Origin: a virus | Lineage: Duplodnaviria; Caudoviricetes | Virus record (IMG/VR): IMGVR_UViG_3300027740_000038 | Coordinates: 1 to 45,809 of that record | Reading direction: 5' to 3' (one strand) | Length of the DNA stretch: 45,809 nt | Part shown: positions 1 through 45,809 of the stretch, in pieces | How positions within the stretch are numbered: the first letter of the stretch is position 1 | How the letters are laid out: every line of letters starts with the position of its first letter | Program-made: the position numbers and the translations under genes | The notes under the pieces: generated by a model | Databases searched by the model: none | Told to the model about the DNA's origin: nothing | What the model saw: the letters and a program-made list of their open reading frames with translations, nothing else

Positions 1-126
1 CAATACTGGCAAGCGATATGGGAGCTAAGACGGTCGCGGACTCATTCCATTACTGGCGATTATTTTTTCAAAACTCAACAATAGGACGTAATGCACGCTT
101 CTTCGCTGAGTACAAAAAAAAAAAAA
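1..126. repeat. Terminal direct repeat copy 1 (circular-assembly overlap)
   Basis: 1-126 is identical to 45664-45789; the sequence then ends in a poly-A run. Confidence 0.95.
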
Positions 127-184
127 GTAACACGCAGGTAAGACAGAAGTAAGACGATAACACGCATTTAAAAATCGTAACACG

Positions 185-721
185 ATGACAAACGAATCCA
201 ACATAATCGTTGACAAAATCGTACACAATAATATCACAGGCCCAAGCCCGTGTTACGAAAACGTAGAAAGTAACACAGAAAAAATTGACTCTAAACCAAT
301 CATCATCGATGATTTCACGAATATCCCCACAAAATCATTCCGTCCAATTTCCAACCCTGCAAAAAATCATATTGTTTTCAACGCGCTCAGAGAAACCGGC
401 CTCACTATTCCGCAAGCCGCAAAAGTTATCGGAGTAACAAAAGCCAACGGATATCTAATTGAGAAAAAAAAAGCAAAATCTATACTTGCGCCCTACACCG
501 CGCTTGCAAAAAAAGCGATAAAAAATATTGTGCAGGGGAAGCCCGTCGGAGCATCCGGACCACCAAAATGTTCTGATATTCTCACCGCAGGTGCTCAAAT
601 CCTGGATAGAGTCGAGCCGAAAATTAATCTCAATGAAAACAAAAGTTTATCCATTAACCTCGACATCACGGCTGACGAGCGGGAAGACATACGTCGCAGT
701 TTAGGGCTGGTAAGTCAATGA
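185..721 (+). CDS. HTH-containing protein, possible terminase small subunit
   Basis: HTH-like segment LTIPQAAKVIGVTKANGY; first gene of the packaging-side operon; size typical of TerS. Confidence 0.4.
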   Translation: MTNESNIIVDKIVHNNITGPSPCYENVESNTEKIDSKPIIIDDFTNIPTKSFRPISNPAKNHIVFNALRETGLTIPQAAKVIGVTKANGYLIEKKKAKSILAPYTALAKKAIKNIVQGKPVGASGPPKCSDILTAGAQILDRVEPKINLNENKSLSINLDITADEREDIRRSLGLVSQ

Positions 722-912
722 TTACAATGGGTTAGAGCCTACATAATACATATTATCGAGACAGCGATTATGTAAATCAGAGTATGAGTACTCATACACA
801 TGCACATGCACGCTCAGGTGGGAGGCAGGGGGGGTATGACAGTCAGATGGGCCGGGTAGGGGTAGATAGGGGAGGTATCCCTCACTCTTAATCCGCGCAT
901 TGATTTCAGATA

Positions 913-940
913 TTGCTTGACATAATGCGCATGGTATGAT
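913..940 (+). promoter_or_regulatory. sigma70-like promoter (TTGCTT ... TGgTATGAT, extended -10)
   Basis: Motif match just upstream of the ATG at 952. Confidence 0.4.
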
Positions 941-951
941 AAGCTCAATTC

Positions 952-1422
952 ATGTTTACCAAAGAGGAACTTGAGCGGAAATACTTAGTTGAGCATTTGA
1001 CGATGGCGGAGATAGCTAAAGAGCAGGGTACGACTCGACAGACGGTTTTGTATTACCTGAAGAAGTATGGGATTGACCGGAGTAAGGCTGAGAGGTTCGA
1101 GATTGAATGTTCTAATGTTGAATGCGGGAAGATGTTTCCGACTACGAGGAAGCGGTGGAGGGAGAGATTCCGGGGGTTTTGTTCTCCTGAGTGCTACTAT
1201 GCCAGCCGTCGTAATCCTGCTTATCGGGAGTGGCGGCAGGGTCAACGGATTGGCAGGATAGTAATGAGTGAGGAGCTTGGGAGACAGATTCTGGGTGATG
1301 AGGTTGTACATCATAAGGATGGGAATGACGGGAATAATGACAAGGGGAATTTGATGTTGTTTGAGAGTCATTCTGAGCATATGATTTATCATCATCGGTT
1401 GCAGCGGGAGGGATTGCCGTGA
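952..1422 (+). CDS. HNH endonuclease with N-terminal HTH and Cys-rich zinc finger
   Basis: VVHHKDGNDGNNDKGNL...HSEH HNH motif; CSNVEC...FCSPEC; LTMAEIAKEQGTTRQTV HTH. Confidence 0.85.
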   Translation: MFTKEELERKYLVEHLTMAEIAKEQGTTRQTVLYYLKKYGIDRSKAERFEIECSNVECGKMFPTTRKRWRERFRGFCSPECYYASRRNPAYREWRQGQRIGRIVMSEELGRQILGDEVVHHKDGNDGNNDKGNLMLFESHSEHMIYHHRLQREGLP

Positions 1423-1610
1423 GGTATTTATTTGCCTATGTAGACAAAAACAGATTTGAAAGAATAAAAGATAAGAATCACGCTATTTGTGCGGCGTTGT
1501 CTTTTGCCAGACGCAAGGGATTGGAGATTAAGGGTGAATGGGAAACTTTCACTGATTTGCCTTGTGATGATGGCAATTTGTATTCGGGATATAGGGTTGA
1601 GGTTATATAA
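1419..1610 (+). CDS. Hypothetical phage protein
   Basis: ORF overlaps the upstream stop (GTGA). Confidence 0.5.
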   Translation: MRYLFAYVDKNRFERIKDKNHAICAALSFARRKGLEIKGEWETFTDLPCDDGNLYSGYRVEVI

Positions 1611-1627
1611 ATGCCGATGAGGAACGC

Positions 1628-1807
1628 ATGAAACAACGTTATGTAGACCAATTTAAGAATTTCCCATCGAGTTCACATGATGACCATGTCGATGCAATAA
1701 GTTGGGTATTTATGCGTAGTCGTCGTAAGTGGCGTGTTTGGTTTCTTAGTGGTTTATTTTTCGTACTCTTTTTAATATTCTGGTATCTGAATCCACTACC
1801 ACTATAG
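1628..1807 (+). CDS. 59-aa ORF with a TerL-C-terminus-like motif (FPSSSHDDHVDA) and a C-terminal hydrophobic helix
   Basis: Own translation MKQRYVDQFKNFPSSSHDDHVDAISWVFMRSRRKWRVWFLSGLFFVLFLIFWYLNPLPL; GAGG upstream; below the ORF-track cutoff. Confidence 0.5.
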   Translation: MKQRYVDQFKNFPSSSHDDHVDAISWVFMRSRRKWRVWFLSGLFFVLFLIFWYLNPLPL

Positions 1808-1818
1808 GAAGGTGAAGA

Positions 1819-2001
1819 ATGGCAAAGCCTGATGCAAAGGCCCCCGTGGGGCAAGGTGGAAGATTTGCAGCAATGAAGAAAAAGTTGTCGGGGAAACCTA
1901 AAGTTACGAGTCCCGGCGGGTTAGCCGCCTATATTGGCAGGAAGAAATACGGCAAGACGGGATTCCAGGAGATGGCGGCAAAAGGAAAGAAGGGGAAATG
2001 A
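1819..2001 (+). CDS. Small basic phage protein
   Basis: Lys/Gly-rich; RBS AGGTG. Confidence 0.65.
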   Translation: MAKPDAKAPVGQGGRFAAMKKKLSGKPKVTSPGGLAAYIGRKKYGKTGFQEMAAKGKKGK

Positions 2002-2273
2002 GCACACTCGCTGATTTGGTTCGTGGGGGCAGGAAGAAACAGATTGATGAGGCCGTTGATGTACCGCCGTCCACACAGGCCGTTGCTCCACCGCCTGCAA
2101 AGGAAGAGGATGCGCTGCCTTCAGGTACTCCCGCTGATGAGAAGTGGGATGATTACTTGCAGCAATGGGTTCCGGTGGGGAAATGGATGAGTCCACAGGA
2201 GCATCGGAAGAAAGAGGAAAAGGCCCGGCAAGAGAAAGAAAAGCGCGGTGGATTTGCAGACGTGGTGAAATGA
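1998..2273 (+). CDS. Hypothetical protein
   Basis: ATGA coupling to the upstream ORF. Confidence 0.6.
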   Translation: MSTLADLVRGGRKKQIDEAVDVPPSTQAVAPPPAKEEDALPSGTPADEKWDDYLQQWVPVGKWMSPQEHRKKEEKARQEKEKRGGFADVVK

Positions 2274-2606
2274 TGGTTGAACTCCAAAATATCAAGACAG
2301 GGGATATGGAGTTCATTGAAAACTCTGATTTTCCTCAAAACGGAATATTTTTATTATCAAAGGAAATGTGTGATAAATATAAAAAAGCATTATCTGTAAA
2401 AATAAAAGAAAATAATGAAAATAAAATTCCATAAGATAAATAGAAAATTAAAGAAATGTTATCATTCTTTTTGGGGGGTTTATCTATTTAAACCTTGTAA
2501 GTGTGGATGTAATTTTGATACGGGGATTGGGTTGAATTTGGGTTGGTTCGGCATAACCTTTAGAAAGACATAAATCCGGGGGGTTTGTGGATGCGGCAAA
2601 GGGGAA

Positions 2607-2813
2607 ATGATAATGAATGATTGGGAAAACAAAGGTTGTAGTGCAGAGCCGGGCACTATTATTCGATATTTTGATGCTCCTCGTGTATCATCCTATAGAC
2701 TTGTAAAAAAAAGAGGGGAACTTATACTACAATTCTGTGATGATTTTATAATGATAGATGGACAATGGAAACCTCAATGGACGGATATTCCAACTGTCGA
2801 ATTGGAAGGATAA
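2607..2813 (+). CDS. Hypothetical protein
   Basis: RBS AGGGG; part of a run of small + ORFs. Confidence 0.5.
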   Translation: MIMNDWENKGCSAEPGTIIRYFDAPRVSSYRLVKKRGELILQFCDDFIMIDGQWKPQWTDIPTVELEG

Positions 2814-2982
2814 TGAACTGGCTTGACCTTGCTTTCGATAGAGCTACATGGCCTAAAAAGGAAAGAGATGCTTTTTATGCTCCATCTCTTAAATCATTTG
2901 ATGACCTGTTATATGAAATTTATTTACCCACTGTTTCAAAATATATGCTTGCGGAGGATTCAATAAAGGATGTTTTTACAAA

Positions 2983-3189
2983 ATGACCGATCTTGAGAAA
3001 TTCATACAACTTTATGAGTCTTTAGGAATTGAGTTAATTCCTAAAAACGGGAGCCCTTTTAATCCAGATAATTTTTATCTTTATCTTAATAATGGCGATA
3101 ACGATAAATTTGATGGGTATAGCGGTTTTTATTCAGACATAAAATTTGACAAAGATGGTAAATTCATAAAACAGGGGTTTTGGGAATGA
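2983..3189 (+). CDS. Hypothetical protein
   Basis: ATGA coupling; small-gene cluster. Confidence 0.55.
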   Translation: MTDLEKFIQLYESLGIELIPKNGSPFNPDNFYLYLNNGDNDKFDGYSGFYSDIKFDKDGKFIKQGFWE

Positions 3190-3283
3190 GCTTCAAAGAC
3201 ATAGTCAAACCGCTTTATAAGGGGAAGAAGGTCAAGGCCATCAAGATTCCCCGCGTGAAGATTAAGAAGAAGGTCCGGGTAAC

Positions 3284-3532
3284 GTGGGCATGAAGATTAT
3301 TGAAGATACACAACAGCCACCGAGGTTTCGTGATTTCGGCCCGGATAATAAAACAGACACTTTTTGGTTTTCTATTCCCAACTCTATGCCGGAAAAGTTC
3401 AAGGGGCCGTATTTTATGATTCGCATTACATATCTTGAAAAGATTGAGCATAATACCCCGGACGCCATGTTTAAATTACTTTCTATGAAAATAGATGCAG
3501 ACATTGCAGAAAGTAAGGTTGTGCAATTATGA
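3284..3532 (+). CDS. Hypothetical protein
   Basis: ORF in the small-gene cluster. Confidence 0.45.
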   Translation: MGMKIIEDTQQPPRFRDFGPDNKTDTFWFSIPNSMPEKFKGPYFMIRITYLEKIEHNTPDAMFKLLSMKIDADIAESKVVQL

Positions 3533-3865
3533 AATTAATTCATACAATAATTTCAAAAGAATTCCATTTGGAGATTTATGAAGATGAGTCTATAGTCATT
3601 TTGCAACTAAATAATAGTATCAGTTTACCCAGACAGGAAGCGATTGAATTGCGCAAATTATTGGAACAATTACACGATGCGCCAACTAAACTATGATTCG
3701 ATTCATTGCCGTGGAAATAGGAACCGATGAAATTCCACAACATAAAAAGTTAGTGGAAATGGATATGCAACTTCAAAAAAACGAATTTTACGGTAAAGTA
3801 GAATCGGAATATCAAAAAGGAAAACTCATTCGGGTGATTTTGCATCCGACTATAAAATTTTAATA

Positions 3866-4060
3866 ATGATAACAGAAGACAGAATAAAAAAAAGATTAGC
3901 ACAACTTGAAAAAAAATACGCTGAATTAGATGAAAATACGAAAAATTCATGGCCAAGAATTGATTCTCTTACAGATATAGAAAAATTGGAAAGACACAGA
4001 GAAAGGACTACAACTCAAATATTACAGTTAAAATGGATTTTAGGAGCATTTGATAAATAG
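3866..4060 (+). CDS. Hypothetical coiled-coil protein
   Basis: TAATG coupling; helical charge pattern. Confidence 0.5.
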   Translation: MITEDRIKKRLAQLEKKYAELDENTKNSWPRIDSLTDIEKLERHRERTTTQILQLKWILGAFDK

Positions 4061-4161
4061 TTTAGTCTGTCCGAAGTAGCTGTACTACAGCATCGGCAAC
4101 CCTCGGAGGAGTACGACTCGCCGAGGGGTCATTTAAAATAGTTTTGGCTACTGAAACAATC

Positions 4162-4203
4162 AGGGCCGTTTGTATCCTTCGGGATGCAGCGGCCCTTTTT
4201 TTT
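4162..4203 (+). terminator. Intrinsic terminator-like hairpin immediately upstream of terL
   Basis: AGGGCCGTTTGTATCC-TTCG-GGATGCAGCGGCCCT followed by a T-run. Confidence 0.7.
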
Positions 4204-4213
4204 GTTTAATCAC

Positions 4214-5770
4214 ATGGCGGAAGATAGAGAACTCATAGAGCTTGCAAAAATGATGAAGGTCAAGGCGGAAGATGACTTCTTCTACTTTGCCCATTATATT
4301 TGCGAGTTTGGGAAAAATCCCGACCAGAATGGCCCTCGCATTACTGAAGACCAGCACAGCCTTTGCAATCATCTTCAGGCGTTCTATAACAATCCCAACC
4401 CCGAAACGTGGCTGGCGCTCATCCTTACACCCCGCGATACGCTGAAATCAACCGTCCTTCAAGCCTTTGTCCTATGGATAATCATAAAAAATCCCGATGT
4501 GAGAATCCTTCTATATGCCGAGGTGCATGAACAGGCGCAGAAAAGACTTGCAGTTATAAAAAGGATAATCCAGCAGGCAAAACGATTCCGACTATGTTAC
4601 GGAGACCTGGATGGTAGTAAAAAAGGATTGCCGTGGAATGAAAATCTGTTTGTCTCCGCGCAAAGAAACAATACCGCTATCCGTGAAGGCACTGTTGAAA
4701 CTGCCGGACTCGATGTCGTCGTCAACTCCCGGCATTACGACTGGATGTTCCCTGATGATTTGCACAGCGAGAAGAATACTAAGACCAAAGACCAGATAGA
4801 AGAAGTAAAAGACCAGTTCAGAAATCTTCTGCCGTTAAAATCCAAAGGCGGGAAAATATGCGTTGCCGGAGTTTTTTGGAACGACTCCGATGTGCATACC
4901 TGGCTTAAAGACGAGAACAATCCCGAAATATTCCTGCAAAGCATTTATAAGGAAGACGGGATAACGCTGAATTATCCAACTGCCCTGCCGCAAAATGAAA
5001 TTGATTTGCGGAAAAAGACTCTTCGAGCCGATATGTTTTCCTGCCAGTATCTTTTGGACGCCGTGGCTGCGGACGCCTTTAAATTCAGGCGGGAATATTT
5101 TACCATAATCCCAAGAGCGCAATTCAGGAGCATCCGCAATTATCTGTTGATTGACCCCGCCGGAGACCCGACGGCTGAAACCGCTTCCAAACGCGATTCG
5201 GATTATGTAGGACAGGTTGTATGGGCGATGAATGCCGAACAGGACTGGATGCTGCTCGATGGATTTCACGGAAAAGTATCGCCGACCGAAGCCGTAGAAG
5301 AAGCCATGCTCTTTATTTTGAAGTATAAACCCTTTATTACCGGCGTTGAACGCGCCGGTATGGGAAATATGAAACATTACCTCAGTGAAGAAATGAGAAA
5401 GAAAGGAATGTATTCAACTATTGTTGATACAAAACCTGAAGGCCGATCCAAGACTCAAAGGGTCTTTGCTATGGAACCACAGGCACGAAGACGAAAAATG
5501 TATATCGCCGAGGAATGTCCGATTAAAGAGGATTTTATCGAGGAAGCTATCAGATTTCCAAAGGCAAAACACGATGATTTGATTGACCCCACAGCCTATA
5601 TGCTTGACCTGCTTCGTGATTACGGCACACCCGTACAAGACGATTCGGATGATGACGATGCAATCCCCGCCGACCTTGCGGGTTTAAATCAGATGTCCCG
5701 TGATTACTGGATGGCTATAAGAAAAAAAGAAAATCAAGTCGATAATTGGGTAGTGGAATTTTTTGCATAG
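4214..5770 (+). CDS. terL: Terminase large subunit
   Basis: Walker A variant LILTPRDTLKST, Walker B region MFPDDL, nuclease motifs LLIDPA and FPKAKHDDLID; start placed at the ATG after the terminator. Confidence 0.92.
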   Translation: MAEDRELIELAKMMKVKAEDDFFYFAHYICEFGKNPDQNGPRITEDQHSLCNHLQAFYNNPNPETWLALILTPRDTLKSTVLQAFVLWIIIKNPDVRILLYAEVHEQAQKRLAVIKRIIQQAKRFRLCYGDLDGSKKGLPWNENLFVSAQRNNTAIREGTVETAGLDVVVNSRHYDWMFPDDLHSEKNTKTKDQIEEVKDQFRNLLPLKSKGGKICVAGVFWNDSDVHTWLKDENNPEIFLQSIYKEDGITLNYPTALPQNEIDLRKKTLRADMFSCQYLLDAVAADAFKFRREYFTIIPRAQFRSIRNYLLIDPAGDPTAETASKRDSDYVGQVVWAMNAEQDWMLLDGFHGKVSPTEAVEEAMLFILKYKPFITGVERAGMGNMKHYLSEEMRKKGMYSTIVDTKPEGRSKTQRVFAMEPQARRRKMYIAEECPIKEDFIEEAIRFPKAKHDDLIDPTAYMLDLLRDYGTPVQDDSDDDDAIPADLAGLNQMSRDYWMAIRKKENQVDNWVVEFFA

Positions 5771-5776
5771 GAGACC

Positions 5777-6067
5777 ATGATGTTTGAATGCAAAGGATGT
5801 GCGGCAAGAGACATACAGATTCAGGATTTGCGTACGTGCCACGTGTGCGCGCAAAAAGACGTTATGATTGCCTTTCTCCGCGAACAACTCGTGCAGAAAG
5901 ATTCGCAGATAGCAGAATACAAACGCGAATACAAACGCGCCATTGACCGGGTGCTCGAAAAAGAAGGCGTACAGCCGGTGCGTGAGGAAGTTGGAGGCGA
6001 ACGCTCAATCGATATGGCCTCGATGCTGAATATATTCGAGGAAGTCCCGATAGGTGAAACAAAATAA
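5777..6067 (+). CDS. Small coiled-coil protein between TerL and portal
   Basis: RBS AGGAG; CxxC repeats; heptad pattern. Confidence 0.7.
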   Translation: MMFECKGCAARDIQIQDLRTCHVCAQKDVMIAFLREQLVQKDSQIAEYKREYKRAIDRVLEKEGVQPVREEVGGERSIDMASMLNIFEEVPIGETK

Positions 6068-8106
6068 TGGAAATACCTAACAACATGATGACGGGAATGA
6101 ATCCAGGTGCAATGCCCGATATGACTTCAGGAATGCCCCCTGTTACCGACAATATGATGGGACAGAGAACGCAATTCCCGGAAGATTCTGAAATCATCAA
6201 CGACATAAACAATGCGTTCGATAAATACAAGCACGGCAGGGCGAACTTTGAGTGCAACTGGTATCGTAACATTCTTTTCCGGCATGGCATCCAGTGGATA
6301 ATAATGGATGAGAAATCAAATTCCTGGCGAAAAATGAATCTTAAACCGTATGTCCCTAAACCGGTTACAAATAAATTTGCCGCAACCGGGGAACGTATAG
6401 CCTCCGTCCTGTCCCGTGTTGAACCGAATTGGAATTTCACTCCTGCAAGCGACAGCGAAATGGACATTATCACGGCAAAAACCTGTGATGATTTAGAACC
6501 CGTCATCTGCGAAGAAAATAATATCGAGAGATTGCGGGAAAAACAATCAAAATGGGTAACGTATACCGGAAACTGTTATTTTCTATCCGGCGTTGAAGCA
6601 AAAGAGAGCGGAGAACCGACTCTTTATACCGATGTTTACAGCCCGCTTGAAGTTTACGGCAATCTTACCATCGAAGACATAGACAATCAGGAGTCTTTGG
6701 TAATCGTTTGTCGAAAAGACAAGGGATATATCAAAAAGGCCTATGGTGTTGAGGTAAATGACAGCGAATCAAATGAACTGGGGCTTACTTTTCTTGAATC
6801 AATGGCTTTTACAACTCAGAATTCGTCTTCAACCTTCAGGGCGAACAGTAAAAGCCGGGGGGTTGTTATAAAAATAGGCATCTTCAGGCCGAATGAAAAA
6901 TATCCGAATGGATTGCTTGCCGTAATGGGAGATGGAAAGATATTAGATAAACGGGAATTGGATAAAACATCGGATGGAAAGACAATGTTCCCCGTGGAAC
7001 ACTTTAAATTTGATTCGGTTCCGGGGTCTGCTATCGGTTCCACTCCGATGCACGACATTATTTCCAAACAAGAACAATTAAATCGTCTCGATTCGATGAT
7101 TCTACTCATCATAATGAGAATGAGTTCTCCTGTTTGGCTTCTACCTGAAGGTACAATTGTAAAAAATTTCTCCGGCGAACCGGGAGCACAGATTAAGTAT
7201 CACTCGATGGGAGATAATAAGACCGCCCCTTCACGAGTAGCCGGAGAAAATATTCCGCATTCTGTTTTTGATTGGCGGGAGAACATAAATAAAGACATCG
7301 AAGAGCTTGCTAATACGTTTGAGGCCCTGAAAGGACAGACACCATACTCTGGTGCGCCGAATATCGCCATTGAGACCCTTATCGAACAGGGATTGACCCG
7401 TTTTGGCCCTACTCTCAGGGCAAATGCCGAGTCTTGGCGGCGTTGGATGAAGACTCAAATGGAACTTTTCAGGATTTACGGTATGGAACGTAAGTATGTA
7501 AGCAAGGGTGAGTCCTCTCAGTGGGAAATGAAGAGTTTTTCGGCGGCTAATTTCTCAGGGGCTATCAATGTACGGATAGAATCCGACTCTACCGTTCCGA
7601 GAAGTCAGCATATCAAGCAGACACGGCTTACCGGGGCTATCCAGGCCGGGATTATCGATATGAATGACCCTATGATACGCATGAAGGCCCTACAAGAGCT
7701 TAAATTGGAAGATTATGCGGGTGATTTGACGGCGGACGTGCTGGATGCAGTGCGGGAAAACGAATTATTGAAAACAATTGACCCGAATCAGGTAGGACAA
7801 ATGGAAATGATGGGGCAACCGCCGATAAAAGTCATTCCGTTCGTGCAAAACAACGTGGTTCATATTTCCAAACATCGTTTATTCGCCATAAGTCCTGAAG
7901 GCAAGCCATATCTGGACTTTTTGACCCGGCATATAGCGGAACACGACATGAATCAGCAGGCAATGATGAATACCGGCCTGCCGCCTCCGCCTCCGGGTGG
8001 TAATGGCGGCAAAACGATGAGCAACAAGGAAAGCAATGCGATTGCGCCGAAAGGCGGACAGATTCAGGCAGCAATTGCACCGGCTGAGAAGCAACCGACA
8101 CAGTAA
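6067..8106 (+). CDS. Portal protein (P22-like)
   Basis: 679 aa directly after TerL; Gln/Met/Pro-rich tail typical of podoviral portals. Confidence 0.85.
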   Translation: MEIPNNMMTGMNPGAMPDMTSGMPPVTDNMMGQRTQFPEDSEIINDINNAFDKYKHGRANFECNWYRNILFRHGIQWIIMDEKSNSWRKMNLKPYVPKPVTNKFAATGERIASVLSRVEPNWNFTPASDSEMDIITAKTCDDLEPVICEENNIERLREKQSKWVTYTGNCYFLSGVEAKESGEPTLYTDVYSPLEVYGNLTIEDIDNQESLVIVCRKDKGYIKKAYGVEVNDSESNELGLTFLESMAFTTQNSSSTFRANSKSRGVVIKIGIFRPNEKYPNGLLAVMGDGKILDKRELDKTSDGKTMFPVEHFKFDSVPGSAIGSTPMHDIISKQEQLNRLDSMILLIIMRMSSPVWLLPEGTIVKNFSGEPGAQIKYHSMGDNKTAPSRVAGENIPHSVFDWRENINKDIEELANTFEALKGQTPYSGAPNIAIETLIEQGLTRFGPTLRANAESWRRWMKTQMELFRIYGMERKYVSKGESSQWEMKSFSAANFSGAINVRIESDSTVPRSQHIKQTRLTGAIQAGIIDMNDPMIRMKALQELKLEDYAGDLTADVLDAVRENELLKTIDPNQVGQMEMMGQPPIKVIPFVQNNVVHISKHRLFAISPEGKPYLDFLTRHIAEHDMNQQAMMNTGLPPPPPGGNGGKTMSNKESNAIAPKGGQIQAAIAPAEKQPTQ

Positions 8107-8110
8107 GAGC

Positions 8111-8190
8111 CGTCTCCGGGCTTAATCGGGAGTAAATAGCGTCTCCGGCTTACGGGAGTAATCTAAGCGTCGCCTGCTTTGAAGGGCGTG
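8111..8190 (+). promoter_or_regulatory. Tandem CGTC-hairpin-GTAA motifs in the scaffold gene leader
   Basis: CGTCTCCGGGCTTAATCGGGAGTAA (8111-8135), CGTCTCCGGCTTACGGGAGTAA (8140-8161), degenerate third copy 8168-8190. Confidence 0.5.
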
Positions 8191-8198
8191 GAGGGAAT

Positions 8199-8972
8199 AT
8201 GGAAAATGAAAACGTAGTAACAGAAGGACAAGTTGGAGAATCCGGGAGTCAAACAAGTGAACAAGGGACAGGAGAGCAAACTTCGATACAACAGGGGCAA
8301 CAACCACAGGAGGATGGTCGTTTTATTCCCCGCGAACGATTTGACAAGGTCTATGGTCAATTTGCGGAGTATAAAAAGCTCGGTAAAATTCCCGACCTTC
8401 AAACCCGGTTGCAGAAGCTTGACGCATGGGAAAAAGCCGTTGAAGAACAAAGAAAACGCACTCAAGACGCCAACGGAGACCCGGAAATAGAGAATCAACT
8501 TTTTTCAAAAGTTCCGAAAATCAAGGCCGCTTTGGAAAAAATAGCGGAATTTGACAAGCGGTTTGAGAAATTCGGGACTTACGAACAGGGGCTTGCGGAA
8601 CTTCGTGAGCAAACCATCTCGCAAAGGATGGATAAAGCATCCACTTATTTTAGTGGTGAATTAAAAAAGGCCTATCCGAATATTACTTTGGACAAGAAAG
8701 ACCAGGATCGCATGGAGAAAATTATCTGGTACGATTTGTCGGCTGAACAACAGCAGGAATTCGCCAATGGAGATTTTTCATTCATTGACGACTTTATTGT
8801 CAACAATAAGGATTTCCTGTCAAGATTCGCACCGGCAAAATCAACTCCAAAGCCCTTTGTGAGATTGGGTAGTCAGGGAGCGCCGCAGCAAAGTGAAGTA
8901 GATATGAAATCAAAAACAATGTCTCAACTTGGAGACGTAGCATGGGAACACTTCAGGTCAGACACATCATAA
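8199..8972 (+). CDS. Capsid scaffolding protein
   Basis: Acidic disordered N-terminus, IPRERFDKV motif, coiled coil; located between portal and capsid genes. Confidence 0.75.
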   Translation: MENENVVTEGQVGESGSQTSEQGTGEQTSIQQGQQPQEDGRFIPRERFDKVYGQFAEYKKLGKIPDLQTRLQKLDAWEKAVEEQRKRTQDANGDPEIENQLFSKVPKIKAALEKIAEFDKRFEKFGTYEQGLAELREQTISQRMDKASTYFSGELKKAYPNITLDKKDQDRMEKIIWYDLSAEQQQEFANGDFSFIDDFIVNNKDFLSRFAPAKSTPKPFVRLGSQGAPQQSEVDMKSKTMSQLGDVAWEHFRSDTS

Positions 8973-8984
8973 GGAGAAACAGCG

Positions 8985-10274
8985 ATGGGTGAAACCTTAA
9001 CAAATCTGGATAAAATCCTCAAGGACGTGTATGAAGCGAACGTAACCGACCAGGTAACGACTTTTGACCCGGTTCAGGAACTCTTCGAGGAAGTTGAAGA
9101 CGCTCAATGGGAAGGTCGTCAGGCAATCGAGATGACCAACATGAGTTATAACGAGGGCGTGGGAGCAACGTCTGAAGGCGGGAACCTGCCGACAGCCGGG
9201 AATTTTGACCCTCAGAACTTCGCTATCGGTATGAAGTATCTGAATGCGTCATTCCAAATGACACAGCAGATGATTAAAGGAGCGGAGACCTCTAAGGGCG
9301 CATTCAAGAACGCCATGAATATGTCGATGGAGACCGTCGTTACAAACCTCAAACGTGAACAGTCGCGTATGCTCTACGGAGCTGGTAAGGGCATTTTGGC
9401 ATATGTGAATTGCACCGGGGCCGTTACTACCGTAATTGTTGACAATCCCGGCGGCGTAGTAGGGACTGCCGGTGGAGCAAGATATATTCGCAAGAATATG
9501 ATTCTTGCCTGTATCAATCCCGCTGATGGAACCATGAGGTCAGGGACCGTCCATACCGTGACGGGGGTAACGAGTACGGGATTGAGCTACACTTCAGCAT
9601 CCGTAACACTTACGAACGATGATTACATCGTAAGATGCAATACGGCGGCTGAAACTACGGCAGCGGGAACCGGATATAACAGGGAACCGATGGGACTTCT
9701 CGGTCTGGTTGACGATACAACCTATCTTACCACGATTTCCGGTCTGTCCCGTGATACTTACCCGCAACTTAAAAGCAGAGTGCAATCGGCTGTAGGCGCG
9801 CTTTCACTCGATGCGCTTCAGACGAATGTAGACCTTGCCGACCAGTTGGGTGATGCGCAGATTGACGCCTTTACCTGCCATCATGCAGTCCGTCGGTCTT
9901 ATCTCGCACTCCTCGAAGCCGACAGACGGTATTCGAGTTCAGATTTGACTAAACCTGATGGCGGCACGATTGCAGGCAAGGGCAAGGGTGGAAAATCCGG
10001 GAACTATATAACTTTCGCCAATAAGCCGGTGATGGAGTCAAAGTATCATCCCTATGGCACGATCATCGGTCTCGACAAGAGATACATGAAGAAGTACACA
10101 CAGGTAAAGGGTGAATGGGCGAATGAGTCCGGAGCCATTCTCAGGCAGGTAGGCAGTACTGACGTGTGGAGTGCCTTCTATCGCAGATGGCTGAATTACC
10201 ACTGTAGCAAACCGGCAACCTGTTTCCGCATGGACGGGATTACGGCGAATACGATTTACGTTGCAAGTTACTAA
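8985..10274 (+). CDS. Major capsid protein
   Basis: 429 aa after the scaffold gene, strong RBS AAGGAG, EGGNLPTAG motif, followed by a terminator. Confidence 0.88.
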   Translation: MGETLTNLDKILKDVYEANVTDQVTTFDPVQELFEEVEDAQWEGRQAIEMTNMSYNEGVGATSEGGNLPTAGNFDPQNFAIGMKYLNASFQMTQQMIKGAETSKGAFKNAMNMSMETVVTNLKREQSRMLYGAGKGILAYVNCTGAVTTVIVDNPGGVVGTAGGARYIRKNMILACINPADGTMRSGTVHTVTGVTSTGLSYTSASVTLTNDDYIVRCNTAAETTAAGTGYNREPMGLLGLVDDTTYLTTISGLSRDTYPQLKSRVQSAVGALSLDALQTNVDLADQLGDAQIDAFTCHHAVRRSYLALLEADRRYSSSDLTKPDGGTIAGKGKGGKSGNYITFANKPVMESKYHPYGTIIGLDKRYMKKYTQVKGEWANESGAILRQVGSTDVWSAFYRRWLNYHCSKPATCFRMDGITANTIYVASY

Positions 10275-10280
10275 ACAAGC

Positions 10281-10305
10281 GGGGCGGGAACAACCCGCCC
10301 CTATT
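10281..10305 (+). terminator. Hairpin after the capsid gene
   Basis: GGGGCGGG-AACAA-CCCGCCCC; weak U tract. Confidence 0.55.
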
Positions 10306-10343
10306 CTACAGGGCCGCCGCCTAATCGGGCGTAAGGAGAACAC

Positions 10344-10742
10344 ATGGCAGATGATTTCTATTCCGATATTGTTACACTGAAATCGAGAACGAGTGAAAAG
10401 CTCGGTGTGATGCACGACAGTCGTTTGAGAGAGATTCATCCGAAAAAGGGGTTAAAAGTCCCGCGTGATATTGCGGAACTCGGCAAGATTCAACATGCGT
10501 TGCGTTGGAGCGCGACACATGGCGGAGTTTTAGACAGCAAGGTTTACATCGAAGACGACATTGGGACTGCCCTCGAAACCCCTCATAAACCCCTGGAAGA
10601 GGATGAAGTAAAGAAGATGAAGCAGACGGATGGTCTCGGCAAGGACAAGATTATGGTAGATGGCAAGCTCATCAACAAGACAACCATAAATCTTGACCCC
10701 GGCGGAGACGATAAGGAAAACTTCATGAGTAACAATCTATGA
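10344..10742 (+). CDS. Hypothetical head-region protein
   Basis: RBS AAGGAG; position. Confidence 0.7.
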   Translation: MADDFYSDIVTLKSRTSEKLGVMHDSRLREIHPKKGLKVPRDIAELGKIQHALRWSATHGGVLDSKVYIEDDIGTALETPHKPLEEDEVKKMKQTDGLGKDKIMVDGKLINKTTINLDPGGDDKENFMSNNL

Positions 10743-11173
10743 CACCGCAGAGTTTTCGAGAAGACCTGAAACGCTTTGATAAGAGACTCGACTTTGTGTA
10801 TAACGCCCGCAAGATGCAATGGGAAGTAGTGGGTCATGACCTCAAGGGAAAGAAATATCTTATCAAGGCAATTCCTATCGGACAAATGGAAACAATAGGG
10901 ACATGGGTGCTTCAAGACCTATACAGTATGAGTCCGACTAAACAGGGCGGGGCGAAAGAACTCAACCGTAGACTCGATGATGCCATTGAGGAAAGAGAAA
11001 AGATTCAGGAAAAGGACAATCGCAACGATATGGAAGGTCTCCATGATGAAGCGTATGTCAGATTGAAATACGGACTTGGGGAGAGAGTTTCATTACATCA
11101 ACCGGAAAGGCATGAAACAACTTTTACTGTCAATGACAGGAGAAGGGTACATGACCAGGAGGAAACAATATGA
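10739..11173 (+). CDS. Hypothetical head-region protein
   Basis: ATGA coupling. Confidence 0.7.
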   Translation: MTPQSFREDLKRFDKRLDFVYNARKMQWEVVGHDLKGKKYLIKAIPIGQMETIGTWVLQDLYSMSPTKQGGAKELNRRLDDAIEEREKIQEKDNRNDMEGLHDEAYVRLKYGLGERVSLHQPERHETTFTVNDRRRVHDQEETI

Positions 11174-11556
11174 TTAGAAACAGACTCGTACAATTTCAGG
11201 GAGGGGATACGCAGATTGCCGCAGATTCAACAGCAGTTGCTTTAACGGGCATTGTAATGCCGTCGCCCGGAAAGATTAAGAGTATAACGGGCTGGATTGG
11301 CACAAAGACAGGGTCGAATGCCGCGCAACTCGATGTGTTTAAAAGCGGGGCCGCAGGAAGTTCGGCGGCGGCATCCACCACGTCCTGTTTGTCGGCTGCA
11401 ATGGACATGACTTCAGACGCGATTATAACCGGCACGCTCAGTACTACGTTATCGGCGATTAATTTTATCGCGGGTGAAGTTCTGTATCTGAAGGTAACAA
11501 CGGGAGCAACGACCTCGATAGACGACTATTCTGTAACAGTGGTAGTCGATTACTAA
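11170..11556 (+). CDS. Putative virion (decoration-like) protein
   Basis: Thr/Ser/Ala/Gly-rich beta-type composition. Confidence 0.6.
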   Translation: MIRNRLVQFQGGDTQIAADSTAVALTGIVMPSPGKIKSITGWIGTKTGSNAAQLDVFKSGAAGSSAAASTTSCLSAAMDMTSDAIITGTLSTTLSAINFIAGEVLYLKVTTGATTSIDDYSVTVVVDY

Positions 11557-11584
11557 AACAATTAACTGAAAAGGAGAAACAAAG

Positions 11585-12334
11585 ATGAGCAATGTAATCG
11601 TACAGGAAGCCCTGCGGGGCAAGGTTTACAGAGAGTTGCCGGCAAAGAACCTTGATGGTTCAGACGCATATCTGCGATTGGGGAGCAGAGCGGACGGCAT
11701 GGTAATTCCGCTTACCAGCACAAAACATGGTCTGGCTGAGGAAGGCTCGTATTACACGGCGGCAAATGCCGCAATCAGTACCGGACTTACCATCGGCGGG
11801 GACACGCAGACGGCATGGGTCGCAACTACGCCGACACTGGTCATTTACAATGGCGCGGCAGCGGGAGGCGTCAATCTTATAATCGATTACCTGAAATTGC
11901 TGGTAACGTCGGGGGGGACGGCGGCAACTCAACTTGAGTACGCAGTATTACTCGACAATATCAACAGATATACCTCCGGCGGAACTGCACTTACTCCAAA
12001 GAATGTAAACATGGGCATCAGCACATCGTCAATCGCCTCGGTGTATTTCGGCGCGATTACGGCACCGGCGGCCTCGGCAAGTGTGCGCAAAGTAGCGCGT
12101 GGTGTATTGCGCGCAGCTATACCCGTTGCATTTGACCAGTATGTTATTGCCTTCGGCGCATCCGATATTTCCTGTAACAACAGTCAAATCGGAAGCACGA
12201 CAATCATCAACCATACGGTTTCAGCGCCTCCGGCTGTAATACCTCCTGGTAGTTCACTCCTGGTCTATACCTGGGGAGGCTCGATGAGCAATTCGCCGGA
12301 AGCTGAAGTAGAAGTGAATTGGTGGGAGCGGTAG
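11585..12334 (+). CDS. Putative virion structural protein
   Basis: Strong RBS; Ala/Thr-rich; ends in WWER; terminator follows. Confidence 0.65.
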   Translation: MSNVIVQEALRGKVYRELPAKNLDGSDAYLRLGSRADGMVIPLTSTKHGLAEEGSYYTAANAAISTGLTIGGDTQTAWVATTPTLVIYNGAAAGGVNLIIDYLKLLVTSGGTAATQLEYAVLLDNINRYTSGGTALTPKNVNMGISTSSIASVYFGAITAPAASASVRKVARGVLRAAIPVAFDQYVIAFGASDISCNNSQIGSTTIINHTVSAPPAVIPPGSSLLVYTWGGSMSNSPEAEVEVNWWER

Positions 12335-12342
12335 AAAATTGC

Positions 12343-12372
12343 GGGGGCCGATAATTTTGGCCCCCTTCTTTT
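12343..12372 (+). terminator. Intrinsic terminator
   Basis: GGGGGCC-N9-GGCCCCC followed by TTCTTTT. Confidence 0.7.
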
Positions 12373-12381
12373 GAGGTTTAA

Positions 12382-13029
12382 ATGAATCGTTCAGAAATAA
12401 GAACTTCAGTAAGAACGCTTATAAACGAATTGACTCCCGGAACGTGGACTGATACGGGGCTGAATGGTTGCATCGATTTAGCCGTTCAACACGTGAGTTC
12501 AATAATCGCGGCAACTAAAGAGGACTATTTTACTACGAGTTCAACGTTTCAGACTATTTCGGGCACAAAGTCTTATGCCATGCCGCTGAATTGCAGATTC
12601 ATACGGCGGATGGAAGTCTATAATCCGTCTGATGCCGGGGACATTACGAAATTAGAAGAGATTCGTTTCCCTCGTGTCGAGGCATATGGTGCATGGCCAT
12701 ATACTACTCCGGGGGAACCGGAAGGGTATCTTGTGCGCGGGACACAGTTTGATTTACTCCCCATTCCCGACGCTGTGTATGATATGCGGATTTACTTTGA
12801 TGTAAGACAGGTTTCGCTTGCCACTGACGTAGATTCACCGAATGCACCTGAAGATTTTCACGATATGGTTGTCTTTTGGACGGTTTGCCTTGCTCTTTTA
12901 CAGAACGGCGATGACCCGAAAATATTCGTGGATTTATTCAACACGAGAAAAACTGATTTGATTGAAACGCTGATAAGCAGGGGAAGTGATGACTCAAATC
13001 CGGTAAGCGGCTATTTGGAGGGATATTAA
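12382..13029 (+). CDS. Head-tail adaptor protein (podoviral)
   Basis: MNRSEIR...VR..I N-terminus, T.SGTKSY.MP, LLPIPDAVY and PEDFHD motifs typical of adaptor proteins. Confidence 0.75.
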   Translation: MNRSEIRTSVRTLINELTPGTWTDTGLNGCIDLAVQHVSSIIAATKEDYFTTSSTFQTISGTKSYAMPLNCRFIRRMEVYNPSDAGDITKLEEIRFPRVEAYGAWPYTTPGEPEGYLVRGTQFDLLPIPDAVYDMRIYFDVRQVSLATDVDSPNAPEDFHDMVVFWTVCLALLQNGDDPKIFVDLFNTRKTDLIETLISRGSDDSNPVSGYLEGY

Positions 13030-13163
13030 TGGAAGCGAATCTTTATGAAATCATCGGCAGTCTCACAGTTGAAAATATCATGCTTAGAAAACAGATAAAT
13101 CTTCTGATGATTGAAAATCAGAAAGCGAAAGAGGTTGCATCATCAAATACGGAACCGGCATAA
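13029..13163 (+). CDS. 44-aa hypothetical protein
   Basis: TAATG coupling, RBS GGAGG; own translation MEANLYEIIGSLTVENIMLRKQ... Confidence 0.5.
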   Translation: MEANLYEIIGSLTVENIMLRKQINLLMIENQKAKEVASSNTEPA

Positions 13164-13354
13164 AGTGGGGAAACTTTATATGGGGAGAAATCGCGGAGAT
13201 ATATACCGCTGATACCACGCCCACAACGGTTTCATATTCAGGGCAATTCGGAATAGGATTTTTCGGTATGGGTAAATTCGGTACAAGCGATGACAGCACT
13301 ACCGTTACCTTTACTGATGAATCAGCGACAACGGTAACTTATACAGCGGGGTAA
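13139..13354 (+). CDS. 71-codon frame lacking ATG/GTG/TTG; WG/FG-rich tail-type peptide
   Basis: GAGG-TTGC-ATC ATC AAA TAC GGA...; ends just before the tail-fibre ATG. Confidence 0.45.
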   Translation: MIKYGTGIKWGNFIWGEIAEIYTADTTPTTVSYSGQFGIGFFGMGKFGTSDDSTTVTFTDESATTVTYTAG

Positions 13355-13356
13355 TA

Positions 13357-15354
13357 ATGCCGATATTTCCATCACAAGGCGGGTCTAAAGATTCCTGGGG
13401 AACGGAATTAAGAAATTTCTTTTCTCCGTTTTTTGACTTAGTTACGGGATTGTTCAAGACTAACGTAATTCCCAATACGGCTATCCAGAATTCAAGTATT
13501 GTTGATGCGCAGATAGATTCCGTAAGTTGGAGCAAAATAGATAAAACCACTTCCAATATTGCCGACATCACTACAAAATCACATACGTCTTTAACTGATA
13601 AAGGGACTAATACTCATGCTCAAATTGATACGTTTATTTCTTTGACAAGTAGTATAGATGTACGGTCATATGCAACTCTGGCGCTTGCTGATGCAGCAGC
13701 GGCGGCGGCTGGACAATATCTTTTAATAGCAAGCAATATAACTCTTGCAGCCAATACTACTTTGTCCTCCTCTGTAATTATTGCCAAAGGCGGCATGATT
13801 ACCAAAGCATCTACTTATACTCTTGTATTCAGTGTTCCTGCCTCTGCTGGTTCATACCAAATATTTTCAGGCTTCAGTGCAGGAGATGTAACATTTGCGC
13901 TTGGGCAGCACGTTAATCCCTTGTGGTGGGACGGTACGGATATAGGCGAAAAAATAAACAAGGCCATATTATCATTGCCAAAATACACGGGAGCAACTAC
14001 GTTTACTGACAGTGATGGCGGCAAAGTTGTTGTTCCATCTCAACCATATAACAAGACAACGCATACGGTATTTACAGAATGGACGGCGTTCTCTACCCCT
14101 ATAATTCTATATCCTGGCGTTGAGGTTGATTTTAATAAAGCACCATTGCTTTATACCGGAACTGGCGCGGCAATTACTACTCCATATCGTGGAGGTAGAT
14201 CATATCGAGCCAAGAACATCAATCTTTTTACATCCAATCTTACCGGAGCGACAAGAGCTGGTAAAACAGGGTTGTTACTCAATGGGAGTTATCAATCCTA
14301 TATTAATATTTATCGTATGGGAAATTTTGAGATAGCAGTAGAGTTGCGTGGAGACCCTACCTATACCGCTGATCCTGATGGTCCTACTGAACCCGTACCT
14401 GGCGGCTGTGCGTATAATTTGGTAGAAATAGAAACTGTAAGAGCAGTTACTACACCAATCATACTGCGGTCATATTTTCGCTCTTTGGCCGGGCCGAGTT
14501 ACGTTCATGGGTGGGTAAATGCCAACACCATAAAACTCGGAAGTTTAATAAAAGATGAGTATTCAACTACGGCAATCACCTTAGAACGGGTGGATATTCC
14601 AGTCGGTGATACTTATTATCCTGGAGGTCTTCCACATCAATCACCAGGCTATGTTGCCAGCAATGTGTTTAAATCAGGATTTGGAATAGCTGGCATAGAG
14701 TCATGGCCTACTGCAATAGCATGTCAGGGCGCACAGAACAAGTTTGAGAATATTTATACTGAGGGGACAACCACGTGGGCGGATTTTTCAAAAGTTGGGA
14801 CTGTTGAGACTGATGGTCGGAGTACTGGAAACAGAATCACGTTTAGCCGTCCGTTTGAGGGTGGGGCCATTGTCGATACTACGGATGCGCCAAAAAATGA
14901 AACTATTTATCTGGGTGGTACGCATCCTAAGTTTTCGGCAATAGGATATGGCAATCAGACTCTTACAAGTGCGGTAGATACGAAGGTGAATCTTGTTGAT
15001 TCCGGTAGCATAGATGAATTCGACACTAATAATAATTTTGCTGCTGATGACGGCAGTCATGGTGCTACACTTTCCCGGTTTACTCCTACAGTGCCGGGCT
15101 ATTATCAATTTAATACCACGGTACGTGTTTTAGGAACGCTAACAGCGGTGTATGTGGATATTTTTAAAAATGGAAGTTTTTTACGACAATGTGGTTCAGT
15201 AACTGCATCTACAGGTTTCCAGAGTTCCTTAGCAGACTTGATATATGCTAACGGAACAACCGATTATTTTGAAATATATGTTCATGCTGTCGGAACGGGT
15301 ACATTAACTCTTCAAGCATCAGTTACAAGATTTTCAGGTTCACTGCAACCATAG
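13357..15354 (+). CDS. Tail fibre/tailspike with C-terminal C1q-like domain
   Basis: THAQID fibre repeat, beta-helix-like middle region, C-terminal RFTPTVPGYYQFN...NGTTDYFEIY motif. Confidence 0.8.
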   Translation: MPIFPSQGGSKDSWGTELRNFFSPFFDLVTGLFKTNVIPNTAIQNSSIVDAQIDSVSWSKIDKTTSNIADITTKSHTSLTDKGTNTHAQIDTFISLTSSIDVRSYATLALADAAAAAAGQYLLIASNITLAANTTLSSSVIIAKGGMITKASTYTLVFSVPASAGSYQIFSGFSAGDVTFALGQHVNPLWWDGTDIGEKINKAILSLPKYTGATTFTDSDGGKVVVPSQPYNKTTHTVFTEWTAFSTPIILYPGVEVDFNKAPLLYTGTGAAITTPYRGGRSYRAKNINLFTSNLTGATRAGKTGLLLNGSYQSYINIYRMGNFEIAVELRGDPTYTADPDGPTEPVPGGCAYNLVEIETVRAVTTPIILRSYFRSLAGPSYVHGWVNANTIKLGSLIKDEYSTTAITLERVDIPVGDTYYPGGLPHQSPGYVASNVFKSGFGIAGIESWPTAIACQGAQNKFENIYTEGTTTWADFSKVGTVETDGRSTGNRITFSRPFEGGAIVDTTDAPKNETIYLGGTHPKFSAIGYGNQTLTSAVDTKVNLVDSGSIDEFDTNNNFAADDGSHGATLSRFTPTVPGYYQFNTTVRVLGTLTAVYVDIFKNGSFLRQCGSVTASTGFQSSLADLIYANGTTDYFEIYVHAVGTGTLTLQASVTRFSGSLQP

Positions 15355-15362
15355 AGGATTAA

Positions 15363-16460
15363 ATGGCAGACCTCAAAACAAACAATACAAGTTACCCGAC
15401 AACAATTGATACTGCGACCGCAATCGCTGATTTTACCGACGAAGGCGTAGCTACTCATATCAATGGCCCAAATTCCGCTATCGTTGCCATTGAAAACGAA
15501 CTCGGCGTGGCTACGGCCACAAATTGTTCGCTAAAAGGGACTTGTGCGTCCCTGGCGGCAAGACTCGCTTTCAATATCTCTGCGGCAGGCGGGGTTCCAT
15601 CGGGTACAAGTTTTCCAACTTCTCCGACACCTGTAAACGGCCAGTTATTCATGCGCACGGATTATACGCCTGAGATACTATATTTTTATGCGGCGTCAAC
15701 AGCTTCATGGGTGCAATATTCCGCATTGCTTACGCATTCTCAACTGAATCACCTTACGGATACTGATGACCATTCGCAATACGTCCACAATACCATTGCA
15801 CGAACGATAAGCGCGAATCATGAGTTTACGGTAAATCCTGTTTTTTCAGGTACGCCGTCATTCTCACATGCAACTGGTGTTTCTCCGTTTACTGTAACAA
15901 GTACGACAAAAGTAACAAATCTAAATGCCGAACAAGTTGATGGATATGATGTAGGTGGGACCAGTGGATTAGCTACATTAAGTTCCTCTTTACTTGCTCA
16001 AAATGCACCTTCTGGATTTACAATTTCAGGCAATACGGCGTGGCATTCGGGAAATCATGGTTCGAGTTTTTCAGTTCGTATGAGTGCTCAGCAATCAGTA
16101 AGTGGACTTACCAAAGTACAGATAAATACGGAACTTTTTGATACTTATAACAATTATGATACTACAAATTATCGTTTTACTCCAACTATAGCAGGTAAAT
16201 ATTTATTAACAATTACATTAATGGGACAGGGAGTCTCCGCTTCAGCGACGAGTGAAATACATCTATACAAAAATGGCAGTACTTATGCATATGCGCATAT
16301 ATCTCAGTCGCTTAATTATACATCAATAGGTTCGGGAACAATTTGTATAATTGTTGGCGCAAATGGATCGACTGACTATTTTGAGGTTTATGTTTCTATT
16401 TCCGGGACAAGTCCCGCAGTAAACCAAGCTTATTTTAGTGGAATATTAGTGGGTATTTAA
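15363..16460 (+). CDS. Second tail fibre protein with C1q-like tip
   Basis: DDHSQY, PFTVTSTTKVTNLNA.QVDG, AWHSGN fibre motifs; RFTPTIAGKY...NGSTDYFEVY tip. Confidence 0.8.
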   Translation: MADLKTNNTSYPTTIDTATAIADFTDEGVATHINGPNSAIVAIENELGVATATNCSLKGTCASLAARLAFNISAAGGVPSGTSFPTSPTPVNGQLFMRTDYTPEILYFYAASTASWVQYSALLTHSQLNHLTDTDDHSQYVHNTIARTISANHEFTVNPVFSGTPSFSHATGVSPFTVTSTTKVTNLNAEQVDGYDVGGTSGLATLSSSLLAQNAPSGFTISGNTAWHSGNHGSSFSVRMSAQQSVSGLTKVQINTELFDTYNNYDTTNYRFTPTIAGKYLLTITLMGQGVSASATSEIHLYKNGSTYAYAHISQSLNYTSIGSGTICIIVGANGSTDYFEVYVSISGTSPAVNQAYFSGILVGI

Positions 16461-16461
16461 A

Positions 16462-16983
16462 ATGGACATTGAAAAACTCATAGCAGCGGGTTTATTCTCC
16501 TCACTTGCCGCGCATCCATACGGGCATATTGCCGAGGCATCCAAAGAGGGACGCCCTGCAAGCGTTGATTATAGGACTGGCACTGAAAGTTATAACGACG
16601 AGGGACTGTCTCCTGAGAAGAAGGCTAACATTCACGGTGCGGGCTTCGAGATGCAGGACCGTATGGCGAATGCTATGGATAGCCCGGAAATGCACGGATT
16701 TAATGCTGTCTATAAGACCCTTTTCCCGTATATTGTTGATAAGATGGGTTCTGCTATTCCCGGCGGCGACATCGGCGGTATGGAGCGGTCAAGCGGGAAT
16801 AAGTACATCAAACCCATACTCGGAGCCTCGGCGTTCTATGACGCTTATAAGGCGATGCATCCTGACAATAACGTGAATGTAGGGTTTTCAACTTTCGGCA
16901 AAGGCACGCCGGGACTTATGGCGACGGTTCCTATTGACCAGAACTTAATACCTGTATGGAGTAAATCTTCAAAAAGGAAATAG
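16462..16983 (+). CDS. Hypothetical protein
   Basis: Tightly packed ORF in the tail module. Confidence 0.65.
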   Translation: MDIEKLIAAGLFSSLAAHPYGHIAEASKEGRPASVDYRTGTESYNDEGLSPEKKANIHGAGFEMQDRMANAMDSPEMHGFNAVYKTLFPYIVDKMGSAIPGGDIGGMERSSGNKYIKPILGASAFYDAYKAMHPDNNVNVGFSTFGKGTPGLMATVPIDQNLIPVWSKSSKRK

Positions 16984-18837
16984 ATGATACGAAAAAAACA
17001 TACAAGCGGCTCTCTTGGCGCGGCGCAGAAATTTCAGAATAAGCAAAATCCATTTTTACCCGACCCCGGATTTTACGATATTCAGGGATTCCATTACGAC
17101 GAAGTTGACTCTATTACCAAATGGCAGGGACTCACGAAATATAATACCACCATTAACGCTGAAAACGTGTTTACGGGTCTGTTTGATTATCCTAAAACTG
17201 ATTTGACTCGCCAGCAGATAGCGACCTGTCTTACCGGAATCTATAGATATAATTCTCCCTCGGTACAGGTATGGAATGCCTTGAGTCTTGCAAATTGCGG
17301 AGGGGCGAGAACGGGAACTGCTGTGGATTTCTTTGATTCGTCTATCCTGAATGACCAACTGTATTTATTTAACGGTATAGACGCGAATATCCGCTATGAC
17401 GGCACGACCTGTTATAACATGAGCATCGTCGCTCCCGTTCAGACTGCCACTGCTTCTTTAGGCGGTACGGGTATATCTGCAACTTATGGCTACCAGTATC
17501 TTTACACGTACTACAACAGCGCCCTGGGTAACGAAAGCAATCCGAATCCGACGCTTTCCACGACGACGGGGGCATTCTCTGATAAAACCGTAACCGTAAC
17601 GGTCAAATGCTCTGCCGACGTGCAGGTGGATAAAATCAATGTCTACCGTACAACCGACGGAGGCGGCTTGCCGCTTTACGTCGGAGTAGTTAACAATATT
17701 GTCGGAACGGGAACTACTACCTTCTCGGATAATTTCACTGATGCCAGTCTCGGCATTGCCGTGGACTATACCGGGAATGGCGTTGCGCCAACTGCCCTGC
17801 TTGCCAAAGTCTATAAAGGCGTTATGGTAATGACTCCCAAAAACTCAAGTCGGGTATGGTTCTCGAAGCCGAATAAACCGGGGGCCGTGGATTCAAACGA
17901 CTTCCGGGACCTTGACCCAAATGATGGTTATGTCATTACGGGTTTAAAGCGCATGTTGTCAATGATAGTTGCGTTTAAAGGCAACTCTATTTGGAACGGT
18001 ACGGGCGATGATAGAACGTCGTTTACCTTTACTCGGACAGTTTCGGACATAGGCTGCATAGCGACTAAATCCATTATGACCATTCCCGGAGCTTCGGGAG
18101 CCTCCACTTCATCAACACTTGTGGCCGGGAATACCGTAATGTTTCTCTCGCAGTCTGGATGGTATCAGTACAATGGCGTATCGGTCAACTATAAATCGTT
18201 TCCTATTGAGAAAACGTTCAGGACTCTGAATAAAGCCCGATTATCTCAGACCTATGGAGTCGTATATCCTAAATTGAATACGCTTGCCTGGATTATTCCC
18301 TCCGGGAGTAATACGGAAAGCGACTTAATGGTAACGTATGACTATATTCAGGATAAATGGGGAACGCGGTCTCTGTCTAATACTCACTGTAACGTCATAA
18401 CGACTTTGCAGGATTCAAACGGTGAACAATCGCTTTATGCGGGTGGCTATGGCGGTTACACGTGGAAATTAGATGATGGAATGTCGGATGATGGCAGTGC
18501 AATCTCCTGTTACGTCATCGACCGCGCTCACCCGAAACTGCCTCCGGGTGTCATCAGCGAGCAGAAAAAGGGCTTCTACGCGCTGTTTTTCTGGTTTAAA
18601 CCGCAATCGGGAACCATTGTAACGGCTTCCTATAGTCTTGAAGACGCGGACGGTGTTTATACCACTATAGGCACAATTGATTGTGGAAATACATCGGGAA
18701 TGCACAGTATGGGGTTCAATGCTATTGGAAGACGTATATTTTTGAAGTTTGCAAATTCGCAAAGCGGCCAACCATTGACTATTCGAGGATGGATGGTAAA
18801 ATATAAAGTATTGGGAAGAGAGATAGACAATGCTTAG
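16984..18837 (+). CDS. Tail nozzle / packaged-DNA stabilisation protein (P22 gp10-like)
   Basis: 617 aa; beta-propeller-type motifs RVWFS, DIGCIA..SI, FLSQSGWY.YNG, YDY..DKW. Confidence 0.7.
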   Translation: MIRKKHTSGSLGAAQKFQNKQNPFLPDPGFYDIQGFHYDEVDSITKWQGLTKYNTTINAENVFTGLFDYPKTDLTRQQIATCLTGIYRYNSPSVQVWNALSLANCGGARTGTAVDFFDSSILNDQLYLFNGIDANIRYDGTTCYNMSIVAPVQTATASLGGTGISATYGYQYLYTYYNSALGNESNPNPTLSTTTGAFSDKTVTVTVKCSADVQVDKINVYRTTDGGGLPLYVGVVNNIVGTGTTTFSDNFTDASLGIAVDYTGNGVAPTALLAKVYKGVMVMTPKNSSRVWFSKPNKPGAVDSNDFRDLDPNDGYVITGLKRMLSMIVAFKGNSIWNGTGDDRTSFTFTRTVSDIGCIATKSIMTIPGASGASTSSTLVAGNTVMFLSQSGWYQYNGVSVNYKSFPIEKTFRTLNKARLSQTYGVVYPKLNTLAWIIPSGSNTESDLMVTYDYIQDKWGTRSLSNTHCNVITTLQDSNGEQSLYAGGYGGYTWKLDDGMSDDGSAISCYVIDRAHPKLPPGVISEQKKGFYALFFWFKPQSGTIVTASYSLEDADGVYTTIGTIDCGNTSGMHSMGFNAIGRRIFLKFANSQSGQPLTIRGWMVKYKVLGREIDNA

Positions 18838-19219
18838 CAGAACGGCACAAATAACGCCGCCTCTATCCGATGATAAAATCGGCGAACTCGATAGGCAGCT
18901 TTCAACCATATTTGCGAAAGGATTACAGTATAAATCCGGGACGTATGTTGGAGATGGCCGCGTATCCCATGTAATAACTATGGGAGTTTCCCCGGTTTTC
19001 GTGTATATTCAAAAGCAGGGGGATTTGGGCAGAAACACTTTTCCTGTAGCGGGGAATTCAGTATTTGCGCTTGCCGGGAATCCAGGAGTGGCATATATCC
19101 CCGGTACGGGGTTTGTAAAAGATGCCGTTCTGTCATATCAGAACACGGGCATTACTATCGGCGTGAATGCGAATGTAAATACGGTGGCGGTTACTTATTG
19201 TTATTTTGTACTGGCGTGA
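18830..19219 (+). CDS. Putative tail protein
   Basis: GTYVGDG...I.MG.SP.FV motif; overlaps the upstream gene. Confidence 0.6.
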   Translation: MLSRTAQITPPLSDDKIGELDRQLSTIFAKGLQYKSGTYVGDGRVSHVITMGVSPVFVYIQKQGDLGRNTFPVAGNSVFALAGNPGVAYIPGTGFVKDAVLSYQNTGITIGVNANVNTVAVTYCYFVLA

Positions 19220-19227
19220 GGTGAAAG

Positions 19228-20160
19228 ATGGGTAATTTTTGGAGTGATTTCGGTACTAATTTAGGCATGGACAGCGGACATGCTCAAAATCGTAGAAATG
19301 CTGAATATCGACAGCAATTAGAACAAGCCCGTTCAGACATTTCATCTGGTTATGATACAGCAGGAGAGCAACTTACCACGGGCATGAATACAGCTATGGA
19401 TACCGCCAGAAGCGGATTCAATCAAGCAAGGCAAGATACCTCTACCGGATACGGAACGGCGCAGAATCAACTTACAACTGGCATGAATACTGCCGTTGAT
19501 ACCGCACGAGAAGGATATAAAACCGCTCAGGGCCGATATGAAACTGAACCTATGGTAACTTCTCGTGCTGAACTCACTCAGCGCGCCCTCGGAAAAGGTG
19601 GATATGATGAAGGTACGCTCAATGCCATGAAAGCAGGGACACGAGAAGAATATGGGACTTCGGCCAGAGACCTTGAAAAGTCCCTCAAAACCTATTATGG
19701 TGATTCTTCCGCGCAAGGGCTGGCAGGGGAGAATTTAGCCCGTGGTATGACTACATTGGGCGAAAAACGCGCCGGGGACGTTCGTGATATTGATATATCC
19801 AATGCACAATTAATCGAACAGCAACAGACGGATGCAATTACGGCACTTAATACAGAAGCATACCAAAGAGCGGGACTTGATGCTGATGAAGCACAACTTG
19901 TTTCCGGGTTACAGCGTGATTTGGCAACAGGAACGGCTCAACTTACGGCACAACAGACCAACATGCTTGCTGATTTGGCTGCACGTGAAGGAACAACGTT
20001 AGCAGAACTTCAGGGTAGACTTGCGACAGGTCAAGCAGCGCTTACCTCAGAAGAAGCGCAGGCATTGGCCGAAATTGAGGCAGCAGGAGCAACAGGCACA
20101 TATACAGTCGGTTCTCAGAGGAATTTATTACAAGGAATATGGGGCGGTTCTGGTTCTTAA
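19228..20160 (+). CDS. Putative DNA ejection (internal virion) protein
   Basis: Ala/Gln/Thr-rich helical sequence with an internal 33-aa repeat (QLTTGMNTA.DTAR). Confidence 0.65.
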   Translation: MGNFWSDFGTNLGMDSGHAQNRRNAEYRQQLEQARSDISSGYDTAGEQLTTGMNTAMDTARSGFNQARQDTSTGYGTAQNQLTTGMNTAVDTAREGYKTAQGRYETEPMVTSRAELTQRALGKGGYDEGTLNAMKAGTREEYGTSARDLEKSLKTYYGDSSAQGLAGENLARGMTTLGEKRAGDVRDIDISNAQLIEQQQTDAITALNTEAYQRAGLDADEAQLVSGLQRDLATGTAQLTAQQTNMLADLAAREGTTLAELQGRLATGQAALTSEEAQALAEIEAAGATGTYTVGSQRNLLQGIWGGSGS

Positions 20161-20173
20161 ATAGGAGGTCAAA

Positions 20174-20434
20174 ATGGGATATGCCAATAATGGACAGGGT
20201 TACTCTTTCGATAATTATAATTTAGGCAACAAGACATCAAATCAATCTACGTCGGCAAGCGGTGTAGGGGAAGGTGCAGCAACCGGCGGGTGGCTTGGAG
20301 CTATACTGTCGATGATTGGGAATTACCAAAATGTAAACAGAAATATTCAAAGTGGAGTCAAATCACCTCAATTTTCGTCGTCAGGTGCAGGTGGTGGATG
20401 GCAGGATTTGGCTAAGAAATATTATGGGGGCTAA
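20174..20434 (+). CDS. Small Gly-rich putative ejection protein
   Basis: RBS AGGAGG; GAATGGWLGAILS motif. Confidence 0.6.
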   Translation: MGYANNGQGYSFDNYNLGNKTSNQSTSASGVGEGAATGGWLGAILSMIGNYQNVNRNIQSGVKSPQFSSSGAGGGWQDLAKKYYGG

Positions 20435-20436
20435 TC

Positions 20437-21573
20437 ATGGGAGTTTTAAACTTACCTCAAGTGCATCTTTCTGAAGGCGGCGCGGGCGGTGCGGGTTCTG
20501 CGGCTTCTGCACTTATGCACTTGTTGGGTATGGTTGCACAAGAAAAGATGAAAAACGCACAGGCGGAAGAAGAGCGACAACGTGCCGGGACTTCACTTGC
20601 TAATGTCCTCGGAATACCGGAAAAAACTCAACCCCCGGAAGATACAACTATTCCTGAAACAATTCGTCGGCCTGTAGATCAACTTGAACCTATCTTGAAT
20701 CCTAAGTATAAAGCGCTTCAGGAACAACCAAAAGAAGTTTCAACGGCAGTATTAAAAAATATACTGGCCCCGAATAAAGGATATTCCGGTCGTGTTGTTA
20801 TGCCCTCAAAAGACTCGGAAACCAAATGGGGACATTTTGCCGTTGAAGGGAATACAAATAGATACATCGGGCCTGCTCCAATTCCCTATGGGTCAACGGA
20901 TCAACCGGGAATGAGTCAGTACGTTGGACCGTCCGAAGACGACCCTACAAAGGGGAATATCTTTGTACCTACACGTGGCGGTGGTGAAATAAAAACAATT
21001 TCTTCCCCAGGAAGAATCAGTAAAAGAACACTCGATTCAATGCCTGCAAACTCAAAAACAAGTTTAGCCTCTGCGAGAGTAGCCTATAAGGGAATTATGG
21101 AAGCAGAACAAATTTACAACGAAGCCTTAAAAGGAGTAACCGGGCCTATAGAGGGAAGGGCGCAACTTGCCTATTCTAAAATTGCCAATTCACCCAATAT
21201 TGCACAACTTCAACAAAAACTTGGTCGTACTCTTGCTGCCATTCTCCGGGCAGAAAGCGGATTAGTAGTTACGGATACAGAGCGAAAATTTTACGAAGAC
21301 CAACTTCTTCCAATGCTTAAAAATCCACAGGCAAACTTTGAGGTTTTGCTGAGAGAAACAAAAAAATGGATTGAAGATATTCACGATTCTAACGTAGACA
21401 TATTACGCGAATCCAATACTGAATCTCCTAATAAATTGTCTGAAAGTTTTGGCAAACAGACAAAAAGAGCAACCAGCAATCAGGGCGATTCTCAGATTGC
21501 CCCGGCGGGTACTAAGGCAAGACTGAAAGATGGTCGTATGGTTACATCAGACGGAAAGGGAGGCTGGAACTAA
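20437..21573 (+). CDS. Putative DNA ejection protein
   Basis: Position; SGLVVTD.E motif; ends DGKGGW. Confidence 0.6.
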   Translation: MGVLNLPQVHLSEGGAGGAGSAASALMHLLGMVAQEKMKNAQAEEERQRAGTSLANVLGIPEKTQPPEDTTIPETIRRPVDQLEPILNPKYKALQEQPKEVSTAVLKNILAPNKGYSGRVVMPSKDSETKWGHFAVEGNTNRYIGPAPIPYGSTDQPGMSQYVGPSEDDPTKGNIFVPTRGGGEIKTISSPGRISKRTLDSMPANSKTSLASARVAYKGIMEAEQIYNEALKGVTGPIEGRAQLAYSKIANSPNIAQLQQKLGRTLAAILRAESGLVVTDTERKFYEDQLLPMLKNPQANFEVLLRETKKWIEDIHDSNVDILRESNTESPNKLSESFGKQTKRATSNQGDSQIAPAGTKARLKDGRMVTSDGKGGWN

Positions 21574-23444
21574 TGCCTTATGTTGGTTTACCAGAAGATG
21601 CTGTGGTTTATTCAGGATTGCCTGAAGGAGCGACGATTATTGAGACTCCCCCGGCATCTACGCAACCATCAGGCCCTCCGGGGTTTATCAGTCGTGCGAA
21701 TCAAGCACTTGTTAAGCGTGGAGTCAACATATCGGAAGAACTTAATCAACCTTCACAGGGACTTGAAGGAGATATTAGAACCGCTCCCGAAAAAGCTCTT
21801 CGAGTAGCAGGACAATCAGCCGGACTTATTGGAGACGTAACCGGAGAAGCCCTCAAGGGAGCATATAACACGATTATGCCGGAAGCAGGCAAGAAAGGCG
21901 TTCGCAAAGGTCTTGAATGGCTGTTTAAAACTGAACCAGGTGCAGCAGCGGCAAGACTTGTAAAAACAGGAGGCGAGGCATATGGAAAGTTTGAACAGGA
22001 ATATCCAAATGCCGGAAAAGATATAAATGCTTTGGCAAATATCTTATCTGTTATACCTATTCAAAGAGCGGGAAAAGAGGGAATTGATATAGGCAAGGAT
22101 GTTGCTACTCTTGCCACAAAAAAGACTGCGCCACAAATAGAATCTCAAATCGGGAATGTTGTTACAAGAGGAATAGAAAAAGGCATTCGTCCGGGGGTGG
22201 AAGGCAAATCCACGTTTCAAACAATGACTGGTTACGGCGATAAGGCTGAGAATGCCGTGAGAAATATCATATCGAATGCAGACAATCTTAATTTAACAAA
22301 TGAATATGGAGAAGTTGTAAAAGGATTGCCTAAAAATCTTAAACAGTTTTCTCAGGCAATCGACCAGACCAAAAGCCAAATATTTGAAAAATATGATACG
22401 TTAGCAAAACAAGCAGGACAGCAAAATACAACGGTTGATTTATTTCCCATTGCAAAAGAACTTGATGGTATTGTAGGTAATAAGGTTATTCAAGACCTTG
22501 CACCAAATACGGCTTCTTATGCGGCGGAACGCGCTCAAGCTCTTGCTCAAAGAAGGATGTATTCACCAAAAGAAGCACAGAATGCAATTGCAACGCTCAA
22601 TAATACTCTTGAGGCTTTTTATAAAAATCCATCTTATGAAACAGCAACAAAAGCATATGTTGATTCTGTAATTGTGAATAATCTCAGAAAATCCCTTGAT
22701 GATGTGATTGAAAAATCCGTTGGGTCTGGATACCAAGAATTAAAACATTCCTATGGTGCATTGAAGGCAATTGAAAAAGATGTAAATAGAAGGGCTATTG
22801 TTGATGCAAGAAAAAATACAAAGGGCATTCTGGATTTTGCGGATGTATTTTCAGGGAGTACTGCGGCGCATGGCATATTATCTTTAAATCCAGAACTAAT
22901 CGGAACGGCTGCCATGGCAAAATGGATAAGCAATCTTTATAAACGATTTAATGACCCTAATAGAATAGTGCAGAAAATGTTTGAAAAAACGTCTAAATTG
23001 GAAGATACGCTGACAAGTTCAAAAGAAGCATTTATTCCTGAAAGTGCATCAGGCAAGGCATTACAATCCTTGTTGTTTAAAGGTAAAAATGTACCTGCTG
23101 TAATTTCTCCGAATTTTCAAATGAAAGGACGGCCCTATTCAAAGGGAGAACCTAACTTTACTGTAAGTGACGCAAGGAATATACAGCCGAGAGAATTGCC
23201 GGGGATTCCTAACCGTCCGCAAATAGGGTATGAACCTAACTTTATTCCCGTAGAACAACCTCAATTGCCGTCGCCGCAAAAAGGATTGCCCGCACCATCA
23301 TGGGAGGTACGTCCTGGGGGTCAGACTATTACGAATGAAGATATACAAAACATCCTACGAAGTAAAACAATCGGTAATTTAACACCTGTAAATAGAATAC
23401 AACCGTCGGAAATCGATGCGTTGAAGCAGCTTCTCGGTATGTAG
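21573..23444 (+). CDS. Large putative DNA ejection protein
   Basis: 623 aa helical protein, last of the internal-virion cluster. Confidence 0.6.
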   Translation: MPYVGLPEDAVVYSGLPEGATIIETPPASTQPSGPPGFISRANQALVKRGVNISEELNQPSQGLEGDIRTAPEKALRVAGQSAGLIGDVTGEALKGAYNTIMPEAGKKGVRKGLEWLFKTEPGAAAARLVKTGGEAYGKFEQEYPNAGKDINALANILSVIPIQRAGKEGIDIGKDVATLATKKTAPQIESQIGNVVTRGIEKGIRPGVEGKSTFQTMTGYGDKAENAVRNIISNADNLNLTNEYGEVVKGLPKNLKQFSQAIDQTKSQIFEKYDTLAKQAGQQNTTVDLFPIAKELDGIVGNKVIQDLAPNTASYAAERAQALAQRRMYSPKEAQNAIATLNNTLEAFYKNPSYETATKAYVDSVIVNNLRKSLDDVIEKSVGSGYQELKHSYGALKAIEKDVNRRAIVDARKNTKGILDFADVFSGSTAAHGILSLNPELIGTAAMAKWISNLYKRFNDPNRIVQKMFEKTSKLEDTLTSSKEAFIPESASGKALQSLLFKGKNVPAVISPNFQMKGRPYSKGEPNFTVSDARNIQPRELPGIPNRPQIGYEPNFIPVEQPQLPSPQKGLPAPSWEVRPGGQTITNEDIQNILRSKTIGNLTPVNRIQPSEIDALKQLLGM

Positions 23445-23453
23445 AGGACAATT

Positions 23454-23705
23454 ATGGCCGAAGTTACATTAGAACTTTGTGTTCAGAAACATGATGATAT
23501 GCAAAGACACATCATTACTCTTGAAGATTACGTGAAGGAAACCAGAGGAGACATGAAACAAATGGAGTCATCATATAATCTGAATTTACAGAGAATACAT
23601 GAAAAAATTGAATCCTGGGGTCAACGTCCTCCTATATGGGCTACAATTATTATTTCTATTCTGAGCGCAATTTGCACTGGTCTTGCGGTGGCCTTATCAA
23701 AATGA
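23454..23705 (+). CDS. Coiled-coil plus single C-terminal TM protein (holin/XhlA-like)
   Basis: WATIIISILSAICTGLAVAL helix; first gene of the lysis module. Confidence 0.6.
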   Translation: MAEVTLELCVQKHDDMQRHIITLEDYVKETRGDMKQMESSYNLNLQRIHEKIESWGQRPPIWATIIISILSAICTGLAVALSK

Positions 23706-23799
23706 TACATCTTGCTGAAGGATATTATCGATTCTGTCCTAATTGTAACGTGCTTGTCAAAATAGACGCGATATGCGAAACTTGCGGATGGGAGGCAAC

Positions 23800-24219
23800 A
23801 TGCAACTTTCAGAAAACTTCAGTATAGAGGAATTGACCGTAACTGATACAGACCTGTATAATACTCCTGGTCAGGCAGAACTTGAAAAACTTCTATTTCT
23901 CGCAACGTATATTCTTCAGCCTATTCGGAATAAATTCGGGGCAATAAAAATAACCTCCGGTTTTAGATCTAAACAGGTGAATGAGAAAATAGGAGGTTCG
24001 GCTACTTCACAGCATCCAGCAGGCGAGGCGGCGGATTTTATTCCTGTTAATGCAACATATAAAGAAGTATTTGAGTGGGCAAAAGATAATCTTAAATATG
24101 GGCAGATTATCCTTGAGCAGAAGGGGGAAACACGATGGATTCATATTAGTATTCCCCGGTTGGCAAAACAAAACATGCAGGCAATGGTATTCAAAGATGG
24201 AATTTATACCAATGTGTAA
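23800..24219 (+). CDS. Endolysin, peptidase M15 family
   Basis: SGFRS..VN..IGG..TSQH..GEAAD and WIHIS zinc-binding motifs; RBS GGAGG before ATG 23800. Confidence 0.9.
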   Translation: MQLSENFSIEELTVTDTDLYNTPGQAELEKLLFLATYILQPIRNKFGAIKITSGFRSKQVNEKIGGSATSQHPAGEAADFIPVNATYKEVFEWAKDNLKYGQIILEQKGETRWIHISIPRLAKQNMQAMVFKDGIYTNV

Positions 24220-24228
24220 GGAGAATTT

Positions 24229-24747
24229 ATGTCATTCAATTGGAAAGACCTAATCGGAGCAGTGGCCCCGACGATAGCAACGGCCCTCGGTGGCCCTTTG
24301 GCTGGTGCCGCTACCTCGGCTATCTCTCAAGCAGTCTTTGGCAAGCCTGATGCGTCTGAAGACGAACTAAACAAGGCCCTTTCAAAAGCCACTCCTGAAA
24401 TGATAGCTGCGATTAAAAAAGGAGAACAAGATTTTCAGGTTAAGATGAAGGAACTTGATATTAATATTGTAGATTTAAGATATAAAGATATTGCCAGCGC
24501 ACGAAACAGAGAAATTCAGACGAAAGATAAAGTTCCTCAGATTTTGGCTGCCTTTGCTGTTGTATGTTTCGTTGGAATTATCGCCTGCATTTTATTCGGT
24601 TATCAACCCAAAGACGCAATGCGAGATGGTTTCTGGATGCTCGTAGGCGCGGCCATTGCGGTATATAAAGATGTCTACGGATATTATTTTGGTTCAAGTT
24701 CCGGTAGTGATAAGAAGAATGATACTATCAATAATATGTTAAAATAA
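24229..24747 (+). CDS. Putative holin
   Basis: APTIATALGGPLAG N-terminus, ASARNRE, two TM helices, YYFGSS.GS. Confidence 0.75.
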   Translation: MSFNWKDLIGAVAPTIATALGGPLAGAATSAISQAVFGKPDASEDELNKALSKATPEMIAAIKKGEQDFQVKMKELDINIVDLRYKDIASARNREIQTKDKVPQILAAFAVVCFVGIIACILFGYQPKDAMRDGFWMLVGAAIAVYKDVYGYYFGSSSGSDKKNDTINNMLK

Positions 24748-24835
24748 TCTGCGTTTGCGTTATTCGGATGCGCAACCCCCGTTACTACATTTGAGAGTAC
24801 GGTTTACCCGCAAATTCCATTTGGCATCACCTCCT

Positions 24836-24998
24836 CAACACCACATTACTATACTGCACCTCACTTTTGCTGTACAGGACGATACGTTACCTTCACCAAA
24901 CTGACCTGACTGCACCTTACAGTTGCTGTACAAGACGATACATTGCCATTGCCCCACCCTGCTTTACATTACCCTTACCTTACAGTACTCTACCTTTA
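24836..24998 (-). ncRNA. Pentamer-periodic (NGY-NN)n array; putative guide-like RNA of the adjacent RAMP gene
   Basis: Minus strand reads GGT AG AGT AC TGT AA GGT AAG GGT AA TGT AA AGC AG GGT GG GGC AAT GGC AA TGT AT CGT CT TGT AC AGC AAC TGT AA GGT GC AGT CA GGT C AGT TT GGT GAA GGT AA CGT AT CGT CC TGT AC AGC AAA AGT GA GGT GC AGT AT AGT AA TGT GG TGT TG; stop codons early in all three minus frames. Confidence 0.8.
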
Positions 24999-25574
24999 CT
25001 AAACAGTACTGAACTTGAAACGACCAAATGAACCATTACGGAATTGCCCTAAACCTTGTAACTCACCATATTGCAGCAATTCATTAATAACATTATCTGT
25101 AATTTCTTTATGCTCCAAAATCTTGATTATAAAATCCAGTTCAAGTCCTGCCTCGATATAGTCGCTACGCACCAATGATACACGTGGCCCCTGCATAGTC
25201 ATTGCTTGTAACGGTCGCTCAAAAACTCCATCGGGTTTCTGTTTACCGAAATATATTTTTCTCGGCATGACAAAAACATAGTTTTGAATCTTTGCACGCG
25301 CATTTTTAATTTTGAGTGAATCCTTTAAAACATTCGCGGCATTTTTCAAAAATCCCTTAACAAGATAGTCATAAACAAACAATCCGTTTTCATCTTTATG
25401 AAATCCCGTCCATCCGCGTTCCTCAATTTCCTGTACAGTGGCAATTTCTTCTGTATTGTTTTGTTCCGTGGTTTTATTGCCGATATATGTTGCGTAAACC
25501 GTCTTGTCTTTTGGAACTGTCCCAAGCAACCGTTCTGTTAATTTGATTTTAACTGCAATGTCATGGGTGTTCAT
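24999..25574 (-). CDS. Stand-alone Cas7/RAMP-like protein (191 aa)
   Basis: N-terminal beta strand VKIKLTERLLG, VKGFLKNAA helix (RAMP 'lKG.lr' motif), C-terminal Gly-rich loop GLGQFRNGSFGRF; RBS AAGGAG. Confidence 0.78.
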   Translation of the reverse strand: MNTHDIAVKIKLTERLLGTVPKDKTVYATYIGNKTTEQNNTEEIATVQEIEERGWTGFHKDENGLFVYDYLVKGFLKNAANVLKDSLKIKNARAKIQNYVFVMPRKIYFGKQKPDGVFERPLQAMTMQGPRVSLVRSDYIEAGLELDFIIKILEHKEITDNVINELLQYGELQGLGQFRNGSFGRFKFSTV

Positions 25575-25614
25575 TTTATCTCCTTATTTCGCCTCCGTCT
25601 GCATATTACCTCCT

Positions 25615-25656
25615 CAACAAGGGATTTGAGGGGACACGCCCCTCAATCCCGTGTTG
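25615..25656 (+). repeat. attC-like site
   Basis: CAAC-AAGGG-ATTTGAGG-GGACACGCC-CCTCAAT-CCCGT-GTTG (core, 5 nt, 8-nt box, loop, 7-nt box, 5 nt, core). Confidence 0.75.
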
Positions 25657-25731
25657 GACGGTGTAAGTTGAGATTTGCATGTTGGACACATATGCCAAGT
25701 GCTTCCGTGCTCACAGTACATTGGGCATCAC

Positions 25732-26022
25732 CTACCTTTCTTCTCTTATTATCTCCCTTGAAATAGTTCGGCAGGGCGCACCCCTCATTTTGGCGTTATT
25801 TTTATGGGGAAACGGTGGCATTCCAGGAGCGCCACATTTGCAGTCAAAAGAAAGTCCTTGTTCAAATGGCATAGTTGGATGGGACTCACAAACCCATAAT
25901 CCTTCAGTGTCCCATTTTTTCTTTCCCGTTGCATATTCCGCGAGAAGAAACAACCAGTTCATCATCTCACTGGCATTTTCGTCATACGGATTGCAAAATG
26001 GACAATTCTCAGATTTTTTCAT
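25732..26022 (-). CDS. Cys-rich hypothetical protein
   Basis: CPFC and CKCG motifs; RBS AAGGAG. Confidence 0.6.
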   Translation of the reverse strand: MKKSENCPFCNPYDENASEMMNWLFLLAEYATGKKKWDTEGLWVCESHPTMPFEQGLSFDCKCGAPGMPPFPHKNNAKMRGAPCRTISREIIREER

Positions 26023-26267
26023 GCTCTCCTTGAACTACAAGAATATTGCCTGTTGGTACGCTGATGTTTCGGCCACCCATCAATCGGAAAATCATTATGC
26101 CGGTTTTCTGTATGCTTCTGGTACTGCACTCGAATTTTCTACCTCAAAATGCCATTCCCGATAAAAGCGAACGCCGGGGATGTTTGGCGGAGTCTCTACT
26201 ATTGGCAATTTATTGAGTACATTGCAAACCGACTGTAACATATCCCTATCCACAATCATTCGTAAAA

Positions 26268-26936
26268 TCATGAAATCTTCCTCTCCACTTTTACGCCTGG
26301 GATTTCTTTTAGGTTACGCGCCATGCCGTTGAGAAATACCATGTTCGCCGTAACAGCTTGGATAGAGACTTTCCCATCGGCTATAGCCTTCACAAGTGCC
26401 ATAAGGTCTGTTACCGTTGCGCTGTACGTGGTTCTTCCCGCTGATAATCTCGACGGCGCAGGCGTTGTTTTAGGGATTATCACAGTAACAGGTTGAATGG
26501 GTTGTTCAAGTATAGCCTCGGCAGCTTCCGTATTTCCTTCCTGTTCAGCGGCAATGGCGGCCTCAAGCTGTTCCTGCTCGGCACGTTGCCGTTCTTCTTC
26601 CTGGGCCTTGCGTTCAACTTCTTTTCTGATGCGTTCTTGTTCTATATCCCAGGATACGCACTTTTGCTTTGTCGTTGCACGTGCAGTCTGAGCGGGTATA
26701 ATGGCATCATCGAGACGTTTTTTATCGTATTGCCAGCGCGCATATGATAACGCTCGTGAAGGATCAAGATAGTTAAATATCTCATCTTCAAGTATTTTTG
26801 CTGATTGTATTAATTCCTCTGCGTAGACACGGTCATCATTGGTGATAATTACGAGTGCGATTGCCTGACCGAGAAGTGTTACGGCTTTCTCCTCGGCAGC
26901 AATTTTTGGTGTGGTTACGATTGCGGTTTCAGTCAT
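26268..26936 (-). CDS. Coiled-coil phage protein in the recombination module
   Basis: Long Glu/Ala/Arg-rich helix, ends IPGVKV; coupled to the nuclease gene. Confidence 0.7.
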   Translation of the reverse strand: MTETAIVTTPKIAAEEKAVTLLGQAIALVIITNDDRVYAEELIQSAKILEDEIFNYLDPSRALSYARWQYDKKRLDDAIIPAQTARATTKQKCVSWDIEQERIRKEVERKAQEEERQRAEQEQLEAAIAAEQEGNTEAAEAILEQPIQPVTVIIPKTTPAPSRLSAGRTTYSATVTDLMALVKAIADGKVSIQAVTANMVFLNGMARNLKEIPGVKVERKIS

Positions 26937-27523
26937 GATTTATTCTCCTTTATTAATCCATTATTTTTTTTCCAATTGTAACAAGCGAGTGCGGACAAAA
27001 ATACTTTCTTCCCCTCTAATAACTGTGATATGGTATAGGGTTCACATTTCGGCATTTTACCGTCCGGCCTTAGATATACATTCATCGGCAAAATAGATGG
27101 GGTTAGAAATAACTCATTGTTCTCTTGTGCCAACATATAATATGCTGCTATTTGTAAAATGTGCCATGTTTTTTTACCACCCGTTTTCCAATCTCTTAAG
27201 GGCCATACATCGGGAGTACCAGCATATTTATAAGCAAAACTAAATAGTGATAATTCGACATGCTCCGGTTTATATCTGGTTACGGTGATATACTCAATTG
27301 CACTATCAACGTATGGTCTAACCCCTTCTAAGAGTGCATCAATGTCAAGTGTTCCCTTGAAATACTGTCTTATTGCCTCATGGACATATTGACCACGTAG
27401 AAGATAGTATTCATCTCCTGATTGCCAGCCCAAAAATCCTTCCGCTTTTAATATTTGTGTAACCGATGGTATCTCTATGCCATCGTTACGGTAAATATGT
27501 TTGTCATCGAGAGTAAGTGTCAT
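26933..27523 (-). CDS. PD-(D/E)XK exonuclease-like protein
   Basis: IPSVTQIL, RG.YVH, YAGTPD, DWKTG and LQIAAY motifs; likely start ATG 27523. Confidence 0.8.
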   Translation of the reverse strand: MTLTLDDKHIYRNDGIEIPSVTQILKAEGFLGWQSGDEYYLLRGQYVHEAIRQYFKGTLDIDALLEGVRPYVDSAIEYITVTRYKPEHVELSLFSFAYKYAGTPDVWPLRDWKTGGKKTWHILQIAAYYMLAQENNELFLTPSILPMNVYLRPDGKMPKCEPYTISQLLEGKKVFLSALACYNWKKNNGLIKENKS

Positions 27524-27573
27524 AATCATCCCATCGAGCGGACGCATAAACCGCGCCGCTCATTTAGTTGTTA
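27523..27573 (+). repeat. attC-like site
   Basis: TAAT-CATCC-CATCGAGC...GCTCATT-TAGTT-GTTA; spans exactly from the upstream stop to the downstream ATG. Confidence 0.7.
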
Positions 27574-27810
27574 TCGGTATTGAATACAAACGGAGTCTCC
27601 CGGCTTTAATGTAGCCTGATTTACCGTTATAATTTTACCATTCGATAATTGAATAACGGCATCTCTATATTGCAGCTCAAGTATTTTTTCAACGGTAGCC
27701 GTTTCTACACACTTAGGCGTCTCAAAAGCCTTGCATCCGACGGAAGAAAACAAAACGCAACCGATAACAAAGGCGTCGAGCAAATGCCTATATCCTTTTT
27801 TCTGTTTCAT
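27571..27810 (-). CDS. Putative lipoprotein (cassette gene)
   Basis: Basic N-terminus, hydrophobic stretch, SVGC lipobox-like; RBS GGAGG. Confidence 0.6.
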   Translation of the reverse strand: MKQKKGYRHLLDAFVIGCVLFSSVGCKAFETPKCVETATVEKILELQYRDAVIQLSNGKIITVNQATLKPGDSVCIQYR

Positions 27811-27849
27811 TCGTTTCCTCCATTTCCGGCGTTGCTCACGCCGTCGTTA
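27765..27849 (+). repeat. attC-like site with a long loop containing an RBS and start codon
   Basis: TAAC-AAAGG-CGTCGAGC...GCTCACG-CCGTC-GTTA. Confidence 0.7.
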
Positions 27850-28038
27850 TAAATTTCCGGCTTTACTGAGTTACCAGTAGTTTGACCTGGCAGAAACAGA
27901 CGATGAACCGGACACGAGTTTAGTTAGCGACTTTCTTTCGCCCGACACGAGGGTTTTATGTGCCATCATTTCGCACGGATTTCATATGTCGGTTTTCTCC
28001 GTAGCCATCACCTACGGTTCGCCCTTTCGGGGAATTTA

Positions 28039-28081
28039 TAACCAAACGTCCGAGCGGTCAAGGCCGCTCAACTAAGCGTTA
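28039..28081 (+). repeat. attC-like site
   Basis: TAAC-CAAAC-GTCCGAGC-GGTCAAGGCC-GCTCAAC-TAAGC-GTTA. Confidence 0.8.
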
Positions 28082-28204
28082 AATTTTCTTCTGAATATGA
28101 CAGATTACACATTTTTTTTCCCCAAATGGCACAGGATAATTAATAGACCATTTGTGTCGTTTACATTTAACCTGTCGTTCGACTCTGACTCGCTTCACTC
28201 GCAT
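28079..28204 (-). CDS. 41-aa Cys/His mini-protein (cassette gene)
   Basis: Own translation MRVKRVRVERQVKCKRHKWSINYPVPFGEKKCVICHIQKKI; RBS AAGGAG and ATG lie inside the next attC-like site; the stop is the TAA of a TAAC core. Confidence 0.6.
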   Translation of the reverse strand: MRVKRVRVERQVKCKRHKWSINYPVPFGEKKCVICHIQKKI

Positions 28205-28219
28205 GTCAACTCCTTGTTA
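28168..28219 (+). repeat. attC-like site
   Basis: TAAC-CTGTC-GTTCGACT...TGTCAAC-TCCTT-GTTA. Confidence 0.8.
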
Positions 28220-28223
28220 TATC

Positions 28224-28886
28224 TCAAAACAATACTTCCTGCGCCATGCGCTTTGCGGCTATTTCGCAGTAGCGTTCTTCGCGCTCGATCAAAATGCACT
28301 TCCGACCCAAGTCCTTCGCGGCCCGGCCCGTGGTCCCGCTCCCGGCGAATGGGTCAATGATTGTACCGCCTTCTCTGCTTCCAAGATTAACACACCACTT
28401 AATCCACTCCAATGGTTTTGGACAAGGATGCCCGTTTTGTTCTGGTTTACTTCCACTTTTTATAACTGTTGGATATGGCGCACCTTTGTGGATTTCTGGT
28501 CCGTTACCGTAAAGCAAAACGGGCAAAAAAGTCTTAAATCCCCATCCGTGCCTTCCGGCACCCGCTGGGCAATAAACCCCACCTATACAATTCGGCTTTC
28601 TTTGTTCGTGAATGTGTGGTCCAGTCCAAACTATGCCCCTGTCGCATATTTCAATTGCCCTGTTTAATCGTGGAACTATTTCATCAACGAAGTTTTCATA
28701 TGTATCATCGTATGACTCATAAGCATCAAATACCATACCATGCGAACCACCTGTCCCTTTTGTTTTTCCAAGATTTATCCCATACGGCGGATCGGTAAGA
28801 AGCAAATCAAACTTCCCTATATTTGGCATAATATCCAAGCAGTCACCATGATAAATCGTTATTTTGTCGTCCTGATAATAGATCAT
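28224..28886 (-). CDS. DNA methyltransferase (N6-adenine/N4-cytosine, beta class)
   Basis: IYHGDC, LTDPPYG, HPCPKP, DPFAGSGTT; likely start MIYYQD at 28886. Confidence 0.92.
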   Translation of the reverse strand: MIYYQDDKITIYHGDCLDIMPNIGKFDLLLTDPPYGINLGKTKGTGGSHGMVFDAYESYDDTYENFVDEIVPRLNRAIEICDRGIVWTGPHIHEQRKPNCIGGVYCPAGAGRHGWGFKTFLPVLLYGNGPEIHKGAPYPTVIKSGSKPEQNGHPCPKPLEWIKWCVNLGSREGGTIIDPFAGSGTTGRAAKDLGRKCILIEREERYCEIAAKRMAQEVLF

Positions 28887-28898
28887 AGAATCCTGATA

Positions 28899-28951
28899 TA
28901 ACCAAGCGCTCGTGAGGGACGCTGGGGAACGCACCCCACAACTCATCATTG
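28899..28951 (+). repeat. attC-like site (right core ATT)
   Basis: TAAC-CAAGC-GCTCGTGA...CCACAAC-TCATC-ATTG; similar in reverse complement to 38007-38055. Confidence 0.65.
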
Positions 28952-28983
28952 GTCACCTTAATCCTTCCCGCGCCCTGGAAAAC

Positions 28984-29034
28984 TAACCAGAGCACTCGAC
29001 ACCATCGGGCTGCGCCCGTGGGTCAGTGTCGTTA
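28984..29034 (+). repeat. attC-like site (shortened spacer)
   Basis: TAAC-CAGAG-CACTCGAC...GTCAGTG-TC-GTTA. Confidence 0.6.
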
Positions 29035-29238
29035 TAAATTTTCTATCAACGTGAGTAGTCCGCATGAACAGGGGTTCCCGTGGAGAAACATACAATCACG
29101 CTTATGCTGTGCGTACCCTTTGAGGCTTTCAATTATATTTGCGGCCCATGATAGCTTTTCCGATAAATCCCGTGCTGGTCCTTCTTCAGCCGCCAGATAT
29201 ACGGCAGATGCTGCTTTTCTCAATTCATGTATTTTCAT
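29032..29238 (-). CDS. Hypothetical protein with H..DC...CSCG motif (cassette gene)
   Basis: RBS GGAGG; stop codon lies in a TAAC core. Confidence 0.65.
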   Translation of the reverse strand: MKIHELRKAASAVYLAAEEGPARDLSEKLSWAANIIESLKGYAQHKRDCMFLHGNPCSCGLLTLIENL

Positions 29239-29257
29239 GGTATCCTCCGAAAATTTA

Positions 29258-29282
29258 TAACCATTAAATCAGCGCCACGTTA
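29258..29282 (+). repeat. Internally deleted attC-like remnant
   Basis: TAAC...GTTA only 25 bp apart; left flank is complementary to the preceding cassette start. Confidence 0.45.
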
Positions 29283-29480
29283 ATCTTTTTTGATTGGGCA
29301 TCCGCGTATATCACGAGTGCCACACAACCATTCCCTATCTCGGCTATCGCCATAACTCCGATAGCCACGACCCTGCACGTACGACCCAGGGTTTTGTCTC
29401 GGCCAATAACATGAGCGAGTTAAACAATCTTTATCCCTGGCATCCACTAATTTTTTTAATTGCTTATCTTTGATTTTCAT
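29280..29480 (-). CDS. Hypothetical protein
   Basis: ORF whose stop lies in a TAAC core. Confidence 0.55.
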   Translation of the reverse strand: MKIKDKQLKKLVDARDKDCLTRSCYWPRQNPGSYVQGRGYRSYGDSRDREWLCGTRDIRGCPIKKD

Positions 29481-30012
29481 AATCCTGCTGCCGCATTTTC
29501 AGAACGCCCCGGAAACCGGCATTCGGATATTTACGGTCAAGTTCTTCAAGTCCTTCCTGTTCAATACGGTGTTTCTCTTTCCATTGTTCCAATGACATTC
29601 TTATATCGCTATATTCAAGCATCCGGGAAATATGCGCACAGGAATCTTTCGCAATATTAGATTGCGGTTCCGGCAACTGCTTGAGATATTCCGGCATCGG
29701 CTCAGCCTGTTTAAGTTCATCAAAGAATTTCCATACCTCCTTTAAAAATGGTGATGTGAAGTCATTCAGTTTTTGGAATTTCCAATGCGGTACAGTCGAT
29801 AATCTTGCTATCCAGTTTTTTCGCCATTGTGCTTGTTCCATCGGATCCGTCGGTATATTCGGGTCCGTGCTGAACGTCAGGAGCCATCGGAGAGTGCTTT
29901 CCGCGTATTCCAAGCTCACGGCAGGCTTGCTCATGGGCCTCTCGTGCAATTCTTGATTTTCTTTCTCCTGCTGATTCTCTTTGTCGTTCGATGCCGCCTG
30001 TTTGTAGTCCAT
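29464..30012 (-). CDS. Replication-module protein downstream of the initiator (possible helicase loader/inhibitor)
   Basis: Position after the O-like gene; RBS GAGG; start uncertain because of the long overlap. Confidence 0.5.
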   Translation of the reverse strand: MDYKQAASNDKENQQEKENQELHERPMSKPAVSLEYAESTLRWLLTFSTDPNIPTDPMEQAQWRKNWIARLSTVPHWKFQKLNDFTSPFLKEVWKFFDELKQAEPMPEYLKQLPEPQSNIAKDSCAHISRMLEYSDIRMSLEQWKEKHRIEQEGLEELDRKYPNAGFRGVLKMRQQDYENQR

Positions 30013-30718
30013 CTTTTACCTCCGGTTCAATCCAATCTCGCCATAGTCCATTCGGATATTCTCGACTTTTAAAAAATCGTGTGGGGTCTAATGCAAACCC
30101 GTTTTGTGCTCTTGATGATTTGAAATAATTTTTTGCCGCTATGATTACTTGCCTTTGCTCAGGGTCTTCGAGTTTTATGAACTGCCGCAAGGTATCGTCT
30201 TTGCCGATTTTCTTACCATTGCGCTTTGGGTATGCTTCCCAAAATTCCGAAAAAAGTGTGTCTATAGTGTCTTTTGAAGTGTCTTTTGTAATAGTGTCTA
30301 TTGTATGTTTCTTTTTAGTAACCCCCTGATTTACTTTTAAGTAACCACTTTCAGTTACTTTTTCGTAACCGGGGTTACTTTTTCGAGTAGTATCTTTTTT
30401 GTAACCACGTATCCATACATCAAAGTTCTTGTTAAATTTATATTTATTGGCAAAACTGGTTACTTCTTTGTACCTAACCAGTAACTTTTTAGTAACCAGC
30501 CACTTAATAGCCCTTACAACGCTTGACCGGGAAAGTCCTGTTAAAATTGAGAATTGTGTTAAACTAATCTCGTCTTCTGTTTTTTGCCAACCGTATGTCT
30601 TTCGTATTACAGCGTCAAGGATTTGTCTCGCCTCTCCTGGTATCCTATATCGTGCGAACGCATCCAATATTTCGTTCGCGATAGGAACGTAACCGTCTTC
30701 TTTTTGCGGATTTGCCAC
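29762..30718 (-). CDS. Phage replication initiator, lambda O-like
   Basis: MANPQKEDGYVPIANEIL...VIRKTYGWQK..D.IS N-terminal O domain; FSEFWEAYPKR C-terminal domain; internal iterons. Confidence 0.88.
   Translation of the reverse strand: MANPQKEDGYVPIANEILDAFARYRIPGEARQILDAVIRKTYGWQKTEDEISLTQFSILTGLSRSSVVRAIKWLVTKKLLVRYKEVTSFANKYKFNKNFDVWIRGYKKDTTRKSNPGYEKVTESGYLKVNQGVTKKKHTIDTITKDTSKDTIDTLFSEFWEAYPKRNGKKIGKDDTLRQFIKLEDPEQRQVIIAAKNYFKSSRAQNGFALDPTRFFKSREYPNGLWRDWIEPEVKDGLQTGGIERQRESAGERKSRIAREAHEQACRELGIRGKHSPMAPDVQHGPEYTDGSDGTSTMAKKLDSKIIDCTALEIPKTE
30307..30497. repeat. Iteron-like repeats, probable replication origin within the initiator gene
   Basis: About six copies of quasi-palindromic GTTACTTTTTnGTAACC (e.g. 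30307, 30329, 30354, 30390, 30481). Confidence 0.75.
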
Positions 30719-30736
30719 TTACTAACCTCAAAAAAA

Positions 30737-30822
30737 TAGCCAGACCGTCCGCTGTTTATAAGCACGGTGCAAGCGCACGTATAAACACACGACAGGGCGT
30801 CGTGCTGCGGAAAGCCTGGCTA
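30737..30822 (-). ncRNA. Cloverleaf leader RNA resembling phage c4/CI-type antisense RNAs
   Basis: Outer stem TAGCCAG/CTGGCTA, two inner hairpins (TGTTTATA/TATAAACA and CACGAC/GTCGTG), U tract; loop CTTGCAC is complementary to upstream GTGCAAG (30848-30854). Confidence 0.5.
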
Positions 30823-30866
30823 AAACTTTGAAATGGAATTCGACCGCCTTGCACTCAGTCATAGAT

Positions 30867-31112
30867 TTACCTCTCTTTCACCTTACCACAAACGCAGGGG
30901 ACTGTCAAGCAGGGATTAAGCGCCTTCTCGCAAATTTCCATTACGTGCTTTCCGTCGAGTGCATTCTGGTTTGTTATTACTCCTCGTTCCTTGTCGAATG
31001 ATGCCCACGTGTATATGACCTTCAACGCGATTCGGAGTTTTTCAATTTCCCGGTGTGCTGCCTTTTCTCCATGCCTTGCGCCAGCATCAAATGATGTTTT
31101 ACACATAATCAC
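30867..31112 (-). CDS. Hypothetical protein
   Basis: Coupled ORF in the operon. Confidence 0.55.
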   Translation of the reverse strand: MIMCKTSFDAGARHGEKAAHREIEKLRIALKVIYTWASFDKERGVITNQNALDGKHVMEICEKALNPCLTVPCVCGKVKER

Positions 31113-31351
31113 CCCACCTCAAAAAATTCTTTAACCCGCTGCTCAATCAAATCATAGTTTTTCTGCACGATAATCCATTGCCTATTCTTATCGAGACCTG
31201 TTGCCGAAATCTCCCAATCCCGCAAAGTATCGCCATCGATAACAGCATGGCCCTCTATCTCGACATCGGGTATTTGCCTGTCGCCGTCGTACATTGTACA
31301 TGTTGTCGAGAAGCCGCAATTACAACGGCGAGATGTGTTTGCTGATTTCAT
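31109..31351 (-). CDS. Hypothetical protein
   Basis: ATGA coupling. Confidence 0.55.
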   Translation of the reverse strand: MKSANTSRRCNCGFSTTCTMYDGDRQIPDVEIEGHAVIDGDTLRDWEISATGLDKNRQWIIVQKNYDLIEQRVKEFFEVG

Positions 31352-31977
31352 TTTATCTCCCCGTCTTTAAATAACCTTTGTTGACGTTTGTGCTCTTCTA
31401 ATCTCTCTGATGCTGCGTTGAAATAGTCAACATCGATTTCATATCCCACAAAGTCAAAACCTAAATTATAAGCTGCGATTGCAGAACTTCCGCTGCCGAG
31501 GTGTGTGTCGAGTATCTTATCGCCTTCCTTTGCGTAGTTCTTTAAAAGCCATTCATAGAGTTTCACGGGTTTTTGAGTAGGGTGAATCTTTGCTTCAAGG
31601 TTCGCCTGTGCCCTGGAATACGTCAGAATCCGAAGGGTTTTATCGAAACTTCCCCACGCCACTTCTCCGTCTGCAAGGCTAAAGTTCCTTTGTCCCTTGT
31701 CCCAAACAATCAGGCACTTTGTCGGCGGTAGTTCAAAGTAGTTCCCGCCCCAAATCAACTGGTTTTTACTCACCCTGAACAGTTCGTCAAAATACGCCCG
31801 ACTCGGCGGGTTATTGTCCCATGCCTTCTTTGTCCATTGTGTCCAACCGTGTTTCTCCTGGCCTGCATGGTTCTCCGCCCCGATGCCATACGGCGGGTCT
31901 ACGATTGCCAAAGAAAATTCATTATCTTTCATGCGCCCCATAGCCGTCATGCAGTCCTCGTTGAAAAGTTCAATCAT
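31348..31977 (-). CDS. Second DNA methyltransferase (beta class)
   Basis: NEDCM, IVDPPYG, HPTQKP, DTHLGSGSS. Confidence 0.92.
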   Translation of the reverse strand: MIELFNEDCMTAMGRMKDNEFSLAIVDPPYGIGAENHAGQEKHGWTQWTKKAWDNNPPSRAYFDELFRVSKNQLIWGGNYFELPPTKCLIVWDKGQRNFSLADGEVAWGSFDKTLRILTYSRAQANLEAKIHPTQKPVKLYEWLLKNYAKEGDKILDTHLGSGSSAIAAYNLGFDFVGYEIDVDYFNAASERLEEHKRQQRLFKDGEIK

Positions 31978-32243
31978 TTTATCGCCCCGATAAAATACAA
32001 CGCATCATCAACGGAACGGATAACAAAACTTTGCCCGTGCCATTTATTTTTCCATTCAATCTGTCCTTGTCGGAGTTCTTTCCCGTCCATTTTAATCTCG
32101 AATAGGTAGTTTCTCTGCATATAGCCCACCAATAAATCAGGGCCATCTTTTATATCGAGGAATTCCACGGTAGCCCCCACCTTCCTTAGTGCGGCTACAA
32201 TGGCTTTTTCATTTGCGTCTCGCCGGCATTTACGGTGCATCAT
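31974..32243 (-). CDS. VRR-NUC-like / resolvase-type small nuclease
   Basis: RRDANE..IV.ALR..GATV, PDLLVG, LFEIK, Q..W. Confidence 0.75.
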   Translation of the reverse strand: MMHRKCRRDANEKAIVAALRKVGATVEFLDIKDGPDLLVGYMQRNYLFEIKMDGKELRQGQIEWKNKWHGQSFVIRSVDDALYFIGAIK

Positions 32244-32503
32244 ATTACCTCAATATCCTTTTTATTTGCTTGGAGCATTTGTGATACTTCCTGACGTAAT
32301 TGTCCCACAATATCACGTAGACAATACAAGCACAAATCGGGCGGTCCACCGAATCCGGTAGTATGGTTTACAAAACCAGTTCCTAACCTGATTTGAATTT
32401 TTGCTTTACTGTCGCAAAGCACAGTTCGGTCGTATTCGATAATGATTTTATTAGGAGCATCAGCGGGCTTTTCACACAAGTCACAGAATCTTTTTTGCAT
32501 CAC
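32240..32503 (-). CDS. Zn-ribbon hypothetical protein
   Basis: FCDLC...DLCLYC. Confidence 0.65.
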   Translation of the reverse strand: MMQKRFCDLCEKPADAPNKIIIEYDRTVLCDSKAKIQIRLGTGFVNHTTGFGGPPDLCLYCLRDIVGQLRQEVSQMLQANKKDIEVI

Positions 32504-32710
32504 AATCCTCCTCTCCCGTTCCTACCTCTTTCTCACTATAACTGTGTCATTAATCAGGCCGCTCAAACGCCCAAACGCCAGGTTCATCCTTATTATCAAT
32601 GAACGGTTCATTCCAGTTCTTCATTTTAGGCTTTTTCTTCCTATCTTTATGCACATGCCAGCCTGTCGGCAGGATTTTAGCCGCCAATTTAATTCTGATA
32701 GACTTTAACA

Positions 32711-32992
32711 TTATTCCTCCCATTCAATAGTAACTTTCGCAGAATTAGGTATATGAGGCAATCCAGGATATATTGATAATCCTTTTAGATTGCCGAGCAT
32801 GTATGTTTCCACCTTCTTTTCTTTCGCTATGTACCATGCATCGGATAATACTGCATCAGATGGACATAATGTTTGCAACCAATTCAGAAAATAAAGTAAA
32901 TCTCCATTAACGTTTGTCATTGCAATATATGGTGTATCATGAATTACCGTTGTCCCTTCTATTGCTAATTTCCGCGCATCGATGACATTCAT
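32711..32992 (-). CDS. Hypothetical protein
   Basis: RBS GGAGG. Confidence 0.55.
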   Translation of the reverse strand: MNVIDARKLAIEGTTVIHDTPYIAMTNVNGDLLYFLNWLQTLCPSDAVLSDAWYIAKEKKVETYMLGNLKGLSIYPGLPHIPNSAKVTIEWEE

Positions 32993-32993
32993 A

Positions 32994-33221
32994 TTATTCC
33001 TCCGGTCGGTTTCGTGGTTTTAATTCAAAGTCAAAAAAATCTGTTATTCTGCCATCAAAACAACGGCAGCGATACATATTGTCTATAAAACTTTCCGTAC
33101 TTTCAATCCTTATTTTTGCCAATATGGTAATTGGCCCTAACATAGAGACATGATTTACTGTTTCACCAATTTTAAAATTTTTCATTTTAGAAAGCATTGT
33201 TATGAGTTTTGCTTTGTCCAT
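32994..33221 (-). CDS. Hypothetical protein (FKIGETV motif)
   Basis: RBS AAGGAGG before MDKAKL. Confidence 0.55.
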   Translation of the reverse strand: MDKAKLITMLSKMKNFKIGETVNHVSMLGPITILAKIRIESTESFIDNMYRCRCFDGRITDFFDFELKPRNRPEE

Positions 33222-33269
33222 CTTACGGCCTCCTTTCAATTCACCCTCATCATATTATTCTCCTAAATT

Positions 33270-33342
33270 TAGCGGGTTGCGAAATTGAATCGCATTTTTT
33301 CGGCTTATGGGGCCGACTGAGATAACCAACCTCCCACCCGCA
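33270..33342 (-). tRNA. tRNA-Met(CAT)-like, initiator-like but atypical
   Basis: Acceptor GCGGGT/ACCCGC with 1:72 mismatch, D stem GAG/CTC, anticodon stem TCGGC/GCCGA with loop CCCATAA, T stem TGCGA/TCGCA with loop TTCAATT; no encoded CCA. Confidence 0.7.
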
Positions 33343-33362
33343 AAGATTTATTTACCTTTTTT

Positions 33363-33404
33363 CAACTTGGGATTTGAAGGGACAAGCCCCTCAATCCCGC
33401 GTTA
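33363..33404 (+). repeat. attC-like site, near-identical to 25615-25656
   Basis: CAAC-TTGGG-ATTTGAAG-GGACAAGCC-CCTCAAT-CCCGC-GTTA. Confidence 0.75.
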
Positions 33405-33647
33405 TGCTTTAATGCTCTTTTCATATGCCCGTCTGATATGCAACAGCCACCCAGCGAAAGTAAAACCTCCTGATGATTTTTTGTTTTTCCAGTAGTCATT
33501 GTATCCTGACTTTTCTTTTGCGTCGTCAAGTTCTTTCCATAATCCTTCATTGATTTCGTTAATCTCTTCAGGCGTCATTGCAAAAATATCTGGCATACTT
33601 TCCTTTCTGAATTGTAAGGCCGCGTCAGTCCTTAAACAACGTACCAT
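33402..33647 (-). CDS. Hypothetical protein
   Basis: Stop lies in a TAAC core; real start probably MPDIF. Confidence 0.5.
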   Translation of the reverse strand: MVRCLRTDAALQFRKESMPDIFAMTPEEINEINEGLWKELDDAKEKSGYNDYWKNKKSSGGFTFAGWLLHIRRAYEKSIKA

Positions 33648-33933
33648 CTCGCATCATTTCTTTTGTGCGCTGTTTGGCTTTCTCACGCAATGCAACCGTA
33701 ACCGCTTCATCGACGGCATTCGCAATGTGCCCCCTTGCAATCGTAGCAATGATTTCTGAAAGGTCAAGCGATTCAATGTGCTCTTTCACCTGTCTCATAA
33801 CTTCCTGCCAACCAGTACCACCGGAATCGTTGTGGTTGTATCCGGTTTCAGGTGCTCGAAACTCTCTTTGCCATGCCGTTGCTACGGCAGATTTAACGGA
33901 ATCGTCATCAAGCTTTACTGTAATTTCAATCAT
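33625..33933 (-). CDS. Hypothetical protein
   Basis: RBS AAGGA. Confidence 0.6.
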   Translation of the reverse strand: MIEITVKLDDDSVKSAVATAWQREFRAPETGYNHNDSGGTGWQEVMRQVKEHIESLDLSEIIATIARGHIANAVDEAVTVALREKAKQRTKEMMRDGTLFKD

Positions 33934-33945
33934 ACTTTCCTTTCC

Positions 33946-33974
33946 GAGGGGACACGCCCCTCAATCCCGCGTTA
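33946..33974 (+). repeat. Partial third copy of the 25615/33363 element
   Basis: GAGGGGACACGCCCCTCAATCCCGCGTTA. Confidence 0.7.
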
Positions 33975-34208
33975 CAAATCCACCCTTCCAAGCACTGCGA
34001 CTAATTCCTCAACCGCCTTATCCGCACGGGCGATATTGTTCATCCGCGCATCATCCGTTTCAGCGGTTTCGAGCAATCGCAGACTGATACGGATAATTGC
34101 CAACTGCGGCTTAACGTGGTGGGTATAATAACGGTGATAGGCTGGTAACATTACCGCCAATGCTTTGAGAAAATTTATGTCGGCAGCTTCTTCTTTGTAG
34201 GTTGTCAT
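33972..34208 (-). CDS. Hypothetical protein
   Basis: RBS AAGGAG; stop lies in a TAAC core. Confidence 0.55.
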   Translation of the reverse strand: MTTYKEEAADINFLKALAVMLPAYHRYYTHHVKPQLAIIRISLRLLETAETDDARMNNIARADKAVEELVAVLGRVDL

Positions 34209-34505
34209 TCAGTCTCCTTCGATTAACGGTTTCCCGCAATATACACAAAACTTAAAATTGTTTTCTTTTGGCGTTCCGTCGGTCAGGTGAACCTCTTCTC
34301 CACAGGATGTTCGCCACAAATTAGAATCATCATCATACGTCCAAACACAGGCATCATCTTTTTCTTTTAATAGATATTTAATATCATCAAATGCTTGGTT
34401 GGAGTAATAACTCCCATATGAATTACTTAAACTATCATGGGCGTTTACTAACCGAATAAGAATTTTCCCTATCTTTCGCAATATGGCATCATTGACTTTT
34501 GTCAT
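34209..34505 (-). CDS. Hypothetical protein with C-terminal zinc ribbon
   Basis: C.W...W.TSCG...FKFCVYCGK. Confidence 0.7.
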   Translation of the reverse strand: MTKVNDAILRKIGKILIRLVNAHDSLSNSYGSYYSNQAFDDIKYLLKEKDDACVWTYDDDSNLWRTSCGEEVHLTDGTPKENNFKFCVYCGKPLIEGD

Positions 34506-34513
34506 GGGGTCTC

Positions 34514-34723
34514 CTACTTAGAAACCTTTTTATTTAGTACGGGCATTATCTTTTTGAATAGCAGTCTATGACTTGGCCGAATATAATTCAGAGGTCTCTT
34601 GCCCGTGAGTCTTGCAACATCGATTGCCAGAAAGTGCATATCGGTGAAACGCTCACCTTTTATAAGGAAATGAATGAATCTTTCGGAAACTTGATTGTTT
34701 TTCGCAATAGTCTTAATATCCAT
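34514..34723 (-). CDS. Cro-like HTH regulator
   Basis: IKTIAKNNQVSERFIHFLIKGER HTH pattern; first gene after the divergent promoter. Confidence 0.65.
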   Translation of the reverse strand: MDIKTIAKNNQVSERFIHFLIKGERFTDMHFLAIDVARLTGKRPLNYIRPSHRLLFKKIMPVLNKKVSK

Positions 34724-34730
34724 GTTTTTA

Positions 34731-34810
34731 TTTGTAGCATATTTCTAAATCTTTGTCAAGAAAATAATTGAACTTTTGTTCTTGACAAATCTTTTGAACT
34801 GTGCTATCTT
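34731..34810. promoter_or_regulatory. Back-to-back sigma70 promoters
   Basis: Minus: TTGACA(34759-54)-17-TACAAA; plus: TTGACA(34782-87)-17-TATCTT; both -10 boxes are preceded by TGn. Confidence 0.75.
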
Positions 34811-35485
34811 CTCGTCATGAAAACCAAACTTTACAAACACGATGGGAAGTTGTTCGTCGTTCTTTGCAACTGTAATAGTAATTGGGATATAGATATGTCT
34901 ATATTCCACTATGATTTCATGGAATGTTTATTTGATGAGAAAATTTGTAAATGTAATTATTTCCCGTGGATTATCCTGCCGAGAGAGAAAAAGTAAATTA
35001 AAGATTGACCGTCCTCTCCATTTCAAAAATGCAGAGTAGGACGTTTGATAGATTCGCTTCCTGGACGGCGCACGATTCGGGCCAGTGTGAGAACACCGGC
35101 GATTTGAGAGAGTCGCACAAAGAAAGGAGAATAAAGGTTTGCCAAGGACGGAGGCTATTTAGGGTACTTCTGCAAAGGTTGCGCCCTCAACAGAGGGGAG
35201 TCGGGTGGGGAATCCGGCCAGCGGCAATAATGTGGCGGTGTGAGTTTCGTGGAAATAACAGTAAAGGTTCAATGATAAAGCCTATTTGCCCAAAAAGGTG
35301 CGGAGATGATTTCCTTTTACATGTTAGTTACCGAGCCGCCACAACTATTTGAGAGGAGAAATTATGAAAAAAGTTGCATATTTAGTCCATATTCCGTTTA
35401 TCATTTTAGGTGCAATATGGGCTACAATCGTTGTTGGATTCCGAGCTGGATTTAGAGGAACAGAAGAGTGGTGGACAAATACTCC

Positions 35486-35716
35486 ATGAGCAGGCATACT
35501 TTAGACGGAGTAATAACCTTTCGCGGGCATGACTTCAACATGCTTATAGAAATTGATTACGACGCGGGTAATCTGGACATTACGGAAATGCGGATATATG
35601 ACCTTTATCCAATGTATCATGTTATGCACCGCCGACCTTCTCCCCGTTTCATTCGTAATTTTCAGAGGGAAAAGTTTGATTGGTTGTATGCACAATGTAT
35701 TGATAGAAGGAGATAA
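35486..35716 (+). CDS. Hypothetical protein
   Basis: ORF in the rightward arm. Confidence 0.5.
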   Translation: MSRHTLDGVITFRGHDFNMLIEIDYDAGNLDITEMRIYDLYPMYHVMHRRPSPRFIRNFQREKFDWLYAQCIDRRR

Positions 35717-35718
35717 AT

Positions 35719-36054
35719 ATGGATGATTTATCAGGGTTTACACTATTGCCAGCGATAAAAGGAAGTACCGCATGTCTAACGTGTGGTTGTGGCTCACACG
35801 ATAGTATGCACATGAATGATTTGCTTGCTGTTGGATTTGGTGATGTTACGGTTACACGAGACGGAGAAATAATATATAGCGAACAACAACAAAAAGAAAA
35901 TTTTTGGGAAGGGAAAGATGCTGAATCTGCCGCGATTAAAGACCCAAATCACGATTGGCGGGTTAATTTTTATGGGCCACTTTATGGAGCCGTATATCAA
36001 CGACAAGGGATAGGACATTGGGTACTTATCGAAAAAAGTGAGGGGTTTGCTTAA
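35719..36054 (+). CDS. Hypothetical phage protein
   Basis: RBS AAGGAG; CLTCG and AVGFG motifs. Confidence 0.7.
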   Translation: MDDLSGFTLLPAIKGSTACLTCGCGSHDSMHMNDLLAVGFGDVTVTRDGEIIYSEQQQKENFWEGKDAESAAIKDPNHDWRVNFYGPLYGAVYQRQGIGHWVLIEKSEGFA

Positions 36055-36087
36055 TAATAATTATCCCGCAAGGGACGAGGAGGGAAT

Positions 36088-36942
36088 ATGAGAGAAGATT
36101 TAGTATCATACAAAGAATCAGGAGTCATGGTGGATGGTGGTGATGATGTTATCCAGATAGCAGAACAAGCCGAAGCAAGGGTCGCGGCGGTAATAAAGAT
36201 AAAACGTGCCGCACTTATGGTTACAAACGGCGACGATTGGGTAGACCAAAATGGCAAACCCTACCTAATGGTAAGTGGAGCCGAGAAGGTTGCCAACCTG
36301 TTCAATATTTCATGGAGATTTTTGTCTCCTGAACCGATTAAGTCAGTCGATTCAGATGGAATAAATTTCACATATACATATTGCGCTGAATTCTTATTGG
36401 GTAAAAGATTTATCCAAGTAGAAGGCTCTCGGTCGAGCAAGGATAAGTTTTTTACTCAATATGATTATGGGGAAAAGGATGCTAACGGAAAATCAGAACG
36501 GACAGAAAAAAGCATAGCCGACCGTGATAATGAACGGGACGTAAAAATGGCTGCGTTAACCAACCTATTTGGCAATGGTATCACACGCATACTCGGTATC
36601 CGAAACTTATCATATGCCGACCTGAAAGAATTCGCTGGAATTACACCCGACATGATTGGCAAGGTGGAGTATAAAAATAAGGGCAATAAACCCCCTATTG
36701 CACAGCCCCAAGAGAAGCAGGCAACGGTTCCATCTGATGGGGAGATTATCGGAGATTCAACCCCTCCGCAACAGGGTGCAATATTTTCCATTCTCAAAAA
36801 ACTCGGCGTTGAAGATGAAATGGCAAAACATGAACGAGTAAGCAAAGTTCTTGGATTTGACCGCGTCATTCTTTCCATGAAGGAATTAAGCAAAAAACAA
36901 GCATCGACAGTAATAGAACAACTCGGCAAAGAATTAAAATAA
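36088..36942 (+). CDS. Putative single-strand annealing/recombination protein
   Basis: KPYL.VSGAEK motif, VKMA..N, C-terminal LSKKQASTVI; no specific family recognised. Confidence 0.5.
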   Translation: MREDLVSYKESGVMVDGGDDVIQIAEQAEARVAAVIKIKRAALMVTNGDDWVDQNGKPYLMVSGAEKVANLFNISWRFLSPEPIKSVDSDGINFTYTYCAEFLLGKRFIQVEGSRSSKDKFFTQYDYGEKDANGKSERTEKSIADRDNERDVKMAALTNLFGNGITRILGIRNLSYADLKEFAGITPDMIGKVEYKNKGNKPPIAQPQEKQATVPSDGEIIGDSTPPQQGAIFSILKKLGVEDEMAKHERVSKVLGFDRVILSMKELSKKQASTVIEQLGKELK

Positions 36943-37087
36943 GGAGGCGGGGGAAATCGGCGCGGGTAGAGTGCGCGAGAGAGTAGACGTTTGATATTCA
37001 GGTGGCATATGCACCTGAATATGAGTCGGCGTCGTTCCGAGAGTACCCCGGCTATAATGCTGGATTGATTAGGGAGAAAGGGGCCGA

Positions 37088-37519
37088 ATGAAAACCACTA
37101 AGCGTAAAAAGGCGGGCGCAGTCGAGCCGATGGTTAGCAACTTTCCGTCTTCCATTGGCAGACTGGAGCAGGCTAAGCGTTTTGCTCTATCGGACTTCGA
37201 CAAGTGGAACGATGTTACTGGATTAGTCGCTCCCCATACGTCCTATTATTACGAATTGCAAAGCTGCCTTGAAGATGCGGTTGAGTATGGTTGGTATCAT
37301 TCTATGAAAATACACTCAGTCATTCATAACGCCACAAAAAATGATTCCGCCTACGTTTGCAGGATTGACAAGGCAAAGACGCGCCTCGGAATGAAGTTCT
37401 TTTGCCCGAAGTGCAACAGATATATTTTGCCTGATCCGAGACACACGATCCGATACTTGACCGGAAGAGAGATACCGAATCTTTTGAAAGATAGACCGTT
37501 TCGGATACGGTTTTATTGA
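37088..37519 (+). CDS. Hypothetical protein, possibly a fusion of two cassette genes
   Basis: attC-like right half (AGTCGAGC-CGATG-GTTA) in the N-terminus; internal GTTGGTATCA at 37290 followed by ATG 37304. Confidence 0.55.
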   Translation: MKTTKRKKAGAVEPMVSNFPSSIGRLEQAKRFALSDFDKWNDVTGLVAPHTSYYYELQSCLEDAVEYGWYHSMKIHSVIHNATKNDSAYVCRIDKAKTRLGMKFFCPKCNRYILPDPRHTIRYLTGREIPNLLKDRPFRIRFY

Positions 37520-37522
37520 TAC

Positions 37523-37563
37523 CAACAAGGAGTTGAGGCCGTATGGCCTCGAACGATAGGTTA
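37523..37563 (-). repeat. attC-like site
   Basis: Plus strand: CAAC-AAGGA-GTTGAGG-CCGTATGG-CCTCGAAC-GATAG-GTTA(TG). Confidence 0.75.
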
Positions 37564-37718
37564 TGAAAAAAACACTCTACGAAAAAGCGTATCAGAAGGC
37601 TAAAGAAATCAGTCATTCTAAAAAGTGGTCAAAATTGCTTGACACAATCGACCGCAAAGTTCGATTTGAAGATGGGTATGCCGCCGGTTGGCTTGATAGA
37701 CATTACGAAAAAAAATAA
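37563..37718 (+). CDS. 51-aa hypothetical protein (cassette gene)
   Basis: ATG overlaps the GTTA core and TAA overlaps the next TAAC core; MKKTLYEKAYQKAKE... Confidence 0.55.
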   Translation: MKKTLYEKAYQKAKEISHSKKWSKLLDTIDRKVRFEDGYAAGWLDRHYEKK

Positions 37719-37766
37719 CCATGAAATGAGCAACGAGCGAAGCGAGTTTGCTCGATTGACTTGTTA
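37716..37766 (-). repeat. attC-like site
   Basis: Plus strand: TAAC-CATGA-AATGAGC...GCTCGATT-GACTT-GTTA. Confidence 0.8.
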
Positions 37767-37775
37767 GGAGGAATC

Positions 37776-38009
37776 ATGCGATCAAGAGAAGAGCAACGGG
37801 AAGAGCGTCGGCAGTATGAAAATGACGTGTTTTATGATGTGTGGCGCAGCGGTGGTAATCCAGATCGAATTGACTATGACCGCGTAAACGATCATTACTA
37901 TGACGGCATGAATCACGATGAAGCCGCGAATTTTGAGTTACGAAAGCAGCAACCTAAATCCGAATTGCCAAGTGAAGAAGAATGGGAAGAACAGCAGGAA
38001 CAAGGATAA
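37776..38009 (+). CDS. Acidic hypothetical protein (cassette gene)
   Basis: RBS AGGAGG; stop lies in a TAAC core. Confidence 0.65.
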   Translation: MRSREEQREERRQYENDVFYDVWRSGGNPDRIDYDRVNDHYYDGMNHDEAANFELRKQQPKSELPSEEEWEEQQEQG

Positions 38010-38055
38010 CGTGCGCGTGTGGGGCGCGGAAGCGTCCCTCACGAGCGTTTTGTTA
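38007..38055 (-). repeat. attC-like site
   Basis: Plus strand: TAAC-GTGCG-CGTGTGG...TCACGAGC-GTTTT-GTTA. Confidence 0.7.
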
Positions 38056-38081
38056 TAAATTATATTTTTATAGGAGGGTAC

Positions 38082-38336
38082 ATGAGATACAGATTTTACT
38101 TTAAAGACTGCGAGCCAGTAGAGGTAACAGCGTTTGATTTTAAACTTAGAACGCCAAAAAGCATAGTAACATGGCCTTATGGATCAGAGGGTCGGGGATC
38201 TACGGTTGATATTGCGTTTGGTTCTGCGATTGCCAGAATTGCGGACGATCACGATAGAACGGTTTATGAAGACACACGCGAATCTGGTGGGGCGCATGGG
38301 TTATTAGAAGGTTACGTAACAAAGGGACACAATTAA
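38082..38336 (+). CDS. Hypothetical protein
   Basis: RBS AGGAGG before MRYRFYF. Confidence 0.6.
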   Translation: MRYRFYFKDCEPVEVTAFDFKLRTPKSIVTWPYGSEGRGSTVDIAFGSAIARIADDHDRTVYEDTRESGGAHGLLEGYVTKGHN

Positions 38337-38378
38337 GACTTAATGCTGAGTTGAGCCGCTTGTCGACGGGAGGTAAAT

Positions 38379-38567
38379 ATGGACAAGACTTATGCAGACC
38401 TGATGGAATCCTATTCTAAACTTGGCATTCGCAATATAGAACATTGGGAGGCATCCTGTGATTATTGCAAAAATCAGGAAGGACGGGATTTTTGTAAATT
38501 GTTTTCCCTCCAAATGAAAGACATGGACTTCCTTCGTTGCGATTCTTTTGAATGGAAAATAATATGA
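38379..38567 (+). CDS. Cys-rich hypothetical protein
   Basis: RBS GGAGG; CDYC...C...C. Confidence 0.6.
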   Translation: MDKTYADLMESYSKLGIRNIEHWEASCDYCKNQEGRDFCKLFSLQMKDMDFLRCDSFEWKII

Positions 38568-38938
38568 AATATGATTTATCCGGGAAGATTGTAAAAAACG
38601 CTGACGTTCCCTGCGGTAATTGTCATGCGTGTTGCGAGCGGGATTTAATTTTTCTGCATCCTGAATGCGGAGACATCATCGATGATTACGAGCATGAACC
38701 TGCGCCCAAACCATTTGAGGGAAGATTTATATTGCGGCATTCCTTAAACGGGGACTGTTATTATCTCGGCCTGAATGGTTGCGTGATTCACGGGAAGGCC
38801 CCGGCAATCTGTAGAGAGTTTGACTGTAGGGAATTTGCGCGGAGTCTTGGATATACTCAGGCGCGGAAAATGAAAAAACGTGGTATAATAAGCGCAAAGA
38901 TATTGAATATTGGGAAGCGATTATTAAAGGAGAAATAA
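38552..38938 (+). CDS. YkgJ-family cysteine-cluster (CxxCxxCC) protein
   Basis: CGNCHACC, GDCYYL, GCVIH..AP.ICREFDC. Confidence 0.8.
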   Translation: MENNMKYDLSGKIVKNADVPCGNCHACCERDLIFLHPECGDIIDDYEHEPAPKPFEGRFILRHSLNGDCYYLGLNGCVIHGKAPAICREFDCREFARSLGYTQARKMKKRGIISAKILNIGKRLLKEK

Positions 38939-38939
38939 C

Positions 38940-39149
38940 ATGATTGAACTCGCTCACGCCATTTGCGACCTGTCTCGTATGAGTATTTTTGCAATCGGCT
39001 TCTTCCTCGGCTGTGTGTTTTGTACATGCGTTGCCGGGTGGATATGGATGTCTCTCACGAAAGGCACGAAACGAAAGCCGAGTGATTCTCAAGCAGAAAA
39101 GGCCGCTATGAAATTTATACGTAATTCGACGGATAATCCTTCTCAATGA
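38940..39149 (+). CDS. Small membrane protein
   Basis: One TM helix; RBS AAGGAG. Confidence 0.55.
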   Translation: MIELAHAICDLSRMSIFAIGFFLGCVFCTCVAGWIWMSLTKGTKRKPSDSQAEKAAMKFIRNSTDNPSQ

Positions 39150-39459
39150 GATGTTTTGCCAGTCGTCTGCTATTTTCTATTCGTTGTTTTTCTGGACAGA
39201 AATATTCCCGGATTGTGCTGCATCGTTCATCGAAAAACTTCCGGCAATGACAATGCGAACCGATTTTATACAGGCACATTGTTTTCATGGGTTCCCTCCT
39301 TATCAATCAATTCCACATCTTCATTTCTAAAAGCCATCATAAAAATCGGGAAATATGGACATGATTTTTTATGCCATATTCCCGCCGCCAACCCTTTATG
39401 TCCGCAATTGCATATTTCGCGGGATTGTTTTCGTAAATCCTCAAATATTTTTTGCATGG

Positions 39460-39669
39460 TTATCTTCTCCCGTATATATTCCCAAACATAGCCATCAGTC
39501 TCGCAACATATGACATATTCATATCATTGCGTTGTTTTTGCTCGCGCTGTTCAGGTGTCAAAACGACTTCGCATTCCTGCCGTTCACGTTCTGCTATCAT
39601 TTCTTTGTCACGGATAAGAGCAGAACTTCTTCGTTCCTCAAATGTACCTCTATTTTTTGCGTTTCCCAT
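39460..39669 (-). CDS. Hypothetical phage protein (MG.AK.RGTFEER type)
   Basis: N-terminal pattern seen in small phage ORFs. Confidence 0.6.
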   Translation of the reverse strand: MGNAKNRGTFEERRSSALIRDKEMIAERERQECEVVLTPEQREQKQRNDMNMSYVARLMAMFGNIYGRR

Positions 39670-39876
39670 AATTTAATTCCCTTTCACATAAAGAAACTGA
39701 ATCGAATATGCCCATCATTAATTGGTCAAAATCTACTTCTTTGGCGGCCAACTCAAGACGAACTGCCCCCTGAATCAAGTTGCCCTGTGCAATAAGTATC
39801 TCTGCTTTTTTGATGTACTTTTTCATATTGACTATACGTTCAGAGAGCGCATTTTTACAAACATCAGATGTGGTCA

Positions 39877-40479
39877 TTATTTTTCCTCTCTCATCACCTG
39901 CTCTAATATCGCAGATAGATTTATCGTTCCTGCTGCTGCCCATTCCCATGCTGCCTGTGCTGCCTTTGCTGCCCATTCTGCTGCCCGTGCTGCCCCTGCT
40001 GCCTCTGCTGCTGCTGCCCGTGCTGCATCTGCTACTGCCCATGCTGCCTCTGCTGCTGCCCATGCTGCCCATGCTGCCTGTGCTGTCCTATCTTTCCCGC
40101 TGAGCCAATTATTTGCCCATTCCACCCACTTAGCGTCTGTGTACACCAATTTGGTGCACAGAATTCCCGCTCGCACCTTTTGTGCTGTTGTCATTTCCGG
40201 GAGGGGAATTTTGCGCAACAGGCGGGCGCGTTTTGTGCCGCCCTTCAGCCCATCATGTGCCACACTGCTGTCTATTTCCATTTCCCATAATTTGGGATTG
40301 GAAATATTGGCATGGATGGGATTCAAAAACACCGCCGTCAATGGCGTATCGTAGTAATGGATTACTTCGTTCGTACAGAGCGTATTACCGGGTATGTCTA
40401 TGCTCTGCCATTCGTTTACCGTCCACAGAAATTCATTATGGGTCTGATTTTTTTCATCAGTCAATTTATATTTTATCAT
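39877..40479 (-). CDS. Phage protein with C-terminal AAWAA low-complexity repeats
   Basis: YKLTD...LC...IHYY..PL.A...NPIHA; GCA/GCATGG repeats at ~39950-40085. Confidence 0.75.
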   Translation of the reverse strand: MIKYKLTDEKNQTHNEFLWTVNEWQSIDIPGNTLCTNEVIHYYDTPLTAVFLNPIHANISNPKLWEMEIDSSVAHDGLKGGTKRARLLRKIPLPEMTTAQKVRAGILCTKLVYTDAKWVEWANNWLSGKDRTAQAAWAAWAAAEAAWAVADAARAAAAEAAGAARAAEWAAKAAQAAWEWAAAGTINLSAILEQVMREEK

Positions 40480-40658
40480 TTCAATCCCTCCTGTTGGTCT
40501 TCCCTTTCCTCTTCCCTTTCCTCTTCTGCCGTCAGCCAATCATCGAGTGCCCATCGGAGCACGGCATTTTTGTGCTCGCCGGTGCGGTCGATGTATGCCT
40601 GAAAACGCTCAACGAGTGCCTTGTCCATCGTTACCTGTTCCTTACTGTGTATTTTCAT
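40476..40658 (-). CDS. Ribbon-helix-helix-like small regulator
   Basis: Beta-helix-helix pattern ...KNAVLRWALDDWL. Confidence 0.5.
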   Translation of the reverse strand: MKIHSKEQVTMDKALVERFQAYIDRTGEHKNAVLRWALDDWLTAEEEREEEREDQQEGLK

Positions 40659-40829
40659 TTTATCTCCTTTGCCTTTTTATGCGAAACCGTACCCATGCGA
40701 CAATCCCGCCGCCGGGGAGTTTATAGCCCCAATGTGATTTCCGTCCTATAGATGGGGCTAAATTATAGAACACTATATCAACAATAAAAAACACCACATA
40801 AAACACAATTATTATTATATCAATAGTAG

Positions 40830-41081
40830 TCATTTTGCCTCCTCTATATCTGGTAATGCTGGCATTTTTGCCGAGATGAATTTGCCTTCACCGCCCCATT
40901 CTTCTCTGAACCAAAACGCACCAGAACGAGTTATCATTACCCCGTTTGATATTTTTGAGACTTTAATAGAATTTAATTCAGGTTTTATGCCCCTTTCTTT
41001 TTCTTTTTTATAAGGCCAACCATAGAACCAATAAAAGCCGGGTTCTGTAGGCCATTCAGTTGACCATTCATATTTTTTCAT
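40830..41081 (-). CDS. Hypothetical protein (WPTEPGFYW motif)
   Basis: RBS AAGGAG. Confidence 0.65.
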   Translation of the reverse strand: MKKYEWSTEWPTEPGFYWFYGWPYKKEKERGIKPELNSIKVSKISNGVMITRSGAFWFREEWGGEGKFISAKMPALPDIEEAK

Positions 41082-41247
41082 TTTATCTCCTTTTCTCGTC
41101 TATTCAGTGCCGATGCACATGTTACAGCAATGCTGTATGATTCATCCGACGATAACTGGTCTATGCCTGTCGCTGGATTTATTACGGGAATATCAATAAT
41201 AATTCCATCGTCTGAACAAACCATGCTTCCTGTTGCGCTCCATATTC

Positions 41248-41595
41248 TCATTTTCCCTCCTTCACTCTCACGCGCTCGCCGGAGGGTAACAACCAGGGAC
41301 CAAATTCTCTTATGCGTGATTCGGCCTCTGTTATTAATTCCCCTGTCGTCAAATCGCGGACGAATTCACCATTACTGCAATTACAGCATGAATTGAGAGG
41401 AAGATGGGTTCCGCACAGGCATTTACACTTCTTCACAGCCTCCAAGCCGACAATAGGCTGCTTCATGTCGGCGTCTACGAGGGTGAGGATAGTATCGGCT
41501 GTGTCAAGACCACTCGGTATTGCATCATTATGGTGTAATATCAGTTTTGCTTCATGCTGATAAATTATTTGTGCTATCTGTTCTCTCAGGTTCAT
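41248..41595 (-). CDS. Hypothetical protein
   Basis: RBS GAGG; Cys cluster. Confidence 0.6.
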   Translation of the reverse strand: MNLREQIAQIIYQHEAKLILHHNDAIPSGLDTADTILTLVDADMKQPIVGLEAVKKCKCLCGTHLPLNSCCNCSNGEFVRDLTTGELITEAESRIREFGPWLLPSGERVRVKEGK

Positions 41596-41988
41596 TTCCT
41601 CTCCTCCATAAGGGCTTCATTTACGCTATCACGATATTTTTCTAAGACTTCATTCCTTCCCCATCCAGTCTTTTCAGCAAGTTTTAGTCTGAACAATTCC
41701 TCAATACGTTTCAGCAAATCTTTTGTATTCATTTTGTCCACCTCGGCTTGATATTATTTCTCAGGTATATTTGCGTCATCAAAGGTCTCCTTTTCTGTCA
41801 GCGCTTTCCTGTACCATTACAATCGGTACATTTTTTACCGCTACCATTTTCTCCATATCCATCACACTTAGGGCATTTAATACCATGTATCAAACACCCA
41901 TTATTTACATATCGTTTAAGTTTACGTGCCCAGCCACATTTACAATGACCAGGAAGTCCTATATCTCCACGTCGTGTTGGATTAAATC

Positions 41989-42285
41989 TCATTTCCCCTC
42001 CTTTTCTTTCAGCACTTTTATTTTCTCGTCGATTTCCTTCTGCATTTGGCATTGATAGGTGTGAGGACAATTACTATCTATACACTCAGAATCATAGGTT
42101 CCCTCACAATGATTATAAACACTCCAATATCCCCGGCACGCTTCCTCGTGAATCAGTTGGAGCAAGTCCGCGAGTTTTACATTTTCATCACGAACTTTTA
42201 TTTCACCATTCGGCAAAACAATAATCGGTCTCCTGGGACCATCCAAAAGCGTTTCTAATTCTGCGGCTGTGGGTTTATTGTTCAT
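41989..42285 (-). CDS. Hypothetical protein
   Basis: ATGA coupling to the Cache gene. Confidence 0.55.
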   Translation of the reverse strand: MNNKPTAAELETLLDGPRRPIIVLPNGEIKVRDENVKLADLLQLIHEEACRGYWSVYNHCEGTYDSECIDSNCPHTYQCQMQKEIDEKIKVLKEKEGK

Positions 42286-42740
42286 CTTGATGCCCCACAG
42301 GAAATAATTATATTTCCCGTTTTCTCGAAATACGCAATTTTTTCTTCAATCCTGCCGCTCACAGGATTGTACCATTTGTACGACTGCGTACCAAACCCGG
42401 CTACGGTCGCTATTCTGATGCGATCCGCCACAAAATGGAACCCATCTACGTCTCGCAATTCCATCAGATTCATGCCGATGAGAAGTTGGTCATCCCCGTT
42501 GGCAAGACACCTTCCCGTCATGTCAACAACCTCGACATACAGGTCCCGGTCATGAAACCATTTTTGCCGACGGTCGCTGAATGTTTTTAGAGCCGTCGCC
42601 GAATCTGCTGTTTGGTAGTAGACAACGGCTTTTTGCACCATCGCCTTTACATCAGCCCGCGTTCCCATCATTGTCTCGTCTGCGTATGCAACGAGACCGA
42701 AACAACATACCAGTGCTGCTACTGCGAATAGCTTTTTCAT
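42282..42740 (-). CDS. Secreted single Cache-domain protein
   Basis: Signal peptide; AMVQKAV.YY, F.DRDLYV.V.D, LIG.N..ELRDVDG..F, Y.WYNPVSG.IEEK.AY, IISCG. Confidence 0.88.
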   Translation of the reverse strand: MKKLFAVAALVCCFGLVAYADETMMGTRADVKAMVQKAVVYYQTADSATALKTFSDRRQKWFHDRDLYVEVVDMTGRCLANGDDQLLIGMNLMELRDVDGFHFVADRIRIATVAGFGTQSYKWYNPVSGRIEEKIAYFEKTGNIIISCGASR

Positions 42741-43096
42741 TGTGATACCTCCTTGATTATTGTGATTGCAATTTCGATTCCCTCCGCAAGTAATGCCATA
42801 CGGAATGCTTGCGAGTAGTCAGCACGTTTGGCGCATCCCATTGCGCTATCTCTGTAATTTTTTGACAGTTCAGAAAGTTTTGTTATGAGTTTTGTTTTGT
42901 CCATCTTACGGCCTCCTTTAATTCATCCTCATCGGTATAACATCATCGGCGGTAATACACGACAGCCGCCCGTATTCATCGCGGCAGTAAAATTGATTGT
43001 TCTGTTCCCAAATGTGCTCATATCCGACGCTACACGCGATTGCCGCCGCCTCGCGCAAATCCCAAAGGGAATACACCGTTGCCAGTCTCCGCAGAA

Positions 43097-43450
43097 CTAA
43101 TTTTTCGTTTCGCATAAGATAACCTCAATATCATTTTGAACCTCTTCGATACTTAATCCTTTTGCGTCGGCGATAAAGTTTCGCAGAGCGCATAATACAC
43201 CCTGCGCGTCATGGGGCGTTTTAAGGAGGTGCAAATATGCCATTTGAGCGGCTTTTAGTCCAGCCGGCGCGGCGGCGATAAGCCGAGCATTGGCAAAAGC
43301 AGAGCCTCCGTGTTCATCGCATATCCATTGGTCATGCAGGTGTGCAATATGGGATACATACCCTGGGCCAATTTTAATAACATCTGTACGTTCGTTTTCA
43401 TTGCCGCCAGCAATTTTCCACGGTCCCGGCGTAAATTTATCCTTTTCCAT
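43097..43450 (-). CDS. Hypothetical phage protein (TPGPW...ANARLIAAAP type)
   Basis: Recurrent phage motif pair. Confidence 0.7.
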   Translation of the reverse strand: MEKDKFTPGPWKIAGGNENERTDVIKIGPGYVSHIAHLHDQWICDEHGGSAFANARLIAAAPAGLKAAQMAYLHLLKTPHDAQGVLCALRNFIADAKGLSIEEVQNDIEVILCETKN

Positions 43451-43475
43451 GATGGGCGCTCCTTTCGTTTTTTTT

Positions 43476-44712
43476 GCCGCTTCCGGGTTTAGTGTGGGTT
43501 ACCCCAAGATGTTGTGGTTCTTTGGATAGCCCGGTTCATGCTGCTTCTGCCCTCGGGTAGAGATCAAGACCTCCACAGTGAAAGTAGATCGCAGCTTTGT
43601 AGTGGTCACGGTTGCGGTAACCACATGCCATCAGCTTGATCATTTGGATCTTGCTGTTGATTCCCTCCGATGTTGCGTTCGTAATCCGATGTTTGAAGTA
43701 GGTCAGAAGGTTGGCGAGGTGCCGCTTCAGTGTTTTGGCCGCTTCGATGATCGGGGCAAGCTTTGAGTGTGTTGCCCAGAAGTACCATGCCTTGAAGTAT
43801 TTCTCCGCGCACTTCGCGTACGCATAAGACCAGAAGGCTCGGAGGGACTCCTTGATCGCCCAAGCCCGGCCCGTCTTAAGGTCGGCGTTCTTCACGTCCT
43901 CGAACTCCTCACGCCGCCATTCCGGCATATTCTCTTCATTCCAGAGCCAGAGATATCTCGTCCCTTTAAGCCGAAAATCATCGTGTGCGGCCAATACCTT
44001 GTGTTCTCCCCGCCGCACCTTGTCTACGGCCTTCGTTACCTGCGTCGTTGCGTGATATCGGTCAAAGACGATCTTTTCATCAGCATTGGGCACATATGCC
44101 CGTGTCGCAGCGACGTAAGGGTCCCACATGTCCATGGCGATCCCCTTGATCCGAGCCATCTCTTCCTCCGTAAACTGCTTATAATAGCGCTCCAAGCTCG
44201 CCTGCTCCCGGTCGTCGACGACATGCTCGACGACCGCTCGGTCAAGATCGCACACGATAGTCTCGTACTTCTGGCCCTTTCCGACCGACTTCTCGTCTAT
44301 CCCAATATAGGCCGGCACCCGCTTCTTCTTCCGAGCAAGCCCGCGCGTGACCGCCCGAAGCATCACGCCCCATGTTTCATCCCAGCTCGTTCCGGAAAGA
44401 CGGGTCACGCCAGTCACATCGCATTCCTTGAGCGTATCGATCAGCCGCGCCTCAAACAGCCTTGTAAACTGAGATCGCGGTTCCGCCCAGGGAGCGCGAA
44501 TCTGCTTCACCCTGTCCACCGAACACGTAGTTCGCGGAAGACGAGCGTGTATATACGTCTGACACTGGCACGTATCCAGGTGCCGCCACTCCTGTTCCTC
44601 GGTATGGTCATATACCGGCACCTCCTGCTTGCACACAGCGCAGGGAAACGTCGACCCGGACGCTTCTTCGACCCACACATCGATGCGGCTTGCTGTCATA
44701 TCCACCTGAACC
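43476..44712 (-). mobile_element. ISL3-family insertion sequence, 5'-truncated
   Basis: Transposase plus an ISL3-like right end (GCCGCTTCCGGGTTTAGTGTGGGT); no matching left IR found; GC-rich relative to the phage. Confidence 0.8.
43536..44705 (-). CDS. ISL3-family DDE transposase (N-terminus apparently missing)
   Basis: CAVC...WRHLD zinc finger, IGIDE, MDMW, FDRYH, TNATSEGINSKI, GYRN. Confidence 0.9.
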   Translation of the reverse strand: MDMTASRIDVWVEEASGSTFPCAVCKQEVPVYDHTEEQEWRHLDTCQCQTYIHARLPRTTCSVDRVKQIRAPWAEPRSQFTRLFEARLIDTLKECDVTGVTRLSGTSWDETWGVMLRAVTRGLARKKKRVPAYIGIDEKSVGKGQKYETIVCDLDRAVVEHVVDDREQASLERYYKQFTEEEMARIKGIAMDMWDPYVAATRAYVPNADEKIVFDRYHATTQVTKAVDKVRRGEHKVLAAHDDFRLKGTRYLWLWNEENMPEWRREEFEDVKNADLKTGRAWAIKESLRAFWSYAYAKCAEKYFKAWYFWATHSKLAPIIEAAKTLKRHLANLLTYFKHRITNATSEGINSKIQMIKLMACGYRNRDHYKAAIYFHCGGLDLYPRAEAA

Positions 44713-44892
44713 TTAAATTTTTTCTATCCAAGCCGCAACAAAGCGGTCTGGGTAGGAGTATATGGTCGAAACCATATACTCCTTTTCTGAGTGCATCTGT
44801 ACGATAGATGCACTCATTTTCATAGCTTCCTCAATCGAGGAAGCCTCTCCTATGCACTCTGCATAGGGATGGTGACTCTCAAAAATTTTCAT
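44713..44892 (-). CDS. 59-aa hypothetical protein, first gene of the leftward arm
   Basis: RBS GGAGG; own translation MKIFESHHPYAECIGEASS... Confidence 0.5.
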   Translation of the reverse strand: MKIFESHHPYAECIGEASSIEEAMKMSASIVQMHSEKEYMVSTIYSYPDRFVAAWIEKI

Positions 44893-45020
44893 TTCTCAAT
44901 CCCTCCTATTGGTCTGCGAGGCCCTGAGAGCCTCGGCTATGGCGGCCTGCGCCGCCTCAAATGGTGTATGAGGAGGCCGACGGTATGTCATTTTGGCCTC
45001 CTCTCTAATACCCTATATAC

Positions 45021-45036
45021 TGCATACCCTATGCCA
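45021..45036 (-). promoter_or_regulatory. sigma54 -24/-12 promoter motif
   Basis: TGGCATAGGGTATGCA = GG-N10-GC. Confidence 0.6.
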
Positions 45037-45053
45037 TAATATATACTATATAT

Positions 45054-45066
45054 TATCAATGGGTTA
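45054..45066 (+). promoter_or_regulatory. IHF site
   Basis: TATCAATGGGTTA matches WATCAANNNNTTR, with an AT-rich flank. Confidence 0.55.
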
Positions 45067-45081
45067 GTTTTCACCAAAATC

Positions 45082-45193
45082 GCCAAATTGACAAAAAACG
45101 GCAGTCAAAACAGCCTGACTGAATATATACTATATATTACAATATGTTATCAATGCCGAAAAATGTCAGCCAAATTGACAAAAAATGGCAGTC
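45082..45193. repeat. Two 25-bp direct repeats, candidate activator (UAS) sites
   Basis: GCCAAATTGACAAAAAA(C/T)GGCAGTC at 45082-45106 and 45169-45193; AATATATACTATATATTA is also duplicated at 45038 and 45122. Confidence 0.7.
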
Positions 45194-45663
45194 TTGGAGC
45201 CGTAATGACGGAGAGCAGCAATCTCAGCGAGCGTCCGATAGCTCATACCAGCCCTCAGTTGATTTGTGGCAGGATTGATACACTATCCCAAATCAGCTGG
45301 CGAACTCAGCCTGATTCAACGAGCGCAACCACAGCCCCAAAATATCGGCTCTCACCATTACTCTCAGAGCATATATATAGTATAGGGTATACCATTGCCA
45401 GCCCTCCCCGATTTGCGCTCAACCTGGACCCCGTATGACGTTGGAGCATTTGAGACAATTGTAGCATTTGATAAAAAACTTGACAATCTCTGCATGATAT
45501 GCTACAGGTAGAGCAAGACCGCGCACATCCAGCGCGTATACAGCAGAGCGGAGTGAGTATATGCCCGATTATTCGCAAAATCAGCGGCAAAAAAGCCCGA
45601 TTCAACACAAGGGCGGAACCCGGTAGAGTGTCGCATAGCCGGCTCTCCGCCGGCAGAGCGTGG

Positions 45664-45789
45664 CAATACTGGCAAGCGATATGGGAGCTAAGACGGTCGC
45701 GGACTCATTCCATTACTGGCGATTATTTTTTCAAAACTCAACAATAGGACGTAATGCACGCTTCTTCGCTGAGTACAAAAAAAAAAAAA
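45664..45789. repeat. Terminal direct repeat copy 2
   Basis: Identical to 1-126. Confidence 0.95.
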
Positions 45790-45809
45790 AAAAAACAAAA
45801 AAAAAAAAA

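Follow-up and report, generated by a model that had tools for sequence, protein, structure and literature searches.

A probable VIPR system with a block-structured pentamer array in a tailed-phage genome

The vipr locus and its genomic context

The locus described here consists of a gene for a 191-aa protein, designated vipr, and an array of five-base units that adjoins the 3' end of this gene on the same strand (Table 1). It lies in a window (the whole stretch of DNA analyzed, 45,809 nt, positions 1 to 45,809 of virus record IMGVR_UViG_3300027740_000038) that represents a tailed-phage genome, encoding a terminase, a portal protein, a major head protein, an endolysin, an O-like replication protein and two methyltransferases. 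The vipr gene is the last in a leftward run of early genes; next to the array lie the late genes, in convergent orientation. The record is classed as linear with an estimated completeness of 47%; despite this estimate it is probably a complete circle, as indicated by an exact terminal repeat of 126 nt (window 1-126 and 45664-45789) that is followed by an A-run. An ISL3-family transposase is located inside the phage (43536-44705, minus strand), and a low-complexity repeat with a 9-nt unit, probably a coding repeat, extends across several ORFs at 39930-40092.

In agreement with the preliminary description, which had found no other cas gene and no repeat-spacer array, the window contains no match to PF03787 and no CRISPR-type repeat family, and none of the 30 window ORFs scanned against PADLOC matched a cas gene. 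BLASTN of the locus against phages returned short chance pieces only, and a scan for promoters and terminators at the locus remained at chance level. A GC-rich hairpin (z -4.55) occurs three times in the early region (25614-25655, 33362-33403 and 33946-33973), with one copy just upstream of vipr and one beside the tRNA-Met gene (33269-33343); it may be akin to the hairpins at insertion-sequence ends. The upstream copy was rejected as a part of the system, given the two further copies elsewhere in the phage and an upstream fold z of -2 or below in just 12 of 46 homologs. A 35-aa Cys/His-rich ORF with a ribosome-binding-like site is also present upstream of vipr (25614-25721, minus strand).

Table 1. 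Features of the vipr locus (positions in the window).
Feature	Position	Strand	Basis
Shine-Dalgarno-like AAGGAG, 5 nt before the ATG	25580..25585	-	Sequence
vipr, stand-alone RAMP of the Vipr family, 191 aa	24999..25574	-	Profile-profile comparison with SUSP1 Vipr family; RAMP-led PDB matches
T19, aligned to SUSP1 H17 (first-G reader in SUSP1)	25518..25520	-	Profile alignment
G-loop codons, residues 174-186 (Q177, F178, R179 = SUSP1 D177, W178, R179)	25017..25055	-	Alignment
Three units, in register, within the final vipr codons	25001..25015	-	Sequence parsing
NGY-NN (YNNNG) array, 32 units, candidate vrRNA array, begins within the stop codon	24836..25000	-	
Block 1, 4 units, GG start, 6-nt unit at end	24974..24994	-	
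Block 2, 5 units, GG start; anecdotal match in L063	24948..24973	-	
Block 3, 5 units, GG start; paralog of block 5	24922..24947	-	
Block 4, 6 units (one of 4 nt), TG start; partial paralog of block 6	24892..24921	-	
Block 5, 5 units, GG start	24866..24891	-	
Block 6, 6 units, AG start, without closing 6-nt unit	24836..24865	-	

The Vipr-like protein

The preliminary description had recognized a 191-aa ORF with RAMP motifs, and both of the motifs named, VKGFLKNAA and GLGQFRNGSFGRF, are present in it. Its assignment as a Cas7/RAMP-like protein holds for the RAMP part, which is borne out by profile searches, while these searches place the protein with Vipr rather than with CRISPR Cas7. Two alignments were used: A1, built from 120 listed among 380 close homologs, and A2, built from the query, 11 close homologs and 120 of 150 listed clusters (2278 in total at 50% identity). 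The A2 profile aligned end to end with a profile of the SUSP1 Vipr family over 171 columns (probability 96.0%, E 3.8e-9), as against E 0.11 for a reversed control, and a second comparison of this kind gave a similar result (probability 95.2%, E 2.5e-8, 172 columns). With a cut-off of E<0.01, an HMM of the SUSP1 family picked out 212 of the 270 proteins of the clade. In profile searches of the PDB, all seven matches of A1 were RAMPs, as were the top 8 of 14 for A2, with SUSP1 Vipr at E 0.43 and 0.018, respectively; Csm4 and one Cas7 outscored SUSP1 Vipr in these searches through the G-loop alone. The fold-family comparison proposed earlier, run here by profiles, thus yielded a full-length match to SUSP1 Vipr and RAMPs at the head of the PDB matches. 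The G-loop is clear by sequence; column confidence of the SUSP1 Vipr alignment is low outside it (~19–23% identity), and the counterpart of the SUSP1 thumb residue R138 is ambiguous. Taken together, the comparisons support the 191-aa protein as a distant full-length homolog of SUSP1 Vipr.

By the available text of the SUSP1 structure report, G1 of each repeat is read by H17 and D177, G2 by W178 and R138, and Y3 by R179 (10.64898/2026.04.26.720927). The Y3 reader R179 is invariant in both families (109/109 SUSP1-family proteins, 132/132 of this clade), and residue 178 is aromatic in both (129/132 in this clade). The two readers of the first G are exchanged: H17, found in 99/109 SUSP1-family proteins, is T or S in 129/132 members of this clade, and D177, found in 95/109, is Q in 125/132.

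The clade is large, with 2278 clusters at E<=0.001 (50% identity) and 535 at E<=1e-30. The 191-aa protein had no match among the curated families of Pfam, PHROGs and PADLOC, and NCBIfam gave just weak Csm4 matches, in 10 of 132 members. A single-sequence search of the PDB returned one irrelevant match, and the ESM Atlas matches were unnamed viral clusters with no structure model. No longer or fused form of a Vipr-like protein was found, which is weak evidence.

The pentamer array

The array measures 165 nt and comprises 25 units of 5 nt, six of 6 nt and one of 4 nt. GY pairs recur at a lag of 5 nt 24 times, compared with 7.0 ± 2.2 (maximum 16) in 5000 dinucleotide shuffles, and the chain score of the array is 22 compared with a maximum of 10; neither the score nor the lag-5 count was reached in any of the 5000 shuffles. 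It is the sole pentamer chain of its kind in the window, where the next best score is 5.5. The earlier account of a 5-nt-periodic array starting from the stop codon is therefore upheld in its period and its 32 units, although the 6-nt units, which had been called occasional, are regular: one occurs every 4–6 units, and four of the six blocks that they delimit start with GG. Likewise, of the NGY anchor proposed earlier, GY is fixed and the first base is free. Among the 25 five-nt units the first base is T in 8, G in 7, A in 7 and C in 3, and the third base is T in 23 and C in 2. The relaxed first base noted previously agrees with YNNNG, an alternative repeat named in 10.64898/2026.04.26.720920. 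A 39-nt stretch is duplicated within the array at a spacing of 56 nt, with blocks 3-4 copied as blocks 5-6.

The region 3' of block 6 holds a ribosome-binding-like site and an 11-codon ORF directly after the array (24785-24820, minus strand). The GAGGAGGT repeats at the array end and upstream were considered as a tail and rejected, being ribosome-binding-like sites. No structured tail was found after the window array (fold z +0.6), and Rfam gave no match, including no hammerhead ribozyme, at the window locus. No array variants were detected in DNA contigs from sequencing runs, one of which gives partial coverage.

Array linkage and block structure among homologs

A set of 141 homolog loci was reduced to 121 unique loci; the metagenome scan contributed 80 of its 221 loci. 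A same-strand array adjoins the gene in 88 of the 94 unique loci with enough flank, the window locus included, or in 87 of the 93 others, compared with 0 of 269 distant control windows. The downstream periodicity that the preliminary description predicted for homologs is thus widespread, with arrays downstream of the gene at 69 of the 88 loci, upstream at 10 and on both sides at 9. In 43 of 94 downstream arrays the array starts before the end of the stop codon. No neighbor gene family recurs in more than 5 of the 121 loci, and no vap1 accessory gene was found among them. There is likewise no sign of a conserved 3' tail: 330 pairs from 45 of 58 tails scored 12.85 compared with 12.8 after shuffling, and the median fold z of the 3' tails across the clade is -0.21. 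Rfam ribozymes were absent from the 15 sources scanned, 14 of which were homolog loci.

Block statistics were collected from 82 loci at >=50% identity (5312 units), with the window locus left out. The parser fixes G2 and Y3, so their conservation is no result. The 5312 units include 950 of 6 nt, and 732 of the 840 spacings between them span 4–7 units, where ~263 would be expected after shuffling; the modal spacings of 5 and 6 units account for 520 of the 840. Directly after a 6-nt unit, the first base is G in 91% of 930 units, as compared with 24–28% at the positions that follow, and it is G in 41% of 4150 clade units overall. Run through the same parser, 88 SUSP1-type loci gave mostly chains of 8–15 units with a first G in 85%, and 30 six-nt versus 1606 five-nt units. 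The layout seen here, with an extra base every 4–7 units, probably corresponds to the published "staggered" arrays, a comparison made through the legend of Fig. S18 of 10.64898/2026.04.26.720920.

Array segments are common to different phages at differing positions (L053/L098, L108/L135, L034/L110/L113, L043/L081 and L093/L102), and in a few independent pairs (L043/L081 and L093/L102) single blocks with their junctions are common to otherwise different arrays. At the sequence level these shared segments suggest an exchange of modules between phages.

Statistics of the variable dinucleotides

The code carried by the NN positions was examined in 2571 mid-block units from 95 loci, after nine near-duplicate, self-duplicated or own loci had been dropped. 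With an r of 0.86, NN frequencies follow those that phage ORFs show at sense codon positions 1-2, compared with 0.15, -0.01, 0.09, 0.40 and -0.78 for the other five frames, and all 1000 locus bootstraps ranked sense positions 1-2 first. With base composition removed the correlation is 0.88, the next best being 0.73 for antisense positions 1-2. These figures lend statistical support to the earlier suggestion that NN is the specificity code, and the codon signal could in part reflect a purine preference at N4. A sense-strand bias special to this clade was rejected, as type II loci, run as a control, share the tendency to a lesser degree (raw r 0.57–0.71, residual 0.14–0.53). A guide in sense orientation would imply a DNA rather than an mRNA target. 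Third-codon-base behavior was not seen for the first base, which scores -752 compared with a null of -865 ± 73 (z 1.5) and +186 for pure codons. The first and last units of blocks, both of them A-biased, have entropies of 3.12 and 3.41 bits versus 3.85.

Target searches

The preliminary description had proposed searching phage and host genomes with the NN dinucleotides. Such searches, covering up to 1.7 Mb of DNA from phages and metagenomes, yielded no excess over controls under any rule, in sets that are small and may miss true targets. No enrichment was seen for 492 blocks against 576 kb or for 866 blocks against 1.72 Mb. In the 576-kb set, 7-unit blocks read as triplets gave 21 sites versus 8 at <=3 mismatches, which was not reproduced as perfect matches, and perfect matches under the triplet rule showed no excess overall (15 versus 9.3 expected). 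Among close relatives, the triplet rule gave 11 versus 9.7 matches at 70–90% identity and 41 versus 29.4 at 62–70%, with no general excess, and 9-unit windows across block junctions showed none against 2172 ORFs. For 241 blocks from 20 phage records, matches to the phage itself equaled controls under four rules. The published VIPR systems are also without self-targets (10.64898/2026.04.26.720920). The choice of rival phages as targets would be drawn from those published systems, not from this locus.

One match was noticed after the fact. Under the triplet rule, block 2 matches 14 of 14 bases at L063:67-80, the sole perfect site in 3.8 Mb (both strands counted). L063 is the locus of the closest Vipr (77%), and the Markov expectation for a 14/14 match there is 1.3e-4. 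The site is the purine-rich ribosome-binding site of a 125-aa gene, ~1 kb upstream of vipr, and the match is anecdotal, a lead only. The gene order at L063 is the 125-aa gene, an NYN-domain gene and vipr, in a layout like that of the window, with vipr and its array facing lysis-type genes.

Relation to published VIPR systems

VIPR systems consist of a Vipr RAMP and vrRNAs built of GGY/NN units, in which the NN bases pair with DNA and one base is skipped, usually at the wobble position; NNNGG, YNNNG and NNNNG are listed as alternative repeats, and 1-nt "staggered" arrays are mentioned (10.64898/2026.04.26.720920, including methods and legends to Figs S17–S18). As judged from its sequence, the window combines family-level features of VIPR, namely Vipr homology, a minimal cas-free phage locus, an adjacent pentamer array and no self-targeting, and we consider it likely that the locus is a phage VIPR system. 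The resemblance to VIPR that had been pointed out in the preliminary description was well founded, given the distant full-length Vipr homology, the arrays at homologs and the YNNNG repeat listed by the VIPR authors.

The closest counterparts are the YNNNG and staggered systems of 10.64898/2026.04.26.720920, which share with the window a small phage-borne RAMP, a pentamer array beside the gene, the YNNNG repeat, 1-nt register shifts and the lack of self-targets. The repeat and the staggering are at least named in print. For such systems the available text is silent on block size, junction motifs, residue swaps and any test of the code; the residue swap, block statistics and codon signature reported here were not found in the available VIPR preprint texts. 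Type II systems, represented by Escherichia phage SUSP1 (Vipr YP_009199429.1, PDB 36pp) and a P. fulva prophage, have a homologous protein of the same size, and SUSP1 is alike in the aromatic residue and Arg of the G-loop, in the GY/NN period of 5 and in NN positions that best fit sense codon positions 1-2. In contrast, the window Vipr is only ~20% identical to that of SUSP1, with T and Q in place of H17 and D177; its array has a first G in 7 of 25 units compared with 85%, and thus no strict GGY anchor, and forms one continuous array of 4–7-unit blocks where SUSP1 has separate vrRNAs of 9–16 units. The conserved structured 3' tail and the vap gene, both type II features, are absent from the window, which is therefore not type II. 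It is perhaps type I, as the text of 10.64898/2026.04.26.720920 assigns vap genes to types II–VII; unlike the ribozyme arrays of types I and V, in which hammerhead ribozymes lie between the vrRNAs, the window locus has no such ribozyme in Rfam. By the available preprint texts, targeting was tested for type II only.

Non-canonical arrays of the form WGT/NN, TGH/NN and GAC/NN (10.64898/2026.10.21.760802) are alike in having a degenerate fixed trimer beside a Vipr-like fold, but the available text names no fully free first base or block punctuation, and the array caller described there keeps exact 5-nt runs only. The class 1 CRISPR RAMPs Cas7, Csm3 and Csm4 share the G-loop motif, and polymerization on a guide would be expected by homology to them; their similarity to the window protein is confined to the last ~50 residues, and the window differs from class 1 CRISPR-Cas in its 5-nt unit and in having no cas operon or repeat-spacer array.

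Alternative explanations

A reading of the array as a microsatellite without function, or as a coding repeat of low complexity, draws on its internal duplication and on an antisense frame that stays open across it (54-aa ORF). Its periods of 5 and ~26 nt misfit codons, its units agree at only two of five bases, and the clade shares a junction motif; in homologs the array may stand upstream of the gene, downstream of it or on both sides, on the strand of the gene. This linkage refutes the reading as far as sequence can, and its probability is negligible. A solo Cas7-like anti-CRISPR or decoy, in which protein and RNA would jam a host class 1 complex without any DNA target, is very improbable: the G-loop resembles Csm4 and Cas7 more than SUSP1 Vipr in HMM searches and no targets were found, yet the protein aligns over its full length with the Vipr family, the period is 5 nt and not the 6-nt step of Cas7, and codon-like variable positions imply sequence-specific targets.

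A more substantial alternative, which we nevertheless regard as unlikely, treats the array as one long guide or scaffold in which the extra base punctuates each turn while the filament continues. The modal spacings coincide with the subunit numbers per turn, 5 and 6, given for the SUSP1 filament in the available part of 10.64898/2026.04.26.720927, single blocks are short on information (the ~10 NN bases of a 5-unit block are thin for a stand-alone guide), and the window has a joint duplication of blocks 3 and 4 as well as two blocks, 4 and 6, that do not start with GG. Against this, spacings range from 4 to 8 within single arrays, single blocks and their junctions recur in otherwise different arrays (in few cases), and nine-unit windows across junctions show no excess matches. 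In addition, arrays staggered by 1 nt are separate processed vrRNAs according to the legend of Fig. S18 (10.64898/2026.04.26.720920), and a six-unit footprint of 18 bp is given for SUSP1 vrRNA4 in the available text of 10.64898/2026.10.15.759431. The same system could also use another code, with the first base pairing with or copying the skipped base so that each unit specifies three contiguous target bases. Such a triplet code would explain the block 2 match, and across the GY that lies between them in the RNA, the first base and N4 have a weak dinucleotide bias of the kind found between adjacent bases in DNA (r 0.49, z 2.6, one of 24 tests), where N5 and the next N4 show none (r 0.03). We consider it improbable: the first base ignores third-codon-position rules and stop triplets occur, perfect matches are not in excess overall or in close relatives, and the L063 match, spotted post hoc, falls on a ribosome-binding site rich in purines. 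The first base also diverges faster in shared segments, with 13/152 changes versus 8 and 5, in pairs that are not independent. A one-base skip with a free first base is favored, because NN match codon positions 1-2 and the first base is unlike a third codon base.

Proposed mechanism and implications

By analogy with the SUSP1 structures, Vipr would polymerize on the array transcript with one subunit per five-base unit. The protein would likely grip GY, so that NN could pair with a DNA target at codon positions 1-2, skipping the third base, and the complex of Vipr and guide would, by the same analogy, silence rival phages' genes. As no accessory nuclease is present, one would expect repression and not cutting. 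The T/S and Q residues in place of H17 and D177 fit the free first base and may be what frees it; such a parallel loss, of the residues that read the first G and of the conservation of that G, would make a direct and testable case of protein-RNA co-variation. The extra base and the GG unit after it may mark the start of a short guide module of 4–7 units, replacing the type II 3' tail. If the blocks are separate guides, one short array encodes a multiplexed set of very short guides.

More speculatively, the clade may use tail-less mini-guides of 4–7 units that are swapped as modules and whose first base was copied from the skipped base of the target, a copy now fading; we think this doubtful as a whole. 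It would mean that guides are written by copying the target, with GY inserted after every third base. Were this copying to occur, it would open a way to study how new guides are acquired by VIPR; a first base that recorded the target would bear on that acquisition, which the available VIPR preprint texts leave unexplained. On this reading, the target of block 2 would be a ribosome-binding site in the closest relative, belonging to the first of the two genes that precede its own vipr.

Among programmable DNA-binding systems VIPR is very compact, and it has been proposed as the ancestor of class 1 CRISPR. The present clade appears simpler yet, having one protein and neither an accessory gene nor a tail. 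Pentamer arrays also occur as orphans far from vipr, at L150:13864-14007 (minus strand) and 19499-19612 (plus strand) and at L183:2090-2176; L022, a locus on the same record as L150, carries ~470 units around its gene.
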